Shown: positions 1 through 64,000 of the stretch, piece after piece
Numbering within the stretch: position 1 is the stretch's first letter
Layout of the letters: each line of letters opens with the position of its first letter
NCBI GenBank assembly: GCA_049903315.1
Contig: JBNGBT010000011.1
Span: forward strand, 30,914-94,913
Direction: 5' to 3'
Length of the DNA stretch: 64,000 bases
Source of the DNA: Candidatus Cloacimonadota bacterium
GTDB lineage: Bacteria; Cloacimonadota; Cloacimonadia; JGIOTU-2
Program-made: the position numbers and the translations under genes
The notes under the pieces: model-generated
The model's input: only the letters and a program-made list of their open reading frames with translations
Told to the model about the DNA's origin: nothing
The model's database searches: none

Positions 1-863
1 ACCTCTGGCATTTCACATTCTTCGGGAAATTCAATATTTCCCAGAAGCTCTATCTTGATATTATCTTTTGTAAAAGTGGGAGTTTTTAGCAAGGCAATTT
101 TTTTCTTAAACTCCTCTTCTGCCTTCTTTTGAAATATCTCGTATTCGATCATTTGATTCTTATCGGGTTCAAGAATGACTCTGCCCTCTTTGCCGTATAC
201 AATAACAAAATCATCTTCTTTAAAAACTTTAAGTGCATTTTCAATATTAAAAACAACAGGAATGCCAATCGATTTTGCGATGATGGCAGAATGAGAATGC
301 GGAGAGCCCTTCTCCACAATCACAGCCAGAGGATGCGAATCCTTAATACTCAATACGAGTGAAGGAATAATCTCCGGTAAAACAACAACTTTATTCTCTT
401 TTACAAGATCATTAATACCTACATTCTGATGATGCATATTTCGGATAATACGCATTTTTATATCTTCAAAATCTTCTTTTCTCTGGCTCAGCACCACATC
501 ATTCATGTCCGACAGATGATCGATCATTTTATTAAAATATTCCTGAACAGCCCTATCTGCGGGTTTGAGTTCATCTTTGATAATAGCGGCTACATCCTCA
601 ATAAGTATAGTATCTTTAAGGATTTCTTGGTGCGACTGAAGAATTTCTCTTTCATCCTTGGCTCGTGTCTCAAGATAATTGAGTAAAAGGTCAATCTCAT
701 GTATTGAGAGTGCTACTGCATTTTTAAAACTCTTAATTTGATTCTCTATTTCAGATTGCTTGATATGTCCTTTTGAAACAGTAAATATATCACCTTCTAC
801 AAGAGTAATATTGCCGGCGATAATGCCCGGAGCAATAGAAATGCCAGTATATTCTTTCATCAT
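1..863 (-). CDS. ptsI: PEP-protein phosphotransferase (PTS enzyme I), runs off window start
   Basis: Not in ORF track. Hand translation from ATG at 863/860 gives MKEYTGISIAPGIIAG...EKGSPHSHSAIIAKSIGIP (EI phospho-His motif). Start overlaps the HPr stop. Confidence 0.9.
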   Translation of the reverse strand, partial: MMKEYTGISIAPGIIAGNITLVEGDIFTVSKGHIKQSEIENQIKSFKNAVALSIHEIDLLLNYLETRAKDEREILQSHQEILKDTILIEDVAAIIKDELKPADRAVQEYFNKMIDHLSDMNDVVLSQRKEDFEDIKMRIIRNMHHQNVGINDLVKENKVVVLPEIIPSLVLSIKDSHPLAVIVEKGSPHSHSAIIAKSIGIPVVFNIENALKVFKEDDFVIVYGKEGRVILEPDKNQMIEYEIFQKKAEEEFKKKIALLKTPTFTKDNIKIELLGNIEFPEECEMPE

Positions 864-1126
864 TCTTCTCCAAATTTATCCGTAAAAAGCGCTACGATTT
901 CTTCCATCATTTCCTGCTCATCAACTCCATCAAAGACCATTTCCAGTTCAGTGCCGAGACCAGCTCCCAGCATCATGATACCCATGACGCTTTTGCCATT
1001 GATCTCCATGTCATCCTTTCGAATCAGAAAATTGGATTTATATTTGGAAGCTGTTTTGGAGATCAGCGAAGCTGGACGTACATGTATGCCAAGTTTATTT
1101 ATGAGCGTTACTTTCGTTGTGATCAT
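860..1126 (-). CDS. ptsH: Phosphocarrier protein HPr
   Basis: 88 aa with GIHVRPA (His15) and NGKSVMG (Ser46). Confidence 0.97.
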   Translation of the reverse strand: MITTKVTLINKLGIHVRPASLISKTASKYKSNFLIRKDDMEINGKSVMGIMMLGAGLGTELEMVFDGVDEQEMMEEIVALFTDKFGEE

Positions 1127-2095
1127 TTATTCCTTATCAGTTTCAAGATAGGTCCTGATTTTGTTTTTGCGCTCGATCTCTTTTTGAACTCTATCATTAA
1201 ATACCTCAGCAGCATTATGCCCATACACCTTCAGCATGTGGTTCATAGCGATAACTTCAACGATAGCTGCAATGCTCTTGCCGGGTGAAACAGGCAGGTA
1301 TATGATTGGAATTTCTATATCAAGAATTCTATTGAAACGCTCCTTTAAGCCAATTCTCTCATAGTCCATATTATGGCGCCATGGAATAAGCTCGACCTGG
1401 GTTTCAATACGTTTTTGCATTCTTATTGAACGGATTCCGAACATAGTTTCTATATCAAGCAGTCCTATACCCCGTATCTCCATGAAATGTCCAAGCTGCT
1501 GATTCGCCTCTCCCATAATAATATCCATGCGTTTTTTTATACGCACAACATCATCAGAAATAAGACGGTGACCTCGTGATACCAATTCCAAAGCACACTC
1601 GCTTTTCCCGATACCACTCTGACCTGTAACGAGAATACCAACCCCAAACACATCAACAAGTGTTCCATGAATAGATTTGGAGGGTGCAAACCAATCCTGG
1701 AGAAAGTTTGACAATCCATGATAAAGCGCAACCGTTGCCAAGCGTGACTGTATTACTGGAATGTTATGTTCATCAGCGAGGAATACAAGCTCTTTTGTTG
1801 GAAATAGTCCTTTGGCGATTACAAAGCATGGAATATCAAATTGGGAGAATAGTATTTTTATCTTATCATATCTCATGGATGGTTCGAGCGATTTCAAATA
1901 TTGAACTTCGGTTTCACCAAGCACCTGAATCCTGTCATAAGCATAGGTGTCTGTGAATCCTGCAAAAGCAAGTCCCGGGCGTGAAAGTTCAGGAGTGGTA
2001 ATTTCCTTGGATAATCCCTTTTTCTTTGAAAGAAGGGTAAAAGCAAGATCCTTCTGTTTTAGATTGAACAGCATTTCGACAGTTAATGCTTTCAT
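1127..2095 (-). CDS. hprK: HPr kinase/phosphorylase
   Basis: RPGLAFAG, Walker A GQSGIGKSECALEL, HRLISDD, MEIRGIG. Confidence 0.97.
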   Translation of the reverse strand: MKALTVEMLFNLKQKDLAFTLLSKKKGLSKEITTPELSRPGLAFAGFTDTYAYDRIQVLGETEVQYLKSLEPSMRYDKIKILFSQFDIPCFVIAKGLFPTKELVFLADEHNIPVIQSRLATVALYHGLSNFLQDWFAPSKSIHGTLVDVFGVGILVTGQSGIGKSECALELVSRGHRLISDDVVRIKKRMDIIMGEANQQLGHFMEIRGIGLLDIETMFGIRSIRMQKRIETQVELIPWRHNMDYERIGLKERFNRILDIEIPIIYLPVSPGKSIAAIVEVIAMNHMLKVYGHNAAEVFNDRVQKEIERKNKIRTYLETDKE

Positions 2096-2106
2096 TATAA
2101 CCTCAT

Positions 2107-2616
2107 TTATTGAATTTCAATGACCTCGTAGCCATCATCCATTTTTTTTATCATTGCATATTTATCAGTTTCTATGTTTCTAAAAAGAAAGAAACCATTA
2201 TCCCTTTTATTGAACTCGTCAATCGCCCTATCGAGGTCAAGTTCTACAGGTTTTATTGTTTTTTTCACAATATTCAAAACTGAAATTTCAGCTTTTTCAA
2301 GTTCCTTGAGTGCAACTTTATCGTTTGAGTGATGCCGCTTCATCTTTCCAACCTGTTTCTTTATCTGCCGCTCGATCTTTCTGATGACACTATCGATGGC
2401 AGTATACATATCCTGTTCGCGAGCCTTAGCAACTAAGTTAATTTTTTTAACACTTAGATTTAATTCAGCAATATTCCTATTCTTCTCAACGCGTAATATC
2501 ATCTCTGCGACGATAATATGATCGAAATATTTTTTAAGACCTCTCATTGCGCTATCCGCATAATCCTTAATTGGATCAGTTAACTCGAAATGACGGGCGG
2601 TAATTGTGATTTGCAT
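2107..2616 (-). CDS. hpf: Ribosome hibernation promoting factor (long HPF type)
   Basis: MQITITARHFELT...DMYTAID plus a C-terminal FFLFRN-type extension. Confidence 0.9.
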   Translation of the reverse strand: MQITITARHFELTDPIKDYADSAMRGLKKYFDHIIVAEMILRVEKNRNIAELNLSVKKINLVAKAREQDMYTAIDSVIRKIERQIKKQVGKMKRHHSNDKVALKELEKAEISVLNIVKKTIKPVELDLDRAIDEFNKRDNGFFLFRNIETDKYAMIKKMDDGYEVIEIQ

Positions 2617-2632
2617 AGTTACATACCTCGCT

Positions 2633-3508
2633 TTATTTTTTTTGTAGAATGGTTGCTAAATCTGTGGAATAATAGGAACTTCTCACAAGCGGTCCAGATT
2701 CGATGTAGAGAAATCCCATTTTCATTCCTTTTTCTTGATACACTTCAAAAATTTTCGGATGAATATACTCGTGTACAGGATAATGCTTGGTTGTTGCCTG
2801 GAGATATTGTCCGATAGTCATCATATCTACTCCGGCACTTCTGGCATCTCTCATCACCTGCTGTACTTCATCCTGTGATTCTCCCAAACCGACCATAATG
2901 CCGGTTTTTGTAATGACCTTTGAATCCTGCATTTTCACTCTTTTTAGAACAGAAAGTGAGCGTTCATAATCTGCTTGAGGTCTGATGGCTGAGTATAATC
3001 GTTTGATGGTTTCCAAATTGTGATTGAAAATCGTTGGTTTTTCGTTTACAATACAATCAATTGCTCTATCATTACCTTTGAAATCCGGAGTGAGCACTTC
3101 TATAAATACCTCCTCACCAAGTAATGCTCGAATCTCCTTTATGGTTTTTAGAAAATGTTCTGCACCTCCGTCATTAAGATCATCACGGGTGACAGAGGTT
3201 ATAATGACATGTTTTAGTCCGAGTTTTTGAGACATTTCAGCTACTCTTCTTGGCTCATCCGTATCGAGCGGCAAGGGTTGAGCAGTTGTGGGAATTGCAC
3301 AAAATCTGCAGTTGCGGGTGCATTTATCTCCCATAATAAGGAAAACTGCTGATCCCTTTTCAAAACACTCTCCTCTATTCGGACAGCGAGCGCTTTCGCA
3401 CACCGTATGAAGTTCGTACTTTGCGAGTATTTTTGTGAGATTCGCAGTATTTGATGCACCAAGCATCTCTGCTCTCAACCAAGAAGGTTTTCTTAAAGAT
3501 TTATTCAT
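2633..3508 (-). CDS. lipA: Lipoyl synthase
   Basis: CESARCPNRGEC, CTRNCRFC and C-terminal RSSY. Confidence 0.97.
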   Translation of the reverse strand: MNKSLRKPSWLRAEMLGASNTANLTKILAKYELHTVCESARCPNRGECFEKGSAVFLIMGDKCTRNCRFCAIPTTAQPLPLDTDEPRRVAEMSQKLGLKHVIITSVTRDDLNDGGAEHFLKTIKEIRALLGEEVFIEVLTPDFKGNDRAIDCIVNEKPTIFNHNLETIKRLYSAIRPQADYERSLSVLKRVKMQDSKVITKTGIMVGLGESQDEVQQVMRDARSAGVDMMTIGQYLQATTKHYPVHEYIHPKIFEVYQEKGMKMGFLYIESGPLVRSSYYSTDLATILQKK

Positions 3509-3554
3509 GTAATTTATTATTATAAATATTTATTGGAAATTGTAAAAGGCAAAC

Positions 3555-4301
3555 TTAATTAAAATCATATTTCAAAAACCTTTCACCTAAATATATTTTC
3601 CGGGCTTGAGGATCATTGACCAATTCCCGGGATGTGCCCGAAAGAAGGACTCTGCCTTCATAGATAATATATGCTCTATCAGTAATTTGTAAAGTGTCCA
3701 CAACATTATGATCAGTAATCAGAATTCCTATGTTCTTTTTCTGCAATTTTCTGATAATATCCTGTATATCAGAAACTGCGAGCGGATCAACACCAGAGAA
3801 GGGTTCATCAAGAAAGAGAAATTTCGGTTTGGTTATTAGGGAACGAGTTATCTCCAGTTTACGCCGTTCCCCACCTGATAATGAATATGCTTTCTGGTTT
3901 GATAATTTTGTAAGATCGAGCTCATCGAGTGCTTCTTTCAGAATGGTTTGTCTTTCTTTCTTCGTATAGTTCTGCGTTTCCAGAATTGCCATCACATTCT
4001 GCTTCACGGTCAGTTTGCTGAACACAGAAGGTTCCTGTGAAAGATAGCTGACTCCCATCCGTGCTCGTTTGTACATCGGCATTTTGGTGATATCAACATC
4101 ATCAATAAAAACATGCCCATCATTTGCTTTGATGAGTCCAATCATCATATGAAAGGTTGTTGTTTTCCCTGCGCCGTTCGGTCCAAGAAGTCCAACGATC
4201 TCCCCCTGTCTAACTTCGATTGAAACTTGCTTAACAACCTTCTTCTTTCCATAGATCTTCACCAGATCCTGGGTGCGAATGATACTTTCCTTTTGTTCCA
4301 T
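3555..4301 (-). CDS. lptB: LPS export ABC ATPase
   Basis: GPNGAGKTT, LSGGERR, DEPFSGVDP, ITDHNV; sits in lptC/lptA context. Confidence 0.95.
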   Translation of the reverse strand: MEQKESIIRTQDLVKIYGKKKVVKQVSIEVRQGEIVGLLGPNGAGKTTTFHMMIGLIKANDGHVFIDDVDITKMPMYKRARMGVSYLSQEPSVFSKLTVKQNVMAILETQNYTKKERQTILKEALDELDLTKLSNQKAYSLSGGERRKLEITRSLITKPKFLFLDEPFSGVDPLAVSDIQDIIRKLQKKNIGILITDHNVVDTLQITDRAYIIYEGRVLLSGTSRELVNDPQARKIYLGERFLKYDFN

Positions 4302-4302
4302 A

Positions 4303-5400
4303 TTATTTCTCTAAAATCTGTTTTGAGCTTGAAAATGTATATGTCCCTTTTATGTCATCTTCAGCTATTATCGTTTGGATATTTTCTTCTTCATCGAAAA
4401 ATACTTCGAGTCGCAAAGTTGCTAATTTATTCTCAAGAATGTCCTCACCATCCCTTTGTTCAAAGAAGCTTCGCGATACATTTTGAGCCTGCATATATGC
4501 CAGCTTGTCATTATTGATCTCCATTCTCACTTTACCTGCATAGAGATAATTCTCTTTGCCGATACTGTCTTCTTCTTTGAAATGAATAACTGCATCTTTC
4601 ACGAGGAGAAGCTGGCTGATTTTCTCATCTGTGAAAAATACCTGGAATTCTTCGGCGGTAGCTGTCGAAAGGGAGCTTTTAAATTGCGGATTGCCAAGCA
4701 TGACGGCTTTTTCTTCATCATTGAAATAGATAAGGAAATTGGATGTTGCCTGTGTGTCTTCTGTTTCTACTTTCACGTCATAAGTCGCAGTGAACTTCTT
4801 CTCTTTTGCAAATAGTTCCATCTGCTTACTGTATATTTTCAGTTCATTATCTCGCTGAAAGGTGAGTACTGGATTTTCCCGTGCTTGTCCGTAATCGGTA
4901 TCCATATCGTATCGGAATTTCCCGCAAGTGCACACGACCTGTTCAATAAAATCTGTAGCAACAATATTATTCAGGGCGTGTACTTTTTTATTTTCTTTTT
5001 GATACTCAATGAAATCTGCAGTGACTTTTTTCAGGAGTGTATCCTGAGAATTTTCGATAAAATATGCGTCTTCATCGAGCTTGAGAATGGCATCTTTATG
5101 AAAATAGGTTGCTTTTTGAGCTCCAGCTTCCAGCGTATCATCAATTGCATGAACATTTCCAAACAACTTAACTTTTCTATCTTTCTGAAAGATCTGTGCA
5201 TTATCTGCAAAAAATTCTATTTCGTTGTAGATCAAATCTACATCACCTTTTAAAGTGGTTATCGTATCGTTCTCAATGACATCTATCTTCACAAGATTTG
5301 CATTTTTGAGGATATAGTGATTTTTCCCCTTTGCCATCAATGGCAGCGAGAGCAATAAAACAAGAATTGCAACGACACTACCAAAGCACTTCAGATTCAT
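4303..5400 (-). CDS. LptA/OstA-like beta-jellyroll protein (extended)
   Basis: Signal peptide, repeated GxV/A beta-strand pattern, position between lptC and lptB. Confidence 0.75.
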   Translation of the reverse strand: MNLKCFGSVVAILVLLLSLPLMAKGKNHYILKNANLVKIDVIENDTITTLKGDVDLIYNEIEFFADNAQIFQKDRKVKLFGNVHAIDDTLEAGAQKATYFHKDAILKLDEDAYFIENSQDTLLKKVTADFIEYQKENKKVHALNNIVATDFIEQVVCTCGKFRYDMDTDYGQARENPVLTFQRDNELKIYSKQMELFAKEKKFTATYDVKVETEDTQATSNFLIYFNDEEKAVMLGNPQFKSSLSTATAEEFQVFFTDEKISQLLLVKDAVIHFKEEDSIGKENYLYAGKVRMEINNDKLAYMQAQNVSRSFFEQRDGEDILENKLATLRLEVFFDEEENIQTIIAEDDIKGTYTFSSSKQILEK

Positions 5401-5917
5401 CCACCTCTCCTTCTGCTGTTGCCCTGTGCAGCGTCACATGTTCAAAACGGGAATCACTATTAAAGCTGGTTCCTTGTATTACATTGCCTTGATGCATCAC
5501 TTTGACTGAATCCTCAGAAAATATCTCATCTTTCTTTCTGTCCCAGGTTATTGTTTCTCCAAAAATATCTCCTTCCTGAGAATAAATTTCAATATTGCCT
5601 TGAGCATACACAGTTTGCATTTCATCATTCACTATGGCACTGTCAGCAAAGATCGTCGATGCAAGAGTTCCATCTTTATTCATGAGTTTGAGTTCGATAT
5701 CGCTGAAGTACATAAGATTATCTTTGGGAAATTTCTTCAATCTGTCGGCATATAATTCCCAAAGGGTTATATCTTTTGATGAACTATATACGGTAATTGA
5801 ATCTGTGATCTCGACAGTCTGCTTCCCCATATCCTTGAATGTGACAGGACCTTTACTGTCCGAACAAGCGGACAGAAATAACATAACAAGTACTATTATC
5901 AGATAAATTTTATTCAT
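5378..5917 (-). CDS. lptC: LPS export periplasmic protein LptC (lipoprotein)
   Basis: LSAC lipobox, ADSA...AQGNI...ITWD pattern, synteny. Confidence 0.8.
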   Translation of the reverse strand: MNKIYLIIVLVMLFLSACSDSKGPVTFKDMGKQTVEITDSITVYSSSKDITLWELYADRLKKFPKDNLMYFSDIELKLMNKDGTLASTIFADSAIVNDEMQTVYAQGNIEIYSQEGDIFGETITWDRKKDEIFSEDSVKVMHQGNVIQGTSFNSDSRFEHVTLHRATAEGEVDESEVLW

Positions 5918-6428
5918 GTTTTTGCAAATATGCTAAAAAAGATTTTACTGCTTTATCGAAGATATTTTCCTTCTTTAATATCCATTCAATGGCTTCACGA
6001 ACTGCTCCGGCACCGCCATGATTTTCTGTCACGTATGCACACACATCTTTGATTTCTTGTGATGCTGCAGGAACAGTGACCGCACATCCGACTTTCTCGA
6101 GCACGGGCATATCATTCCAATCATCACCCATAAAGATAACTTCTTTGAAGGTGACATCGAATTGCTTCAGGATATTTTCAACGGTTGAGAGTTTATCACG
6201 AATTCCAAGATACACATGTGGAATATTCAGACCTTTCATGCGGTGTTTAACTATCTCGGTATCTTTCCCGCTCACGACTATCGGCACTATTGATGTCTGT
6301 TGCAAAAGCCGGATTCCAAGACCATCGCGTACGTTGAATTTTCGCGCTGCTTCCCCTGAACCAAGATAATACATTCCTCCATCTGTAAATACTCCGTCGA
6401 CGTCAAAAATAAATAATTTATATCTCAT
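5910..6428 (-). CDS. kdsC: Kdo 8-phosphate phosphatase (HAD)
   Basis: DVDGVFTDG, FNVRDG, GDDWND, GGAGAVRE. Confidence 0.92.
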   Translation of the reverse strand: MRYKLFIFDVDGVFTDGGMYYLGSGEAARKFNVRDGLGIRLLQQTSIVPIVVSGKDTEIVKHRMKGLNIPHVYLGIRDKLSTVENILKQFDVTFKEVIFMGDDWNDMPVLEKVGCAVTVPAASQEIKDVCAYVTENHGGAGAVREAIEWILKKENIFDKAVKSFLAYLQKHE

Positions 6429-6507
6429 GTAGCTCCAATGTAAATTTATGAAATAATGAAAAAAAAAGCAACTTTTTTATTTTCGGATAGTAATTTTCAA
6501 ATATGGC

Positions 6508-7290
6508 TTAAGATAAATCTAACAATTTTCGTATTTTTTCTAATACCCTTTCTAATTCTTTTAATGGAAGCATCGAGCGTGCATCGCTCTTTGCTCTAGA
6601 TGGTTCGGGATGTGTTTCGATGAACAATCCAGACAAATGCCCGGTTGCAACTGCTGCAGAAGTCATGGTCATGACAAATTCCGGACTGCCCCCTGAAGTC
6701 TCATCTATTGAAGGTCGCTGAAGACTGTGCGTCACATCATATATGACCGGAATACCCCACGAATCGAGCAGCTTGAAATTGCGGAAATCAACGACCAGGT
6801 CGTTATAGCCGAAAAATGTCCCCCGCTCTGTGATAAATACTTCTGATGCCCCTGCGTTCACAGCTTTGTCATAGGCATGTTTTGCACCTTTTGCAGACAT
6901 GAATTGGGCTTTTTTAATATTGATGCTCTTACCGGTTTGTGCAGCTTCTTCTATGAGTTCTGTCTGGCGCGAGAGGAATGCAGGGATTTGAAGAATATCT
7001 ACAACTTCGGCTGTGGGCTGAACATCCTTTGTTTCGTGAATATCAGTCAAGACCGGTACAGCGAATTTCTTTTTGATCTCTGCCAGGATTTCAAGCCCCT
7101 TATCTAATCCAACACCTCGAAACGAGTTTGACGCAGTACGGTTCGCTTTTTTGTATGAAGCTTTGAAAATATACGGAAAATCATATTTTTCACATAATGA
7201 CTTGCAGGTTTCTGCAATAAGGAAGCAATCTTCTCTTGTCTCGATCGCACATGGACCGGCAATTATTGTAAAACTCTTTTTATTTTTCAT
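6508..7290 (-). CDS. kdsA: Kdo 8-phosphate synthase
   Basis: IAGPC, KANRT, QIPAFLSRQT, DVTHS. Confidence 0.96.
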   Translation of the reverse strand: MKNKKSFTIIAGPCAIETREDCFLIAETCKSLCEKYDFPYIFKASYKKANRTASNSFRGVGLDKGLEILAEIKKKFAVPVLTDIHETKDVQPTAEVVDILQIPAFLSRQTELIEEAAQTGKSINIKKAQFMSAKGAKHAYDKAVNAGASEVFITERGTFFGYNDLVVDFRNFKLLDSWGIPVIYDVTHSLQRPSIDETSGGSPEFVMTMTSAAVATGHLSGLFIETHPEPSRAKSDARSMLPLKELERVLEKIRKLLDLS

Positions 7291-8933
7291 GATTCTGATG
7301 TTTTTTGTTTTGCATTATACGCTAGTGCTGCTTTGATAAAATTATGAAAGATCGGGTGAGAATGTTCCAATCGCGATTTAAATTCCGGATGGAACTGCAC
7401 CCCGATAAAAAATGGATGATCTGGAATTTCTACTATCTCCACCAGTTTATTATCCGGTGAAATACCCGAGATCATCATACCTTTTTCCTCGAATTTTTCT
7501 CTATATTCATTATTGAATTCATACCTGTGTCTATGTCGTTCGGAGATTTTATCTGTGTCATAAATTGAATAAGCGAGAGAATCTTCCTTCAACACACAAG
7601 GATACGCACCAAGCCGCATTGTGCCCCCCATATCTTCAATGTCCTTTTGCTCCGGCATCAGATCGATAACAGGATGCGTGGTTTCAGGATCGAATTCTGC
7701 ACTATGCGCATCTTCAAATCCAAGAGCTGATCGGGCAAATTCTATCACAGCACACTGCATACCAAGGCAGATACCAAAGAATGGAATCTTATGTTTACGG
7801 GCATAATTCACTATCTCGATCTTGCCTTCTATGCCGCGCACTCCAAAGCCGCCGGGAATTAGTATTCCATCGACATCTTCAAGAATATTCTGAAGTTCCT
7901 CGTCATCTACAACTTTATCCTTTGGAAAGAGTTTATCGGTGTCAACACTTTTAATAATAACTCTTGTAGAAAAATCTACCCCTGCATGCACGAGGCTCTC
8001 AACAATGCTTTTATATGCATCCTGATGACGAACATATTTACCACACAATGCGATAGTTATCGTCCTACTGGGCTCGGTAAATTTTGCAATATATCCTTTG
8101 AGTTTATCAAAACTAATATCGGTTGTTGGGATATCAAAATAATCGCATATGATATTGTGCACACCCTGTTCATAATACAAGATTGGAATATCATAGATGC
8201 ATGAAGTATCACGTCCTTCGATCACATTTTCATCAAATACATTTGTAAACAGAGATATTTTTTTGATCATCTCTCTTGTAAGCCGAGTGCTGGTTCTGCA
8301 GATGAGCATATCCGGCTGGATCCCTATCTCCCGAAGTTTTATCACACTGTGCTGCGTGGGTTTTGTTTTGGATTCACCTGCCACAGAAATGTATGGTACA
8401 AGTGTTAAATGAATAAAGAAACAATGCTTTGCACCATAGGTCAGTCGGAACTGCCGGATTGTTTCAATGAATGGCAAACTCTCAATATCACCAATAGTGC
8501 CGCCAATTTCTGTAATCACAATATCTGCCTTGTTGTCCAAACTGGTAATACGACGTTTTATTTCATTGGTAATATGAGGAATGACCTGCACGGTTTTCCC
8601 TAGATACACACCCCTTCTTTCGTTCTGTATAATCGTATCATAGACCTGTCCTGCAGTATGATTACTCATCCGGTTCAATGAAATATCAAGAAATCTTTCG
8701 TAATGACCAAGATCAAGATCGGTTTCTGCGCCGTCATCAGTGACAAAAACTTCACCGTGCTGGAATGGACTCATCGTGCCGGGATCAACATTCAAATAAG
8801 GATCTAATTTTTGGATGGTAACTTCGTACCCGAGTTTTTTTAATAGGAAACCAATCGATGCGGAAGCGATCCCCTTTCCCAGTGACGACACCACTCCTCC
8901 CGTGATGAAGATGTGTTTCGTCTTTATTTTCAT
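7287..8933 (-). CDS. pyrG: CTP synthase
   Basis: GGVVSSLGKG, GICLGMQ, QFHPEF. Confidence 0.98.
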   Translation of the reverse strand: MKIKTKHIFITGGVVSSLGKGIASASIGFLLKKLGYEVTIQKLDPYLNVDPGTMSPFQHGEVFVTDDGAETDLDLGHYERFLDISLNRMSNHTAGQVYDTIIQNERRGVYLGKTVQVIPHITNEIKRRITSLDNKADIVITEIGGTIGDIESLPFIETIRQFRLTYGAKHCFFIHLTLVPYISVAGESKTKPTQHSVIKLREIGIQPDMLICRTSTRLTREMIKKISLFTNVFDENVIEGRDTSCIYDIPILYYEQGVHNIICDYFDIPTTDISFDKLKGYIAKFTEPSRTITIALCGKYVRHQDAYKSIVESLVHAGVDFSTRVIIKSVDTDKLFPKDKVVDDEELQNILEDVDGILIPGGFGVRGIEGKIEIVNYARKHKIPFFGICLGMQCAVIEFARSALGFEDAHSAEFDPETTHPVIDLMPEQKDIEDMGGTMRLGAYPCVLKEDSLAYSIYDTDKISERHRHRYEFNNEYREKFEEKGMMISGISPDNKLVEIVEIPDHPFFIGVQFHPEFKSRLEHSHPIFHNFIKAALAYNAKQKTSES

Positions 8934-9030
8934 TTGCGTGTAAATACCATTGTGAAAATTTCTTTTGTCAAGAGGATTATAAATTTTTATTACATTTCTT
9001 TAAATTCAAAATTTTCAGAGGATTTTCAGC

Positions 9031-9960
9031 TTAATCTTCATCATATAATGAAATCAGTTCACAAGCTATTCTGCTTCCGATCGTTGCGTTATTTTTCACC
9101 AATTCAATATTCGATGCTAAACTTTTCCCATCTGTAATTTCCTTAATAGCATCGAGCAAAAACGGTGTGATTTTTTTGCCAGTGATGTTCATTTTTTTAG
9201 CTTGCATGAGTGCTTTTTCAATTGCATTATTGATGAGATCACTGTCCATTTCAAACTGTTCGGGGATTGGATTTGCAATGACCACTCCTCCTTTGAGACC
9301 AAGCTCCCATTTTGCTTTTAGCAATTCTGCAATTTCTCTTGGAGTTTCTAGTCCGAAATCGACTTTGAAGCCACTTGTACGTGTATAGAATGCAGGCATA
9401 TCATCCGTCTGGAATCCGATAACTGGCACGCCATGTGTTTCAAGATATTCAAGAGTAAGACCTATATCGAGAATTGCTTTGGGTCCTGCACACACTACAG
9501 CTACATTGGTCTTTGTCAGTTCTTGCAGATCAGCAGAAATATCGAAAGTTTCCGATGCGCCCCGATGCACTCCGCCGATCCCGCCTGTGACAAATACTTT
9601 AATTCCTGAAAGCTGGGAGATGATCATCGTTGCGGCAACGGTTGTAGCCCCATGTAACTTTTGTGAGATTACAAAAGGAATATCTCTTCGAGATACTTTT
9701 TGGATATCCTTGCTTTTTGCCAGAAATTCAAGCTCATAATCTGACAAACCAACCTTCATTATTCCTTTGAGTATTGCAATAGTGGCAGGCACTGCACCGT
9801 TATCGCGAACAACCTGTTCGACCTCTTTTGCAGTTTGGACATTTTCAGGATACGGCATGCCGTGCGAAATGATCGTCGACTCGAGTGCAACAACAGGTTT
9901 CCCAAGATTTAATGCTTCCCGAACTTCAGGGGAGATTTCAAGATAGTTATTCTTCATCAT
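9031..9960 (-). CDS. psuG: Pseudouridine-5'-phosphate glycosidase
   Basis: VALESTIISHGMPYP, TGGIGGVHRG, DISADL. Confidence 0.95.
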   Translation of the reverse strand: MMKNNYLEISPEVREALNLGKPVVALESTIISHGMPYPENVQTAKEVEQVVRDNGAVPATIAILKGIMKVGLSDYELEFLAKSKDIQKVSRRDIPFVISQKLHGATTVAATMIISQLSGIKVFVTGGIGGVHRGASETFDISADLQELTKTNVAVVCAGPKAILDIGLTLEYLETHGVPVIGFQTDDMPAFYTRTSGFKVDFGLETPREIAELLKAKWELGLKGGVVIANPIPEQFEMDSDLINNAIEKALMQAKKMNITGKKITPFLLDAIKEITDGKSLASNIELVKNNATIGSRIACELISLYDED

Positions 9961-10069
9961 TCTCTTTCAATTTTACTTTTGATGACAATCATATTATGAG
10001 TAAAATATGTCAAAATTTATAGCTTATAGACAAAATTGTTGGGTATCATTTCCAGACGTAAATATTTTA

Positions 10070-10099
10070 GTAGAGCCGTCGGGGACCACTCCCCGACGG
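10070..10099. repeat. REP-like hairpin, family A (GTAG + CCGTCGGGGA-CCAC-TCCCCGACGG)
   Basis: Perfect 10-bp arms at 10076-10085 and 10090-10099, preceded by GTAG at 10070. Related to copies at 46384 and 50538. Confidence 0.75.
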
Positions 10100-10193
10100 A
10101 CACCATTCTCATAAATTTTACAAATAAATTGCATTAAAATTCCATCCCTGCGTTTATTGAATGTAATCATGTTATCTAGAATCAGGAGTTCTC

Positions 10194-13157
10194 ATGGATA
10201 TTACAAAACTCAATTATTATTATAATAAATTTAAATTCGGCGAAGATAACTTTCATAACCTTATGAAGAATCGCATCAAAGAAATACTGCTTGTATCCAC
10301 TTTTTACGATGCCTTCATTTTCGAACAGGACGGGCGACTTTCAGAGCAGATATTCGGTGAATACCGCCAACTCAATCTTAGTACCGCACCGCGCATTACA
10401 AGTGTGCCTACAGGCAAACAAGCTTTGGAGTTGCTGAAAAAACGATCATTCGATCTTGTAATCACGATGATGAGGATCGGTGAGATAAGTCCCTTTGAAT
10501 TAAGCCGCAGCATTAAACAGAAATACCCGAATATGCCCATTCTTCTGCTTCTCAATGTGCAGTCCGACATCTCAATTGTTGAAAAGAATGAAAACGAGTT
10601 GCAGTACATTGATAAAGTTTTTTTATGGAACGGGGACACCAAACTATTCCTTGCGATGATCAAAATGATCGAAGACGGTCGCAACGTGGAATATGACACA
10701 AAACAGGGTTATGTGCGGGTTATTTTACTCATCGAGGATTCGATCAAATATTATTCCATGTTCCTCCCTCTGCTTTACGCCGAAATACTTAAACAAACAC
10801 AGCGACTCATCAATGAAGAACTGAGTGACATCAATAAACGTCTCAAGATGCGTGCACGTCCAAAAGTTTTACTGGTCCAATCCTATCAAGAAGCAATAAG
10901 TTTAGTAGAGAAATACCAGGAATATATGGTTGCGGTGATCTCTGATGTGAAATTTTATAATAACGGTATTTTGGATGATGTTGCGGGATTCAAGCTTATT
11001 GATAGAATGAAAAAAAAGCATCTGGATATACCTGTCATTTTGCAATCCTCAGATATTGAGAACGAAGAAAAAGCTCAAAACCTCAGAGTAAATTTTCTTA
11101 ACAAAACTTCCAAAACTCTCCTTCATGATCTTCGTACTATTATCACAAATAATCTTGGATATGGCGATTTTGTTTTCAGAAATAAGGCAGGCGCAGAGAT
11201 GGATAGAGCAGCAACAATGCTTGAGTTTGAGCAAAAGATCGAAACTCTCCCTGGAGAATCGATTCTCTATCATGGTGAGAGAAATCATTTCTCGAGCTGG
11301 CTCATCGCACATGGAGAAATTCAGGTTGCAAAGAAGATACTCCCTGAAAAAATTGAGGATTTCAAAGATGTCGAAGAATTGAGAAGCTACCTCCTTAAAG
11401 TATTTCGTACTGTTCGCAAAAACAGCACCCGTGGAAAAATAATCAATTTTCAAGCGTCTGCACTCACCGAAGTTGATCAGATAATCCGTCTTGCAGAGGG
11501 TTCATTAGGCGGAAAAGGGCGAGGTCTTGCATTTCTTAATGCGCTTCTCGTCACAATGGAATTTGAAGACGAATTTCCTGAAGTGAATATTGCCCTTCCC
11601 AGCACCTGCATTATCGGCACCTCAGAATATGATTCATTTATTGAAAGGAATAAAATTGGTGAGTGGGTCATTTCAAAATCCGATTCAGAAATTCAGGAAA
11701 TATTTATAAAAGGCACTTTATCAAAGCAATTGATCAACAAATTAGAAGTTATTCTAGAGCAGATCACATACCCTCTAGCAGTGCGGTCATCGGGGCTTCT
11801 CGAGGATTCGCAATCTCAACCTTTCGCAGGAATTTATAAAACTTATCTACTACCTAACAATAACGATGATAAAAAGCTTCGGCTGCAGCAGCTCTGCAAT
11901 GCCATCAAACTTGTGTTTTCCTCAGCATATCTCGAGGGAGCTCGTAGTTACATCGAGAGCATCAATTATAAAGTGGAAGAAGAAAAAATGGCTGTGATCA
12001 TTCAGGAAATTGTTGGCTCAGAATTTGATAGTTGTTATTATCCACACTTTTCCGGCGTCGGTCAGTCCCATAACTTCTATCCTGTATCCTATCTGAAAAA
12101 CAGTGATGGTGTCGTCTCTGTAGCAGTCGGATTGGGTAAAACTGTTGTTGAAGGTGAACGCACTTTCAGATTCTGTCCTAAACATCCAAAAATGGACATC
12201 ATTCCTCCGGTTGAACAGGTAAAGGAATCACAAGACTTTTTATATGCCGTGGCAATGGATAAATCCTCTTTCAATCTCCTTGATGGAGAGGATGTCACCC
12301 TTGAAAAAATGCGCATCAACCAAGTAGAAAAACATGGAACACTGTCGCATACAACATCTACATGGGATTATGAAAACAATCGTCTCGTGAATGGAGCGAT
12401 AAAAAATGGGTCGAAAATTGTCACGTTTGCAGATATCTTAAAATATAATTATTTTCCTCTTGCTAAAATCATGGAAGAGATACTTGATATCGGAGAAAAA
12501 GCGCTTGGAATGCCAGTAGAGATCGAGTTTGCAGTGGATCTTACAAAAAATGAAAAAGAGAAAATATATCCTACTTTTTATATTCTACAGATCAGACCTC
12601 TGACCATAAATACGGAAAATATTACTATCGATACTGAACATCTGAAAAGAAACGAGCTGATACTTTACACTGTAAAAGGCATGGGCAACGGTATTATAGA
12701 TTCCGTGTATGATGTAATTTTTGTTGATCCTGACACATGGGATAGAACGAAAACTATACAAATGCACCATGAGATCTCAGAATTGAATAAACGAATGAGA
12801 GCTGAAGGCAGAAATTATATTCTTATTGGACCAGGACGATGGGGCTCACGAGATAGGTTTCTCGGTATCCCGGTAAAATGGATGGATATTAATATGGCGA
12901 AGATAATTGTCGAAACAGGGAGTGAAAATTTTGCTGTTGATAGTTCGCAGGGAACACATTTCTTCCACAATCTCGTATCTATGGATGTAGGATATTTTAG
13001 CATCCCCCATCATTCTGAGATTGATTTCGTGGATTGGGATTGGCTAAAACTTCAAAAGATTATTGAAAAGACCGACCACTTTTTCCATATGCAGATTGAT
13101 CACCCACTGGTTATTAAAATGGATGGCTACAAAGGCTTGGCTGTTATTTATAAATAG
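10194..13157 (+). CDS. Receiver-like domains fused to a PEP/pyruvate-binding (PPDK_N, ATP-grasp) domain
   Basis: GSLGGKGRGLAF, PLAVRSSGLLEDS, FAGIY, EIEFA, LQIRP; N-terminal REC-like segments. Confidence 0.85.
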   Translation: MDITKLNYYYNKFKFGEDNFHNLMKNRIKEILLVSTFYDAFIFEQDGRLSEQIFGEYRQLNLSTAPRITSVPTGKQALELLKKRSFDLVITMMRIGEISPFELSRSIKQKYPNMPILLLLNVQSDISIVEKNENELQYIDKVFLWNGDTKLFLAMIKMIEDGRNVEYDTKQGYVRVILLIEDSIKYYSMFLPLLYAEILKQTQRLINEELSDINKRLKMRARPKVLLVQSYQEAISLVEKYQEYMVAVISDVKFYNNGILDDVAGFKLIDRMKKKHLDIPVILQSSDIENEEKAQNLRVNFLNKTSKTLLHDLRTIITNNLGYGDFVFRNKAGAEMDRAATMLEFEQKIETLPGESILYHGERNHFSSWLIAHGEIQVAKKILPEKIEDFKDVEELRSYLLKVFRTVRKNSTRGKIINFQASALTEVDQIIRLAEGSLGGKGRGLAFLNALLVTMEFEDEFPEVNIALPSTCIIGTSEYDSFIERNKIGEWVISKSDSEIQEIFIKGTLSKQLINKLEVILEQITYPLAVRSSGLLEDSQSQPFAGIYKTYLLPNNNDDKKLRLQQLCNAIKLVFSSAYLEGARSYIESINYKVEEEKMAVIIQEIVGSEFDSCYYPHFSGVGQSHNFYPVSYLKNSDGVVSVAVGLGKTVVEGERTFRFCPKHPKMDIIPPVEQVKESQDFLYAVAMDKSSFNLLDGEDVTLEKMRINQVEKHGTLSHTTSTWDYENNRLVNGAIKNGSKIVTFADILKYNYFPLAKIMEEILDIGEKALGMPVEIEFAVDLTKNEKEKIYPTFYILQIRPLTINTENITIDTEHLKRNELILYTVKGMGNGIIDSVYDVIFVDPDTWDRTKTIQMHHEISELNKRMRAEGRNYILIGPGRWGSRDRFLGIPVKWMDINMAKIIVETGSENFAVDSSQGTHFFHNLVSMDVGYFSIPHHSEIDFVDWDWLKLQKIIEKTDHFFHMQIDHPLVIKMDGYKGLAVIYK

Positions 13158-13160
13158 CTA

Positions 13161-13928
13161 TCAACACCATTCGTCATTGAGAGTGTTCGTCAGTTCTTCA
13201 ACTTTATTTATCACTATTGGTAGTTTGATTCTCAGATCATTGAAATCTTTCACATACAACAGGTCTTTTACAAATTCATGATCTTCTTTGGTCCAATCCC
13301 GATATGAATAGAGCAAACCGAAATCATGTTTCGCAGGACGATTTTTTACATTGAGCAGGAATGCCAATCTTCCTAAAATAAGCTTGTAATACCCATCAAG
13401 TGCATCGACGTCTCGTCCTCGAAGCACCTGTTTTTCAAGCTCTATTTTATTAATGAAAAAGGATTTCTTAAAGTATTTCAATTTGGGTACGATCTTCTTT
13501 TTGAAATCCTCATCAGGCATAGGTGTTCCATCCATCAGCCCTTTTTTATCAAACCACACAACAGAATTTCCGTGCCTATTTGATTCCATAAACCTGTTCC
13601 CGGCGGAAAGCTTTTCTATGAGCAGATCTACATAGAAAAATTTGGGCGAATCTTTGAGCAGGTAAAAGACCTGCGAGTGACCATGCCAGCAAGGTTCCGG
13701 AATGCGGAGCTTTTCTTTGATCCCGCAATTTTCCTCAAGATATTCTTCTGTTTTTTGGAACAATTCTTCCACATAATCATCATCGCAGATCAATGCCATA
13801 TCGAGGTCTGAATAGTCGTCATCAAAGCCGGTTGCGACGGAACCGCCTTCCCATGCAGTGTGAACTTTCTCATCGGATTCCCAGAATTTTTTTAATTTTT
13901 CACAAAGTAATTTTTTATATTCAAGCAT
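13161..13928 (-). CDS. Pol-beta-superfamily nucleotidyltransferase-like protein
   Basis: GGS...DDYSDLD motif. Confidence 0.7.
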   Translation of the reverse strand: MLEYKKLLCEKLKKFWESDEKVHTAWEGGSVATGFDDDYSDLDMALICDDDYVEELFQKTEEYLEENCGIKEKLRIPEPCWHGHSQVFYLLKDSPKFFYVDLLIEKLSAGNRFMESNRHGNSVVWFDKKGLMDGTPMPDEDFKKKIVPKLKYFKKSFFINKIELEKQVLRGRDVDALDGYYKLILGRLAFLLNVKNRPAKHDFGLLYSYRDWTKEDHEFVKDLLYVKDFNDLRIKLPIVINKVEELTNTLNDEWC

Positions 13929-14001
13929 GTGCTCCCCTTTAAGATTTTCTTTTTCTTGGAAAGGAGATGTGGGCAGTCAATGTTTTTGCATAAATATTTG
14001 A

Positions 14002-15402
<1,401 letters not shown>

Positions 15403-15427
15403 TTAGTAATTCTCCCATAAAGTATAG

Positions 15428-15456
15428 AAGCCCTCTAAATTTTAGAGGGCTTTTTT
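15428..15456 (+). terminator. Intrinsic terminator after gdhA (possibly bidirectional)
   Basis: AAGCCCTCTAAA-T-TTTAGAGGGCTT followed by a T-run, between convergent genes. Confidence 0.85.
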
Positions 15457-15478
15457 ATTGGGGGAATTATCAATAAAT

Positions 15479-18400
15479 CTATTTCTTACCTAACATCTCT
15501 TCTTTGAAATCAAGTATTTTCTTTCTCGTGACATTAAGATCGAGAGTAGCTCTCGCGATTGACGGCTTGTGTGAAAATGTTAACTGTATCTTCTCTGCGG
15601 CATCCTCTGAGGGCACATATCTACTCTCAATTAATTCATCTGTTTTCAATCCTTTATTAGCCTCGTTCGTAAGCTCTTCAAACGTGATTTCCAGCCCGAG
15701 AAGATCCTTCAACAAATACCAGTTCTCTCTTCCCGTGAGCGTGTTGCGCACTTTTTTTATTTGCTGAATAACATTATTGTCATTCGTGATCGTACCATCA
15801 GATTCTATAAATGGGTTGAGTGGTAAAACCACATGCGCTATCTTTGCAGTTTCAGTCATAAAAGTATCCGCAACAAGGAGAAAATCGAGATTATTCAACC
15901 ACTCATAAATATCCATTTTGTTGTTATACAGAGGATCCTCTCCAAATATTGCAGCTGCTTGAAGTTTCTGATAATTTTTCACGGGTACAAATCCATATTC
16001 AAGCATGTAGGGCTTGTTAGCGAGCTCGGAACAGTTTACAATACCGTTTCCTTTAGTGCCAATATTACCACGCAGCATACTCATATTGAAAATTGCATTT
16101 TGCGTATCATAATCCAGGTCACTTTCTGAATAAACGAATACGACCTTGCTGAATGACAATAAATCATGAGCAAGATCCATAAATTCGTCTGTTTGAATCG
16201 TATGCTGAAGCTGATGATTGAAATCAACAAAATTACCAATGGTTCGGGCAATATATTCAATATTATGATGTCGGTATTCAACGAGATATTTTGTGAACTC
16301 ATTGATTACTTCAATATAATAGTTTGTTGCAATATGAAAATGTGCGCGTCGTGCAAATCTATTCTCATCAGGATGGATCAGCATCAATTTTGCACCGCTA
16401 TTAAGTGCTTGCATGATCTTCACGCCAACTGTATGGGTGACATCCCCTATCAAAACAATAAGCTCCGCTTCATTAAGATCAGCACTTGGATTTGGTGAAA
16501 AATTAATGCCAAGTTTATCCTTCACTACCGAACCGTTGAGTTCCCATGAGAATTTCTTGTTGCACTTATACTGTTTCGCTAATTTGCTGATAAGATACAA
16601 CTCCTCGTTCGTGTAATTTCCATTACTGAAGAAAGCTACATTTTTTTCGAGTTCGGTCAATTTATCAGTGATATAATCTATGGCTTCATCCCAATCAACA
16701 GGTTGAAGTTGATCATCTATACGGATCATCGGTTGTGTAATTCGCTCGTGCGATTGAAGCACTTCATACCCAAAATGAGCATTGAAGCATACATTGTTAC
16801 CAGTGATCGGGCTGTCAGCAGCTTGTGCTTTCATGATGATATCATTTTCTTTAAAATAGGTGACACTGCAACCTGCTCCACATAAAGCACAGGTTGTCTG
16901 AACTTCTTCAAAATCGAGTGGTGCAAGTTTATATTCAGTATTTCTTGGAGTGAGTGCACCGACAGGACATACATCGATGCATTTGCCGCAGCTTAAGCAG
17001 GATGTATTCATGAGCGATTCTCCGAATTCAGGAGCAACAAGTGTTTTGAATCCGCGATAAATATATCCTAATGCACCTACTCCCTGAATATCGAGACATG
17101 TTCTCACACATCGTCCACAATTCACGCACTTGTTTGCATCTCGAAGAATAAATGGATGAGTTTTGTCTATAGGATGGTTGTTGACTTCTCCCATAAAATG
17201 CGATGCAATGACATCATAATCTGTGGCATACTTGCGCAGCACACAAGTGGGATTGACGTCGCATCCGCACTCGATACAGCGCGCAGTCTCATCCTGAGCC
17301 TGCTTATCTGTGTAGATTTTTTCAACTTCGTTAAAATTTGAAATGCGATCTTCTGCTTTAAGATGTCCCGAAATTAATCGAGATGCTTTCTCATATTCTT
17401 TGAAATCCTCAGGATCAAGGTCTTTGTATGATTCAGCTTTTTTGCTGTTAAATTTTTCTTTCAGAGAAATTATCTTTTCACCCTTCAGGAATGAGTCAAT
17501 GCTTTGTGCTGCTTTGTAGCCGTCAGTTATGCTTTCTACCACAGTTGAAGGACCTCGAGTAAGATCGCCGCCTGCAAATATCTTATCAATATTTGTGTGC
17601 ATTGTATTCTCATCAACTTCAATCGTGCTCCAACGGGTAAGGTTCAGGTTTTTGCCTTTTATTTGAGCTATTTCATCGAGCAGAAATTGTGTTTTCGGCT
17701 TCTGGCTGACTGCCGGAATGACCATATCCACCTGCATAATAAATTCAGAATTTTCGATAGGCACAGGTCTGCGTCTACCGCTGCTATCCGGTTCACCCAA
17801 CCGCATTTTTATAACCTGCATACCCTCAACTTTGCCATCTTTTCCAATGATCTTGGTGGGATTCTGTAAGAGATGAAGCTCAATGCCTTCTTCTTTTGCA
17901 TCTAAAATTTCCACTTCATCAGCAGGCATCTGTTCTTCTGCGCGGCGGTACACGATCATGACTTTCTCTGCACCAAGACGAACTGCCGTTCTCGCTGCAT
18001 CGATCGCGGTATTTCCACCGCCGATAACTGCAACGTTTTTCCCGACATTCTTGATCTTTCCCTCAACAACATCACGCAGAAAATCAATGCCGAGATGACA
18101 ACCTTTGAGGTCTTCACCTTCGATATTCATACTGACAGCAGTCCAAGCACCAAATCCCAAAAAAACTGCATCGTATTCTTTATATAGAAATTGAAGCGTG
18201 AAATCCCTTCCAAGCTGCTCATTGTTATGGATCTCAACGCCAAGTTTTGTTATCAGTTCTATCTCTTTATCAAGAATTTCTTTGGGTAATCTGTATTCGG
18301 GAATCCCGTATCGAAGCATACCTCCACTTTCTGGCATGGCTTCGTAAATTTTACATTTGTGCCCCTGTTGAGCGAGATAATAGGCAACCGTCAAACCTGC

Positions 18401-19012
18401 TGGACCTGCACCGACAATTGCAATTTCTTTACCAGTAGAGGGTTTGCATTCGGGAATATATGTATTTGCGGAATCTTCGAGATCTTTATCTGCGGCATAT
18501 CGTTTTATCTGGCGTATAGCAATGGGCTCATCAACGATCTGACGACGGCATTCTTTTTCACAAAAGGCAGGACATACTCGTCCGACAGAAAGCGGTAATG
18601 GCAACCGTTGTTTAATAAGTTTTACTGCCTCATGATATAATCCATCATTCACTAGTGCCACATAACCTTGCACATCGACCCGTGCGGGGCATTCTAAAAT
18701 ACACGGAGCAGTACAATCCGCATAATGATCCGAAAGGAGAAGTTCGAGAGCCATCTGCCGCCCAGCACGCACCTCTTCGGAATCAGTATATATCTCCATT
18801 CCTTCATACACTTTTGTCGCGCAGGAAGGAACAAATCCTTTTGCACCTTTGACTTCCACCAGACATACCCAGCATGAGCCATAGGGCTTTAAATATTTAT
18901 CATGGCAAAGAGTCGGTATCTCTATACCATATTCAGTGGCAACTTCCAGGATTGTCTGCCCTTGTTTTGCAGTTACTTCATTTCCATTTAATAAAATTTT
19001 TATATCTGCCAT
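15479..19012 (-). CDS. Bfu/NfnABC-type large subunit: 2Fe-2S + GltD-like FAD/NADP(H) domain + 4Fe-4S domains + degenerate molybdopterin-oxidoreductase-like domain
   Basis: PTLC..GSCWVC, GRVCPAFCEKEC, GAGPAG, GGGNTA..YRR, CVNCGRCVRTC, CLSCGKCIDVC, CALCGAGC. Confidence 0.85.
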   Translation of the reverse strand: MADIKILLNGNEVTAKQGQTILEVATEYGIEIPTLCHDKYLKPYGSCWVCLVEVKGAKGFVPSCATKVYEGMEIYTDSEEVRAGRQMALELLLSDHYADCTAPCILECPARVDVQGYVALVNDGLYHEAVKLIKQRLPLPLSVGRVCPAFCEKECRRQIVDEPIAIRQIKRYAADKDLEDSANTYIPECKPSTGKEIAIVGAGPAGLTVAYYLAQQGHKCKIYEAMPESGGMLRYGIPEYRLPKEILDKEIELITKLGVEIHNNEQLGRDFTLQFLYKEYDAVFLGFGAWTAVSMNIEGEDLKGCHLGIDFLRDVVEGKIKNVGKNVAVIGGGNTAIDAARTAVRLGAEKVMIVYRRAEEQMPADEVEILDAKEEGIELHLLQNPTKIIGKDGKVEGMQVIKMRLGEPDSSGRRRPVPIENSEFIMQVDMVIPAVSQKPKTQFLLDEIAQIKGKNLNLTRWSTIEVDENTMHTNIDKIFAGGDLTRGPSTVVESITDGYKAAQSIDSFLKGEKIISLKEKFNSKKAESYKDLDPEDFKEYEKASRLISGHLKAEDRISNFNEVEKIYTDKQAQDETARCIECGCDVNPTCVLRKYATDYDVIASHFMGEVNNHPIDKTHPFILRDANKCVNCGRCVRTCLDIQGVGALGYIYRGFKTLVAPEFGESLMNTSCLSCGKCIDVCPVGALTPRNTEYKLAPLDFEEVQTTCALCGAGCSVTYFKENDIIMKAQAADSPITGNNVCFNAHFGYEVLQSHERITQPMIRIDDQLQPVDWDEAIDYITDKLTELEKNVAFFSNGNYTNEELYLISKLAKQYKCNKKFSWELNGSVVKDKLGINFSPNPSADLNEAELIVLIGDVTHTVGVKIMQALNSGAKLMLIHPDENRFARRAHFHIATNYYIEVINEFTKYLVEYRHHNIEYIARTIGNFVDFNHQLQHTIQTDEFMDLAHDLLSFSKVVFVYSESDLDYDTQNAIFNMSMLRGNIGTKGNGIVNCSELANKPYMLEYGFVPVKNYQKLQAAAIFGEDPLYNNKMDIYEWLNNLDFLLVADTFMTETAKIAHVVLPLNPFIESDGTITNDNNVIQQIKKVRNTLTGRENWYLLKDLLGLEITFEELTNEANKGLKTDELIESRYVPSEDAAEKIQLTFSHKPSIARATLDLNVTRKKILDFKEEMLGKK

Positions 19013-19021
19013 GTGACCCGC

Positions 19022-20800
19022 TTATGATTTTATCACTGCATCAAATTTACATGCGGTCATACACGCGCCGCACTTTATGCAGATATCTTGATTAATTCCG
19101 TGAACTTCTTTTTTCTCACCCGAGATGGCATCTACAGGACATGCTCGTTTGCATGCTCCGCAACCGATGCATTTCTCTTCTACGATGCTGTATTTCACAA
19201 GAGCTTTGCACGCACCTGCAGGGCATGTTTTGTCATTAATATGTGCTTTATATTCATCCCGGAAATACTTGATCGTGGTAAGTACTGGATTAGGAGCAGT
19301 CTGCCCGAGTCCGCACAATGAACCTTTTATGATCTTATATGAAAGGTCTTCCAGTTTTTCAATATCACCCTTTTCACCTTTACCCTGAGTAATTCTATTA
19401 AGGATTTCGAGCATTCGTTTGGTGCCGATACGACAGAAAGTGCATTTTCCGCACGATTCGTCCTGAGTAAAATTCAGAAAGAAACGAGCCATGTCAACCA
19501 TGCAGGTCGTATCATCCATCACGACCATACCGCCAGATCCCATGATCGCACCAGTTTTGGTCAGAGAATCATAATCAACTGGTGTATCGAGAAGACTTTC
19601 GGGAATACATCCGCCGGAAGGACCACCAAGTTGTACTGCCTTAAATTTCCTATCATCAATAATGCCCCCGCCGACTTTGTAGATCACATCACGTAGTGTC
19701 ATACCCATTGGAACTTCAACCAAGCCGCCGTTCTTAATCTTACCGGTGAGTGCAAAGACTTTGGTGCCTTTGCTTTTCTCGGTACCGAATTCAGCATACT
19801 TATTCGCACCGTTGCGAATAATCCACGGAACATTCGAAAATGTTTCTACATTATTTATATTTGATGGCTTTCCCCATAACCCGGATTCAGCCGGATAGGG
19901 AGGACGAAGAGTTGGCATCCCTCTTTTTCCTTCGATAGAGCACATAAGGGCTGTTTCTTCTCCGCACACAAACGCTCCCGCGCCTTCATATACTGTGAGA
20001 TCAAAATTAAAATCCGATCCCAAAATATTTTTTCCGAGAAAACCTCGTTCTTTGGCTTTCTCGATTGCAATTCGGAGTCGTTTGACCGCAAGAGGATATT
20101 CCGCACGGCAATAGATAAAACCTGTATCAGAGCCGATTGCATATGCACCAATGAGCATACCTTCAAGTAAATTATGAGGATCACCTTCGAGAACACTTCT
20201 ATCCATGAATGCGCCCGGATCTCCCTCGTCTGCATTGCAGATTATATATTTTTTATCAGCATAATTGTTATAAGCAAACTGCCATTTCAGTCCTGTAGGA
20301 AAACCGGCACCGCCGCGTCCCCGCAAGCCGCTTTCTTTTATTTCATCGATCACATCGACCGGGGACATATCTTTTACGACTTTTTGCAGCGCTTCATAAC
20401 CGCCACGCAAGATATACTCATCGATAGATTCGGGATCGATAACTCCGCAGTTACGAAGGACAATCCTTGTCTGATAATCGAGTATTTCTTTCTCTTTGCC
20501 ATCGAACTTGTCAGAAACAACAATATGCTCGGTGAGTGGCTTCTTCTCTATAAAATGTGCAGTCAGGATATCATCAATGTCTTTTGCGCTGAGATACCCA
20601 TACATTGTGCTGCCGAATTCGTCATCTTCGATCTCCATCAGCACTTCTGCAAAGCACATACCCACACAACCGGTATGATCCAATTGTGCTTGTACATCAT
20701 GCTCTTTGAGGAAAGCTTCCACTTTCTCAAGAACATCTAAACCGCCAGCTGCAATTCCGCAGCTCGCTAAACCGACTTTTATTCTTACTGAATTTTCCAA
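19022..20800 (-). CDS. NuoF/HydB-like FMN NADH-binding subunit (BfuB type)
   Basis: GRGGAGFP, NADEGDPGAFMDR, CGKCTFC, SLCGLG, two C-terminal CxxCxxCxxxC motifs. Confidence 0.92.
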   Translation of the reverse strand: MENSVRIKVGLASCGIAAGGLDVLEKVEAFLKEHDVQAQLDHTGCVGMCFAEVLMEIEDDEFGSTMYGYLSAKDIDDILTAHFIEKKPLTEHIVVSDKFDGKEKEILDYQTRIVLRNCGVIDPESIDEYILRGGYEALQKVVKDMSPVDVIDEIKESGLRGRGGAGFPTGLKWQFAYNNYADKKYIICNADEGDPGAFMDRSVLEGDPHNLLEGMLIGAYAIGSDTGFIYCRAEYPLAVKRLRIAIEKAKERGFLGKNILGSDFNFDLTVYEGAGAFVCGEETALMCSIEGKRGMPTLRPPYPAESGLWGKPSNINNVETFSNVPWIIRNGANKYAEFGTEKSKGTKVFALTGKIKNGGLVEVPMGMTLRDVIYKVGGGIIDDRKFKAVQLGGPSGGCIPESLLDTPVDYDSLTKTGAIMGSGGMVVMDDTTCMVDMARFFLNFTQDESCGKCTFCRIGTKRMLEILNRITQGKGEKGDIEKLEDLSYKIIKGSLCGLGQTAPNPVLTTIKYFRDEYKAHINDKTCPAGACKALVKYSIVEEKCIGCGACKRACPVDAISGEKKEVHGINQDICIKCGACMTACKFDAVIKS

Positions 20801-20839
20801 ATTCTCTCCGATCTGGTTAAATTTGGTTCGTTAATTTGG

Positions 20840-21298
20840 TTAATACTGAGCTAATATTTCTTTGATCTTACCTGGAGTTAATCTACCATATGCTTTATCA
20901 TTTATCATGATAACCGGTGCAAGACTGCAACAGCCAAGGCATGCGACTTCTTCGACGGTGAATTTAAGATCTTTGGTCGTACCACCTGGCTCGATTTTCA
21001 ATTCTTCATAAAGCGCTTCTGAAATTTTGGGTGCATTTGCAACATGACATGCAGTACCGTGGCAAATACGGATGATGTTTTTGCCTATCGGGTGCAAACG
21101 AAATTGAGTATAGAAAGTTGCGACGCCATAAATCTCTGCGACGGGTATTTTTGTCTTCTCTGAAATATATTCCAAGGCTTCTTTTGAAAGATATCCAAGT
21201 TGTGCCTGGGTCTTTTGAAGGATGGGAATGAGAGAACCTTTTCCGCCTTCAAATTCAATGAGTACGGCATCAATTTTGTCGAAATCACTCTCTATCAT
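20840..21298 (-). CDS. NuoE/HydC-like 2Fe-2S subunit
   Basis: CHGTAC...CLGCCSLAP. Confidence 0.92.
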   Translation of the reverse strand: MIESDFDKIDAVLIEFEGGKGSLIPILQKTQAQLGYLSKEALEYISEKTKIPVAEIYGVATFYTQFRLHPIGKNIIRICHGTACHVANAPKISEALYEELKIEPGGTTKDLKFTVEEVACLGCCSLAPVIMINDKAYGRLTPGKIKEILAQY

Positions 21299-21423
21299 GT
21301 ATGAAGACCTCGTACTATTTTTGACACCTTGAACAGGGCTACACCTGAGCAGTCAAGTTATTTGGGAAATTGCTCTATTTCTAATGAATTTCTCGAAAAT
21401 GACTGAAAATACTGGATAAAAGA

Positions 21424-22494
21424 CTAATGGTTTGATCCGACAAAAGAAACATCATTAATCATTTCATTAGGAGCATAATCTTGTTCTGTCCACTGCTGAC
21501 CTCCATTGGTAGTATAGAGGATAATACCATCACCAACACCAGTTCCAACGATCCAGACAATGTCTTTGCTTACAGGACTGACTCTATAAAGATAAAATCC
21601 AGAAGCACTTCCGGGAACATTTTTCTGTTCAGACCATATCACTCCACCATCAGTAGTATTTCTGATAGTTCCAGTATCTTCCGCAGTCCATGCGATTTTT
21701 TCAGAGAAAGCAGTAATTCCATTTGCATCCCATGCAGGACTTACTTCTGCATGTTGAATCTCCCAGTTGATTCCAGAATCGTTGGTATGTAATATCGTTC
21801 TCCCATGACCGACAACCCATATACAGCTATCTGATGGTGCCGAGATATCAATCATACCTCTTGCATCGAGGAAACTACTCTGTGCTTCTTTCACCCACGA
21901 ATCTCCTCCATCAGTGGAATGGATGATTACCCCACCCAAATTACCTGTTCCGTTTCCGCAAGCCCAGATGTTTTGATCAAAGATTTCTATCGAAGTTAAA
22001 TTGTAATCCGAATATGAAGTATCAGCTTTTGATACCCAGTTAGTACCCCCATCATCAGTTTTAATAACTGCTCCATCAGAACCTACAATCCATATTGTAT
22101 TATTATCAACAACGTGTAAACCGAGCAATTCAACATTATCCAGTACACCCCTGCTTCCAATTCGTTGCCAGGTATTACCGCCATCAACAGTGTTAAGAAT
22201 TGTAGCATAACCATCTGATACACCACCAGCTACCCATGCCGTAAGACTGTCAACAGCTTTTACTGCATTCAGTTCAGTAAGTGGAATGGTTAGACTGTCA
22301 CCCTGCCTGGCCCAATTCTGTCCACTATCAGTCGTTTTCCAGATCAATCCATATTTTGTGCCTATCCCAGGAGATCCAACGATCCAGCCAACATATTTAG
22401 TATCATTGCTTGGACTGGTGCTTTTCTCACAGCATGTGGAGATGAAGGAGAGTGTGAATGCAAACAATATAATTATCAATACTAATTTTTTCAT
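21424..22494 (-). CDS. YCF48-like/Asp-box beta-propeller lipoprotein
   Basis: Repeated TxDGGxxW. Start moved to ATG 22494 (GGAGG RBS, signal peptide plus Cys). Confidence 0.8.
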   Translation of the reverse strand: MKKLVLIIILFAFTLSFISTCCEKSTSPSNDTKYVGWIVGSPGIGTKYGLIWKTTDSGQNWARQGDSLTIPLTELNAVKAVDSLTAWVAGGVSDGYATILNTVDGGNTWQRIGSRGVLDNVELLGLHVVDNNTIWIVGSDGAVIKTDDGGTNWVSKADTSYSDYNLTSIEIFDQNIWACGNGTGNLGGVIIHSTDGGDSWVKEAQSSFLDARGMIDISAPSDSCIWVVGHGRTILHTNDSGINWEIQHAEVSPAWDANGITAFSEKIAWTAEDTGTIRNTTDGGVIWSEQKNVPGSASGFYLYRVSPVSKDIVWIVGTGVGDGIILYTTNGGQQWTEQDYAPNEMINDVSFVGSNH

Positions 22495-22640
22495 GTGTCC
22501 TCCGGTTGGTTTATATTTACTTCTCAGAGCAATATACATGCTCCAATGTGATTGTATGTATTGAGAAATCCTGTCAATAAATTTACTCATTACGAATTGT
22601 CCTCAAAAAAAATCAGGTCTTGGATTATATTTTTAGAGTC

Positions 22641-25052
22641 TCACTCTACCGTAAAATACCTACCCACTATCTTGAGCACATTTTTCCAGCCCTTGAGCAT
22701 CATTTGTACGCTTGTTCCATACAATGCTTCGACAATACCTCTGACCCCATTATAGATTTTCTTACTATAGGGATGCCACCAGATATTTTTACGTGCAAAA
22801 GGTAGGATATCATTTACAATAACCTGTGGCTGTGTCATTTCATCAAAACCGATCTTTCCATGCGTGCGTCCGATACCTGATTCCTTGAATCCGCCCCAAG
22901 GCGTTTCTGCAAGCCCGTGGCTCATCAGGTGGTCATTTATCGTCACTGCACCTGCCTTGATCTTTCTGGCTATATGAATCGCCTGTACTTTGTTCTTCGA
23001 CCAGACAGATCCTGTGAGACCGAGATTGGAATCATTCGCGAGCTCAACAGCATCTTCCATATTTTTAACTTTCATCACTGCAACGACGGGACCGAAGCTT
23101 TCTTCAAGCATCACTTTCATTGTATGATCGACATCTGTGAGTACAGTTGCAGGATAAAAATTCTTGTATGATTTTGGAATTGCTGATTGAGCAAAAATCT
23201 TTGCTCCTTTTTCAAGTGCATCACGAACGTGTTCCTTGACTGTTTCGACCTGACTCTGCTTGGTCATGGAACCCATATCAACATTATAATCAGTTTCATA
23301 TCCCACACGCAGGTTATCAACCTTGATTTTCAATTTGTGTAAGAATTCATCATACACTTTTTCATGTACATAAATCCTCTCGACACCTCCGCATGACTGA
23401 CCCGCATTGGAGAGACCAGCCCATACTGCGCCGGTCGCAGCCCTGTAGATATCAGCGTCAGAACACACAAGCATTGCATCGTTGCCACCGAGTTCCAGAA
23501 CAAGAGGTGTAAGCGTCTCGGCAGCTTGTGCCATAAGCTTTTTTCCGATCGGAACGGAACCAGTGAAAAAAAGTTTATCTACTCCATTATTAAGGAACGC
23601 ATCTCCAGCTTCAGCCCCCGAAATGTTCACATAATTGAACACATTCTCAGGGAATCCTGCAGCACGAAAGCATTCTTCGAGTTTACGTCCGACCATCTGG
23701 GTATTGGATGCCACTTTGAGAACAACAGTATTTCCCGCAAGCAGCGCCATCACCACTTCTGAAAATGGAATGCCAAATGGATAATTCCACGGTGAGATGA
23801 TTCCGATGACACCAAAAGGAGTCCTATACATTGCACTCTGTTTGTTTGAAAGCATGATGTTGCCAAACCAGATGCTTTTTCTTTTCAAAAAATTCCGTGC
23901 ATGACTGCAATAATATGACAGAGCCATTGCAGCAGGAACAAGTTCTGTAGAAAGCGCATCGATCCTTGTTTTTCCATTGTCGCGCGAGATGACTTCCGCA
24001 AGCTCATCAATATGATCGATCATATATGCACGTACTCTTTTCAGGTGATCTATCTTTCTTCCAATAGGAAGTCTTGCCCATCCCTCTTGTGCGATTTTTG
24101 CTTTTTGCATGATATCTTTTATTTCGTTGGGTGTATTGAGGGTTGAGTATCCTATTATTTCTCCAGTTGTCGGATTGTACGAAGTTGTATAATTTCCACT
24201 TGGTGGTGAGAGTGTATTTCTATTCATGTGGTCGTCCTTCTTTTCTATTCTTCCGATAAATTCATCCATCGAGGCATTAATTCCAAGTATATTTGAGACA
24301 AGATCGAATATTTTAACAGGCAGTAATCGCAGAAGCCAAACTGTGTAGACAAGCAAGGGCTTCACCACTCTGCGCTTATCATATTTTATCGCATTGAAAA
24401 TTTTGCGTGCGACTTTATCTTCCTTGAGGATTGGAAGCAGAAATGAAAATCGTGATTTCACCCCCTTGAACATTCCTGTATCGATATAATACGGACATAC
24501 AACAGTAGTTTTAATATCCAGTCCAGCTTTTCGGAACTCCTGCCTGAGTGATTCATCCATGCCGAAATTAGCAAATTTAGTCGTAGAATAGACCGAAAGA
24601 TTTGCAACACCTATAATACCTGCAGCAGATGCAATTGTGACAATATGACCGCTGTTTGCCTGTCTCATTTCAGGAAGAAATGCTTTTATTATCCAAAGGT
24701 GCGCCAGTAAGTTTATCTTAATAGTTTTCTGAATATCGTCATCGGAATATTCCCAGTAGGGTTTGCCAAAGACTACTCCTGCATTATTCACGAGTATATC
24801 GATCTTGCCTATTTCCTTTTTTACTTTCTGGGCAATGTCGTCGATCTGTTTCTTATCAGAAACATCGCAATAATAACCAGTCGCAGTATATCCTTTATTT
24901 TTTATTGCGCTGGTCACTTCATCAAGATGCTTCTTATTGATATCCCAGATAACGACGTGTGCTCCTTCGATAGCCATCAAGTACGCAAGCTTTTTCCCTA
25001 TGCCGGAAGCTCCTCCTGTGATCAAAACATTTCTGTCTGCAATAATGCTCAT
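22641..25052 (-). CDS. SDR dehydrogenase fused to aldehyde dehydrogenase
   Basis: SDR motifs TGGASGIG, NNAG, YSTTK; ALDH motifs PWNYP, FTGS, ELGGND, GQSC, EESFGP. Confidence 0.88.
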   Translation of the reverse strand: MSIIADRNVLITGGASGIGKKLAYLMAIEGAHVVIWDINKKHLDEVTSAIKNKGYTATGYYCDVSDKKQIDDIAQKVKKEIGKIDILVNNAGVVFGKPYWEYSDDDIQKTIKINLLAHLWIIKAFLPEMRQANSGHIVTIASAAGIIGVANLSVYSTTKFANFGMDESLRQEFRKAGLDIKTTVVCPYYIDTGMFKGVKSRFSFLLPILKEDKVARKIFNAIKYDKRRVVKPLLVYTVWLLRLLPVKIFDLVSNILGINASMDEFIGRIEKKDDHMNRNTLSPPSGNYTTSYNPTTGEIIGYSTLNTPNEIKDIMQKAKIAQEGWARLPIGRKIDHLKRVRAYMIDHIDELAEVISRDNGKTRIDALSTELVPAAMALSYYCSHARNFLKRKSIWFGNIMLSNKQSAMYRTPFGVIGIISPWNYPFGIPFSEVVMALLAGNTVVLKVASNTQMVGRKLEECFRAAGFPENVFNYVNISGAEAGDAFLNNGVDKLFFTGSVPIGKKLMAQAAETLTPLVLELGGNDAMLVCSDADIYRAATGAVWAGLSNAGQSCGGVERIYVHEKVYDEFLHKLKIKVDNLRVGYETDYNVDMGSMTKQSQVETVKEHVRDALEKGAKIFAQSAIPKSYKNFYPATVLTDVDHTMKVMLEESFGPVVAVMKVKNMEDAVELANDSNLGLTGSVWSKNKVQAIHIARKIKAGAVTINDHLMSHGLAETPWGGFKESGIGRTHGKIGFDEMTQPQVIVNDILPFARKNIWWHPYSKKIYNGVRGIVEALYGTSVQMMLKGWKNVLKIVGRYFTVE

Positions 25053-25172
25053 TCGATCCTCGTTTCTGTTATTAAAAAAAAGACAGTTTATCAGTCGAAA
25101 AAAGACGTCAATAAATTCGTGAAATGATGAAATTCTATTGGCACATTTATTTTGATCTTTGAAAGCACATTC

Positions 25173-25204
25173 ACTTAAGACATGCTCTCCGACATGTCTC
25201 AGGT
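25173..25204. repeat. Imperfect hairpin repeat, family C
   Basis: ACTTAAGACATGCTCTCCGACATGTCTCAGGT; 30/32 identical to 50277-50308. Confidence 0.8.
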
Positions 25205-25351
25205 AAACGTATAAGTAATTGTCATAAGCGGAAGAGTTTGTGACAAGTTCGAAATATTAGAAAATTTTGGAATAATATTTCATTTTTTTATATTGACAAC
25301 TTTGATTGTGAATTTTCTTTAAACTTAATTAATTAAGGAAAATTATACAAA

Positions 25352-26212
25352 ATGACTTATAAAAAAAAGAGATTTGGTCCTGAGGAAATTTCCAAACTCA
25401 TAATCAATTTATTACAAAATAGCAAATTTATAATTACTTTATTGTACTATTTATTAATAATATCAATATCAATTATTCTTTTAATTTTTTTCATTTTTTT
25501 AGACACAAATATTGATATTAGTAAAGCAATGATAATTCCATTTATCACAGCAATTACTGCAATAATTATCTTAATTTATACAAAGGAAACTTATGAATTA
25601 AGAGTAATCGAAAGTAAAAAATATGAAAGAGAATTAAGACCAATTCTTGAGTATAAAGTCGAGCAAAGAAATGATGAAAATCCTTTTGAACTGACCCTTC
25701 TTATTCATAATAAATCGAATGAGCTAATATCATGTCTTGTAAAACTTGAATATTTTATTTTGTTAGACAATAATTCTTTTACTATTCATAAGAAAAATCC
25801 TTGGAAGAGATTTCAGGGTAATAGAATTTGGAATATTCAATATAAACAGACGATTGAGTCAAAATTTGAAATTACTAAAGCATTCAAATGGTATAATTCT
25901 TGGCTTGATTCCTATTATCTTTACAAATCTTCAGAAGACTATTCTTTATACATGAAATCAATCATGGAATTATCCAAATTTTATAAACCTGATTACAATA
26001 TTGAGGAAATGAGATCTTTCAAATTACTATTTAAATTTCATCTTGTTAGTTTCACTAATTCTACAAATGTTATTCCTTATATACCAATTACATATATTAT
26101 AAATATGCTTCTTGTTAATCACAATTTGGAATATTGTTTTACTAGTGAAACTCCTGCATATAAATATGATAAAATTCCTAAGTGGGCTGAAAAAATAATA
26201 AATAATTTGTGA
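25352..26212 (+). CDS. AT-rich hypothetical membrane protein
   Basis: 286-aa ORF, two N-terminal hydrophobic segments, AAGGA RBS. Confidence 0.65.
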   Translation: MTYKKKRFGPEEISKLIINLLQNSKFIITLLYYLLIISISIILLIFFIFLDTNIDISKAMIIPFITAITAIIILIYTKETYELRVIESKKYERELRPILEYKVEQRNDENPFELTLLIHNKSNELISCLVKLEYFILLDNNSFTIHKKNPWKRFQGNRIWNIQYKQTIESKFEITKAFKWYNSWLDSYYLYKSSEDYSLYMKSIMELSKFYKPDYNIEEMRSFKLLFKFHLVSFTNSTNVIPYIPITYIINMLLVNHNLEYCFTSETPAYKYDKIPKWAEKIINNL

Positions 26213-26221
26213 GGATTTCTT

Positions 26222-29143
26222 ATGAAAAAAATAACATTTTTAGTTTTTATTTTACTCCTTCCCATTCTCCTATTCTCAGATAATGCCAAGCCTTATCCCG
26301 ATTATCAGAAAATAATAGAAAACACGAATCTAAATTTAAGGCAGCAGGCAGATTTCTATGAACAATTCCGAGAAATACTTGAGGACTCGAAGAATATGGA
26401 TAACTATGATGTCACCTACTATAAAATAGACATCGATATAGATATTGATGCTGAGTTCATAGAATCTGAAATAACTATGCAGGCAAGGATCTGCGAGGAT
26501 CAAATTGAAGAGATTGAGTTGAATTTCACGAATAATTTAACCGTCACAGATATTCAACAGAATACCACTTCTCTCATCTTCGTTCATTCGGACGATATCA
26601 TAACTATCCAACTCGATGACACATATAATACTGATGACTTGATCGAGATTACAGTATCGTATGAAGGTTATCCTGACACAAAACTCAGCGACGGCATGAA
26701 GTTTGAATCCCACAATAGTACTCCGAATGTCTTTACAATGGTGTCTCCAAAGGGTGCCAGAAAGTGGTGGGCATGTAAAGATACACCTGCAGATAAACCG
26801 GATTCTCTCGATATCTGGATCACCTATCCTGAAGAATATGTGTGCGCATCCAACGGATTACTCATCGAGCAAATCAATAATGGAGACGATACAGTTACAG
26901 ACAAATGGCACGAATCCTATCCTGTAGCAACATATCTCACTTCACTTGCGATCTCAAATTATCAAATTTACTCGCAGACGTACACGTCCGGTGATCAGAC
27001 AATGCCGATCGACCACTATCTTTTTCCAGAATTGTATACTACTTGTGAAGATCTTTTTAGCATAACGCCTGATATGATAACATTTTTTGCATCTGTGTAT
27101 GGTGAATATCCCTTTATTGAGGAGAAATATGGACATGCTTTATGTGCAAACCTGAGCTGTCTTGCAATGGAGCATCAAACCTGCACCTCTTTTCGAAGTG
27201 GATATGTCGGAGATCCGGGGGCAGAATCGACCATTGCACATGAGCTTTCACATCAATGGGCTGGGGACTGCCTTTCTATTGGCTCGTGGGCGCATGTGTG
27301 GCTGAAAGAGGGTTTTGCACGCTATAGTGAAGCGTTATGGGCAGAGAATTTGTACGGATCACAGGGTTTGCATGATTTCATGAATGCACTCGATACAGGC
27401 ACAAATCTCGATCCGTGCTTATACCGCGATCCTGATGGCTCTGCATCGCAAATTTTTGATATTGTGATATATTCGAAAGGAGCTTGGACAATGCATATGC
27501 TTCGCGGCGTATTGGGAGATACTGATTACTTTTCAACCGTGTATAACCTCATGCAGGATCCGCAATTCAAATATGGAAATTTCCTTACTGATGACCTGAG
27601 AGACATCGCTGAAAACACAAGCGGTATGGAACTCGACTGGTTCTTTAATGAGTGGTTTTATAATGAAGGACGACCCTATTATTTCTATACAACGTATACA
27701 TCTGAGATGGAAGATTCTTTGATCATTACTACTCAATCCGAAGGAACTTTCGGGCAAAATTTTGCTATGCAATTGCCAGTATGCATCAATAATATAGACT
27801 ATAGTATTTTTGCTGATTCCGGTTTCTGTTATAATAAACTTCCTCTAACCGGCACACTCGATGATCTTGTGTTCGATCCGGATAACTGGGTATTGGATGG
27901 CGGATATAATGAGAAAATTCCTGTTCTTGACGAGATAGAAGCAACTCGCGGGGCAATATTACTTGTATGGAATGAATTCTTTGATCCACAAATCGAAGGA
28001 TATAATATTTACAGAAAGCAAGTTGGTGAAGAATATATAAAAATCAATGATGAGACTATTACTGATATTTCTTATTTTGATGAAAATGTAATTACAGGAG
28101 TTGAATACTATTACAAAATCGCAGCTGTACTTGAAAGTGACACACAATATATCAGTAAATTTTCTAATGAAGTACATGGCACATCAATTGATTTCTCACT
28201 CGATCAGGGAATACTTGTGATAGATGAGACTGATCAGATCAGTCCGGCGTTTCCGACAAATGCAGAGGTTGATTCTTTCTACCAGTATTTGCTTCAGGGC
28301 TATGAATACACGGAGTGGGATGTCGATGATCAGGGGAGTCTCCCCCCACTTTCTGAGATGGCAAAATACAGTAGCATTGTCTGGCATTCTGATGAGATGT
28401 TCACCTCTCAATTTATTGGTTCGGTATATCCTTTGAAAAGCTACTTTATTGCAGGAGGAAATATGTTCGTATCCGGTTGGAAACATCTTCCGGGACCTTC
28501 CGATCTTTTTGAACACTATCTCCACACTTCTTTGCCCGAATACAATTCAGACGATGATTTCACTGGTGCGTATGGTCTAGAAGGGCTACCCTATCTCGAT
28601 GTGATAGAATCCAAAGTCCCAATTGCCATGTGGGGCGATAATCTCAGCTATATTTATAAACTTTTCCCCGAAAATGATGCAGATACGATCTTCACTTATG
28701 ACTCTTCAATTGATGCTCCGGGATGGGAGGGTATGCCCTGCGCTCTGCGATTTAATGGTGAATACAATCTTTATCTTCTTGGTTTTCCATTGTATTATAT
28801 GGATGAATCCGGCGCACGGCATCTTATGCAGCAAGCGATGCAAGATTTTGGAGAGGTGTATGCTGTAGATCCTCACCCTCAAGATGAAATATCGTTACGA
28901 TTATTTCCAAATCCAGTAAAAGAAAATTGTATTATTTCATACTCGTTGAATCAAACGGAGATGGTTAAGCTGGGAGTGTTTAACGTAAGAGGACAACTCG
29001 TGGAAACAGTAGTATATGAGATTCAAAATGTTGGAAATCATAATCTAAATTGGCATGTTGAAAAGTTTGCATCCGGGATTTATTTATGTAAATTAGTTAT
29101 TGGTGATGCTGTTTATAATAAGAAAGTATTGATAATTAGATAA
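26222..29143 (+). CDS. Secreted M1-family aminopeptidase with FN3-like domain and T9SS/FlgD-like C-terminal domain
   Basis: Signal peptide, LAMEH, HELSH-x18-E (WLKEG), YSKGA, C-terminal FPNP...SGIYLCKL. Confidence 0.9.
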   Translation: MKKITFLVFILLLPILLFSDNAKPYPDYQKIIENTNLNLRQQADFYEQFREILEDSKNMDNYDVTYYKIDIDIDIDAEFIESEITMQARICEDQIEEIELNFTNNLTVTDIQQNTTSLIFVHSDDIITIQLDDTYNTDDLIEITVSYEGYPDTKLSDGMKFESHNSTPNVFTMVSPKGARKWWACKDTPADKPDSLDIWITYPEEYVCASNGLLIEQINNGDDTVTDKWHESYPVATYLTSLAISNYQIYSQTYTSGDQTMPIDHYLFPELYTTCEDLFSITPDMITFFASVYGEYPFIEEKYGHALCANLSCLAMEHQTCTSFRSGYVGDPGAESTIAHELSHQWAGDCLSIGSWAHVWLKEGFARYSEALWAENLYGSQGLHDFMNALDTGTNLDPCLYRDPDGSASQIFDIVIYSKGAWTMHMLRGVLGDTDYFSTVYNLMQDPQFKYGNFLTDDLRDIAENTSGMELDWFFNEWFYNEGRPYYFYTTYTSEMEDSLIITTQSEGTFGQNFAMQLPVCINNIDYSIFADSGFCYNKLPLTGTLDDLVFDPDNWVLDGGYNEKIPVLDEIEATRGAILLVWNEFFDPQIEGYNIYRKQVGEEYIKINDETITDISYFDENVITGVEYYYKIAAVLESDTQYISKFSNEVHGTSIDFSLDQGILVIDETDQISPAFPTNAEVDSFYQYLLQGYEYTEWDVDDQGSLPPLSEMAKYSSIVWHSDEMFTSQFIGSVYPLKSYFIAGGNMFVSGWKHLPGPSDLFEHYLHTSLPEYNSDDDFTGAYGLEGLPYLDVIESKVPIAMWGDNLSYIYKLFPENDADTIFTYDSSIDAPGWEGMPCALRFNGEYNLYLLGFPLYYMDESGARHLMQQAMQDFGEVYAVDPHPQDEISLRLFPNPVKENCIISYSLNQTEMVKLGVFNVRGQLVETVVYEIQNVGNHNLNWHVEKFASGIYLCKLVIGDAVYNKKVLIIR

Positions 29144-29152
29144 TATAAATTT

Positions 29153-29235
29153 TCTCACCATCCTTAAAAAAAAATGGCTCCACAGGAGGGATTTGATCCG
29201 CCAGCTGGCGGATAACAGACACCTGCTCTACCGCT
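29153..29235 (-). pseudogene. Truncated tRNA-Asn copy plus trailer, with 16-bp palindrome replacement
   Basis: Matches 29481-29563 except that 17 nt are replaced by TCCGCCAGCTGGCGGA (29197-29212); also one substitution and one extra A in the A-run. Lacks the tRNA 5' end. Confidence 0.9.
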
Positions 29236-29479
29236 ACGAAAAAATTTCTTCCCGAATGAATTTTCTTCCCTGATAAGATTTCAATTCCCTTTCTCTTTTC
29301 ATTGCTTCTGATTTTGTTTCAAATTCTTCATGATAGACTAAATCCCAAGGAATATATTTCGCAGTCCAGCCCTGGATGCCTTGATTGTGAAAATGTAATC
29401 TTCTTTCTAAGTTGTTGGTATAACCAATATAGATCTTATCATATACGGGAGAATATAAAACATAAGTATAATATTTCAA
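29234..29479 (-). CDS. Small stand-alone GIY-YIG nuclease
   Basis: 81 aa: YTYVLYS...IYIGYTNNLERRL..HN..W...EAMKRERELK. Confidence 0.92.
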   Translation of the reverse strand: MKYYTYVLYSPVYDKIYIGYTNNLERRLHFHNQGIQGWTAKYIPWDLVYHEEFETKSEAMKRERELKSYQGRKFIREEIFS

Positions 29480-29501
29480 ATCTCACCATCCTTAAAAAAA
29501 A

Positions 29502-29576
29502 TGGCTCCACAGGAGGGATTTGAACCCCCGACAAAGTGGTTAACAGCCACCTGCTCTACCGCTGAGCTACTGTGGA
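29502..29576 (-). tRNA. tRNA-Asn(GTT), intact, CCA encoded
   Basis: Cloverleaf TCCACAG/CTGTGGA, anticodon arm GGTGG-CTGTTAA-CCACT, TTCAAAT T-loop. Confidence 0.96.
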
Positions 29577-29696
29577 ACGTAGTGGAGACTTACATCCAGT
29601 GACCGCTCCTTAGTGTCAAGAAAATCAAGACCTATTTATATATAAAAACTAATTTAACCTTTAATAAAATTTCTTATCCCTTACAAACCTAACACA

Positions 29697-29773
29697 CTCC
29701 ACAGGAGGGATTTGAACCCCGTCCGCCAGCTGGCGGATAACAGCCACCTGCTCTATCGCTGAGCTACTGTGGA
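29697..29773 (-). pseudogene. Defective tRNA-Asn copy with the same 16-bp palindrome
   Basis: Palindrome at 29722-29737, D-loop GG>GA, no CCA. Upstream 47 bp also duplicated (6 mismatches versus 29577-29623). Confidence 0.9.
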
Positions 29774-29827
29774 ACGTAGTGGAGACTTACATCTGATGAC
29801 TGCTCATTCGTGTCAAGAAATATGACA

Positions 29828-31072
29828 CTATGCAATCATCTGATCCTGGTCTTTTTTATCTTTTGAGTTTATAAATTGAAAAATTGGAGCTCCGTTATCA
29901 ATAATAACATCACGAGTTATAATACACTTGTTGACATCCTTCATATCAGGAAGATTATACATGATGTCCTTCATAACATTTTCCATTATAGCTCTTAATC
30001 CCCGGGCTCCGGATTGCCGTTTTGTTGCAATTTCTGCAATCGCATCAAGTGCTTCAACCTCAAATTCAAGGTCAACATCTTCTAGATCGAATAATGCCTG
30101 ATATTGCTTTATTAGAGCATTCTTTGGTTCTGTAAGTATTCTCACCAATGCATCTTTATCAAGTTCTGAAAGTGAGGTGTTCACAGGAAGTCTTCCTATC
30201 AATTCAGGAACCAGCCCATATTTTAACAAATCCTGGGGCTGCACCTTACTGAGGATTTCACTCCTTCTGTCTTCATAAAGACCAAGAAGCTCGGAACCAA
30301 AGCCAATCGTCTTTTTATTTATTCTTCTCTCTATTATCTTCTCAAGTTCATTGAAAGCCCCGCCAACAATGAACAAAATATTCTTCGTGTTGATCTCAAT
30401 AAACTCCTGATGCGGATGCTTTCTTCCACCTTTTGGTGGCACATTTACTTTTTCACCTTCGAGAAGTTTCAAGAGTGCCTGCTGCACACCTTCTCCGGAT
30501 ACATCTCGTGTAATAGAAGGAGTTTCAGATTTACGAGCTATCTTATCTATCTCATCCAAATATATAATACCTCGCTCAGTTTTTTCAATATCATAATCTG
30601 CAGCTTGAAGCAAACGGACGAGAATATTCTCTACATCCTCTCCAACATAACCGGCTTCTGTAAGGGTGGTTGCATCTGAAATCGCAAAGGGAACTTTAAG
30701 AAAACGAGCAAGTGTCTGCGCAATAAGAGTTTTCCCTGTGCCTGTCGGTCCGATCATGATAATATTACTTTTCTCGAGTTCAACATCTTTGACGTAGCGC
30801 TGTTTAAAAATTCTCTTATAATGATTGTACACAGCTACAGAAATAGTTTTCTTGGCATTTTCCTGTCCAATCACATATTCATCGAGATATTCTTTGATCT
30901 CTCGCGGAGTTGGCAGTTCAAAATTATCATCAACTTTTTTCTCACGTTCCTTCTCTAGGATCGTGTTGCATATGGTAATACATGTATCACAGATGTTGCC
31001 GTCAACACCACGCACGAGTTTGGTAACCTGATCACGGGTTTTTCCGCAAAAGGAACATTTTTGTTCTTCCAT
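29828..31072 (-). CDS. clpX: Clp protease ATPase ClpX
   Basis: CSFC..CDTC zinc domain, [17 protein letters not shown] loop. Confidence 0.98.
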
Positions 31073-31073
31073 A

Positions 31074-31655
31074 TTACTTCCTTTGAGTTATAACCTCATC
31101 AATAATACCATATTTAAGAGCTTCTTTTGCATCCATGAAAAAGTTCCTGTCGGAGTCTTTTTCGATCTTACCTATTTTTTGACCAGTGTGTTTGCTTAAA
31201 ATCTGGTTGATGCGCTCCTTGATCTTAATGATCTCTCTTGCATGAATTTCTATATCTGCTGCCTGTCCCTGTACTCCACCAAGTGGTTGATGGATCATAA
31301 TCCGCGAATTGGGCAATGCAGAACGCTTTCCATGAGCACCTGCAGCGAGTAGAAGCGCTCCCATACTTGCAGCTTGTCCTAAGCATATTGTACAAATATC
31401 CGGTTTGATGTACTGCATTGTATCATAGATCGCCAATCCGGAAGTGACTACCCCACCGGGAGAATTGATGTACATATATATATCGTTTTTCGGATTTTCT
31501 GCTTCAAGGTGCAGAAGCTGAGCAATGATAATGTTCGCCATATCATCATTCATTGCTGAGCCCACAAACACAATACGATCTTTTAAAAGACGGGAATAAA
31601 TATCATAAGCTCTTTCGACTTTTCCCGTTTGCTCAATGACCATTGGAATCAGCAT
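31074..31655 (-). CDS. clpP: Clp protease proteolytic subunit
   Basis: DIYSRLL, INSPGG, AASMG, MIHQP. Confidence 0.98.
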
Positions 31656-32959
31656 TATTTTTCCTCTTTTTTATTTACTTTCTTCTCAGTTTTCTCTTTT
31701 GTCGGTTTTTTAAATTCAACCGTGCTTTCAATATTTTTCATGATCTTATCACTTATAAGATTTTCTTTAATTTCTTCTTTATTGATCTGCTTCTTGTAGA
31801 GTTCCTTGTACTTATCGATGTCCATACCCATTTTCTCGGCTGACAGCCTGATCTCATTTTCAACTTCTTCATCTGTTACATCGACTTTTTCTAGCTCTTT
31901 CAATTTATTCATTACATAATATAAGCGGATTTCATTTTCTGCATAACTTTTATATACAATTTTCATTTGTGCAAGAGCTTCAGTATTGAGATTTTTCTGC
32001 TGTTGGGCATACTTTTTTATCATTTCTTGAGCATAATTATCTACAAAGGATTCAGGAACTTCAAAAGGATTTTTCTCAATTATTTTCTGAAGGATCAGGG
32101 ATTTGATCTGCCCTTTATTTCTTTGTGAAATCTGCTCCCCTAAACCTTTTTTGATTTCATCCTTTAATACTTTAAGAGAATCAAACTCCCCGATTTCTTT
32201 TGCGAAATCATCATTCAGTTCCGGAAGTTCTACCTTCTTCACTTCTTTAATCTTGAGCAGCATTTCCTTTTTTTCGGATTTATCTTTTTCATCCTGGGGA
32301 CCAAGCTCCACTTCTGCAGTAATATCATCACCCTTTTGAGCTCCAATGAGTGATTTGTCAAAGGCTTTGCCATAAGTCTCCTGCCCGATTTTATAGGAAC
32401 TTTCTTCTTTCTTAGTGACATCTTTTCCATCAAATTTCAGAACAGTGTAATTGATCACATCACCTTTTTCAGCAGGACCTTCCTTATCAGAAATCGTTGC
32501 ATAACTCTCCTGCAATCGAGAGAGTTCACCATCAATCATCTCTTTTGTTACCTTTTCCGGTTCGAATTCAACAGAAAAATTTTTGTAGTCTTTCAACTCT
32601 ATCTCCGGATTGACCTCAAAAGTAAAAGACAATTCCATGTCTTTTCCCGGTTCCCAGTCGGAATCTTCAAGAGCACCCTGGTTTATTGGATGGATACCCA
32701 TCTTACCCAATTCTTCTAATGCCAATTTATAATATTTCGGGACAGCGTCTTCAAAAAATCCCTGTTTGATCTGGTCTTTATACATTCTTTCGATCATCTT
32801 AAGGGGAGCCTTACCTTTTCGAAATCCCGGCAGAGACACATATTGTCGAAAGCCGTTAAGTGTTGAGTTATAATCTTTTTGAGCAATATCATTCGGTACA
32901 GAGAAACTCATTTTTCTCTTGGTTTCACTCACTTTTTCAATCTTTGGTTTCAGTTCCAT
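31655..32959 (-). CDS. tig: Trigger factor
   Basis: [16 protein letters not shown]; tig-clpP-clpX synteny. Confidence 0.95.
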
Positions 32960-32988
32960 TCTATATTCCTTTTTTCTTTATAAAATCT

Positions 32989-33075
32989 TGGTGCGAAAGA
33001 GGGGACTCGAACCCCTACAACCTTTCGGCCACTGGATTCTAAGTCCAGCGCGTCTACCAGTTCCGCCACTTTCGC
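32989..33075 (-). tRNA. tRNA-Leu(TAG)
   Basis: GCGAAAG acceptor, CTGGA-CTTAGAA-TCCAG, long variable arm, A73, CCA. Confidence 0.96.
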
Positions 33076-33128
33076 ACGAATTTATGAAATGATAATAAAG
33101 TGTACATCGGTGTCAAATAACTAACGGA

Positions 33129-35789
33129 TTATTCAAGAAAGGAAATATTTGCTTTGAGCTTTTCTATCGTATTTTCGAGCTGCTCTTTTCTTTCCTTTTC
33201 CTGCTCAATAATATCAGAAGGTGCATTATCTACAAAATTCTTATTATTCAATTTACCAACGCATTTTATCAGACTATTCTCAACTTTGGACAACTTCTTC
33301 AGAAGCCGTTCACGTTCCTTATCAACATCGATGATGCCTTCAAGGGGCATGTAAATCTCAATATCATCAACAACAGTTGTTGTGGATTTTTCTGGCTTTA
33401 CCGCATCATCGCCAATATATATCTCATCGACCTTTGCCATGACCTTGATATAATGCCGATTGTCCTGTAATACTGCGCATCGGGCAGGAAGAACGTCCTT
33501 TATGACAATTCCAACATACTCTGATGGTGAAACATTCATATCTTTTCGAATACTTCGAATTGCGGTTATAATCTTGAAGATGAGTTGCATTTGCTCAGCT
33601 TCTTCAGGATAATTATCCATATCATCTGCGATCGGAAAATCAGAAAGCAAGATCGATTCTGCTTTTTCAGAGGGATAGAATTCTTTGATCCGCTGCCAGA
33701 TCTCTTCCGTTATAAATGGCATGATTGGATGGAGCATCTTCAAAGATTCATTGAGAACTTTCAACATAAGATATTTTGCCATTCTTCTGGAGGCAAGATC
33801 TTCAGAATGATAAAATCTATCCTTGATGATTTCAAGATACCATGCACAATATTCATTCCAGAAGAATTCATATAACTGATGAGTTACATCGAGAAAACGA
33901 TATTCATCATATGCAGCTTTAACATTATTTTTGACTTCGTTCAATCTGTGAAGTATCCACTTATCTGTCAGCTCTGTCGGTTCTTCAGAATCTTCGGGCA
34001 ATCCATCGATTTCATCTGCATTAGTTAAGGCAAATCTAGCTGCATTCCAGATTTTGTTTGCAAAGTTTCTACCGGTCTCAATTAGGGAATCAGTATATAT
34101 TACATCATTTCCTTTGGGCGTATTAAAGACCATGCTGAACCTGAGCGCATCGGTCCCATATTTTTCCATAATATCAATAGGATCTGGAGAATTTCCAAGC
34201 GATTTACTCATCTTGACCGCATTCTCATCAAGAACAAGCCCATGCAGATACACAGATTTGAAAGGAATCTCATCCATCATTTCCATGCCGCCCATGATCA
34301 TACGCGCAACCCAGAAAAAGAGAATATCATATGCGGTAACAAGGAGATCAGTAGGATAGAAATATTCAAGTTCAGGTGTTTTCTCGGGCCAACCAAGTGA
34401 CGAAAAGGGCCATAACCATGATGAGAACCAGGTATCAAGAACATCTGGATCCTGATGAATATGTGTACTTTGGCATTTTGGACATGCTGCAGGTTTTTCT
34501 TTTGCAACTATTATCTCACCGCAGTCATCACAATAATAAACAGGAATCCTGTGCCCCCACCAGATCTGGCGCGAAATACACCAATCCCGAATATTTTCCA
34601 GCCAGTTAAAAAAGACCTTTTTATATCGTGGTGGATGAATTGCTATCTTGCCTTCTTCAACGACTTTCATCGCTTTTTCCGCAAGTGGTTTCATTTTAAC
34701 GAACCACTGATTTGATAGATACGGCTCGATAACTGTATGGCATCTGTAACAATGCCCGACATTATGTTGATAATCATCAATCTTATCGAGTAGTTTTCTT
34801 TCTTTAAGGTCCATAAGAACCATTTCTCTGCATTTGAATCTATCCATACCAGCATAATCAGCACCGGCATTCTCATTCATGATGCCATTCTCATTGATAA
34901 CAGTGATCTTCGGGAGATCATGACGCATAGCTATATCGAAGTCATTAGGATCATGGGAAGGAGTAACCTTAACGCAGCCCGTTCCGAACTCTTTATCAAC
35001 AAAATCATCGGCAATTATTGGAATTTCTCTATTTACAAGTGGAAGTATCAATGTTTGACCAATGAGTTCAAGAAAGCGTGGATCTTTAGGATTGACCGCA
35101 ACTGCTGTATCTCCGAGCATGGTTTCAGGACGGGTCGTTGCAACTGTAATAAACTCGTGCTTACTACCCTTGATGGGATATTTGATATACCAAAGGTGAG
35201 ATGCCTTATCTTCGTGCTCTACTTCGTCATCAGACAAAGCAGTATTGCAGCGTGGACACCAGTTTATAATATATTTCCCCCGATAAATGAGACCTTTTTC
35301 ATACAGGGAGATAAACGCTTCATTAACCGCATTTGAGAGACCTTCATCCATAGTGAAACGTTCACGATCCCAGTCGCAGCTTGCACCAAGGCGTTTGAGC
35401 TGATCGAGTATGCGACCACCTTTTGTTTTCCGCCATTCCCATATAAGTTCTATCAGTTTCTCACGCCCAAAATCGTGGCGGTTTTTGCCCTGCTTTTCAA
35501 GATCGCGTTCAACAACATTTTGGGTTGCGATACCTGCATGATCTGTTCCCGGCAGCCAGAGGGTTTCAAAACCCTGCAATTTTTTGAAACGGATCATAAT
35601 ATCCTGAAGTGTATTATTAAGCACATGACCCATATGGAGAATATCTGTAACATTTGGAGGTGGGATCACAATAGTATAGGGCTTTTTCTGAGGATCTACC
35701 TCAGCGTGAAAAAGCTCCTTTTCAAGCCAGAATTGGTACCACTTTTTCTCAATCAAATGAGGATCATATACTTTTTCCATTTCTTTCAT
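33129..35789 (-). CDS. valS: Valyl-tRNA synthetase
   Basis: PPPNVT..LHMGH, DWCISRQ, KMSKS, C-terminal coiled coil. Confidence 0.98.
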   Translation of the reverse strand: MKEMEKVYDPHLIEKKWYQFWLEKELFHAEVDPQKKPYTIVIPPPNVTDILHMGHVLNNTLQDIMIRFKKLQGFETLWLPGTDHAGIATQNVVERDLEKQGKNRHDFGREKLIELIWEWRKTKGGRILDQLKRLGASCDWDRERFTMDEGLSNAVNEAFISLYEKGLIYRGKYIINWCPRCNTALSDDEVEHEDKASHLWYIKYPIKGSKHEFITVATTRPETMLGDTAVAVNPKDPRFLELIGQTLILPLVNREIPIIADDFVDKEFGTGCVKVTPSHDPNDFDIAMRHDLPKITVINENGIMNENAGADYAGMDRFKCREMVLMDLKERKLLDKIDDYQHNVGHCYRCHTVIEPYLSNQWFVKMKPLAEKAMKVVEEGKIAIHPPRYKKVFFNWLENIRDWCISRQIWWGHRIPVYYCDDCGEIIVAKEKPAACPKCQSTHIHQDPDVLDTWFSSWLWPFSSLGWPEKTPELEYFYPTDLLVTAYDILFFWVARMIMGGMEMMDEIPFKSVYLHGLVLDENAVKMSKSLGNSPDPIDIMEKYGTDALRFSMVFNTPKGNDVIYTDSLIETGRNFANKIWNAARFALTNADEIDGLPEDSEEPTELTDKWILHRLNEVKNNVKAAYDEYRFLDVTHQLYEFFWNEYCAWYLEIIKDRFYHSEDLASRRMAKYLMLKVLNESLKMLHPIMPFITEEIWQRIKEFYPSEKAESILLSDFPIADDMDNYPEEAEQMQLIFKIITAIRSIRKDMNVSPSEYVGIVIKDVLPARCAVLQDNRHYIKVMAKVDEIYIGDDAVKPEKSTTTVVDDIEIYMPLEGIIDVDKERERLLKKLSKVENSLIKCVGKLNNKNFVDNAPSDIIEQEKERKEQLENTIEKLKANISFLE

Positions 35790-35897
35790 GGTTGCTCCTT
35801 TGACATTCAGCGATGAAAATCGGTTAGAAGCCCGATTTTTAACAGCGCTTTATGCTGTCAAGTTTTGTTCATTGTGTCACATACTTCTTATTTATAT

Positions 35898-35922
35898 AAA
35901 AAAAAGAGCAGTTAACTGCTCT
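35898..35922 (-). terminator. Intrinsic terminator after sigma factor gene
   Basis: Palindrome AGAGCAGTTAACTGCTCT followed by a T-run on the minus strand. Confidence 0.75.
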
Positions 35923-35951
35923 CTGCAAGGAATCATAAACTCAAAGGAGTA

Positions 35952-36836
35952 TTAAATCCCTAACAGGTAATCTATATCTACCTCGTCGACTGTTTCTTTA
36001 CGTAGCTCTTCCAAAATTTGTTTGAATATCTGGCGTACCCGCTCGCGTGACAATCCGAGATCTCGTGCGATCTGTGCAAAGTTTTTTCCTTTATCGTCCT
36101 CACCAAAGCCGAAATATTCCTGTATTATTCTCGCATCTCTCGGGTTCAGGGCTTTTATTTTTTTGTTGATCTTATCATGTAGCTTTTTTCTGTAATAAAT
36201 CTTTTTAGGATCGCTTACATCTTCGTGGTAAGAGGGGGCAGTTACTTTTTTTGCTGCCATTCGTGAGAGTGCATCAGATTCTCCATACATATTTTCAAGA
36301 GGAACAATATCAGTAGTCGTGTTCATCAATTCCTGAGCTTTTTCCTCTTTAACATCGACTTCCTGTGCAATTTCTTGTGCAGTCGCTTCTTCACCACTTC
36401 TCGCACGATGTTTTCTTCTTGCATCCTCGATCTTGCTTATGGTCGTAATGGTTTTTGCCGGAATTCGTATAAGACGGTTCTTCTCATAAATTGCATACTG
36501 AATTGACTGCTGAATCCACCACACTGCATAGGTGATAAGTTTCGTTTCTCTGCTTAGCTCAAACCGCTTAATGGCTTTGATCAATCCAAGATTTCCTTCA
36601 CTGATAAGCTCGGACAAGCTCAAGCCTTTCCCCTGGAATTTGCTTGCTACTTTGACTACAAATTTGAGATTACTTTCGATGAGTTTGTTCATTGCAGTCT
36701 GATCCCCGGACTGAGCTTTAGTGACTAGCTCGCGCTCTTCTTCACGGCTCAGTGTGGGAAAATCTGCTATATCAGAAAGATATTTTTGCAGTCCCCTATC
36801 CTCTGCAGGATTCATTGGTATAATTTTTGCTGCCAA
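35952..36836 (-). CDS. Sigma-70 family factor (RpoD/SigA-like, lacks region 1.1)
   Basis: SNLKFVVKVA, EGNLGLIKA, TYAVWWI, LSRERVRQI. Confidence 0.92.
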   Translation of the reverse strand: MAAKIIPMNPAEDRGLQKYLSDIADFPTLSREEERELVTKAQSGDQTAMNKLIESNLKFVVKVASKFQGKGLSLSELISEGNLGLIKAIKRFELSRETKLITYAVWWIQQSIQYAIYEKNRLIRIPAKTITTISKIEDARRKHRARSGEEATAQEIAQEVDVKEEKAQELMNTTTDIVPLENMYGESDALSRMAAKKVTAPSYHEDVSDPKKIYYRKKLHDKINKKIKALNPRDARIIQEYFGFGEDDKGKNFAQIARDLGLSRERVRQIFKQILEELRKETVDEVDIDYLLGI

Positions 36837-36911
36837 AAGTTTCTTTAATTTAGTTTTAAGTTATTACCAATTAACGTCTTTTTTCCTAATCCCTAATTTC
36901 AAGAAATATAT

Positions 36912-38372
36912 TTACTGAACCTTAATCGCGACATAATGATAGAACTGAGGAGGAGTTACTACATAGAGGAGCACCGAATCAATTTTATCATTCCTCATTT
37001 TTTCTACTGCTTTGCTATACTCCTTTGTGCTCTCTATTTCCTCATCTCCGAGTTCGAGAATAACATCACCAACATTGAGATTGGAATCATGGGCGGGAGA
37101 ATCAATGTCAATCTTAGAAACTATCACACCTTTGTCAATTTTCAAATTGAACTGTTTGGCAAAATCTGAGTCCAAGTTCTTCACTTCAATGCCAAGTCAT
37201 GATTTTTCATCCTCAACATTTTGCGGCTTGGAAGCAATGGCAGAATCAGGAAAAGCTTCTAACGTCGCAGTTTTTGTAAGTTCTTTTCCATCACGTATGA
37301 TCTTCATCGAGATCTTATCGCCAACTTGTTTGTTCGCTACCATTAATCTGAATTTATTTAAATTTTTTACCGGCTCGCCATCAAATTCAATGATAACATC
37401 ACGTTTCTTTAATCCGGCTTTTTCAGCGGGTGTTTCATTCTCAACCTTGCCGATGAGTACACCCTCAAGATTCGGCAGATCAAGGCTTTTCTGAAGGGTG
37501 GGAGTTATTTCCTGCGGTAAAATTCCAAGATAAGCTCTCTCAACAAATCCTTTATCAATAAGATCATCAATAAGCATTTTCACGATATTTATAGGAATTG
37601 CAAAGCCAATGCCAATGTTTCCACCATTTACAGATGAGATTGCAGCATTGATTCCTATTACATTGCCCTTGATATCCACAAGCGGGCCCCCACTATTTCC
37701 CGGATTGATCGCTGCATCGGTCTGGATATAATCCTGGTACACGGGAGAATCGGCACCAAAATTAAGATTGGCACGTCCCTTTGCACTCACTACACCGGTC
37801 GTTACTGTTCCTCGAAGATTTTCTGAAAATGGATTGCCAATTGCAATGACCCAGTCCCCAACCTCTATCCAATCCGAGTCACCTAGAGGAGCTGTAGAAA
37901 TATCAGCATCTTTATCTACGACAATTTTTATTACCGCAATATCTGTTTTATCATCCAAACCAACTACTTCCGCATCATAACGCCTTTGATCGCTCAGTGT
38001 GACGGTTATCTTGGAGTCTTCGCTCTTTCCTACAACGTGGTTATTGGTAAGAATATAGACATCATTGCCCTCTTTTCTGAAAATGAAACCAGAACCGTAT
38101 CCAACTGTGCGTCTATTATTATCAGGTTGAGGAAAGAAAAATTTAAAGAAATCATCATTAAAAGGAAAAGGGGATGAGAACTGCTTGTAGTTGCTTTGAG
38201 TTTCCCATTCAACCTTAATGTTCACGACTGTGCCGGCAATGTCCTTAACAATTTTAACAAAAGGACTATGCCCATCATCATCAACAAGGGGGATGGATGC
38301 AAATGCGGTTGTTGAAAAACAAATTACCAGTAAAAGAATGATCAGTGTATATTTCACTCTCTGGTGGAACAT
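36912..38372 (-). CDS. htrA: HtrA/DegP serine protease interrupted by an in-frame TGA (37197-37199) before PDZ2
   Basis: TNNHVV, DIAV, NPGNSGG, PDZ1. The two ORF-track pieces are in one frame: ...EKS*LGIEVKNL... Confidence 0.9.
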
Positions 38373-38392
38373 CTTCGTAACCTCCGTTTTAG

Positions 38393-38581
38393 TTATGCTT
38401 TTTTTATCTTCCCACTCTTAATACAGCTCGTGCATACAGTCATTTTTTTGACTGTTCCATCGACTTCAACCGAAATCTTCTGAAGATTCGGATCCCATCG
38501 ACGATTTGTACGCCTATCTGACTTACTTCTATTATGTCCAAACATTGGGCCTTTTCCGCATATTTCACATTTCTTTGACAT
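38393..38581 (-). CDS. rpmB: 50S ribosomal protein L28
   Basis: [29 protein letters not shown]. Confidence 0.95.
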
Positions 38582-38700
38582 AAAAACCTCTTATAAGTTT
38601 AATTCGTTTTAGTTTTAGATGACATTTTTCTGAGACCATAAATTTTGAAGCAAGTTTTTTATATCTTGCTTCTTATACAAAATAGGGTTAGGATTTATTC

Positions 38701-39990
38701 ATGGCAAGAAAAAAAGCATTATTTTATATAGAAACACTCGGATGTCCCAAAAATCTAGTGGATAGTGAAGTGATTACATCGAATATTCTGGACTCAGGAT
38801 GTGAGCTGACACTTGATCCACAAAATGCTGAAATTCTGGTTGTGAACACTTGTGGCTTCATTCAACCAGCAAAAGAAGAATCAATCGATGTGATATTCGA
38901 TTTTGTACGTCTCAAAAAAGAGGCGAAATGCAAGAAACTGATCGTTGTTGGCTGTCTCGTTCAAAGGTATAAAGATGAATTAGAAGAATCAATTCCTGAG
39001 GTCGATCTCTTTCTTGGCTTGGATGAAATTTCCGAGATCAACCACATTCTTCATTCGGAGAATCCATTTGAAGATAAACGCTTCATCCTTACCCCGAAAC
39101 ATTATGCCTATCTCCGGATAAGCGACGGCTGTGAGAATTTCTGCTCTTATTGCACAATACCCTTTATTCGAGGACCAATCCGCAGTAAGCCGCTTGAAGA
39201 GATCCTGAATGAAGCAAAGCAATTGGTTGAACAGGGAGTAAAAGAAATCATTATTATCGCTCAGGATGTTGGAAATTACGGCGTGGATATTTATGGAGAA
39301 AGCCGATTAAATGAACTACTTTTAGCTCTGGATAAAATCGAAAATCTCACATGGCTGCGCATATTATATTTGAATCCTCAACATATCACAAAAGAGCTAC
39401 TATTAATTATAAAAAACAGTAAGCGTTTCTGCAAATATCTCGATATTCCACTTCAGCATATCAGCGAAAACATTCTTAAGAACATGAACCGAAAGACATC
39501 CCAAAAGAATATTATCCAAACTCTCGATATGATACATGATCTTGTTCCTGAACTTTGTATCAGGACGACTTTTATTGTAGGTTTTCCGGGTGAAACAGAA
39601 CAGGATTTTGAAGAACTACTTAAATTTGTACAAACCCAGAAATTTGATCGACTTGGAGCATTCACATACTATCAGGAAGAGGGAACAAACGCTGCTTCTT
39701 TGCCGGATCAGATTCCCGAACATATAAAGCAAAAAAGGTATGAAAAATTAATGGAAGCCCAGAAAGTAATATCGCAGGACAGCCTTGAACGTTATATCGG
39801 CAAGAAGTTGTCCGTTATTGTTGACAAGAAAATCAAACCTAAAATCTATGAGTGCCGTTCCGAATTCGATGCACCGGATATTGATGGCATTGTTTTTCTT
39901 GAAGAAGCTGAAGCGAATGTCGGTGATATAATAGAAGTAGAAATTGTGGATAGTCTCGAATACGATCTCATCGCACATCCGGTCAAATAA
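38701..39990 (+). CDS. rimO: Ribosomal protein S12 methylthiotransferase
   Basis: LGCPKNLVDSE, NTCGFI, CENFCSYC, DAPDIDG. Confidence 0.95.
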   Translation: MARKKALFYIETLGCPKNLVDSEVITSNILDSGCELTLDPQNAEILVVNTCGFIQPAKEESIDVIFDFVRLKKEAKCKKLIVVGCLVQRYKDELEESIPEVDLFLGLDEISEINHILHSENPFEDKRFILTPKHYAYLRISDGCENFCSYCTIPFIRGPIRSKPLEEILNEAKQLVEQGVKEIIIIAQDVGNYGVDIYGESRLNELLLALDKIENLTWLRILYLNPQHITKELLLIIKNSKRFCKYLDIPLQHISENILKNMNRKTSQKNIIQTLDMIHDLVPELCIRTTFIVGFPGETEQDFEELLKFVQTQKFDRLGAFTYYQEEGTNAASLPDQIPEHIKQKRYEKLMEAQKVISQDSLERYIGKKLSVIVDKKIKPKIYECRSEFDAPDIDGIVFLEEAEANVGDIIEVEIVDSLEYDLIAHPVK

Positions 39991-40013
39991 GTAGATGAAT
40001 AAGGAGTAACAGC

Positions 40014-41006
40014 ATGAGAAAAAGAATATTCAGCGGCATACAGCCCAGCGGAAAATTGCATATTGGAAATTATCTTGGTGCGATCAAGAATTGGATCGGT
40101 CTTCAGGATGAGTACGACTGCATTTGGGGTATCGTTGATTTCCATTCTATGACCATTCCCTACGATCCCGAGGGAATGGAAGGGCGCGTGATAGATTGCG
40201 CTGCGACCTATCTTGCTGCAGGTCTCGATCCCAAAAAATGTGTGCTCATGATCCAGTCAAAAGTTAAAGAGCATACTGAGCTGACATGGATTTTGAATAC
40301 AGTTACTCCCGTTTCATGGCTTGAAAGAGTTCCTACTTTCAAAGATAAATCCAAACGCTTCAAAGATAACATAAATATGGGTTTGATGGACTATCCTGTG
40401 CTCATGGCTGCGGATATTATTTTATATAAAGCTGTAGCAGTGCCAGTCGGCGAAGATCAGCTTCCCCACCTTGAACTGACCAGGGAAATTGTTCGCCGGT
40501 TCAACAGCACTTTTGGTGAAGTATTCCCTGAACCCAAAGCAATTATTCGCCAGGGAGCTCTTATCAGAGGTTTGGATGGACAGTCAAAGATGAGCAAATC
40601 GCTCGATAATTGCCTGTATATTGACGACACTCCTGAAGATATCTGGAAAAAGCTGTCTGTTGCAGTTACCGATCCTCAACGAGTCCGCAAGACAGATCCG
40701 GGTGATCCTGAAGTGTGCAATATTTTCTCTCTGCATCAGCTCTTTTCTACGGATGAGCAAATTGCCTATTGTGCACAAGGATGCAAAACAGCAGGAATCG
40801 GTTGCATTCAATGCAAGAAGATCCTCTCTGAAAATATTGCTCAGGAACTGACACCAATCCGAGAGAACAAGCGCAAGCTTCTCAATAATATGAGTTATAT
40901 AAAGGATGTTCTCAATGAAGGTATTGCCCATAGTCAGAAGATCGCATCCAAAACGATAGAAGAAGTCTACGAAAAGATCGGAACGAACTATAAATTCATG
41001 AAATAA
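40014..41006 (+). CDS. trpS: Tryptophanyl-tRNA synthetase
   Basis: SGIQPSG, HIGN, YPVLMAADI, KMSKS. Confidence 0.98.
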   Translation: MRKRIFSGIQPSGKLHIGNYLGAIKNWIGLQDEYDCIWGIVDFHSMTIPYDPEGMEGRVIDCAATYLAAGLDPKKCVLMIQSKVKEHTELTWILNTVTPVSWLERVPTFKDKSKRFKDNINMGLMDYPVLMAADIILYKAVAVPVGEDQLPHLELTREIVRRFNSTFGEVFPEPKAIIRQGALIRGLDGQSKMSKSLDNCLYIDDTPEDIWKKLSVAVTDPQRVRKTDPGDPEVCNIFSLHQLFSTDEQIAYCAQGCKTAGIGCIQCKKILSENIAQELTPIRENKRKLLNNMSYIKDVLNEGIAHSQKIASKTIEEVYEKIGTNYKFMK

Positions 41007-41196
41007 AGCACATGAGCAGCGGCAATTTCATGTCACTTTACCTCATGTTGGAAAAATGAACATTGTTTTACTTTTGATGATAAAACAGAGATATAATCTC
41101 CTCTTGACATCCTCTCAAATTTCTTTAAATAATTTGACAGTAAAATGCCAGCTATTGCTTTTATGTTCCATTAAAAAATGACTTAGGTTGAATTTT

Positions 41197-41571
41197 ATGT
41201 ACACGATATTACTTATAATACATGTGATCGTTTGTATTGCTTTGGTTATCTCGGTTCTTTTGCAGTCCAGTAAAGGCGGAGGACTTGGCGGCACATTTGG
41301 TGGCGGTGGCGGAGATACGCTTTTTGGTGGACAAACCGCTTCCAACTTCCTTAAAAAAACCACCCGTGTCCTTGCAGTTTCATTTATGGTGCTTACCATT
41401 CTGCTCGCACTGACCCTCAAGCCGACCAAATTGCAAAAAGAAGCCGGACAGGTATCTGAGGAACTTCAAAAAGAAATTGATGAAAATGACCAGACTCCCC
41501 AGGAAGTACCTGCTACATTACCTGAAGGTTTCGAGGTAATACCGGAAGAAACCGGCACTCAAGACCAATAA
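41197..41571 (+). CDS. secG: Preprotein translocase subunit SecG
   Basis: VLLQSSKGGGLGG..FG..FLKKTT; ATG 41197 preferred as start. Confidence 0.95.
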   Translation: MYTILLIIHVIVCIALVISVLLQSSKGGGLGGTFGGGGGDTLFGGQTASNFLKKTTRVLAVSFMVLTILLALTLKPTKLQKEAGQVSEELQKEIDENDQTPQEVPATLPEGFEVIPEETGTQDQ

Positions 41572-41581
41572 TTTTTCTCGT

Positions 41582-41668
41582 GCAGAAGTGGCGGAACTGG
41601 CAGACGCGCAAGACTAAGGATCTTGTGTCCGTAAGGATGTAGGGGTTCGAGTCCCCTCTTCTGCACCA
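41582..41668 (+). tRNA. tRNA-Leu with anticodon AAG
   Basis: GCAGAAG/CTTCTGC, CAAGA-CTAAGGA-TCTTG (AAG at 41616-41618), long variable arm, A73, CCA. Confidence 0.93.
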
Positions 41669-41690
41669 ATCATATTTTATACCATCTTCT

Positions 41691-41764
41691 GCGCCCGTAG
41701 CTCAACTGGATAGAGCACCTGACTACGGATCAGACGGTTCCCTGTTCGAATCGGGGCGGGCGCG
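41691..41764 (+). tRNA. tRNA-Arg(ACG), CCA not encoded
   Basis: GCGCCCG/CGGGCGC, loop CTACGGA (ACG at 41725-41727), TTCGAAT. Confidence 0.95.
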
Positions 41765-41866
41765 CTTTTTTTATGCTCTCAGCTCAATTAAATATTTCAT
41801 CATTTTCTTGACGTTTCAGTTTTATAAAAACCTTAAATACATAAAATAATAATCAGGAGATTATAT

Positions 41867-42505
41867 ATGAAAAATATAATATTAGTATTCACTTTACTGA
41901 GTTTTGTGTTTATTTTGTCCTGCTCATCGAGTACAGGTACAGACACAACACCCCCGGCTATCACAATAACACAACCGCAGAATAACGAAACGATCAATGA
42001 TTCTATTTATACTATCCAGGTGGATGCCACAGATAATAAAAGCATTGTTTCAATTAAAATTTACATTGACTCCATTTTAGTAGCCAACAGCACCAGCAAA
42101 GATAATTGTAATTACGATTGGCATACCTACTGGTGGACAGAATCTGCTGCGCATACAATCAAAGTAGAGGTACTGGACAGTAATGATAATACCGCTACAA
42201 AATCCATTGATGTCACTCTTTCTGAACAGGCATATGTTGTTCCAAAACTGCTGACACCTGCAGATAATTCCACACTGCAAAATCCACTTAATTTCTCATG
42301 GACTGCACTGCCACAAGCTGAACAATATGAAATCCATATCACAATTAATGACACTCCATTTATAAATACCTCAACAACCACAACGTATTCTAATTCATTC
42401 CTGATCTACGGACCTGCAACCTGGCAAGTGAAAGCTGAAAACGCTCTTGGACAGGAATCAAAATTAAGCGAAATATATCACTTCACTTTAACAGAAACAA
42501 AATAA
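41867..42505 (+). CDS. Lipoprotein with Ig-like and FN3-like domains
   Basis: LSC lipobox, DTTPPAITITQP..ATDN. Confidence 0.75.
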   Translation: MKNIILVFTLLSFVFILSCSSSTGTDTTPPAITITQPQNNETINDSIYTIQVDATDNKSIVSIKIYIDSILVANSTSKDNCNYDWHTYWWTESAAHTIKVEVLDSNDNTATKSIDVTLSEQAYVVPKLLTPADNSTLQNPLNFSWTALPQAEQYEIHITINDTPFINTSTTTTYSNSFLIYGPATWQVKAENALGQESKLSEIYHFTLTETK

Positions 42506-42640
42506 TAGGTAAATTTTCTTTATCATCTTTTCCAATTCCTCTATCTAAAAGGAGAGAATTCATACCTGAATATTTGTTATTTTAGTAGTTGACAACCAAA
42601 TACACACCAAGCGACTTCGACCAAAATTTTCGGAGGTACA

Positions 42641-43636
42641 ATGAAATTTTTATTTTGGCTTGTTGTGATATCCGTACTGATTACCGGATGCGTCACAAAC
42701 AATAATGACAAAAAAGAGGACTGGAAGGAAGTGACATCAGGCGTAGCCGCAGAATTGAACGGCGTAGATTTTATAAATGAGAATGAGGGTTGGATTGCAG
42801 GCATCGGTGTCATGCTTCATACAACTGACGGCGGCACAACCTGGGAAGAGCAAACTGTTCCTACACGCGCAAACCTTAGTGATGTTTACTTTCTTGATGC
42901 CAATAAAGGCTGGGCTTGCGGTGGCGAAGAAATCTTTAAAACGACTGACGGTGGAGACACTTGGGTATTGAACGAATCTCAAAATTCCAATACTCTTTTC
43001 CGATTAACCTTCACCGATACAGATCATGGGTACGCAGTTGGTATTTCTAATTGGCCAACACCTGTAGGCGGCTTGATACAACAGACCCTTGATGGCGGCG
43101 AGAACTGGGAATCGGAGTATTTCGTCGATCCCGAAGATACACTCAATGGACAACAGTATATTTATCAATTGAATGATGTAAGTTTTCCTTCATTGAGCAC
43201 AGGTTACATTGTGGGCGGAAGTGACTGGTTCTTGAAAACTACGGACAGCGGTGTCAATTGGCAAGATTGGTCTGATAACGCACCAGATAACTCTTGCCGT
43301 GGGATCTTCTTTATAAATAACAACATCGGCTGGACAGTAGGTTCCGCAGGGAGTATTCATAAAACAACAGATGGCGGATTGACCTGGACAAACCAGTACA
43401 ATCTCAACCACACCCTTTATAAAGTATATTTCATTGATGAAAATACTGGTTGGGCATGCGGTCTTGATGGGTATATTGTGCATACAAACGACGGTGGAGA
43501 CAACTGGGAAGTTCAGTATGATGAGAACATTGCAAGCGGTGGGACAACCTGGAAAGATATTTTCTTTGTGAATCAAAACCTAGGATTTGTTGTAGGTACA
43601 GATGGTAAAATTATGAGGTACATACCCGAGAATTAA
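42641..43636 (+). CDS. YCF48-like beta-propeller lipoprotein
   Basis: TGC lipobox, repeated GW...TTDGGxTW. Confidence 0.85.
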   Translation: MKFLFWLVVISVLITGCVTNNNDKKEDWKEVTSGVAAELNGVDFINENEGWIAGIGVMLHTTDGGTTWEEQTVPTRANLSDVYFLDANKGWACGGEEIFKTTDGGDTWVLNESQNSNTLFRLTFTDTDHGYAVGISNWPTPVGGLIQQTLDGGENWESEYFVDPEDTLNGQQYIYQLNDVSFPSLSTGYIVGGSDWFLKTTDSGVNWQDWSDNAPDNSCRGIFFINNNIGWTVGSAGSIHKTTDGGLTWTNQYNLNHTLYKVYFIDENTGWACGLDGYIVHTNDGGDNWEVQYDENIASGGTTWKDIFFVNQNLGFVVGTDGKIMRYIPEN

Positions 43637-43662
43637 CTTTTCCCATTTAAAATATTAGACTT

Positions 43663-43693
43663 AAAGCGAGAATGTGATTTCTCGCTTTTTTTT
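43663..43693 (+). terminator. Intrinsic terminator
   Basis: AAAGCGAGAA-TGTGAT-TTCTCGCTTT followed by a T-run. Confidence 0.8.
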
Positions 43694-43780
43694 ATTGACA
43701 GTAATTATTGATACTTAGTGAGTTCTTTAAAGTTCTATTTTCCAAATATTCATGAGGCATTAAAAAGGAAAATTTATAGT

Positions 43781-44515
43781 ATGATTTGGCTTCAGGCAAT
43801 AATCGTTGTCGTATTTGTTCTCATCCATCTTTTAGCTGAAAAATTCCATGTCACAAAAGACGGACCGCGCAGTGCGTGGCTCTCATTTGCAGGAGGTATT
43901 TCAGTTGCCTATGTATTCATACATATCTTTCCTGAATTGGAGATCGCACAAAGACATATCTCGTCACAGTGGGAATTCATTCCTTTCATAGAGCATCATG
44001 CCTATCTTGTTGCGTTGCTCGGATTGATAGTATTCTACGGATTAGAAAGAGGAGCAAAACTTTCGCAGACAAAGCAGACTCTCCCTATTCAACACACAAA
44101 AACCACAACCAGTACAGAAGTTTTCTGGCTGCACATCATTTCCTTTGCGCTCTACAATGCCCTGATCGGTTATCTCCTTGTCCACAGAGAAGAACAGGAT
44201 TTGTACGGATTGATCTTCTTTTCCATTGCCATGGGTTTGCACTTTTTTGTGAACGATTTCTCATTACGAGAATTTCATAAAGATACCTATCAGAAATATG
44301 GGAGATGGCTCGTGAGCGGCATGATAATTGTTGGCTGGGCTGTCGGTCTGTCCATGAAGATCGGCGAAGCAATGACCGGTGTCCTTTTTGCATTCCTTGC
44401 AGGTGGAGTGATCCTCAACGTACTTAAGGAAGAACTGCCTGAAGAGAAAAAAAGCAGGTTCTGGCCCTTTGCCTTTGGAGCTGCCATATATACGCTGCTT
44501 CTACTGCTTTTATAA
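43781..44515 (+). CDS. Multi-pass membrane protein, ZIP-transporter-like
   Basis: About 7-8 TM segments, SFAGGISVAYVF.H..PEL, HFFVND, KEELP; ATG 43781. Confidence 0.65.
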   Translation: MIWLQAIIVVVFVLIHLLAEKFHVTKDGPRSAWLSFAGGISVAYVFIHIFPELEIAQRHISSQWEFIPFIEHHAYLVALLGLIVFYGLERGAKLSQTKQTLPIQHTKTTTSTEVFWLHIISFALYNALIGYLLVHREEQDLYGLIFFSIAMGLHFFVNDFSLREFHKDTYQKYGRWLVSGMIIVGWAVGLSMKIGEAMTGVLFAFLAGGVILNVLKEELPEEKKSRFWPFAFGAAIYTLLLLLL

Positions 44516-44519
44516 CATT

Positions 44520-44720
44520 ATGAAATATATCGAATTTCGCGACAGCATACAAGAAGAACTCATAAAAAATCCTGATGGACTTACATGGGTTGAACTTCGA
44601 AACCGGCTCGAACTTCCCTATGAACGACCGTGTCCCACATGGGTGCAAAGACTGGAAAAAGAAATCGGGCTTATAAGAAGCAAAGGTTCTGGTAGAGCAC
44701 TCGTTTGGAAAATTCCATAA
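44520..44720 (+). CDS. Small hypothetical protein (possible winged helix)
   Basis: ATG 44520: MKYIEFRDSIQEEL..GLTWVELRNRLELPY. Confidence 0.6.
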   Translation: MKYIEFRDSIQEELIKNPDGLTWVELRNRLELPYERPCPTWVQRLEKEIGLIRSKGSGRALVWKIP

Positions 44721-44793
44721 AATATTGCTTTATTCACACATCATTTATTGACAACATTAGTCATAAAAAAGCATTAATACAACCGGAGCAAAG

Positions 44794-45099
44794 ATGAATA
44801 TAAATGACGTGAAAAAATTGATTAATATAATAAAGAACAATATGGAAATCCAGCAGGTAATTTTATTTGGTTCTTATGCTCAGGGTACTATAGAGGATGA
44901 GAGCGATATTGATATCTGTATTATTACAAATGAGAACAAACGCAAGTTGGATTTACTTCGATCTATTAGACAATTACTTTCGCCATTCATCACACGACCA
45001 ATTGATCTTCTGGTATATAATAAAGAGGAGTTTGAAGAAAGATCATTACTAAAAAATACGTTAGAATATAAAATCAAAAGAGAAGGATTGGTGATGTAA
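44794..45099 (+). CDS. Minimal nucleotidyltransferase (MNT) antitoxin-like protein
   Basis: LFGSYAQG...SDIDI; overlaps the HEPN start. Confidence 0.9.
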   Translation: MNINDVKKLINIIKNNMEIQQVILFGSYAQGTIEDESDIDICIITNENKRKLDLLRSIRQLLSPFITRPIDLLVYNKEEFEERSLLKNTLEYKIKREGLVM

Positions 45100-45485
45100 T
45101 GGATAACAATGTTATCACAAAAGAATGGTTTTCTCTTGCGAAGAAAGATATTGAATCTGCAAAATTCCTTAGGAAAATGAAGCCAATCCCCTTAGAAATC
45201 ATATGCTATCATTGCCAACAAAGTGCCGAAAAATATTTAAAAGGATTCCTTGCGTATAACGATCAGGAAGTAATCAAAATTCACGATTTAGTTTTCCTTA
45301 ATAAAAAATGTGTTGAATATAACATATTGTTTATGAAGATTCAGACTGAATGCCTACGATTGACAGACTATAGTGTGAATGTACGTTACCCAGTGCATTT
45401 TGACATCACCGAAAAAGACATGATACTCGCCATAGAGGATGCTGAACGGATTCAAAATTTTGTTCTATCACTCGACCTTGATTAG
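45099..45485 (+). CDS. HEPN-domain protein
   Basis: YHCQQSAEKYLKG, KIHDL, RYP. Confidence 0.9.
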   Translation: MDNNVITKEWFSLAKKDIESAKFLRKMKPIPLEIICYHCQQSAEKYLKGFLAYNDQEVIKIHDLVFLNKKCVEYNILFMKIQTECLRLTDYSVNVRYPVHFDITEKDMILAIEDAERIQNFVLSLDLD

Positions 45486-45598
45486 CAAGTAATATTTTAT
45501 TTGAAATCCTCTCTTAATTATTCATGTTGCAGTTCTAACTGAAACTTTTACTGAGTTCTATCTTGCGCAAATTCATAGCAATATAAGGAAGGTCGAAA

Positions 45599-46339
45599 AT
45601 GAAGAAAATAGCAATCATCATATTAATGTGCATCCTGCTTACTTTTATTGGATGCTCAAAAAAACCCTTGCAATTCACTTTCTTAAACTATCCGCCCTAT
45701 TGCTGGGTAGACGCAGAGGGGCATGCCCAGGGAATCTACATAGACATTATAAATGCGGTTGTACATACTCGTATGGGAATACCTGTCGTATATCATGAAT
45801 ATTCATGGGATGTTGCCCAACAATTAGTAAAGGACGGCAAAGCAGATGCTTTCATCACAGTTCCCACTCCGGAAAGAAGAGAATACACTGAGATCAGCAC
45901 GGAACCGCTTATATCCGATGTCAGCGTAATATTTACTCAAAAAGACAATAATAAGCTGGAAGAAATAAAAAAGATCACATCAATTTCTGAGTTGAAAGAT
46001 TCCAAATTATTGGATTACACCGGCAGCGGATGGGCAAAAGAACATCTGGCAGGTTTTGACATTGAATGGCTTCCCGGCATAAAGCAAGTTTTGATCGAGC
46101 TTGCATCCGGCAAAGGAGATATTTTTGTGCAAACCTCACTCTTGACAAAGTACAATATCAAAGCACTCAATTTGGAAGATAAATTAATTGAAATCCCCAC
46201 TCCGCTTGACCAGATAGATTTTTACTTATGTATAGCTAAAAACTCTTCATATGTGAGCATTCTTCCCGAATTCGACAGGATCATCAAGGAGATGAAAGAA
46301 GACGGAACATTACAAAAGATTGTTGATAAATATCAATAA
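45599..46339 (+). CDS. Family-3 (polar amino acid) solute-binding lipoprotein
   Basis: YPPY..GIYIDI..GKADAF..DGTLQKIVDKY. Confidence 0.85.
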   Translation: MKKIAIIILMCILLTFIGCSKKPLQFTFLNYPPYCWVDAEGHAQGIYIDIINAVVHTRMGIPVVYHEYSWDVAQQLVKDGKADAFITVPTPERREYTEISTEPLISDVSVIFTQKDNNKLEEIKKITSISELKDSKLLDYTGSGWAKEHLAGFDIEWLPGIKQVLIELASGKGDIFVQTSLLTKYNIKALNLEDKLIEIPTPLDQIDFYLCIAKNSSYVSILPEFDRIIKEMKEDGTLQKIVDKYQ

Positions 46340-46340
46340 G

Positions 46341-46570
46341 CGAATTCGACATTGGTCAATATCTCCTTCCATAATTGAACATTGTGTCAGGGAGTGGTCC
46401 CTGACACCTCAAATAATAAAAAAAAACCGAAGGCGAGAATGCGCATACTCGCCGTTAAAAAAATATAATGTCCGTCTGAGCATGTCTAAGACGAGCACTT
46501 ATCACACTTCGACAAGCAAAATGTGACACACAACATCAACCGAAAGCGATATTGGCCAATATCGCCTTCG
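46341..46570. repeat. Cluster of short palindromes (B', A, B-like, C-like, D, B)
   Basis: Elements at 46341-46369, 46384-46407, 46428-46456, 46468-46490, 46502-46526 and 46541-46570. Confidence 0.8.
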
Positions 46571-46647
46571 ATGAAAAAAATTGACACATAAACCATAAAA
46601 TAATACAAACCACTAAAGTCAAAATTAAAAACCTTCGGAGGTTTCTT

Positions 46648-49230
46648 ATGAGCAAAAGGATTTTGATTCTTTTACTGATAATAACGATAGGTGTAGTTAC
46701 TTTCTGCACAAAAAAATCAACCTCACCGGAAGAAAAGCTCCCCCCCCCGACCGATCTCACAATAACCCTCGTTGAAAATAACCAAATACAAATAAACTGG
46801 ATTGATAACTCCACGAACGAAACTGCATATCTCATAGACAGAAAAAAAGGAACGTATGATTGGCTGGTAAATTACAGCGACGTGGCTGCAAACTTAACTT
46901 CGTTCACAGACGATATTTCCACAAATTCCGATACGGTATATGCCTACAGAATCCGGGCATTCGATGGAGAAAATTTTTCTGCATACTCGGATACTATTGC
47001 ATGGTTCTCGACAAATTCAGCACCATCCAGCTTACAAATAGAGCAAATGTCACAGGACACCCTCCAACTCACCTGGCAGGATAACAGTATCGGTGAACAG
47101 TATTTCCGCATCGACAGAAAGATAGACGAAAAGGGCTGGCAGATGGACTATGCACATGTTCCTTCAGATTCCACACACTTCCTCGATTATACCACATCTT
47201 TGTATGATACGTGTAATTATAAAGTATTTGCTGTAAACGGTATAAGCCAATCGGATTCCACTGAAAATGCTTTTATACCCTTCTTGCCTGCACCCTCAAA
47301 TTTACAACTTCAAGCTCTGGGTGCAACGCAGGTAAAACTGACCTGGCAGGATAACTGCCACAATGAAGATGGTTACAGATTGTACGTAAAAAGAGGTGAA
47401 TTTGCAGAATGGGATTCTATCAATCTTGCTGAGAATATTGAGGAATTGATTGATGAAAGCGTGATTCCAGGCATTGTAAATTATTACAAAGTATGTGCTT
47501 ATTACGAAAACGACACATCAGGATTTATTGAAGATAATATAAACACACTTTCTGCCCCGAGTAACCTTACATGTTCCCAACAGAATGTTCACACTTTTGA
47601 ACTGACATGGCAAGATAACAGCCAGTTCGAGCAGGGATTCAAAATTGACAGAAAAATTGATAATGGTGAGTGGACATCTCCATTTGTTACAACTGCCGTT
47701 AATGATACTACCTATACCGATTCAACAATTGGCAGGAACTATGATACTGTGTATTATAAGCTATCGGCGTATTATGAAACTTATAACTCGGATACTCTCG
47801 AAACTAACAGCAATATTGCGTTCCCTGCTCCAAAAAATGTAGAATATGAAAAGGTGAACATACACAGCATAAAACTCACGTGGGATGATTATTCACAGGG
47901 TGAAACGGGTTTTAAAATTGATAAAAAAGTAGGAGTTGGTATTGGCGAGTGGCAAATTGAATATGCAATAGTAGGTGAGAATATCCAGGAATGGACAGAC
48001 GAGAATGCTGAAATAAATGAAACTCTGCAATACAGAATTCATGCCTATTGTGGCGAAAATGTGTCTGACTATGCCCTATCCCAGGAAATCGACAATACTT
48101 TCCCTGCACCAACCGACCTTACTTACCTGAAGATTGATATTGCCACGATCAAGCTGAATTGGATTGATAATTCTGTTGGAGAGCGAGGATTTAAGATAGA
48201 CAAAAAAGTGGGTGATGGAAACTGGGATTTGGAGTACGCAGAATTGGATGAAAACACCCAGCAGTGGCTTGATTGGACAGCAGAAATAAATGAGATGATC
48301 CAATATAGAGTATATGCATATTACGAGGACGCTGTTTCCGATTATGAATATTCTGATGAGATAGATAACGCGATACCCGCACCTGAAAACCTATCATATG
48401 AAATTGAGAATGAGAATGAAGTTAGTTTATCTTGGGATTATTCTTTGATTGGAATTGATAAATTCATCATAGCAAGAAAGAAAATAGACAATAATTGGAA
48501 TTACGAGTATGCTGAAGTAGATGCTTCCGTTTTAGAATGGAGTGAAGTTATTGATATGGAAGAGTACTATATATATAAGATAAAGGCAAATTTTAATGAT
48601 TATTATTCTGAATATTCAAATGAAGTTTTTATTGATTTTATTATTGATATAGATGGTAATGTTTATAGGACTTCAATAATTGGAAACCAAGAATGGATGA
48701 GTGAAAATCTAAAAGTTACTCATTACAGAGACGGTAATCCCATCCCTTATTTAACTGATAATTACGAATGGATGGATACATATTCAGGTGCATATTGTGT
48801 GTATGATAATGAACCCTCTAATATTGGAACATATGGTAATATCTACAATTGGTATACTGTAGATGATCCTCGTGGTTTAGCACCTGAAGGATGGCATGTA
48901 CCAACTGACGATGATTGGCAGGAATTAGTTGATTTTCTTGGAGGTGGGAATGTTGCAGGCGGTAAAATGAAGGAAGCAGGTACGACTCATTGGGATAATC
49001 CAAACACAGGTGCTACAAACGAAAGTGGATTCACTGCTTTGCCAGGTGGCTATCGAAGCCACAACAATGGTTATTATAGCAATATTGGGATCGGAGCAAA
49101 CTTCTGGTCTTCCACAGAGTACAATGGTGATCTTGGTTGGGCTCGTACATTGGGCTACAGTAATTCAGAAGTATATCGTCATAATAGTAACAAAAAAAAG
49201 GGCTTCTCAATACGCTGTTTAAAAGACTAA
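46648..49230 (+). CDS. Lipoprotein with tandem FN3 repeats and C-terminal FISUMP (Fib_succ_major) domain
   Basis: Repeats P.(N/D)L..L.W.DNS..E.GF.IDRK; DIDGNVY..IGNQEWMSENL..GFSIRCLKD. Confidence 0.9.
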   Translation: MSKRILILLLIITIGVVTFCTKKSTSPEEKLPPPTDLTITLVENNQIQINWIDNSTNETAYLIDRKKGTYDWLVNYSDVAANLTSFTDDISTNSDTVYAYRIRAFDGENFSAYSDTIAWFSTNSAPSSLQIEQMSQDTLQLTWQDNSIGEQYFRIDRKIDEKGWQMDYAHVPSDSTHFLDYTTSLYDTCNYKVFAVNGISQSDSTENAFIPFLPAPSNLQLQALGATQVKLTWQDNCHNEDGYRLYVKRGEFAEWDSINLAENIEELIDESVIPGIVNYYKVCAYYENDTSGFIEDNINTLSAPSNLTCSQQNVHTFELTWQDNSQFEQGFKIDRKIDNGEWTSPFVTTAVNDTTYTDSTIGRNYDTVYYKLSAYYETYNSDTLETNSNIAFPAPKNVEYEKVNIHSIKLTWDDYSQGETGFKIDKKVGVGIGEWQIEYAIVGENIQEWTDENAEINETLQYRIHAYCGENVSDYALSQEIDNTFPAPTDLTYLKIDIATIKLNWIDNSVGERGFKIDKKVGDGNWDLEYAELDENTQQWLDWTAEINEMIQYRVYAYYEDAVSDYEYSDEIDNAIPAPENLSYEIENENEVSLSWDYSLIGIDKFIIARKKIDNNWNYEYAEVDASVLEWSEVIDMEEYYIYKIKANFNDYYSEYSNEVFIDFIIDIDGNVYRTSIIGNQEWMSENLKVTHYRDGNPIPYLTDNYEWMDTYSGAYCVYDNEPSNIGTYGNIYNWYTVDDPRGLAPEGWHVPTDDDWQELVDFLGGGNVAGGKMKEAGTTHWDNPNTGATNESGFTALPGGYRSHNNGYYSNIGIGANFWSSTEYNGDLGWARTLGYSNSEVYRHNSNKKKGFSIRCLKD

Positions 49231-49270
49231 GAAATTTACTTTCATATTAATATTCCATGGGGTAAAAAAA

Positions 49271-50152
49271 ATGAATGAAGAAAAAAAATTACTAAATGCA
49301 CTCAATCACTTAAATAATCATCCTTTATCAAAAAATTCACTAATGGAAATGGAAAGCGATTATTTATTCCATTATACGAAATCTGAAAAAGCAATAAATA
49401 TACTTTTTGATCGTAAACTGAAATTAAATCCATTGAATAAAATGAGTGATCCCTATGAAAGAGATATACTTAATTTCGATTATAATGGATTTGATCCTGA
49501 AAAATCAATGATAGTTTTTTCCTTTGAAGATGATGTTAATAAGATAAGATCATCAAGTAAAATTGTATGTTTTTGTTCAAATAATAAGCCAAAAATAGAA
49601 ACACAGAATAATTCAATAATTAAATCAATAAAAGAAATTAAATCAGGATTTTATATTGACGGATTTGCTAACTCAAGAATGTGGGATCAATGTTCTGATA
49701 GTCATAGAGGTGTATGCTTAATTTTCTCCAAAGCAAAAATTATTGAATCTATGAAGGAACAATTTCCAAATCAAATCAATTATTGTGATTATGTAAAATA
49801 TACTGAGCAATTTTATTCTATTAGTGATACTTTACTTCTAAATTGTAACGAAATTATTGAGAAAATGTTAACACCTAATGATTATATATCTAAATTTAAA
49901 AGTCTTATCTTTTTCACAAAAAAAATTGATTACTGCACTGAATCAGAATATAGGATAGTATTATTAGACGATTCTATAAAATGTAAATATTTAGTTATAC
50001 ATAACTGTATTAAAGGAGTATTAATCGGTGATAAATGCAAAAAGGAAGATTATAAGCAATATAAACAAATTGCCGACCTTTGTAGTAAGTTGGGAATAGA
50101 ATGTGCGACTATTGAATGGATAAATGGTATACCGGAAACGTGGGAATGTTGA
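49271..50152 (+). CDS. DUF2971-like protein (AT-rich)
   Basis: LFHYT, MSDPYE, CFCS, MW..HRGVCL, K...ESEYRI. Confidence 0.75.
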   Translation: MNEEKKLLNALNHLNNHPLSKNSLMEMESDYLFHYTKSEKAINILFDRKLKLNPLNKMSDPYERDILNFDYNGFDPEKSMIVFSFEDDVNKIRSSSKIVCFCSNNKPKIETQNNSIIKSIKEIKSGFYIDGFANSRMWDQCSDSHRGVCLIFSKAKIIESMKEQFPNQINYCDYVKYTEQFYSISDTLLLNCNEIIEKMLTPNDYISKFKSLIFFTKKIDYCTESEYRIVLLDDSIKCKYLVIHNCIKGVLIGDKCKKEDYKQYKQIADLCSKLGIECATIEWINGIPETWEC

Positions 50153-50177
50153 GCAAAGTGTGTGCCGCTGATGGAAA

Positions 50178-50563
50178 GAATCACCTTATCACAAGCGTGT
50201 CGGGTCGTATCTGCCAAATGGGCAAGGAAGACTGATCGCAGAGCTTGTGATAAGTGATTCGTTGGCAGAACCTCCAACTTAAGACATGCTCTCCGACATG
50301 CCTCAAGTCTTAACAAATTCCTCTCTAAAAAGAGGGGTGGATTCCGATGGAATCGGAAGACGGGGTGTGTTTGACAATTCTGGATTCTTGCTTCCCCATG
50401 AATGATCTCATTATTATTCCTCTCTATCTTTGCAAAAGTTCGAAACTTTCGCAAAGTTTACTGAAAATTAAAAATAAACGAAGGCGATATTGGCCAATAT
50501 CGCCTTCAAATATATAATGTGATAATTCAAACATCGAGTCAGGGAGTGGTCCCTGACACCTCA
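50178..50563. repeat. Second cluster of palindromes (long hairpin, C, nested hairpins, B, A)
   Basis: Elements at 50178-50260, 50277-50308, 50320-50370, 50428-50456, 50480-50507 and 50538-50563. Confidence 0.8.
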
Positions 50564-50603
50564 GTTATGGCATCAAGACACTTGATGCACTCCAAAACTA
50601 TAT

Positions 50604-51353
50604 TTAATTATTGCTCTGTTCCTCGAGGTCATCACGGACAAGCAAACTGGTGGACATGCCTGCAAGCACAAGATTCAGATCATCAGAAATACCATTCTTA
50701 ATCCAAACCGCACCGGCATTTATCGTGGAAACCGCACCGATCGTATTTCCCTGATACACAAACTCGTATCCATACACACTGCCCTGGAATATCTTGGGAA
50801 TATTCTGCCCTTCCACCTGGAGAATGCCTTTTATTTTTATCACCTCGCCCTTATCGTTCTTTGCTTCGCCCATATCGAGATTTTTCGGGGAAATATTATT
50901 AGGATTATTCACCACAAAATTCCAGATATTCATTCCCTTATCAAGGAGTACGCTTCCGTAAAAATAATTCTTGTATGACAATCCAATTGAGAAAAAGTCA
51001 TTGAGCACATTTACATCGGACTCCTCGAACTGCCCTGCACACACAACCTCTGCCTGCGTGCCGTCAGGTGTGAACTGGATAAAATTGAACTTCTGCTTTG
51101 CCGATTTCATTTGAAGAACATCTGACGAATTTGATTCTGACGTAGTCCAGCCCTTGTTGAACTTTGAGGTTTTATACTCGCCAAAAGTAATAACTTTATT
51201 CCAACTGAATCCGTAGCGACCTTTTACGGTGTACATCGACGTGTCTGTGGCAAGAGCTGAAGGTAATTTTATCTGTAGAACCGAGCATCCCACAAGCAGC
51301 ACAAATGCGATAGCTGCAACAATAATACGAGAGGTTATTTGTTTTTTATTCAT
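50604..51353 (-). CDS. Hypothetical lipoprotein
   Basis: LVGC lipobox, GGAG RBS, 249 aa. Confidence 0.75.
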   Translation of the reverse strand: MNKKQITSRIIVAAIAFVLLVGCSVLQIKLPSALATDTSMYTVKGRYGFSWNKVITFGEYKTSKFNKGWTTSESNSSDVLQMKSAKQKFNFIQFTPDGTQAEVVCAGQFEESDVNVLNDFFSIGLSYKNYFYGSVLLDKGMNIWNFVVNNPNNISPKNLDMGEAKNDKGEVIKIKGILQVEGQNIPKIFQGSVYGYEFVYQGNTIGAVSTINAGAVWIKNGISDDLNLVLAGMSTSLLVRDDLEEQSNN

Positions 51354-51364
51354 AGATATTCTCC

Positions 51365-52012
51365 TTAGTACTTTATAACCAATGCGCCGTCTGATGAAGA
51401 GGAAATCCAGTAGGCAAGAGGTACTTCGATGATGTAAATATCCGGAAGCTCGATAAATGACACTTCAAAGGTTTCATCTGCATTGATAAAGGAAGCAGAT
51501 TTTATTTTCTCAACCACATTACGATTCAGCGATAATTTATAAACAGCACTCGCCATGAAGCCGGCTGCCATCTGGTCATCTCCATTATCTTCTTCCTCAT
51601 CCTGCGGAAATGCAATAAATATCTCCTTTGCATCGATGATCGGTAAAAATGCAGGTGCATTATCCTTCTTCAACTTCTTGTATTCCTTACTGTTCATATC
51701 AACAGTGATATACATCTCATAGCCGCATTCAAGCTCGGAATCGACTTTCTTATATTCTGCATCGATATTTTTTGGAAATGTGTTGATAATCTGATCCTCA
51801 TTAAATTTGAACACATCTTCACAGGGATTTTCCTCTGCTTTCGCAGTTCCCATACTACCTGATATCTCAAAAATGCTCTTACTCACAGAAAACTTCACAA
51901 ATACATGCAGATCATTTCCTTCTTTAGAGATATGCTGGGTGATATTAAAACAACCAGCAAATAATAGGGTTATCATACCTAATAAAATTAAACTTTTCCA
52001 TCTTTTTTTCAT
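51365..52012 (-). CDS. Hypothetical lipoprotein
   Basis: FAGC lipobox; start at 52012 after AAGGAG. Confidence 0.7.
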   Translation of the reverse strand: MKKRWKSLILLGMITLLFAGCFNITQHISKEGNDLHVFVKFSVSKSIFEISGSMGTAKAEENPCEDVFKFNEDQIINTFPKNIDAEYKKVDSELECGYEMYITVDMNSKEYKKLKKDNAPAFLPIIDAKEIFIAFPQDEEEDNGDDQMAAGFMASAVYKLSLNRNVVEKIKSASFINADETFEVSFIELPDIYIIEVPLAYWISSSSDGALVIKY

Positions 52013-52048
52013 GCTTTCTCCTTCTTGGATCGAGTCCAAAATTTATTT

Positions 52049-52540
52049 TCATAATTTTTCTATATTCGCTTCAGCAATTACGTTGTGCTGAAGATCGAGC
52101 ACTTTTAAGGTTATATTTTGATCCCTAACCTCAATCATCCCATAGGTCGCAATACGCTTTTTGTCTATACGGGCTTTTAGATGTCCCGGATTGAACCGCA
52201 CTCCAAAAATACTGTTTGCGATCTCCCAATCATGCGTATGCCCGAAAAGGAGCACATCTGCAGAATGACTCAGGTCGTCCGGAGAATGCGCCATATGGAA
52301 TTTTATGTTTTCAATCTTAGCTTCAAGAACATGAGGAAGGTCACCGCTCCTGTATTCAGGATGGAAAATTCCCGGCACACGATACACTTTCCTTCCCCTT
52401 CTATTAAATACGCAGGAATCCAGATCTCCATAATTATCTCCCAGGTGGATGATCACATCAGCGAGGATATTGCTGTCCAGCACATGCTGCAGTATCTCAT
52501 AGTTGCCATGAGTATCACTGACGACAAGTATTTCTTTCAT
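52049..52540 (-). CDS. YfcE-type metallophosphoesterase
   Basis: SDTHG, HLGD, FGHTH, NPG. Confidence 0.85.
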   Translation of the reverse strand: MKEILVVSDTHGNYEILQHVLDSNILADVIIHLGDNYGDLDSCVFNRRGRKVYRVPGIFHPEYRSGDLPHVLEAKIENIKFHMAHSPDDLSHSADVLLFGHTHDWEIANSIFGVRFNPGHLKARIDKKRIATYGMIEVRDQNITLKVLDLQHNVIAEANIEKL

Positions 52541-52606
52541 TGAGCTCCATAATCAAATAAAAAATAATCAAAAAAAATATCGTCAATATTTTGATATTAG
52601 TAAATA

Positions 52607-54388
52607 CTAAAATGCCTGACCGAGACTGAAATAAATCTTTCCTGACGGCTCAACTTGCTTCGGGAACCAGTTAAATCCATAATCGCATCGCACCACACCA
52701 AGCGGAGTTGCAATACGCAGTCCAATACCCGGGCAGCTTCTCATTGGTTGTTTCATCACATTCTTTTGAAATCTCCATACATTACCGAAATCAAAGAATA
52801 TCACGCCGCCAATAAATTTGTAGAGAGTCTGCCTTACTTCGAGATTTGCCACAACTTTATATCTCCCACCAATAGGATTTCCCTTATCATCGAGTGGTCC
52901 GACCTTTCTATAGCTAAAACCTCTTAGTGAATGAGGTCCACCCGTATAAAATCGTTCATTAAGGGGAATGCTTGTTGAGTTCCCAAAAAGCGTAAGTCCC
53001 CCTGCTTCGAGAGAAACAGCTAGTATTGTAGACGTTGAAGCCGGCAAATAATATTTTCCTCTCAGCACTAAACGACCGAAAATATCTGAAGTCGTTTGAA
53101 AAGATTCTGCAATTTCACTATCTCCGGATAGAACAAAACCACGCGTCGTATTGAATATATTATCCCGCTCATCGTGTATCGCAGAAAGGGTGAGTGAATT
53201 CAAATTAGACTTATATTTGTCAGGCAACTCCTGCACTTTCACATTACTGAAACGAACCTTTTCATACCTGTAGGCAAGAGATGCGCTGGAATGCTCAGTA
53301 AATGATTTACCCACGATCATTTTCACACCGTATTGCAAAACATCATAACCGGGTTCTTTATTAAATGTATCGAAAAGATTCACGTCTGTTTTTAATCTGA
53401 TGCCGAACGTCCACGGTTCTGTATAGGATGCTTCGATCTTGCGGGTAATAGCACTTAATTTTCCACTTAAGCTCGCTTTTTGAGCTGTTCCCCAAAGATT
53501 ACTGTTCAACACTTCGGCAAAAACACGAAGTTTATCCAATGATCCGTATCCTGCCCCCAGATTGAATTCTCCGGGAATTTTCTCTTTGATGTCTACCTGG
53601 ATATCCTTTTGAGAGCTCAAAGAATCAATGCTCACAGGTCGAATGAATACACTTTCAAAAAGACCGGTAAGATACAACGCTCTTTGAGAAGTAAGGAGTT
53701 TCGAGTAATTTACGATCTCGCCGGATTTGAATGTCAGTTCCCGCCACACGATCTTCTTCTTTGTGATCTCTAATCCGGTTATGTTAATATCACGTATTGA
53801 ATACTGTTCGTTTTCAGAAACGCGGAAATCGATCAGAGCTCGATGATGTTCTTGATTGATGAGTATGTCGGGCACAACTTCTGCATCAAGATAACCGTTA
53901 TTTGCATACATTGTAAGGAGCTTATATGTTGCATCCTGCACCTTTTTCTGCTGCAACAGATGCCCATTTTTCAAAGCAGTTGCCTTAAGAAGGGTTGAGT
54001 CCGAAAATACAGTATTTCCAAATATTTGGATGCCTTCAATATAAGTGGGCTCTCCTTCAGAAATTGTAATGATTATTGAAACCTGCTTCTTCTCGTCATT
54101 CCTTTCTATTGAATAATCCGCAACCTTTGCCTGAAGGTAGCCATTCTGCTGATAGAAAAGCGCAAGATTCTTCAGGTCCTCACTGAAAATTTCAGGATAA
54201 TACCGTGCAGGACTCAAAAACCTGGAAACCCTTGTCACCATTACTTTCTGCAAAGTTCCTGATCTATACACCTCATTCCCCTGAAAGGTTATAGATTTGA
54301 TTTTGTAGGCACTTTTCTCTGCGTGAAGTCCTGCCGCACTTACCAGAAATAAGAGTATGATTATAATCAGGATTCTTCGCTTTTTCAT
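52607..54388 (-). CDS. Omp85 family protein with about 3 POTRA domains (TamA-like)
   Basis: POTRA Y..NGYL repeats, FYTGG..LRGF, C-terminal GQAF; adjacent to TamB. Confidence 0.85.
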   Translation of the reverse strand: MKKRRILIIIILLFLVSAAGLHAEKSAYKIKSITFQGNEVYRSGTLQKVMVTRVSRFLSPARYYPEIFSEDLKNLALFYQQNGYLQAKVADYSIERNDEKKQVSIIITISEGEPTYIEGIQIFGNTVFSDSTLLKATALKNGHLLQQKKVQDATYKLLTMYANNGYLDAEVVPDILINQEHHRALIDFRVSENEQYSIRDINITGLEITKKKIVWRELTFKSGEIVNYSKLLTSQRALYLTGLFESVFIRPVSIDSLSSQKDIQVDIKEKIPGEFNLGAGYGSLDKLRVFAEVLNSNLWGTAQKASLSGKLSAITRKIEASYTEPWTFGIRLKTDVNLFDTFNKEPGYDVLQYGVKMIVGKSFTEHSSASLAYRYEKVRFSNVKVQELPDKYKSNLNSLTLSAIHDERDNIFNTTRGFVLSGDSEIAESFQTTSDIFGRLVLRGKYYLPASTSTILAVSLEAGGLTLFGNSTSIPLNERFYTGGPHSLRGFSYRKVGPLDDKGNPIGGRYKVVANLEVRQTLYKFIGGVIFFDFGNVWRFQKNVMKQPMRSCPGIGLRIATPLGVVRCDYGFNWFPKQVEPSGKIYFSLGQAF

Positions 54389-57300
54389 TTGAAATTCACC
54401 CTGTAGATAATATCGAGACCTGCGTTACCATCCTGGTCTGCCTGTCCCTGCAGGTAAAATCGGTCGGTCAGCTTATAATCAAGCTGGATACTTTGTTCAT
54501 TCAGATAACCGATGCGTGTGGAATAAGTTACTTTCATGCGTTTTGAAAGCTGTTTGGAAGCAACCAGCTGCGGTCCCCATGAATCGCCAAATTTGAAGAG
54601 ATTGCCTTCGATCGTCACATCATCAAGATCAAGAATGTTTGATATTCTACTTGCGACAAATCCCGATATCTTCTGGCTCGAATACTGCTCTGCTCTTTCA
54701 AGAAGGATATCTTTCAGGGATGTATTATATTTATCTGGTGACTGAGAAAATATTTGCTCTCTTGTTGTGCCGAAAGTGAGCAGGGAGAGTATATTTGCTT
54801 CATCGAGAGAAGGCACGGACTGGAGCGATATTTTTGCTTTGTCTGCTGGACCGGTTATTATAAAAATTATATGATACGGATCAGCATCCGGTTCCTGATA
54901 ATTTTTTATATCAGCTTCAGCTTGTATATCCAGAATAGGATTTATCATGTGGGGATCTGTAAAATCAAGAAGCCCACGTGTGATCTCAAATTTTCTATCA
55001 AGATATATAATATAGCCCTCGGTAATTTCCAGACGTCCCGTAAGGTTTGGTTGAGCAAGTGTGCCGATCACACTGAGATCGGCTTTCAATCGAATACGCG
55101 CGAGATTGTTATCTACCCAGATATCTTTGCTTTCAGTTATACGAATGCGGAGCTTTGTCTGCATCATAAGCGGAGATGGTTTTCGGAATATTTTTGGTTT
55201 GGTAATTGAAGCGAGTACTTTTGAGATTTGAACATCCTCGAGATATTTTGTTTTTCCCAGAACTACATTTCCATCGATATAATAAATACTGTTCCTCTGT
55301 GTGTAGTCAAGCACACAGCTTTTTACCACAAATTGGAATTTCTTTGGCTGTTTGAACGATATATTTTCGGCATCGAAATGTAAGGCGATATCACTGACTG
55401 CGCCATTGCCGTATGCAACGTATCCAGAGCTCTTTATCGAACCCTCGCCAAACATGCATTGAAAGGAGGTAAGCTCCATCCGCTCATCAGTTGCAGTAAT
55501 ATCAAGCGTACATTTCGAAAGGGGTACTGGAACATCAGCAGGTTGAATTTCAATATTCACTGCTTTGAGCCACCCGACGAATCTCGGAGAGCTTGTTGAT
55601 CCGCGTATATTCATCGATGCATTTACGTACCCCTGTGCGTTCAGGATAGCCGGAGTAAATGTTTCGGTAAAAGCAATATCAAAATCATCAACAGAAAGGG
55701 ATAAGTCGATATCCTCTTTCTGAAATGTGCCGCTTATATTAATTGCCTGCAGCCCATTGACAGAGAGTGCGATATCCGGCGAAAAGGATGTCCATTCATT
55801 CTGAGAAATACTCCCTGAAAGAGAGAATGTTTTGCCTTCATAACGACCGGCAAATTTATTAATATTCAATGAATTATTAGAGAACAAGATAACCGCATTT
55901 AGCTCTTCGACAGGTGATTGATGTTTGTCCAGCTGGATGAAACCATCCTTGATCCTCAAAGAACCATTCACGACCGAGTTTGAGATAGTTCCGTTTATAT
56001 TTATTGTGGAAGTGAGCGTTCCCTTCGCTTGAACGGCATCGAGCAATTCCTGGGTGAGGTCAGAGAGGTTGATTTCTGAAAGCGCCACCTCTCCATCGAT
56101 CGAGCTGCGAGGACTTATTGCAATTTTATTATCGACGCGATCAAGGCCCAGCTTCCCCCTGAGACGGATCTCATTATTAAATATATGAATCACACCGCTA
56201 CTCAAAATGACCTCGTTTGGAGTGAGATTTCCCTGAAGAGAAATTTTATCTATAAAAATGTCTCTATATGCAGGTTTATCGATCATTAAAAGTATCGAAC
56301 CATTCGGCTTTTCCATCGTTCCGGCAAATGACATCTCGCCTGAAACACTCCCCTGAATTCCGGCAAGAGAATCAGACACTGCCCCAAGCATTTCAAGGGA
56401 AAGTTCTTTCAGACTTGCCTTGAGCGTGATTTCCTCAGCAAGTGAAACTGTGCCCTCCACAGATCCAAGATGATCTTTTTCACCCTTTTCATTCTTTTTG
56501 AAATCTACAGATAATACCCCGGAACGTTCCGTTAATGAGAAGTCCCCCTGTGCTTCACATTTGATCTTTTCAGTCTCAATGTGCAGTGTATTCACAGTAA
56601 TATCTGAATTCTTTGCAGTGCACTCAAAAACCAAAGACGGCACAGAATAGGTTTGATAGATCACATGATCTGCATGCACTGAAATGCTTCCTGAAAAATC
56701 CTCCAAAGTACCGGAAAGCGTTCCTTTATACTGAACCCCTCCTTGTATTTCTTCATTCATAAAAGTCTTTGCGAATGTAGCGAGAGAATCAATCTTCCCT
56801 TCAAAAGAGCTCTTTTCGACTACCAAGGAACTGTCTGCATAATGAATTTCGACATCAAGTGAATCGACTGGGAAATTCATGTAGGAAAGCCCTATCCCCT
56901 TGACTTTTGCCTTTATATCAGGATTCGATAATTTTCCTGCAAATTCTGCGTCTGACTGCAGTTTTCCCTTTGCATCCAACAGGTTGAAAAGCCCTGCGAG
57001 ATATTCTATATTATTGATGTCGATTTTGGCTGAACCCGTGACTTCTGAATCCTGTATCGTAAAATTGCTTTTTATAGATGAAGTGCCTTGAAGTATTTGA
57101 AGCGCTGCCAATCCCTCTTCGTACGAGAACGTGCAGTCGAGTGGATTTATGCTCTTTGTTTTGTATATGATCGAACCGAGCTGAACATTCCCGGATATGC
57201 GCGAAGAGAGAAGATCACTTACCAAACCGGATGAGTTGATCGTACCCTTCACAGATCCAGTATATGGTGATGTATTATCATATAAAAAATCCCATAAACT

Positions 57301-58398
57301 GGTGAAATTGATGTCAGAAATATTCAGTTCAGCATTATAGGATTGAGTACTGTCCATCATCATCCATCCCTGCGCAGATATAGAACCATTAAACAATTCA
57401 GTTGAAAAGTTATTTAATCTGAGTGTGTCGCTGCGCATGGTGACTTCTAACATCGTATTATTCAGTAAAATCTCTTCTGCCTGAATTGTGGGAATAGTGA
57501 GCTTTGCAATTATATTGGGTTTTGCTGGAGTTCCCTCTAAACTTATTTCTGCAACCACACTTTGTATATGAGGTTGTAGGTTCACAGGTAGTTGCTTTCC
57601 GAATATGTTCAGATAAAGTGTAGGATCGCCTTCAATGATGAGATGTGCCTGAAATGTTGTATCAGATTCAGTAAAATGAGCTGCTGCTTCGCCCGAGAAG
57701 TTTATACCTTGTGATGAAAATGAAACTTCAGTTATTTTGAGAATTTCTTCTTCATACGAACCCTCCACCAGGAATTTCTCTATTTCATATATTTGCTCAT
57801 CCTGGACTATCTCACCAGCAATGAACTGCATAAGAAAAGTATAGTTGGTTATTGCTTCATCATTGTGAATTGTCAATTCGAATCCCTGCAGTTTTGTTTC
57901 TAACGGCATTGATTGGTCATCATAGGAAATCGAAGAATCAGTTATCTTTATATTACCAATTGCAATCTGCATGGGATTTTTGGAGGGCTCTTTTCCAGAT
58001 GCGAGTTCCGGTAAAAGAAAATTTCCTTCCTTATCCCTGATCAGATTGGCATCAAGACCCTGTACAAGTATTTCTGAAATCGACAATTTATTTGATAACA
58101 AAGCAAAAATATTATAGTGAACTTCTATGGAAGCAATAGTAAGAGAGGACATCTCAGAAGGCGGTGTTTCACTAATTCTTATATTACGGATTTCCAGGTG
58201 AGAAAGAACATTCGTGCGTAATTCCTCCACCGAAACAGTCATTTGTAATGTCTTTGAGAGATTCTTTTCAATGAGGTCTCTTATATATCCCTCTCCAATT
58301 GATGAACCAGCAATCAAAAACAGCAGCACAATCAAGACAACAAGGCTTGCAAATGTAATGAGGAATATCCGCAGTATCTTTTTGAAAATTCTTCTCAT
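54385..58398 (-). CDS. tamB: TamB/AsmA-like translocation and assembly protein
   Basis: N-terminal anchor, long beta-taco repeats, DUF490-like C-terminus. Confidence 0.82.
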   Translation of the reverse strand: MRRIFKKILRIFLITFASLVVLIVLLFLIAGSSIGEGYIRDLIEKNLSKTLQMTVSVEELRTNVLSHLEIRNIRISETPPSEMSSLTIASIEVHYNIFALLSNKLSISEILVQGLDANLIRDKEGNFLLPELASGKEPSKNPMQIAIGNIKITDSSISYDDQSMPLETKLQGFELTIHNDEAITNYTFLMQFIAGEIVQDEQIYEIEKFLVEGSYEEEILKITEVSFSSQGINFSGEAAAHFTESDTTFQAHLIIEGDPTLYLNIFGKQLPVNLQPHIQSVVAEISLEGTPAKPNIIAKLTIPTIQAEEILLNNTMLEVTMRSDTLRLNNFSTELFNGSISAQGWMMMDSTQSYNAELNISDINFTSLWDFLYDNTSPYTGSVKGTINSSGLVSDLLSSRISGNVQLGSIIYKTKSINPLDCTFSYEEGLAALQILQGTSSIKSNFTIQDSEVTGSAKIDINNIEYLAGLFNLLDAKGKLQSDAEFAGKLSNPDIKAKVKGIGLSYMNFPVDSLDVEIHYADSSLVVEKSSFEGKIDSLATFAKTFMNEEIQGGVQYKGTLSGTLEDFSGSISVHADHVIYQTYSVPSLVFECTAKNSDITVNTLHIETEKIKCEAQGDFSLTERSGVLSVDFKKNEKGEKDHLGSVEGTVSLAEEITLKASLKELSLEMLGAVSDSLAGIQGSVSGEMSFAGTMEKPNGSILLMIDKPAYRDIFIDKISLQGNLTPNEVILSSGVIHIFNNEIRLRGKLGLDRVDNKIAISPRSSIDGEVALSEINLSDLTQELLDAVQAKGTLTSTININGTISNSVVNGSLRIKDGFIQLDKHQSPVEELNAVILFSNNSLNINKFAGRYEGKTFSLSGSISQNEWTSFSPDIALSVNGLQAINISGTFQKEDIDLSLSVDDFDIAFTETFTPAILNAQGYVNASMNIRGSTSSPRFVGWLKAVNIEIQPADVPVPLSKCTLDITATDERMELTSFQCMFGEGSIKSSGYVAYGNGAVSDIALHFDAENISFKQPKKFQFVVKSCVLDYTQRNSIYYIDGNVVLGKTKYLEDVQISKVLASITKPKIFRKPSPLMMQTKLRIRITESKDIWVDNNLARIRLKADLSVIGTLAQPNLTGRLEITEGYIIYLDRKFEITRGLLDFTDPHMINPILDIQAEADIKNYQEPDADPYHIIFIITGPADKAKISLQSVPSLDEANILSLLTFGTTREQIFSQSPDKYNTSLKDILLERAEQYSSQKISGFVASRISNILDLDDVTIEGNLFKFGDSWGPQLVASKQLSKRMKVTYSTRIGYLNEQSIQLDYKLTDRFYLQGQADQDGNAGLDIIYRVNFK

Positions 58399-58414
58399 GA
58401 AACAGGGAAAAGTG

Positions 58415-59254
58415 TTAATCTTCCATTTCAGGTTTAATTAGAGGAAGCGAATCATTATCCTGCCGCTGATCACCAAACCAGACAACTCTCTGTGGGAAGG
58501 CAACCTCTATACCTTGCTGCTCAAGGGTTTTCTTAATTCTCCAGAGCGTACTCGTCTTGAGTGCCCACCATTCACTTACCGGTGCCCAGATCTTCACATT
58601 AATATTCACTGCATTATCACCAAGTTTGTTTACCCATACAAGCGGTTCGGGATTTTTTAGTGCAAAAGGTTCATTGTTTATCAAATCCTTTATAATAACT
58701 ATTGCTTTATCCGCATCGTCGTTATAGCGAATCCCCACATCATACTCAAATCTTCGAACAACATTGGATACATAGTTAGAAATATTAGCTGTGAAAACCT
58801 TCTCATTAGGAATTCGTACCTGATAGCCGTCAAATGTACGGATAGTTGTGGAAATGATCCTGATGTCTTCTACAATACCGGTTGCATCATTTATATTCAC
58901 AGTATCCCCGATACGGACGGGACGTTCGATCATCAAAAAAACTCCGGAAACCAAATTCCCGACAATGCTCTGGCTTGCAAAACCAATAATAATAGTTATA
59001 AAACCGCCAGCGACTAAAAGTCCTGACAGTTTCAAACCTATAACCGCAAGCGCCCAGACCAATCCGATCAATATAATCAAATATGAAATGACTTTGACCA
59101 CAACTTCCAAGCTGTCTTTCGATGTTTTATTCTTCAATGCACGGCGGACATAGAGCGATAATATTTTAGAAATTATTATAGAAATTATAAAAATTGCAAG
59201 AGCTATAATCAATCGCAAAAGTGTTACTTTTCCCCAAACAATCGTATCGAGCAT
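58415..59254 (-). CDS. mscS: Small-conductance mechanosensitive channel
   Basis: GFASQ..GNLVSG..ERP.RIGD, IPNE, FPQR. Confidence 0.9.
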   Translation of the reverse strand: MLDTIVWGKVTLLRLIIALAIFIISIIISKILSLYVRRALKNKTSKDSLEVVVKVISYLIILIGLVWALAVIGLKLSGLLVAGGFITIIIGFASQSIVGNLVSGVFLMIERPVRIGDTVNINDATGIVEDIRIISTTIRTFDGYQVRIPNEKVFTANISNYVSNVVRRFEYDVGIRYNDDADKAIVIIKDLINNEPFALKNPEPLVWVNKLGDNAVNINVKIWAPVSEWWALKTSTLWRIKKTLEQQGIEVAFPQRVVWFGDQRQDNDSLPLIKPEMED

Positions 59255-59964
59255 TATAGACCTTCCATCATAACAAATTTTGTTGTGAGCATAGTTATTT
59301 TTCTGCTTTTATAAAGTTCCATTGCTTTCCTGAAACCCTTTTCCGAGTGTGGAGTATAGCAGTCTGTTTCAGCAGTAATTTCATTTAATATCTTCATAGA
59401 AGCAAACAACTGAACTACTTTCTCGTTAAAATACAATTTCATGCCAAACGCATTAAGCACTAATTTTGAAATAGTATTCCATTGTGAATCAGAATTTTTA
59501 ATGGTGAGGTGCACTACGCCCTGACGCAGAGGATCGACTTCAGGAATCTCCGCATAGATCGAAGTTTTGTAATATCGTGTTACTGTCCCTATACGGGGAT
59601 CACCATACAAGCTATATTTTGCGGGAATCAAACTTATATCATCAAATGGCTCAAAATCCTGCTTTGTAAAAATAAAAATACCAATTTCGATAGGAAATGT
59701 GACATAGAAACTCTGTTCCTCATGGGGTGCTATTGAGATCTTTTTATCAAACTCCAGAAGTAGATAATTTGTGATATGTTTTGGGTGATTTAAGGGTTCT
59801 ACAGGATTGATTATTAAACGAGGTTTTTTAGATAAAATAACTTTTTCTTTCGCAGGCTGATCTGCAAGCTGTCGGGAATAAAGAAACCCATAATCAGCTT
59901 TACTGATTTCAATCGAAAGATCCTTCTCTTTTATAGAAAAAGGAACATCATATGTACCATACAT
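59254..59964 (-). CDS. DUF432-like protein
   Basis: INPVEP..P, FPIEIG, KYSLYG.P..G; ATG 59964 with GGAG; coupled to mscS. Confidence 0.75.
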   Translation of the reverse strand: MYGTYDVPFSIKEKDLSIEISKADYGFLYSRQLADQPAKEKVILSKKPRLIINPVEPLNHPKHITNYLLLEFDKKISIAPHEEQSFYVTFPIEIGIFIFTKQDFEPFDDISLIPAKYSLYGDPRIGTVTRYYKTSIYAEIPEVDPLRQGVVHLTIKNSDSQWNTISKLVLNAFGMKLYFNEKVVQLFASMKILNEITAETDCYTPHSEKGFRKAMELYKSRKITMLTTKFVMMEGL

Positions 59965-60062
59965 TTGGTCTCCAATTGATCTTATATTCAACTTAAGAGA
60001 TTTTTAATATATCTCTGTGCAATGTCAATATTTCCGTCACAAGCACATAGTAAAAGCAGTAA

Positions 60063-61277
60063 TCACGGCTCTGGCACTTTGGTTGGAACGAGTGATTCTA
60101 AATAAGCGAGTTTCCCATTAAGAACTTTTATCAATGTCACTCCTTTTTGTGGAATTCGTTGCCCGTTTACATAGCTCAGCATCCCGGTCACTCCTGCAAA
60201 ATCTTTTGTTTCCGAAAGAGTCCTCAAAAGTTCCTCGGGTTTCGTGCTTGATGCTCTCTGATAGATATCTGCGATAAGCATAACCGCATCGTATCCAAGC
60301 GCTGCAAAAGAACTGGTTGGCAGAGTGCCATATCTTTCTTTATATGCTGTGATATATTTTATGATTGGTTCTTGAGCAACCTCTCGGTCTTGTGTTGGCG
60401 GAGTAGTGAAATATATATTATCCGTATATTCTTCAACCAGAAAATGCGTTGCATAATAGACTTCATCCGTGTTTGCACCTGCAGTTTCGAGGAGCAAGGG
60501 AGTATCATAACTATCTCCACCGAAGATCGGTTGGTTTATGCCTGCCGCACGAAATTGATCTATTATATTCCCCACATCATCTGGACCTGCAGATATGAAA
60601 AGCATGTCCGGTTGTTGATCGAGTTCTAGTGTCTCAGAAATAAATTTTGAATAGTCTTTTGCTCCACCTTTGAAAAATGATTCTTTTAGGATTTTTCCGC
60701 CCAATTCTGTATATCGATCTATAAAGTAGCGGGATAGCAATTTTGTATAATCCATATCCTCATCAGTCAAAACATAACATGACTTCAAACCAAGACGCTC
60801 ATAGGCATATTCTGCAAGTACTGCTGCCTGCACATTATCCCCAAAGCAAGAAAGGAAAAGGTACGCAGGAACTTGCTCCGGTAATTTGGGAGATGTCGCG
60901 CCGGAAGTGATAAATATCACATCATTTTGTGCTGCGATCGGTGCAGATGCAAGCACCATATCTGTGTCACTGAAGCCAATAATGACAGGCACTTTATCAT
61001 CAAAAATGAGTTTGTTTGTAGCTTCTTTTATAACTGTAGGATCGGATTTTCCATCATAGAGAATAAGCGTCAGCTTTTTATCGTTTATTCCACCTTGTGC
61101 ATTTACTAACTCGACAGCAAGTTCGGCTCCGTTTGCAGAGGGCACATCAAGCGAAGATTGCGAACCTTCAAGATTGTAAATTACTCCAATTTTGTACTCA
61201 TGCTGCCCTCTCTCGCAAGCTAAAATAAGGAGTGAAATGATTATAATGAAGGATAAACATATTTTTTTCATGACCAT
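60063..61277 (-). CDS. Branched-chain amino acid-type ABC substrate-binding lipoprotein
   Basis: LAC lipobox, NAQGGIN, D.KSDP, GYDA, GVTG. Confidence 0.9.
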   Translation of the reverse strand: MVMKKICLSFIIIISLLILACERGQHEYKIGVIYNLEGSQSSLDVPSANGAELAVELVNAQGGINDKKLTLILYDGKSDPTVIKEATNKLIFDDKVPVIIGFSDTDMVLASAPIAAQNDVIFITSGATSPKLPEQVPAYLFLSCFGDNVQAAVLAEYAYERLGLKSCYVLTDEDMDYTKLLSRYFIDRYTELGGKILKESFFKGGAKDYSKFISETLELDQQPDMLFISAGPDDVGNIIDQFRAAGINQPIFGGDSYDTPLLLETAGANTDEVYYATHFLVEEYTDNIYFTTPPTQDREVAQEPIIKYITAYKERYGTLPTSSFAALGYDAVMLIADIYQRASSTKPEELLRTLSETKDFAGVTGMLSYVNGQRIPQKGVTLIKVLNGKLAYLESLVPTKVPEP

Positions 61278-61323
61278 CTCCCAATGATTAATGAAATGAA
61301 AGTGTGAATAATATATTTTACTG

Positions 61324-62865
61324 TCAATTAAACTGACAAGGAGAATGTGTTTGCTTCTGAATAATATCCTTTTTTTCGAGCAGCCACCTTCTCATTCTTT
61401 TTATTTCCCTTATTTTCCCGGCTTTATAATTTTTTTGCGCCCAATTCTTATAGACGAATCTTCGTAAAAAATTTATTGTTGTTCGCGGAAGCTCATCAAG
61501 CAACAGCGTGAGAAAAAACCATGGATACTCTGCTCGCACTAAGTTTTGCTTCAATGAGTTTAGATTATTATATGCGCTATACATCTTACTTTTAAGAAGA
61601 TTTAATTCACAAGAGGTGAGCTCTCGGGTTCGTATATTTGCGTGGGAAAGATCGTAGAAAGAGAAATCATCCGGATTTGTGAGTAAACCTTCCTGTATGA
61701 TCTTTTCACGGATACCAGTTTTAAGAAATGGTGTAAGCAGCATGAACAAAGGCACATCGATATGATTTTGTTGAGCAAAATGGAAATGATCCCAGAGACT
61801 CTCCTCATCGTCTCCGGGACTGCCAAGGATAAATCCTCCCACTACAATAATGTTGTTCTTATGCAGAAGCCCAATCGCATAGGAAGTTTCTTCGAGTACT
61901 CGTTTGTCTTTTGAGAGAAATCTGACATTATCCTTCTTTATGCTTTCGATACCTAGAAAGACTAGTTTGAAACCTGCTTGTGCCATAAGTTTCACAAGAT
62001 TCGGATCACGGGCAATTCCTGCGACACTTGCCTGTATCGTGTAGTGAATATCTTGCAATCCATGTTTCAGAATTTCTTCACATAATTCTGCAAGATGTGC
62101 CGGATTCACAAAGATATTATCATCGATGAAGAAGACGGCTTTTGCGCCCGATGCAGAAGCATTTTTTATATCTTCTATCACTCTATAAACAGGATATTTA
62201 CGAAAAGTTCTTCCATACATCTGGGGCATACAGCAAAAATCGCATTGCATTGTACAGCCCCGCGATGCTTCGACTACATCACCCCGTCTCCCAAAAATCG
62301 AATAGTGCTTAGTGATTCTTGAAGAACGATCAGGAAGGAGTATTTTTTCGAGATCGAGGATCGGCTGGCGTGGATTATGAATGAAGTTACCCTCCACTTT
62401 GTAGGAAAGATTGGGAATTGCCGAGATGTCATCCTTGCCGTCAAGTGCCATTATCAACCTACTGAATGCTTCTTCTCCCTCACCGCGAATGAGATAATCG
62501 ATATATTGCTTCTCTTTCGATTTAGATATCAGGTCGTTTGCCAATGTTGGATGGTAACCACCAAAGATAGTGATGATATTAGAATTTATATTTTTTATTA
62601 TTTTAGCAATCTCAATTGCTGTTTCATATTGAAAACTCATACAGGTCAAGCCGACGATCTGAGGTTGGAATTTTTTTAGTAACGTAATAATGTATTTTCT
62701 CAAATTGTGTTGTACCATGAGCAGGTCTGCGATCACAACTTTCTCGATATACTCCGAATCCAGGTTCCCGGAAAGTGAAGACAATCCCAGTGAAGGGACG
62801 CGCATCCCTTTATAAAATCCCACTGTATAGTTGGGCATAGAGAGAAGCAAAATTCTCTTTTTCAT
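61324..62865 (-). CDS. B12-binding radical SAM protein
   Basis: GGYHPT, RGEGE, SRGCTMQCDFC, FIDDN, GIES; start uncertain (62865-62898). Confidence 0.9.
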   Translation of the reverse strand: MKKRILLLSMPNYTVGFYKGMRVPSLGLSSLSGNLDSEYIEKVVIADLLMVQHNLRKYIITLLKKFQPQIVGLTCMSFQYETAIEIAKIIKNINSNIITIFGGYHPTLANDLISKSKEKQYIDYLIRGEGEEAFSRLIMALDGKDDISAIPNLSYKVEGNFIHNPRQPILDLEKILLPDRSSRITKHYSIFGRRGDVVEASRGCTMQCDFCCMPQMYGRTFRKYPVYRVIEDIKNASASGAKAVFFIDDNIFVNPAHLAELCEEILKHGLQDIHYTIQASVAGIARDPNLVKLMAQAGFKLVFLGIESIKKDNVRFLSKDKRVLEETSYAIGLLHKNNIIVVGGFILGSPGDDEESLWDHFHFAQQNHIDVPLFMLLTPFLKTGIREKIIQEGLLTNPDDFSFYDLSHANIRTRELTSCELNLLKSKMYSAYNNLNSLKQNLVRAEYPWFFLTLLLDELPRTTINFLRRFVYKNWAQKNYKAGKIREIKRMRRWLLEKKDIIQKQTHSPCQFN

Positions 62866-62942
62866 ATGATTACTCATTGGAGATTTTTTACTTTTCAATT
62901 TTTTTTGACAATTTTTTTATAATTATCTTTTTCTATTGTAAT

Positions 62943-63404
62943 ATGGATTCCAAACCGAAATTCGCTGTCGATTCAATGCTTGGTAAGCTGGCAAAATGGC
63001 TTCGTTTGCTTGGTTATGACACCTTTTATACGAATAAGATAAAACCGGTCACATTACTCAGTGTTGCCCAAAGCGAAAACCGAATTATTATTTCGAAACG
63101 CCGTTATTTCTTAAAGCACCCCTTTTCTGTTCCTATTCTATTCCTAAAAACAGACAAACTCGAAGAGCAGCTTCTTAAGATTGCAGAAAAATATCCCTTT
63201 CAAAAAAATAAGGCATTCTCCAGATGTCTGCTTTGTAACAATGTAACTACTCCCGCTGAAAAGGTATCTATAAAAAAACTCGTGCCGAAATATGTTTATT
63301 CTTCACAGGAATATTTCTTTCAATGTATTCATTGTGGAAAAATATATTGGCGGGGAACACATCTTGAGAGAGCGATAGATTTCCTAGGAAAAATGGGATT
63401 ATAG
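62943..63404 (+). CDS. Mut7-C RNase-domain protein
   Basis: DSMLGKLAKWLRLLGYDT, RCLLCN..CIHCGKIYW.GTH. Confidence 0.9.
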   Translation: MDSKPKFAVDSMLGKLAKWLRLLGYDTFYTNKIKPVTLLSVAQSENRIIISKRRYFLKHPFSVPILFLKTDKLEEQLLKIAEKYPFQKNKAFSRCLLCNNVTTPAEKVSIKKLVPKYVYSSQEYFFQCIHCGKIYWRGTHLERAIDFLGKMGL

Positions 63405-63630
63405 AATGTAATAAATCAATAACATAAACTTTAGTGACTTGAAAATTTAGTGATGGGTGAGTGTGAAGAGATACAAGAAGAGATAAATATATAATGCCCC
63501 CCAAAATTCGGACAGTAGTATAAGGTGTAAAAAAATGGCAGTACAATATTCTTCTCAGTAAATTTTACTTTTGAATATTTTGGATTTTCAAGAAAATTTT
63601 CAGAGAAGGATAATGAAAGGAGCATAAAGC

Positions 63631-63930
63631 ATGCGTAAGAGATATTCGTCCGAATTTAAAGCGAGAGTAGCTTTAGAAGCAGTTAAGGGGGAGATGACTT
63701 TGTCAGAACTATCTCAGAAGTTTGAACTACATCCCAACATGATATCAAATTGGAAATCTCGATTTCTTAAAGAAGTTCCCCAAATATTTACAGATAAGCG
63801 CAGAAAAGTGAATAAAAACAAAGAAGTACATGTTGATGATCTCTATAGGCAGATCGGGGTACTCCAGGTGGAGAAGGAGTTTTTGCGAAAAAAGTATATA
63901 CAAATATTCGGGAAAGAACCGGACTTGTAG
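63631..63930 (+). CDS. IS3 transposase OrfA (HTH)
   Basis: RKRYSSEFKARVAL..LSQKFELHPNMISNWK..LYRQIG.L. Confidence 0.92.
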   Translation: MRKRYSSEFKARVALEAVKGEMTLSELSQKFELHPNMISNWKSRFLKEVPQIFTDKRRKVNKNKEVHVDDLYRQIGVLQVEKEFLRKKYIQIFGKEPDL

Positions 63931-64000
63931 AGCGCAACAATGACTCTCTATCCATAAGTCAACAATGTAAATTATTGGGAGTAAATAGAAGCAATGTGTA
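63888..64000 (+). CDS. IS3 OrfB N-terminus (-1 frame), truncated by window end
   Basis: -1 frame reads VYTNIRERTGLVERNNDSLSISQQCKLLGVNRSNV. Confidence 0.8.

Follow-up and report, generated by a model that had tools for sequence, protein, structure and literature searches.

A dispersed 16-bp hairpin replaces short TCC/GGA-like sites and fills a slot in tRNA genes beside single-domain GIY-YIG nuclease genes

The spread of very small palindromic repeats in bacteria is, to our knowledge, unexplained, and we know of no mobiliser for most of them. The small dispersed repeats (SDR) of Nostoc were reportedly described as insertions of 21–27 nt by Elhai et al. in 2008, the paper in which a rule similar to the one given below would most likely be found. 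SDR are dispersed in many contexts, lie inside other repeats and are nested; we know of no mobiliser for them. Precise insertion into HIP1 is described for SDR5 in the accessible part of PMC4390886. The unit analysed here resembles SDR in being a tiny, gene-less hairpin that is found inside other repeats, in nested form and at precise sites, but differs in its size (15–16 nt), in its occurrence in other phyla and in replacing a site that resembles its own ends.

In the Ssn system, SRMs of 20–50 nt carry an oriented tag, and the accessible part of the account shows cleavage without sequence replacement and makes no mention of tRNA (PMC11893778). As in Ssn with its NTS/SRM sites, a small single-domain GIY-YIG gene is flanked here by hairpins that are also dispersed genome-wide; unlike in Ssn, the cassette appears to target a tRNA, the hairpin is shorter than SRMs and sequence is replaced. 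The degenerate SRM motif, as given in the accessible part of PMC11893778, gave 0 matches in the 500-nt flanks, and it is insensitive in this genome (termed G000; other G numbers denote compared genomes) because it also missed the repeat-flanked C11 gene. Cutting and recombination by SegB of phages T4 and T6 lead to tandem tRNA–nuclease repeats whose tRNAs stay functional (PMC13096335, accessible part). The present cassette shares with SegB the position of a GIY-YIG gene beside its putative tRNA target (55 of 79 loci with an intact tRNA on the same strand) and the tandem amplification, whereas SegB is a phage enzyme and the accessible account of it contains no hairpin scar. REPs tagged with GTAG/CGTC measure 20–40 bp (PMC3733652, accessible part). 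Like these and like Rickettsia palindromic elements, the palindromes studied here are dispersed and in part lie in frame in housekeeping genes; unlike REPs, they are 16 bp long and untagged (GTAG or CGTC within 6 nt at only 7 of 194 sites) and add only about two codons by replacement. Unlike with MITEs or insertion sequences, there was no target-site duplication, since flanking direct repeats of only 0–2 nt were found at 188 of 194 sites and target bases were lost. On the features compared, the unit does not qualify as a REP, a MITE or an SRM. By analogy, it would behave as a mobile palindrome of very small size, and the cassette as a homing element directed at tRNA genes. In a literature search outside which most subscription papers lay, no published description of the replacement rule, the motif or tRNA-linked single-domain GIY-YIG cassettes was found.

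The window, a 64,000-nt stretch of G000 that was analysed as a whole, contains the palindrome TCCGCCAGCTGGCGGA twice (Table 1), as originally reported; a search tolerating up to two mismatches returned these 2 matches, against 0 in 100 shuffles. On the minus strand, clpX is followed by a promoter, a scarred tRNA-Asn (copy C), a spacer, a second promoter, an intact tRNA-Asn, an 81-aa GIY-YIG gene and a scarred partial tRNA (copy A). Copy C occupies the clpX-adjacent place that is held by the intact tRNA in relatives without this copy. Both palindromes start at tRNA position 38, right after GTT-A37, and replace tRNA sequence without target duplication, as had been proposed. The original prediction further described two different deletions of 17 nt and about 11 nt. 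The first figure was accurate for copy A, and the second resolved into 10 nt plus one G of a G-run in copy C. As slots of 10 and 17 nt were both found, the two deletions are two slots with a common left end and similar end motifs.

Table 1. Positions of the features around the two hairpin copies (numbering of the window)
Feature	Position	Strand	Remarks
Hairpin copy 1	29197..29212		18 bp with adjoining A/T; fills the 17-nt ACC...GGT slot, tRNA positions 38–54
Hairpin copy 2	29722..29737		Fills the 10-nt slot, tRNA positions 38–47; one G of the next run also gone
Copy A, downstream pseudo-tRNA-Asn	29175..29238	-	Short D-arm/anticodon lead, hairpin, intact T-loop-to-CCA end
T-run and ribosome-binding region	29151..29174	-	Duplicate of the stretch after the intact tRNA (29480–29501)
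Single-domain GIY-YIG gene, 81 aa	29234..29479	-	Stop codon within the D-arm remnant of copy A
Intact tRNA-Asn(GTT)	29502..29576	-	Sole Asn tRNA call of the assembly without a scar
Native slot	29524..29540	-	10-nt site 29531–29540; 17-nt ACC...GGT site 29524–29540
Promoter region of intact tRNA, duplicated	29577..29624	-	TTGACA box at 29614
Copy C, upstream pseudo-tRNA-Asn	29696..29774	-	No encoded CCA; predicted misfold
Promoter region of copy C	29775..29822	-	TTGACA box at 29811; directly after clpX

An assembly artefact was ruled out: the contigs of three runs with near-identical DNA show zero letter differences in either palindrome, and those of X12, the one of these runs that is not marked as a possible source, span both. 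A loop variant at 29729 occurs in a related salt-marsh contig. Pairing of the new CCGCC with GGTGG of the anticodon stem, as suggested in the original prediction, is possible on paper, but the hairpin's own fold wins in copy C (predicted pairing probability 0.95 versus 0.0009 for the anticodon stem). The best predicted fold of copy C reaches -32.2 kcal/mol with the hairpin versus -28.5 kcal/mol when formation of the anticodon stem is imposed. That copy C still works as a tRNA, only with a changed anticodon stem, was rejected on this predicted misfolding, and because the hairpin fold is favoured, the D-loop changed and CCA not encoded, copy C is unlikely to function as a tRNA. Of the sequence words, 0.04–0.09 occur in the six RNA runs. 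Scarred copies are nevertheless called as genes by tRNA scanners, a warning for annotation. The pattern of identical palindromes between diverged flanks holds here and in G008; in G003 and G017, it does not, the copies having decayed. Elsewhere in the window, a 286-aa ORF without a Pfam match lies upstream of an M1 peptidase gene (25352–26212).

The palindrome is one copy of a dispersed 16-bp hairpin family. TCCGCC-N4-GGCGGA has 15 copies in G000, including 6 exact 16-mers, and is the most frequent GC-rich hairpin with a 6-bp arm and a 4-nt loop in this genome. Among 30 relatives scanned, 17 of the 18 genomes that belong to the same taxonomic family hold 2–77 copies, G019 reaches 112 copies in 1.7 Mb, and 11 more distant relatives have zero; a reversed control pattern gave 0–1 copies per genome. 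The strict 4-nt-loop pattern missed dialects with 3-nt loops, and a degenerate pattern applied to 101 genomes was too noisy. The palindrome measures 16 bp here and 14–17 bp in other genomes. Most copies of TCCGCC-N4-GGCGGA lie far from tRNA and GIY-YIG genes. The exact 16-mer was found at at least 122 metagenome loci, with a tRNA within 600 nt at 8 and a GIY-YIG gene of this group within 600 nt at 1 of the matches listed, and 0 of 56 loci in viral DNA had a tRNA or GIY-YIG gene within 400–600 nt; some of these metagenome and viral matches are likely chance hits in GC-rich genes. A search for a master gene flanked by hairpins, which covered 20 stretches with single or clustered copies and the surroundings of 35 G000 hairpins, yielded none, and inspection of the 20 stretches by eye revealed no common neighbour gene. 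The reading that the original prediction had named as its refutation, namely a palindrome confined to this place, derived from one ancestral mutation and without a link to GIY-YIG genes elsewhere, fails on the dispersed copies, on the reuse of the slot across tRNAs and phyla and on the GIY-YIG link at other loci.

Host sequences of the hairpin include intergenic repeats with a fixed slot in which several unrelated hairpins are found, a hint at swapping of a more general kind. In-frame hairpins were identified at 13 of 49 examined sites in G019 (of 112), located, as in Rickettsia palindromic elements, within protein-coding genes, i.e. in open frames homologous to G000 genes; these frames gain 1 to 5 residues at 26–66% identity to their homologues. 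The genes concerned are presumably ruvC (twice) and the cytidylate kinase gene cmk (L422, L425, L427). Where housekeeping proteins or structured RNAs of uncultured bacteria contain short insertions, the net gain of 6 nt described below can account for them.

Several copies lie in structured RNAs or in one another. In G000 and G009, a hairpin copy forms the variable arm of a tRNA-Ser(CGA) that is normal in other respects (G000:C9:2333-2424; L360), a tolerated replacement in what is likely a working tRNA. Two helices of RNase P RNA bear hairpins (G000:C55:212922 and 213032; L212, L374, L392, L483), and one of the slots differs between genomes, being of the TCCCGA type in G000 and of the TCCGCC type in both G003 and G019. 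Hairpins nested in the loop of the 16-mer give forms of 39–40 nt (G000:C3:38179 and C70:79472), and repeats similar to the NTS/SRM motif of Ssn nucleases harbour the hairpin within their own loop (L312, L324, L362, L379).

Alignment with palindrome-free orthologous sites yielded a replacement rule without target duplication: the 16-mer stands where empty orthologues have a 10-bp TCC-N4-GGA-like site. The net change is +6 nt, so that the reading frame is kept inside genes. For sites outside tRNA genes, 146 hairpin sites from seven genomes of the same genus were compared with G000. Of these, 30 could be aligned on both flanks, corresponding to 21 distinct places in G000, where the replaced length was 10 nt at 8, 9 nt at 1, 8 nt at 2 and 13 nt at 2 places, leaving out seven 16-nt places and one 40-nt place that were mostly already filled, decayed or nested. 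In the eight empty 10-mers, 34 of 48 end positions match TCC/GGA (null expectation 11.1; 0 of 200,000 draws), with one 10-mer not fitting the motif. Seven of the eight lie inside long ORFs, so frame selection contributes to the 10-nt length; pseudo-tRNAs, which are free of frame selection, give the same length. At the nuclease loci, 51 of 62 resolved junctions (36 loci) replace 10 nt, and at 30 of the 36 loci the slot, of the form ACC...GGT, lies at position 38 of tRNA-Met or -Asn, in two or more phyla. In tRNA-Arg, a 9-nt ACC-N3-GGT site is lost; lengths of 9 and 17 nt occur beside the usual 10 nt. The resemblance between target and palindrome, noted loosely in the original prediction, could be specified on these alignments, by which the replaced stretch is bounded by the hairpin's own ends, TCC/ACC on the left and GGA/GGT on the right.

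The 81-aa protein contains PF01541 as its sole domain (E 1.8e-17), with Y6, Y17, G19, R27, H31 and E63, which we take to be the catalytic residues, all present. With dN/dS values of 0.04–0.07 where computable, the gene is intact and under purifying selection. An NCBIfam search with the protein gave no match; its nearest solved structures are UPF0213 proteins, and its closest named relatives (71–92%) come mostly from Candidatus Cloacimonadota records. That the nuclease gene was recently passed between members of the genus is not supported, its pS being 0.65–0.84 versus 0.47–0.75 for clpX on 45 sites. This locus recurs, with both Asn tRNA copies and a nuclease of 89% identity, in a record with a Woesearchaeota title (L031), likely a misbinned contig.

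Scars in tRNA genes are coupled to nuclease loci. In G000, partial copies accompany 3 of 46 tRNA genes, all three with a GIY-YIG gene and a hairpin, and the other 43 have neither. A hairpin was found at 72 of the 79 nuclease loci in GTDB. Of 76 partial 3' tRNA copies in 50 GTDB loci, 68 carry a hairpin and 8 something else, including one shifted and one decayed hairpin, and none (0/76) has kept the native slot. Immunity of the scarred copies to cutting, as envisaged in the original prediction, fits these data. More than one intact tRNA beside the nuclease was found at 4 of the 50 loci. Outer tRNA halves are 0.98 (5 upstream loci) and 0.93 (24 downstream loci) identical to the local tRNA, as against 0.59 and 0.48 for inner halves, which fits a resident gene that was split again and again. 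Tandem arrays are present at L040, L045 and L093; L093 and L040 come from cultured carriers, Niastella or Sphingobacterium strains.

As the explanation that we prefer, the hairpin would be a repair patch, drawn from the host's own pool at DNA cuts that the adjacent GIY-YIG nuclease is predicted to make here; for the whole chain, the chances of being right or wrong appear about equal to us. We infer four steps, in which the nuclease cuts, a donor is copied under guidance of the ends, the scar resists further cutting and recombination takes place with an offset. The nuclease is predicted to nick or break the native tRNA slot and to drive duplication of the tRNA gene. The slot ends, 2–3 nt in length, would pair with the ends of a distant hairpin copy, and repair synthesis would copy the 16-mer into the slot. 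A patch in a single essential tRNA gene would presumably be lethal, so that scars would survive only alongside a second copy. Scarred halves would escape cutting and act as recombination arms, with every cut of the intact copy repaired with an offset. Such repair would leave one intact tRNA and the nuclease gene between two scars, fresh outer tRNA halves and tandem arrays. The leading candidate for the writer at sites outside tRNA genes would be small GIY-YIG nucleases acting in trans.

As a tentative extension, which we hold to be rather less probable than wrong, an undescribed short-patch rewriting system may exist in many phyla, overwriting TCC...GGA-like mini-sites with a genome-specific 15–16-bp hairpin that tRNA-targeting GIY-YIG cassettes would use as a mark of self-immunity. 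If so, mini-sites would be recognised by end homology of 2–3 nt, and the hairpin would come close to the lower size limit of known mobile DNA, with a design that preserves reading frames and the capacity to reshape proteins, tRNA arms and RNase P RNA. Because the states before and after replacement are defined (10-bp target, 16-bp product, host-specific donor pool and 81-aa candidate nuclease beside its likely target), the question of how such small palindromes spread can be tested with oligonucleotides and one small protein.

The link between hairpin and nuclease was also followed at the genome level, as had been proposed. Among 100 Bacteroidia genomes (G123 left out), at least 8 excess hairpins were found in 15 of 49 with a nuclease homologue versus 3 of 51 without (p 0.0015), the latter count still scoring G053 as nuclease-negative; this genome was dropped as an example of a nuclease-free, hairpin-rich genome when a profile search found the gene. 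The nuclease is not singled out by this association, since at least 8 excess hairpins also occurred in 18 of 77 genomes with versus 0 of 23 without a Y1 HUH protein (PF01797; p 0.011) and in 15 of 56 with versus 3 of 44 without DUF559 (p 0.017), all p-values overstating the significance because related genomes are not independent. G001, G005 and G011 have 57–77 hairpin copies and only distant nuclease homologues by this query. The original prediction thus stands as to a site-specific, templated scar or mini-element, which is dispersed, recurs at one slot across several tRNAs and phyla and is GIY-YIG-linked elsewhere; mobilisation by the neighbouring nuclease is too narrow, given the many copies far from GIY-YIG genes, these three genomes without a close homologue and a scar variant that tracks the host genome rather than the nuclease tree.

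The Y1 HUH association points to an alternative in which a strand-transfer enzyme of the RAYT kind swaps single-stranded hairpins at the stem base independently of breaks, with the GIY-YIG nuclease only making spare tRNA copies that tolerate the swap. Precise replacement without duplication would suit such cut-and-join chemistry, there is a one-sided flank bias in that, at 166 of 194 sites, TCC follows an A on one strand or both, and different hairpins occupy the fixed slots of repeats and of RNase P RNA. All 18 hairpin-rich Bacteroidia genomes encode a Y1 protein, but so do 77 of the 100 genomes, most of them without the hairpin; moreover, the native 10-mer does not fold according to fold prediction, the GTAG/CGTC tag is absent at 187 of 194 sites, and swapping alone leaves the complete loss of native slots from partial copies unexplained. 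We regard this alternative as unlikely, though worth keeping in mind.

The source of the scar bears on a second alternative. Hairpin arms co-vary between genomes with pairing kept. In four of five genomes picked for their differing variants, the tRNA scar carries the variant that predominates genome-wide (scar variant versus other: 37 vs 0 copies in G031, 8 vs 3 in G032, 8 vs 0–1 in G034 and 29 vs 0 in G035), and G033 breaks the match (3 vs 9). Five genomes with 3-nt-loop scars contain 9–108 dispersed copies, which have 3-nt loops in nearly all rows listed. On the nuclease tree, obtained by a quick method from 76 nucleases and 81 columns, with mostly open forks and 18 rows unlabelled, 12 minority variants need 12 changes, the maximum. 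As the scar variant follows the host genome and not the nuclease tree, the scar hairpin was likely copied from the host's own pool. Further clades of the nuclease, located at tRNA-Asp, -Pro, -Val, -Ala and -Arg, carry a second type, TCCCG...CGGGA, in place of the T-arm or anticodon-arm hairpin; the TCC/GGA base is common to both types.

If the hairpin instead served its nuclease as recognition site, in the manner of NTS and SsnA, hairpin–tRNA–giy–hairpin would be the unit that moves, and dispersed copies would be its by-products. The layout resembles NTS-ssnA-NTS as given in the accessible part of PMC11893778, the hairpins of G000 and G008 are identical although clpX differs at 0.57 of synonymous sites, distinct nuclease clades pair with distinct hairpin types in G000, and the genome-level co-occurrence, to which G053 with its nuclease gene can be added, points the same way. 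Opposed to this are the host dialects, two pseudo-tRNAs that each bear two hairpin types in two slots (L041, L042), the lack of an SRM motif near the gene and the richness in hairpins of G001, G005 and G011, in which no close nuclease homologue was found. On balance, such a recognition site is improbable.

Very improbable is local template switching, in which a weak inverted repeat would be perfected and selection for a stable hairpin would produce convergence without a donor. The targets are themselves weak inverted repeats, and loop length and sequence vary between lineages, but the inner GCC/GGC arms and the loop are absent from the targets, the same 16-mer occurs in unrelated hosts and phyla, and the presence of one arm variant throughout whole genomes largely refutes this account. 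That one ancestral mutation was carried along by local duplication is hardly credible and refuted as a general account: an arrangement common to the genus and a nuclease gene as diverged as clpX imply that some scars were inherited, but in relatives (G007, G008, G003, G017, G019) each of the two junction types is found at the upstream as well as the downstream position, with differing loops, which excludes a single ancestral event, and in other phyla tRNAs for Met, Asn and Arg have this slot filled too.

Further loci extend the range of arrangements. At tRNA-Asp and tRNA-Pro of G000, the same tRNA-GIY-YIG-pseudo-tRNA layout carries TCCCGA...TCGGGA scars (G000:C44:128958-129440, C55:56290-56687). 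A second, different tRNA-Ser(GGA/CGA) pair is located on the 533-bp contig G000:C56, which is possibly foreign to the bin. An apparent four-helix-bundle gene and an apparent integrase gene each have a small GIY-YIG gene inserted in them, with short inverted ends (L343, L348), and, as judged by eye, a small GIY-YIG ORF is present in an apparent 23S rRNA gene in two relatives of the class (L349, L350). At L526 (G007:C147:11900-16685), the clpX-adjacent tRNA is scarred and the intact copy follows 4.4 kb further on, with a truncated nuclease gene, two small ORFs and an M1 peptidase gene in between; the duplicated unit can therefore enclose cargo.

Follow-up and report, generated by a model that had tools for sequence, protein, structure and literature searches.

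The window, by which is meant the whole stretch of 64,000 nucleotides of Candidatus Cloacimonadota DNA that was analysed, harbours three copies of a tRNA-Asn gene at 29153-29820, all on the minus strand. The middle copy, tRNA-Asn(GTT) at 29502-29576, is intact and takes a normal cloverleaf fold. Its 5' flank (29577-29623, minus strand) contains a TTGACA at 29619-29614 that is likely a -35 box; a full promoter was not called by a scan of 29000-29900, which returned six promoter-like sites against 2.9 expected, none of them at the tRNA, and no terminators. Upstream lies a pseudo-tRNA-Asn (29696-29774, minus strand) with a near-perfect 5' half and without CCA, in which the palindrome TCCGCCAGCTGGCGGA (type A; 29722-29737) takes the place of positions 38-47, a segment that corresponds to about 29539-29530 in the intact gene. 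This copy is preceded by a duplicate of the 5' flank (29775-29820, minus strand; TTGACA at 29816-29811), and over 86 nt of flank and 5' half it is 91% identical to the intact locus (29735-29820 against 29538-29623).

On its other side, the intact tRNA is followed by a T-run and a leader with a likely ribosome-binding site (29481-29501, minus strand, the site at 29491-29482; repeated at 29153-29174) and then by an 81-aa ORF (29234-29479, minus strand) for a single-domain, Slx1-like GIY-YIG nuclease. The start codon of the ORF is a TTG at a distance of 1 nt from the repeat, and the stop codon, TAG, shares 2 nt with the downstream pseudo-tRNA. The latter is composed of a left arm running from the D-loop to position 37 (29213-29235, minus strand), a second type-A palindrome (29197-29212) and a right arm running from the T-loop through CCA to trailer and leader (29153-29196, minus strand). 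Here the palindrome replaces 17 nt, with 7 nt of the T arm lost in addition to the usual 10, whilst the right arm is a direct repeat of 29481-29523, exact save for one extra A in an A-run. The unique DNA between the lower two copies amounts to 245 bp, with the nuclease ORF alone between the copies. The palindrome, which is predicted to fold as a DNA hairpin, is matched twice in the window against 0.00 expected.

The neighbours are housekeeping genes, with tig, clpP and clpX upstream and an M1 peptidase gene downstream, and integrase or transposase Pfam families were absent from the 24 other ORFs scanned (10194-49227). An earlier note on this DNA had described the three co-oriented copies with an intact middle one, the repeated TTGACA-bearing flank, the direct repeat, the placing of the start and stop codons and the lack of a nearby integrase or transposase; coordinates and cloverleaf agree with all of this. 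Elsewhere in the window, an 803-aa ORF (22641-25052, minus strand) encodes a short-chain dehydrogenase fused to an aldehyde dehydrogenase, and a 286-aa ORF directly before the peptidase gene (25352-26212, plus strand) has no Pfam or NCBIfam match.

Misassembly, which the same note had named as a threat to its own reading, is rejected, and an artefact is scarcely credible as the source of this layout. Short repeats do break contigs at the clpX-tRNA-Asn locus in relatives and in two of four runs, but the copies differ in sequence, the layout is common to relatives, including one with a single-contig genome, and every junction is spanned or tiled. Contigs from two of the four runs (three studies) span 28700-29589 with zero differences, and both may be source runs; two runs of another study tile every junction by overlapping contigs, with no alternative joint listed. 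Contig depth, which does not equal copy number, is about 21 over the ORF unit against 26-33 in the flanks (two runs), and the lower value could mean that a sub-population is without the unit.

The nuclease gene, its paralogues and its relatives

The 81-aa product matches Pfam PF01541 (GIY-YIG; E=1.8e-17) as its one domain, and NCBIfam assigns it no family. Residues Y6, Y17, G19, R27, H31 and E63 are invariant across 29 homologues, and these tyrosine, glycine, arginine, histidine and glutamate residues are the usual GIY-YIG catalytic positions. The predicted structure (pLDDT 95) is a bare GIY-YIG domain, for which Foldseek returned Slx1 (TM 0.70), UvrC (0.54) and I-TevI (0.44); the prokaryotic Slx1-like and UPF0213 proteins (PDB 1ywl, 1zg2) are the closest in both sequence and fold. 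An extra DNA-binding domain for a long double-stranded site was found neither in the 81 aa, nor by Pfam, nor in the model. Ratios of dN/dS from 0.04 to 0.11, from the four pairs with unsaturated dS among six compared, indicate that the gene is under purifying selection. Its start codon, TTG here, is ATG in most close relatives. The section of PMC1564403 on Slx1-like proteins describes methyltransferase links and predicted DNA repair, and mentions no tRNA-gene context.

Five small GIY-YIG genes are present in the genome from which the window derives. The two closest paralogues have the same layout, at tRNA-Asp (C44:128958-129450), where there are two pseudo-copies, and at tRNA-Pro (C55:56270-56690), and the downstream tRNA fragments of both units have one arm replaced by a type-B palindrome, TCCCGA-N-TCGGGA. 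Both clades thereby occur in one genome, each ORF beside a palindrome of its own type. A fourth paralogue lies behind the 3' end of tmRNA (C55:229690-230080), and the fifth (C11:265119) is Ssn-like, 39% identical and flanked by tagged hairpin repeats. The type-A palindrome itself occurs at 15 sites in this genome, a control giving 0. When dispersed sites were compared with the orthologous sites of relatives, the palindrome was clearly absent from one, and another had other letters; one dispersed site replaced an imperfect hairpin and another resembles a net insertion. Palindromes were also seen nested in other repeats (C44:147325, C11:38653, C22:310979), including one of Ssn type and one with a CCCCTCT-like start. 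In tRNA-Ser(CGA) (L204:234-325 on C9, L240-L244) the variable arm is similar to the type-A palindrome in the genus and is itself a type-B palindrome in G017, a likeness that would reflect either a tolerated replacement or a source of palindromes.

Twenty clpX loci from the family and order were compared, of which 16 were informative, three at contig ends and one without a tRNA in 487 nt being excluded. The nuclease gene stands behind tRNA-Asn in 11 of the 16, and an intact tRNA target is retained beside it in these filled alleles. Two of the five empty alleles keep a decayed upstream pseudo-copy and three have a single clean tRNA, the form that the earlier note had suggested should be sought in relatives. 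The leader bearing the ribosome-binding site is absent from all five nuclease-free alleles; it therefore belongs to the element and not to the native tRNA trailer, in which that note had mistakenly placed the site. The three-copy layout is common to two relatives (G008 and G003), G017 has two tandem units at tRNA-Asn, and in G007 (L200, C147:12000-16685) the duplicated tRNA copies enclose 4 kb of DNA that includes the M1 peptidase gene. As the nuclease gene is also found in a genome of another family (G021), it is old at this locus and no fresh insertion. The G021 gene is 79% identical to that of the window and its clpX 68%; horizontal transfer of the nuclease gene is hinted at by such sequence comparison, a vertical clade not being rejected (p-AU 0.355).

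Several further features were seen at these loci. An ORF pair (109-113 aa and 180-184 aa; no Pfam match at 1e-6) follows the nuclease gene in L200, L202 and L031, the last of which lies on a contig that is labelled Woesearchaeota, has a clpX 90% identical to that of the window and is probably mis-binned. The tRNA-Asn array of G099 is interrupted by an IS21-like element (Mu-transposase C-terminal and IstB domains; L203:2896-5102). In L038, upstream of 1500, tRNA-Asn appears by eye to be interrupted in its anticodon loop by a structured insert, possibly a group I intron.

The wider pool of homologues drew on named genomes for 79 loci (from the best 80 of 309 confirmed), on a search of the phylum for 30 and on weaker controls for 60, leaving 158 loci once 11 with identical ORFs had been dropped. 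Among the best matches listed, the closest named records are mostly Cloacimonadota. The type-A set holds 92 loci (bit score of at least 84, plus three partial hits), 17 of them without upstream context. In this set an intact same-strand tRNA lies within 700 nt upstream at 65 of the remaining 75 loci, and within 100 nt at 48, compared with 21 of 2144 ordinary ORFs (1%); the palindrome lies within 220 nt downstream of the ORF at 73 of the 87 loci with room for it. The upstream tRNAs are 41 Met, 20 Asn, 3 Val and 1 Arg. At all of the other 10 loci a tRNA-derived piece was found by eye beside the ORF, in the form of displaced 3' fragments, a split array, or an arrangement in the opposite order, in which an intact tRNA-Lys lies downstream. 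At 15 of the 92 loci there is more than one ORF hit, and 4 of the 92 best hits have internal stops. In phage, plasmid and viral collections there were no close relatives of the nuclease, only weak or partial matches.

The homologues substantiate much of what the earlier note had proposed: an integrase-free unit of nuclease and duplicated tRNA pieces, with one tRNA kept intact, does recur, homologues are enriched beside tRNAs and the palindrome, and the duplication it envisaged is seen as tandem amplification. Its choice of target was right for tRNA-Asn and too narrow, since several tRNAs with a shared short hairpin are involved and not Asn alone. Its suggestion that the unit borrows tRNA transcription fits the subclade of the window, in which no terminator-like hairpin separates tRNA and ORF and co-transcription is therefore plausible, but not the 36 of 48 homologues in which such a hairpin is present, implying low read-through or another promoter. 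In RNA runs the word share was only 5-7%.

In a quick tree, 79 of whose 153 inner branches are open, the type-A proteins form a clade of 88 rows (support 82) and the Asp/type-B proteins one of 23 rows (95), with further groups for tmRNA/Ala (97), for proteins without a tRNA (90) and for Ssn-like proteins (98). Palindrome type and context track protein clade in this tree, nearly all rows of the tmRNA/Ala clade having neither palindrome type, and there have been several switches of target (Met, Asn, Arg, Val). The members of that separate clade (the fourth paralogue above, with L157, L160-L170, L175, L176, L180, L184, L186, L188, L190, L193 and L194) follow tmRNA or tRNA-Ala(GGC) at a distance of 118-308 nt, and a different repeat begins directly after CCA. 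Another GIY-YIG clade (L177, L181, L182, L187, L191, L192, L196, L199) appears by eye to be inserted within unrelated genes, with short inverted ends and a repeat of host sequence to either side, in the likeness of a tiny insertion element. At L155 and L156 (G099:C1:1142684, 2788290) a GIY-YIG ORF with inverted repeats lies, again by eye, within an apparent 23S rRNA gene, like an intervening sequence.

Nuclease and palindrome were also compared across 201 genomes of the phylum, kin among which are not independent. A full-length hit to the type-A profile (E≤1e-30) was found in 21, all of which carry at least four palindromes, and in none of the 157 genomes with three or fewer. Among the 44 palindrome-rich genomes, 23 are without a full-length hit, four of these having fragments (draft genomes); three drafts (G001, G005, G011) contain 53-67 palindromes and no type-A hit at E≤1e-22. 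Of 50 metagenome loci with the palindrome, one has a GIY-YIG hit within 400-500 nt, and of 56 viral loci none. Being mostly away from the nuclease, the palindrome is therefore a general dispersed repeat; the earlier note had hardly mentioned it, and whilst it is the signature of the unit, a tRNA-specific palindrome is ruled out by its dispersal throughout genomes.

Replacement of native hairpins by the palindrome

Junctions were mapped where the flanks match the resident tRNA at 8 or more of 10 positions on the left and 10 or more of 12 on the right, others being uncounted. Of the 103 obtained, one of which is an artefact, 73 begin directly after position 37 (Met and Asn tRNAs), and 67 replace exactly 10 nt, positions 38-47. 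Other tRNAs lose other segments: positions 39-47 in Arg, 8 nt of the T arm in Asp, and the entire anticodon arm in both Pro and Ala. The segments lost are themselves short inverted repeats: the three terminal positions are all paired in 35 of 36 distinct Met tRNAs and in 5 of 8 for Asn, compared with 64 of 3473 background 10-mers (1.8%), figures to be read with two cautions, that these same data gave rise to the hairpin rule and that kin are not independent. The replaced sites of Asp, Pro, Ala and Arg are likewise paired, and the tRNA-Asn site of the window pairs at two of the three terminal positions. Four of the 47 tRNAs called in the genome of the window bear the hairpin motif, namely Asn, one Met, Thr(TGT) and Arg(CCT). 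A partly independent check on the rule comes from G099, the sole genome of 11 in its family with nuclease or palindromes. In this single-contig genome the eight palindromes are distributed over three loci and are all within pseudo-copies of tRNAs that bear the motif. Five of the eight are at two loci far from the genes, where the 1 kb read gave no nuclease hit, and one of these two loci is a different tRNA with a CAT anticodon.

The layout that recurs consists of the tRNA, its trailer, the ORF, a short copy of the tRNA 5' arm, the palindrome, and the tRNA 3' half with trailer, and it may be repeated in tandem; ORF-less arrays are found at other tRNAs bearing the same motif. Downstream copies match the resident tRNA at 97% to the right of the palindrome against 81% to the left (52 versus 4 of 64), and upstream copies mostly have the mirror pattern. 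In 23 of 31 cases the left arm begins ahead of the stop codon or no more than 5 nt from it; second palindromes are seen in T-arms, and the length of the right arm is estimated too low where they interrupt it. A C stands directly after the palindrome in 106 of 133 cases, and the stem covaries, pair 5/12 being C-G in 73, G-C in 22 and T-A in 5 of 110. Preservation of the anticodon stem by the palindrome was also considered as a general rule and rejected, as this holds for Asn by chance and fails for Met.

Possible modes of spread

On balance, these features probably represent a selfish pair at tRNA genes, in which a minimal Slx1-like GIY-YIG nuclease and its cognate 16-bp hairpin work in the manner of Ssn and REP-RAYT; we infer that the nuclease cuts DNA and that the unit spreads. 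The protein would nick hairpins in transiently single-stranded DNA, both its own palindrome and the ACC-N3/4-GGT hairpin of certain tRNA genes, and host repair would join or copy the palindrome in where the native hairpin had stood; host enzymes are needed for the joining step, since hydrolytic nucleases are unable to rejoin DNA. Replacement by the palindrome would kill the tRNA, so that only events that also duplicate the locus would survive. A nick at the right edge of the palindrome would be repaired against the identical tRNA 3' half, and such repair would expand, contract and homogenise the array, carrying the ORF along, whilst the palindrome would also spread alone as a non-autonomous element. 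Together, nicking, replacement, duplication-dependent survival and recombination through the 3' half would yield the arrays, the asymmetry of the arms and the ORF-less copies. A bolder proposal, which we put forward tentatively and hold to be rather more doubtful than probable, is that this would constitute a new mode of mobility, a 'hairpin swap', by which an 81-aa hydrolytic nuclease and host repair exchange a 16-bp hairpin for a native one with almost no homology. Palindrome and tRNA site would be particular to each clade, a self-amplifying home would be provided by the tRNA locus, and the palindrome would be a very small non-autonomous mobile element. Working tRNA-Ser genes in the family may also have had their variable arm rewritten in this way.

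Free-standing homing of the SegB kind, with a double-strand break in empty tRNA alleles, gene conversion and the palindrome as a resistance mark, is an unlikely alternative to this selfish pair. SegB of the T-even phages is a GIY-YIG protein encoded among tRNA genes that cuts a T-arm motif and homes (PMC2330249), and tandem tRNA-segB amplification is described through microhomology between the tRNA 5' end and the gene 3' end (PMC13096335), which resembles the left arm here; in both systems tRNA and nuclease are amplified in tandem via short homology at the 3' end of the gene. The targets considered here also share a sequence motif, and there are empty (5) and filled (11) alleles of one locus. 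However, filled alleles retain an intact target beside the gene, the 81-aa protein is a bare catalytic domain much nearer in fold to Slx1 than to I-TevI, a fixed foreign palindrome with genome-wide copies is unexplained, and the nuclease was not found on phages. In those accounts SegB is encoded by phages, makes double-strand cuts at a 27-bp site and is not accompanied by a palindrome, in contrast to a chromosomal Slx1-like gene whose pseudo-tRNAs are marked by a fixed palindrome. No more probable is a domesticated host function, in which the nuclease would guard the integration sites at tRNAs or resolve DNA branches and hairpins where tRNA genes are strongly transcribed, with the pseudo-copies as by-products or decoys. 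The strong purifying selection is equally expected of an active selfish gene, and although long residence at the clpX-tRNA-Asn locus and the Slx1-like fold are in keeping with such a role, as is the position of several homologues behind displaced tRNA 3' fragments, so that those tRNAs serve as integration sites, the gene is patchy (21 of 201 phylum genomes) and has left broken copies, tandem ORF arrays and several target switches.

Islands integrated at tRNA genes usually consist of an intact tRNA, cargo and a 3' tRNA fragment. The locus could be seen as a minimal satellite of this kind, its downstream copy an attR-like fragment and its ORF cargo moved in trans by a tRNA-targeting integrase, and it does have an intact tRNA restored upstream and a 3' fragment downstream whose right arm is identical to the resident tRNA. 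We give this reading little credence: there is homology on both sides of the palindrome, which replaces an internal segment, the unique DNA is very short, the 24 nearby ORFs include no integrase, and tandem and upstream mirror copies, ORF-less arrays and second palindromes in T-arms all depart from the island pattern. Equally remote is the view that the palindrome is an independent short repeat, moved by some other enzyme and causing the duplications through stalled replication, with the nuclease gene as a hitchhiker. Palindrome-rich genomes without a detected type-A nuclease, and the distance of most palindromes from any GIY-YIG gene, speak for it. Against this, the nuclease never occurs without palindromes (0 of 157), palindrome type tracks protein clade even within one genome, and the ORF stop abuts the pseudo-copy in those 23 of 31 cases.

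Relation to known nuclease-hairpin systems

The selfish pair favoured here has a close parallel in Ssn (SsnA-NTS/SRM, cd10448), likewise a small single-domain GIY-YIG gene with a flanking hairpin repeat that is also dispersed genome-wide. SsnA cuts single-stranded DNA beside its own hairpin, with the C after the palindrome mattering most for binding, as reported in the main text of PMC11893778, in which the words 'tRNA' and 'tandem' do not occur. Unlike in Ssn, the palindrome here is a 16-mer without the tagged flanks of the SRM, embedded in tRNA copies by replacement, and the Ssn-like paralogue of the same genome, taken as a stand-in for SsnA, groups apart (support 98, quick tree). The published SRM pattern matches none of the 92 loci, nor does it match the Ssn-like locus of this genome, which served as a positive control. 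REP-RAYT and IS200/IS605 elements use a Y1 (HUH) transposase, able to rejoin DNA. The present system resembles REP/BIME-RAYT and IS200/IS605 in having a nuclease gene beside short palindromes that have multiplied genome-wide and nest in other repeats (PMC11893778 and PMC3733652), but differs in its hydrolytic GIY-YIG enzyme in place of a Y1 (HUH) transposase and in lacking a GTAG or CGTC tag. Neither 'GIY' nor the first six letters of the palindrome occur in the accessible text of the REP survey (PMC3733652). By the features tested, the system is not a member of the Ssn, SegB-type or RAYT families.

The arrangement is real and widespread, with unusually precise junctions, and is apparently undescribed in print: no account of the tRNA-nuclease-palindrome layout was found in the openly accessible literature, covered mostly by title and abstract opening. 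It provides a candidate substrate and role for a large group of unannotated 80-aa 'GIY-YIG family' genes, of which 2908 clusters (50% identity) reach E≤1e-10, the loci considered here being a subset. It also accounts for a common short palindrome and for the pseudo-tRNA calls and broken contigs met with at the tRNA genes of Bacteroidota and Cloacimonadota, and extends nuclease-hairpin pairs beyond Ssn by at least two further specificities. If it is true that precise replacement depends on the nuclease, this would be a case of transposase-free editing by one of the smallest site-directed nucleases.
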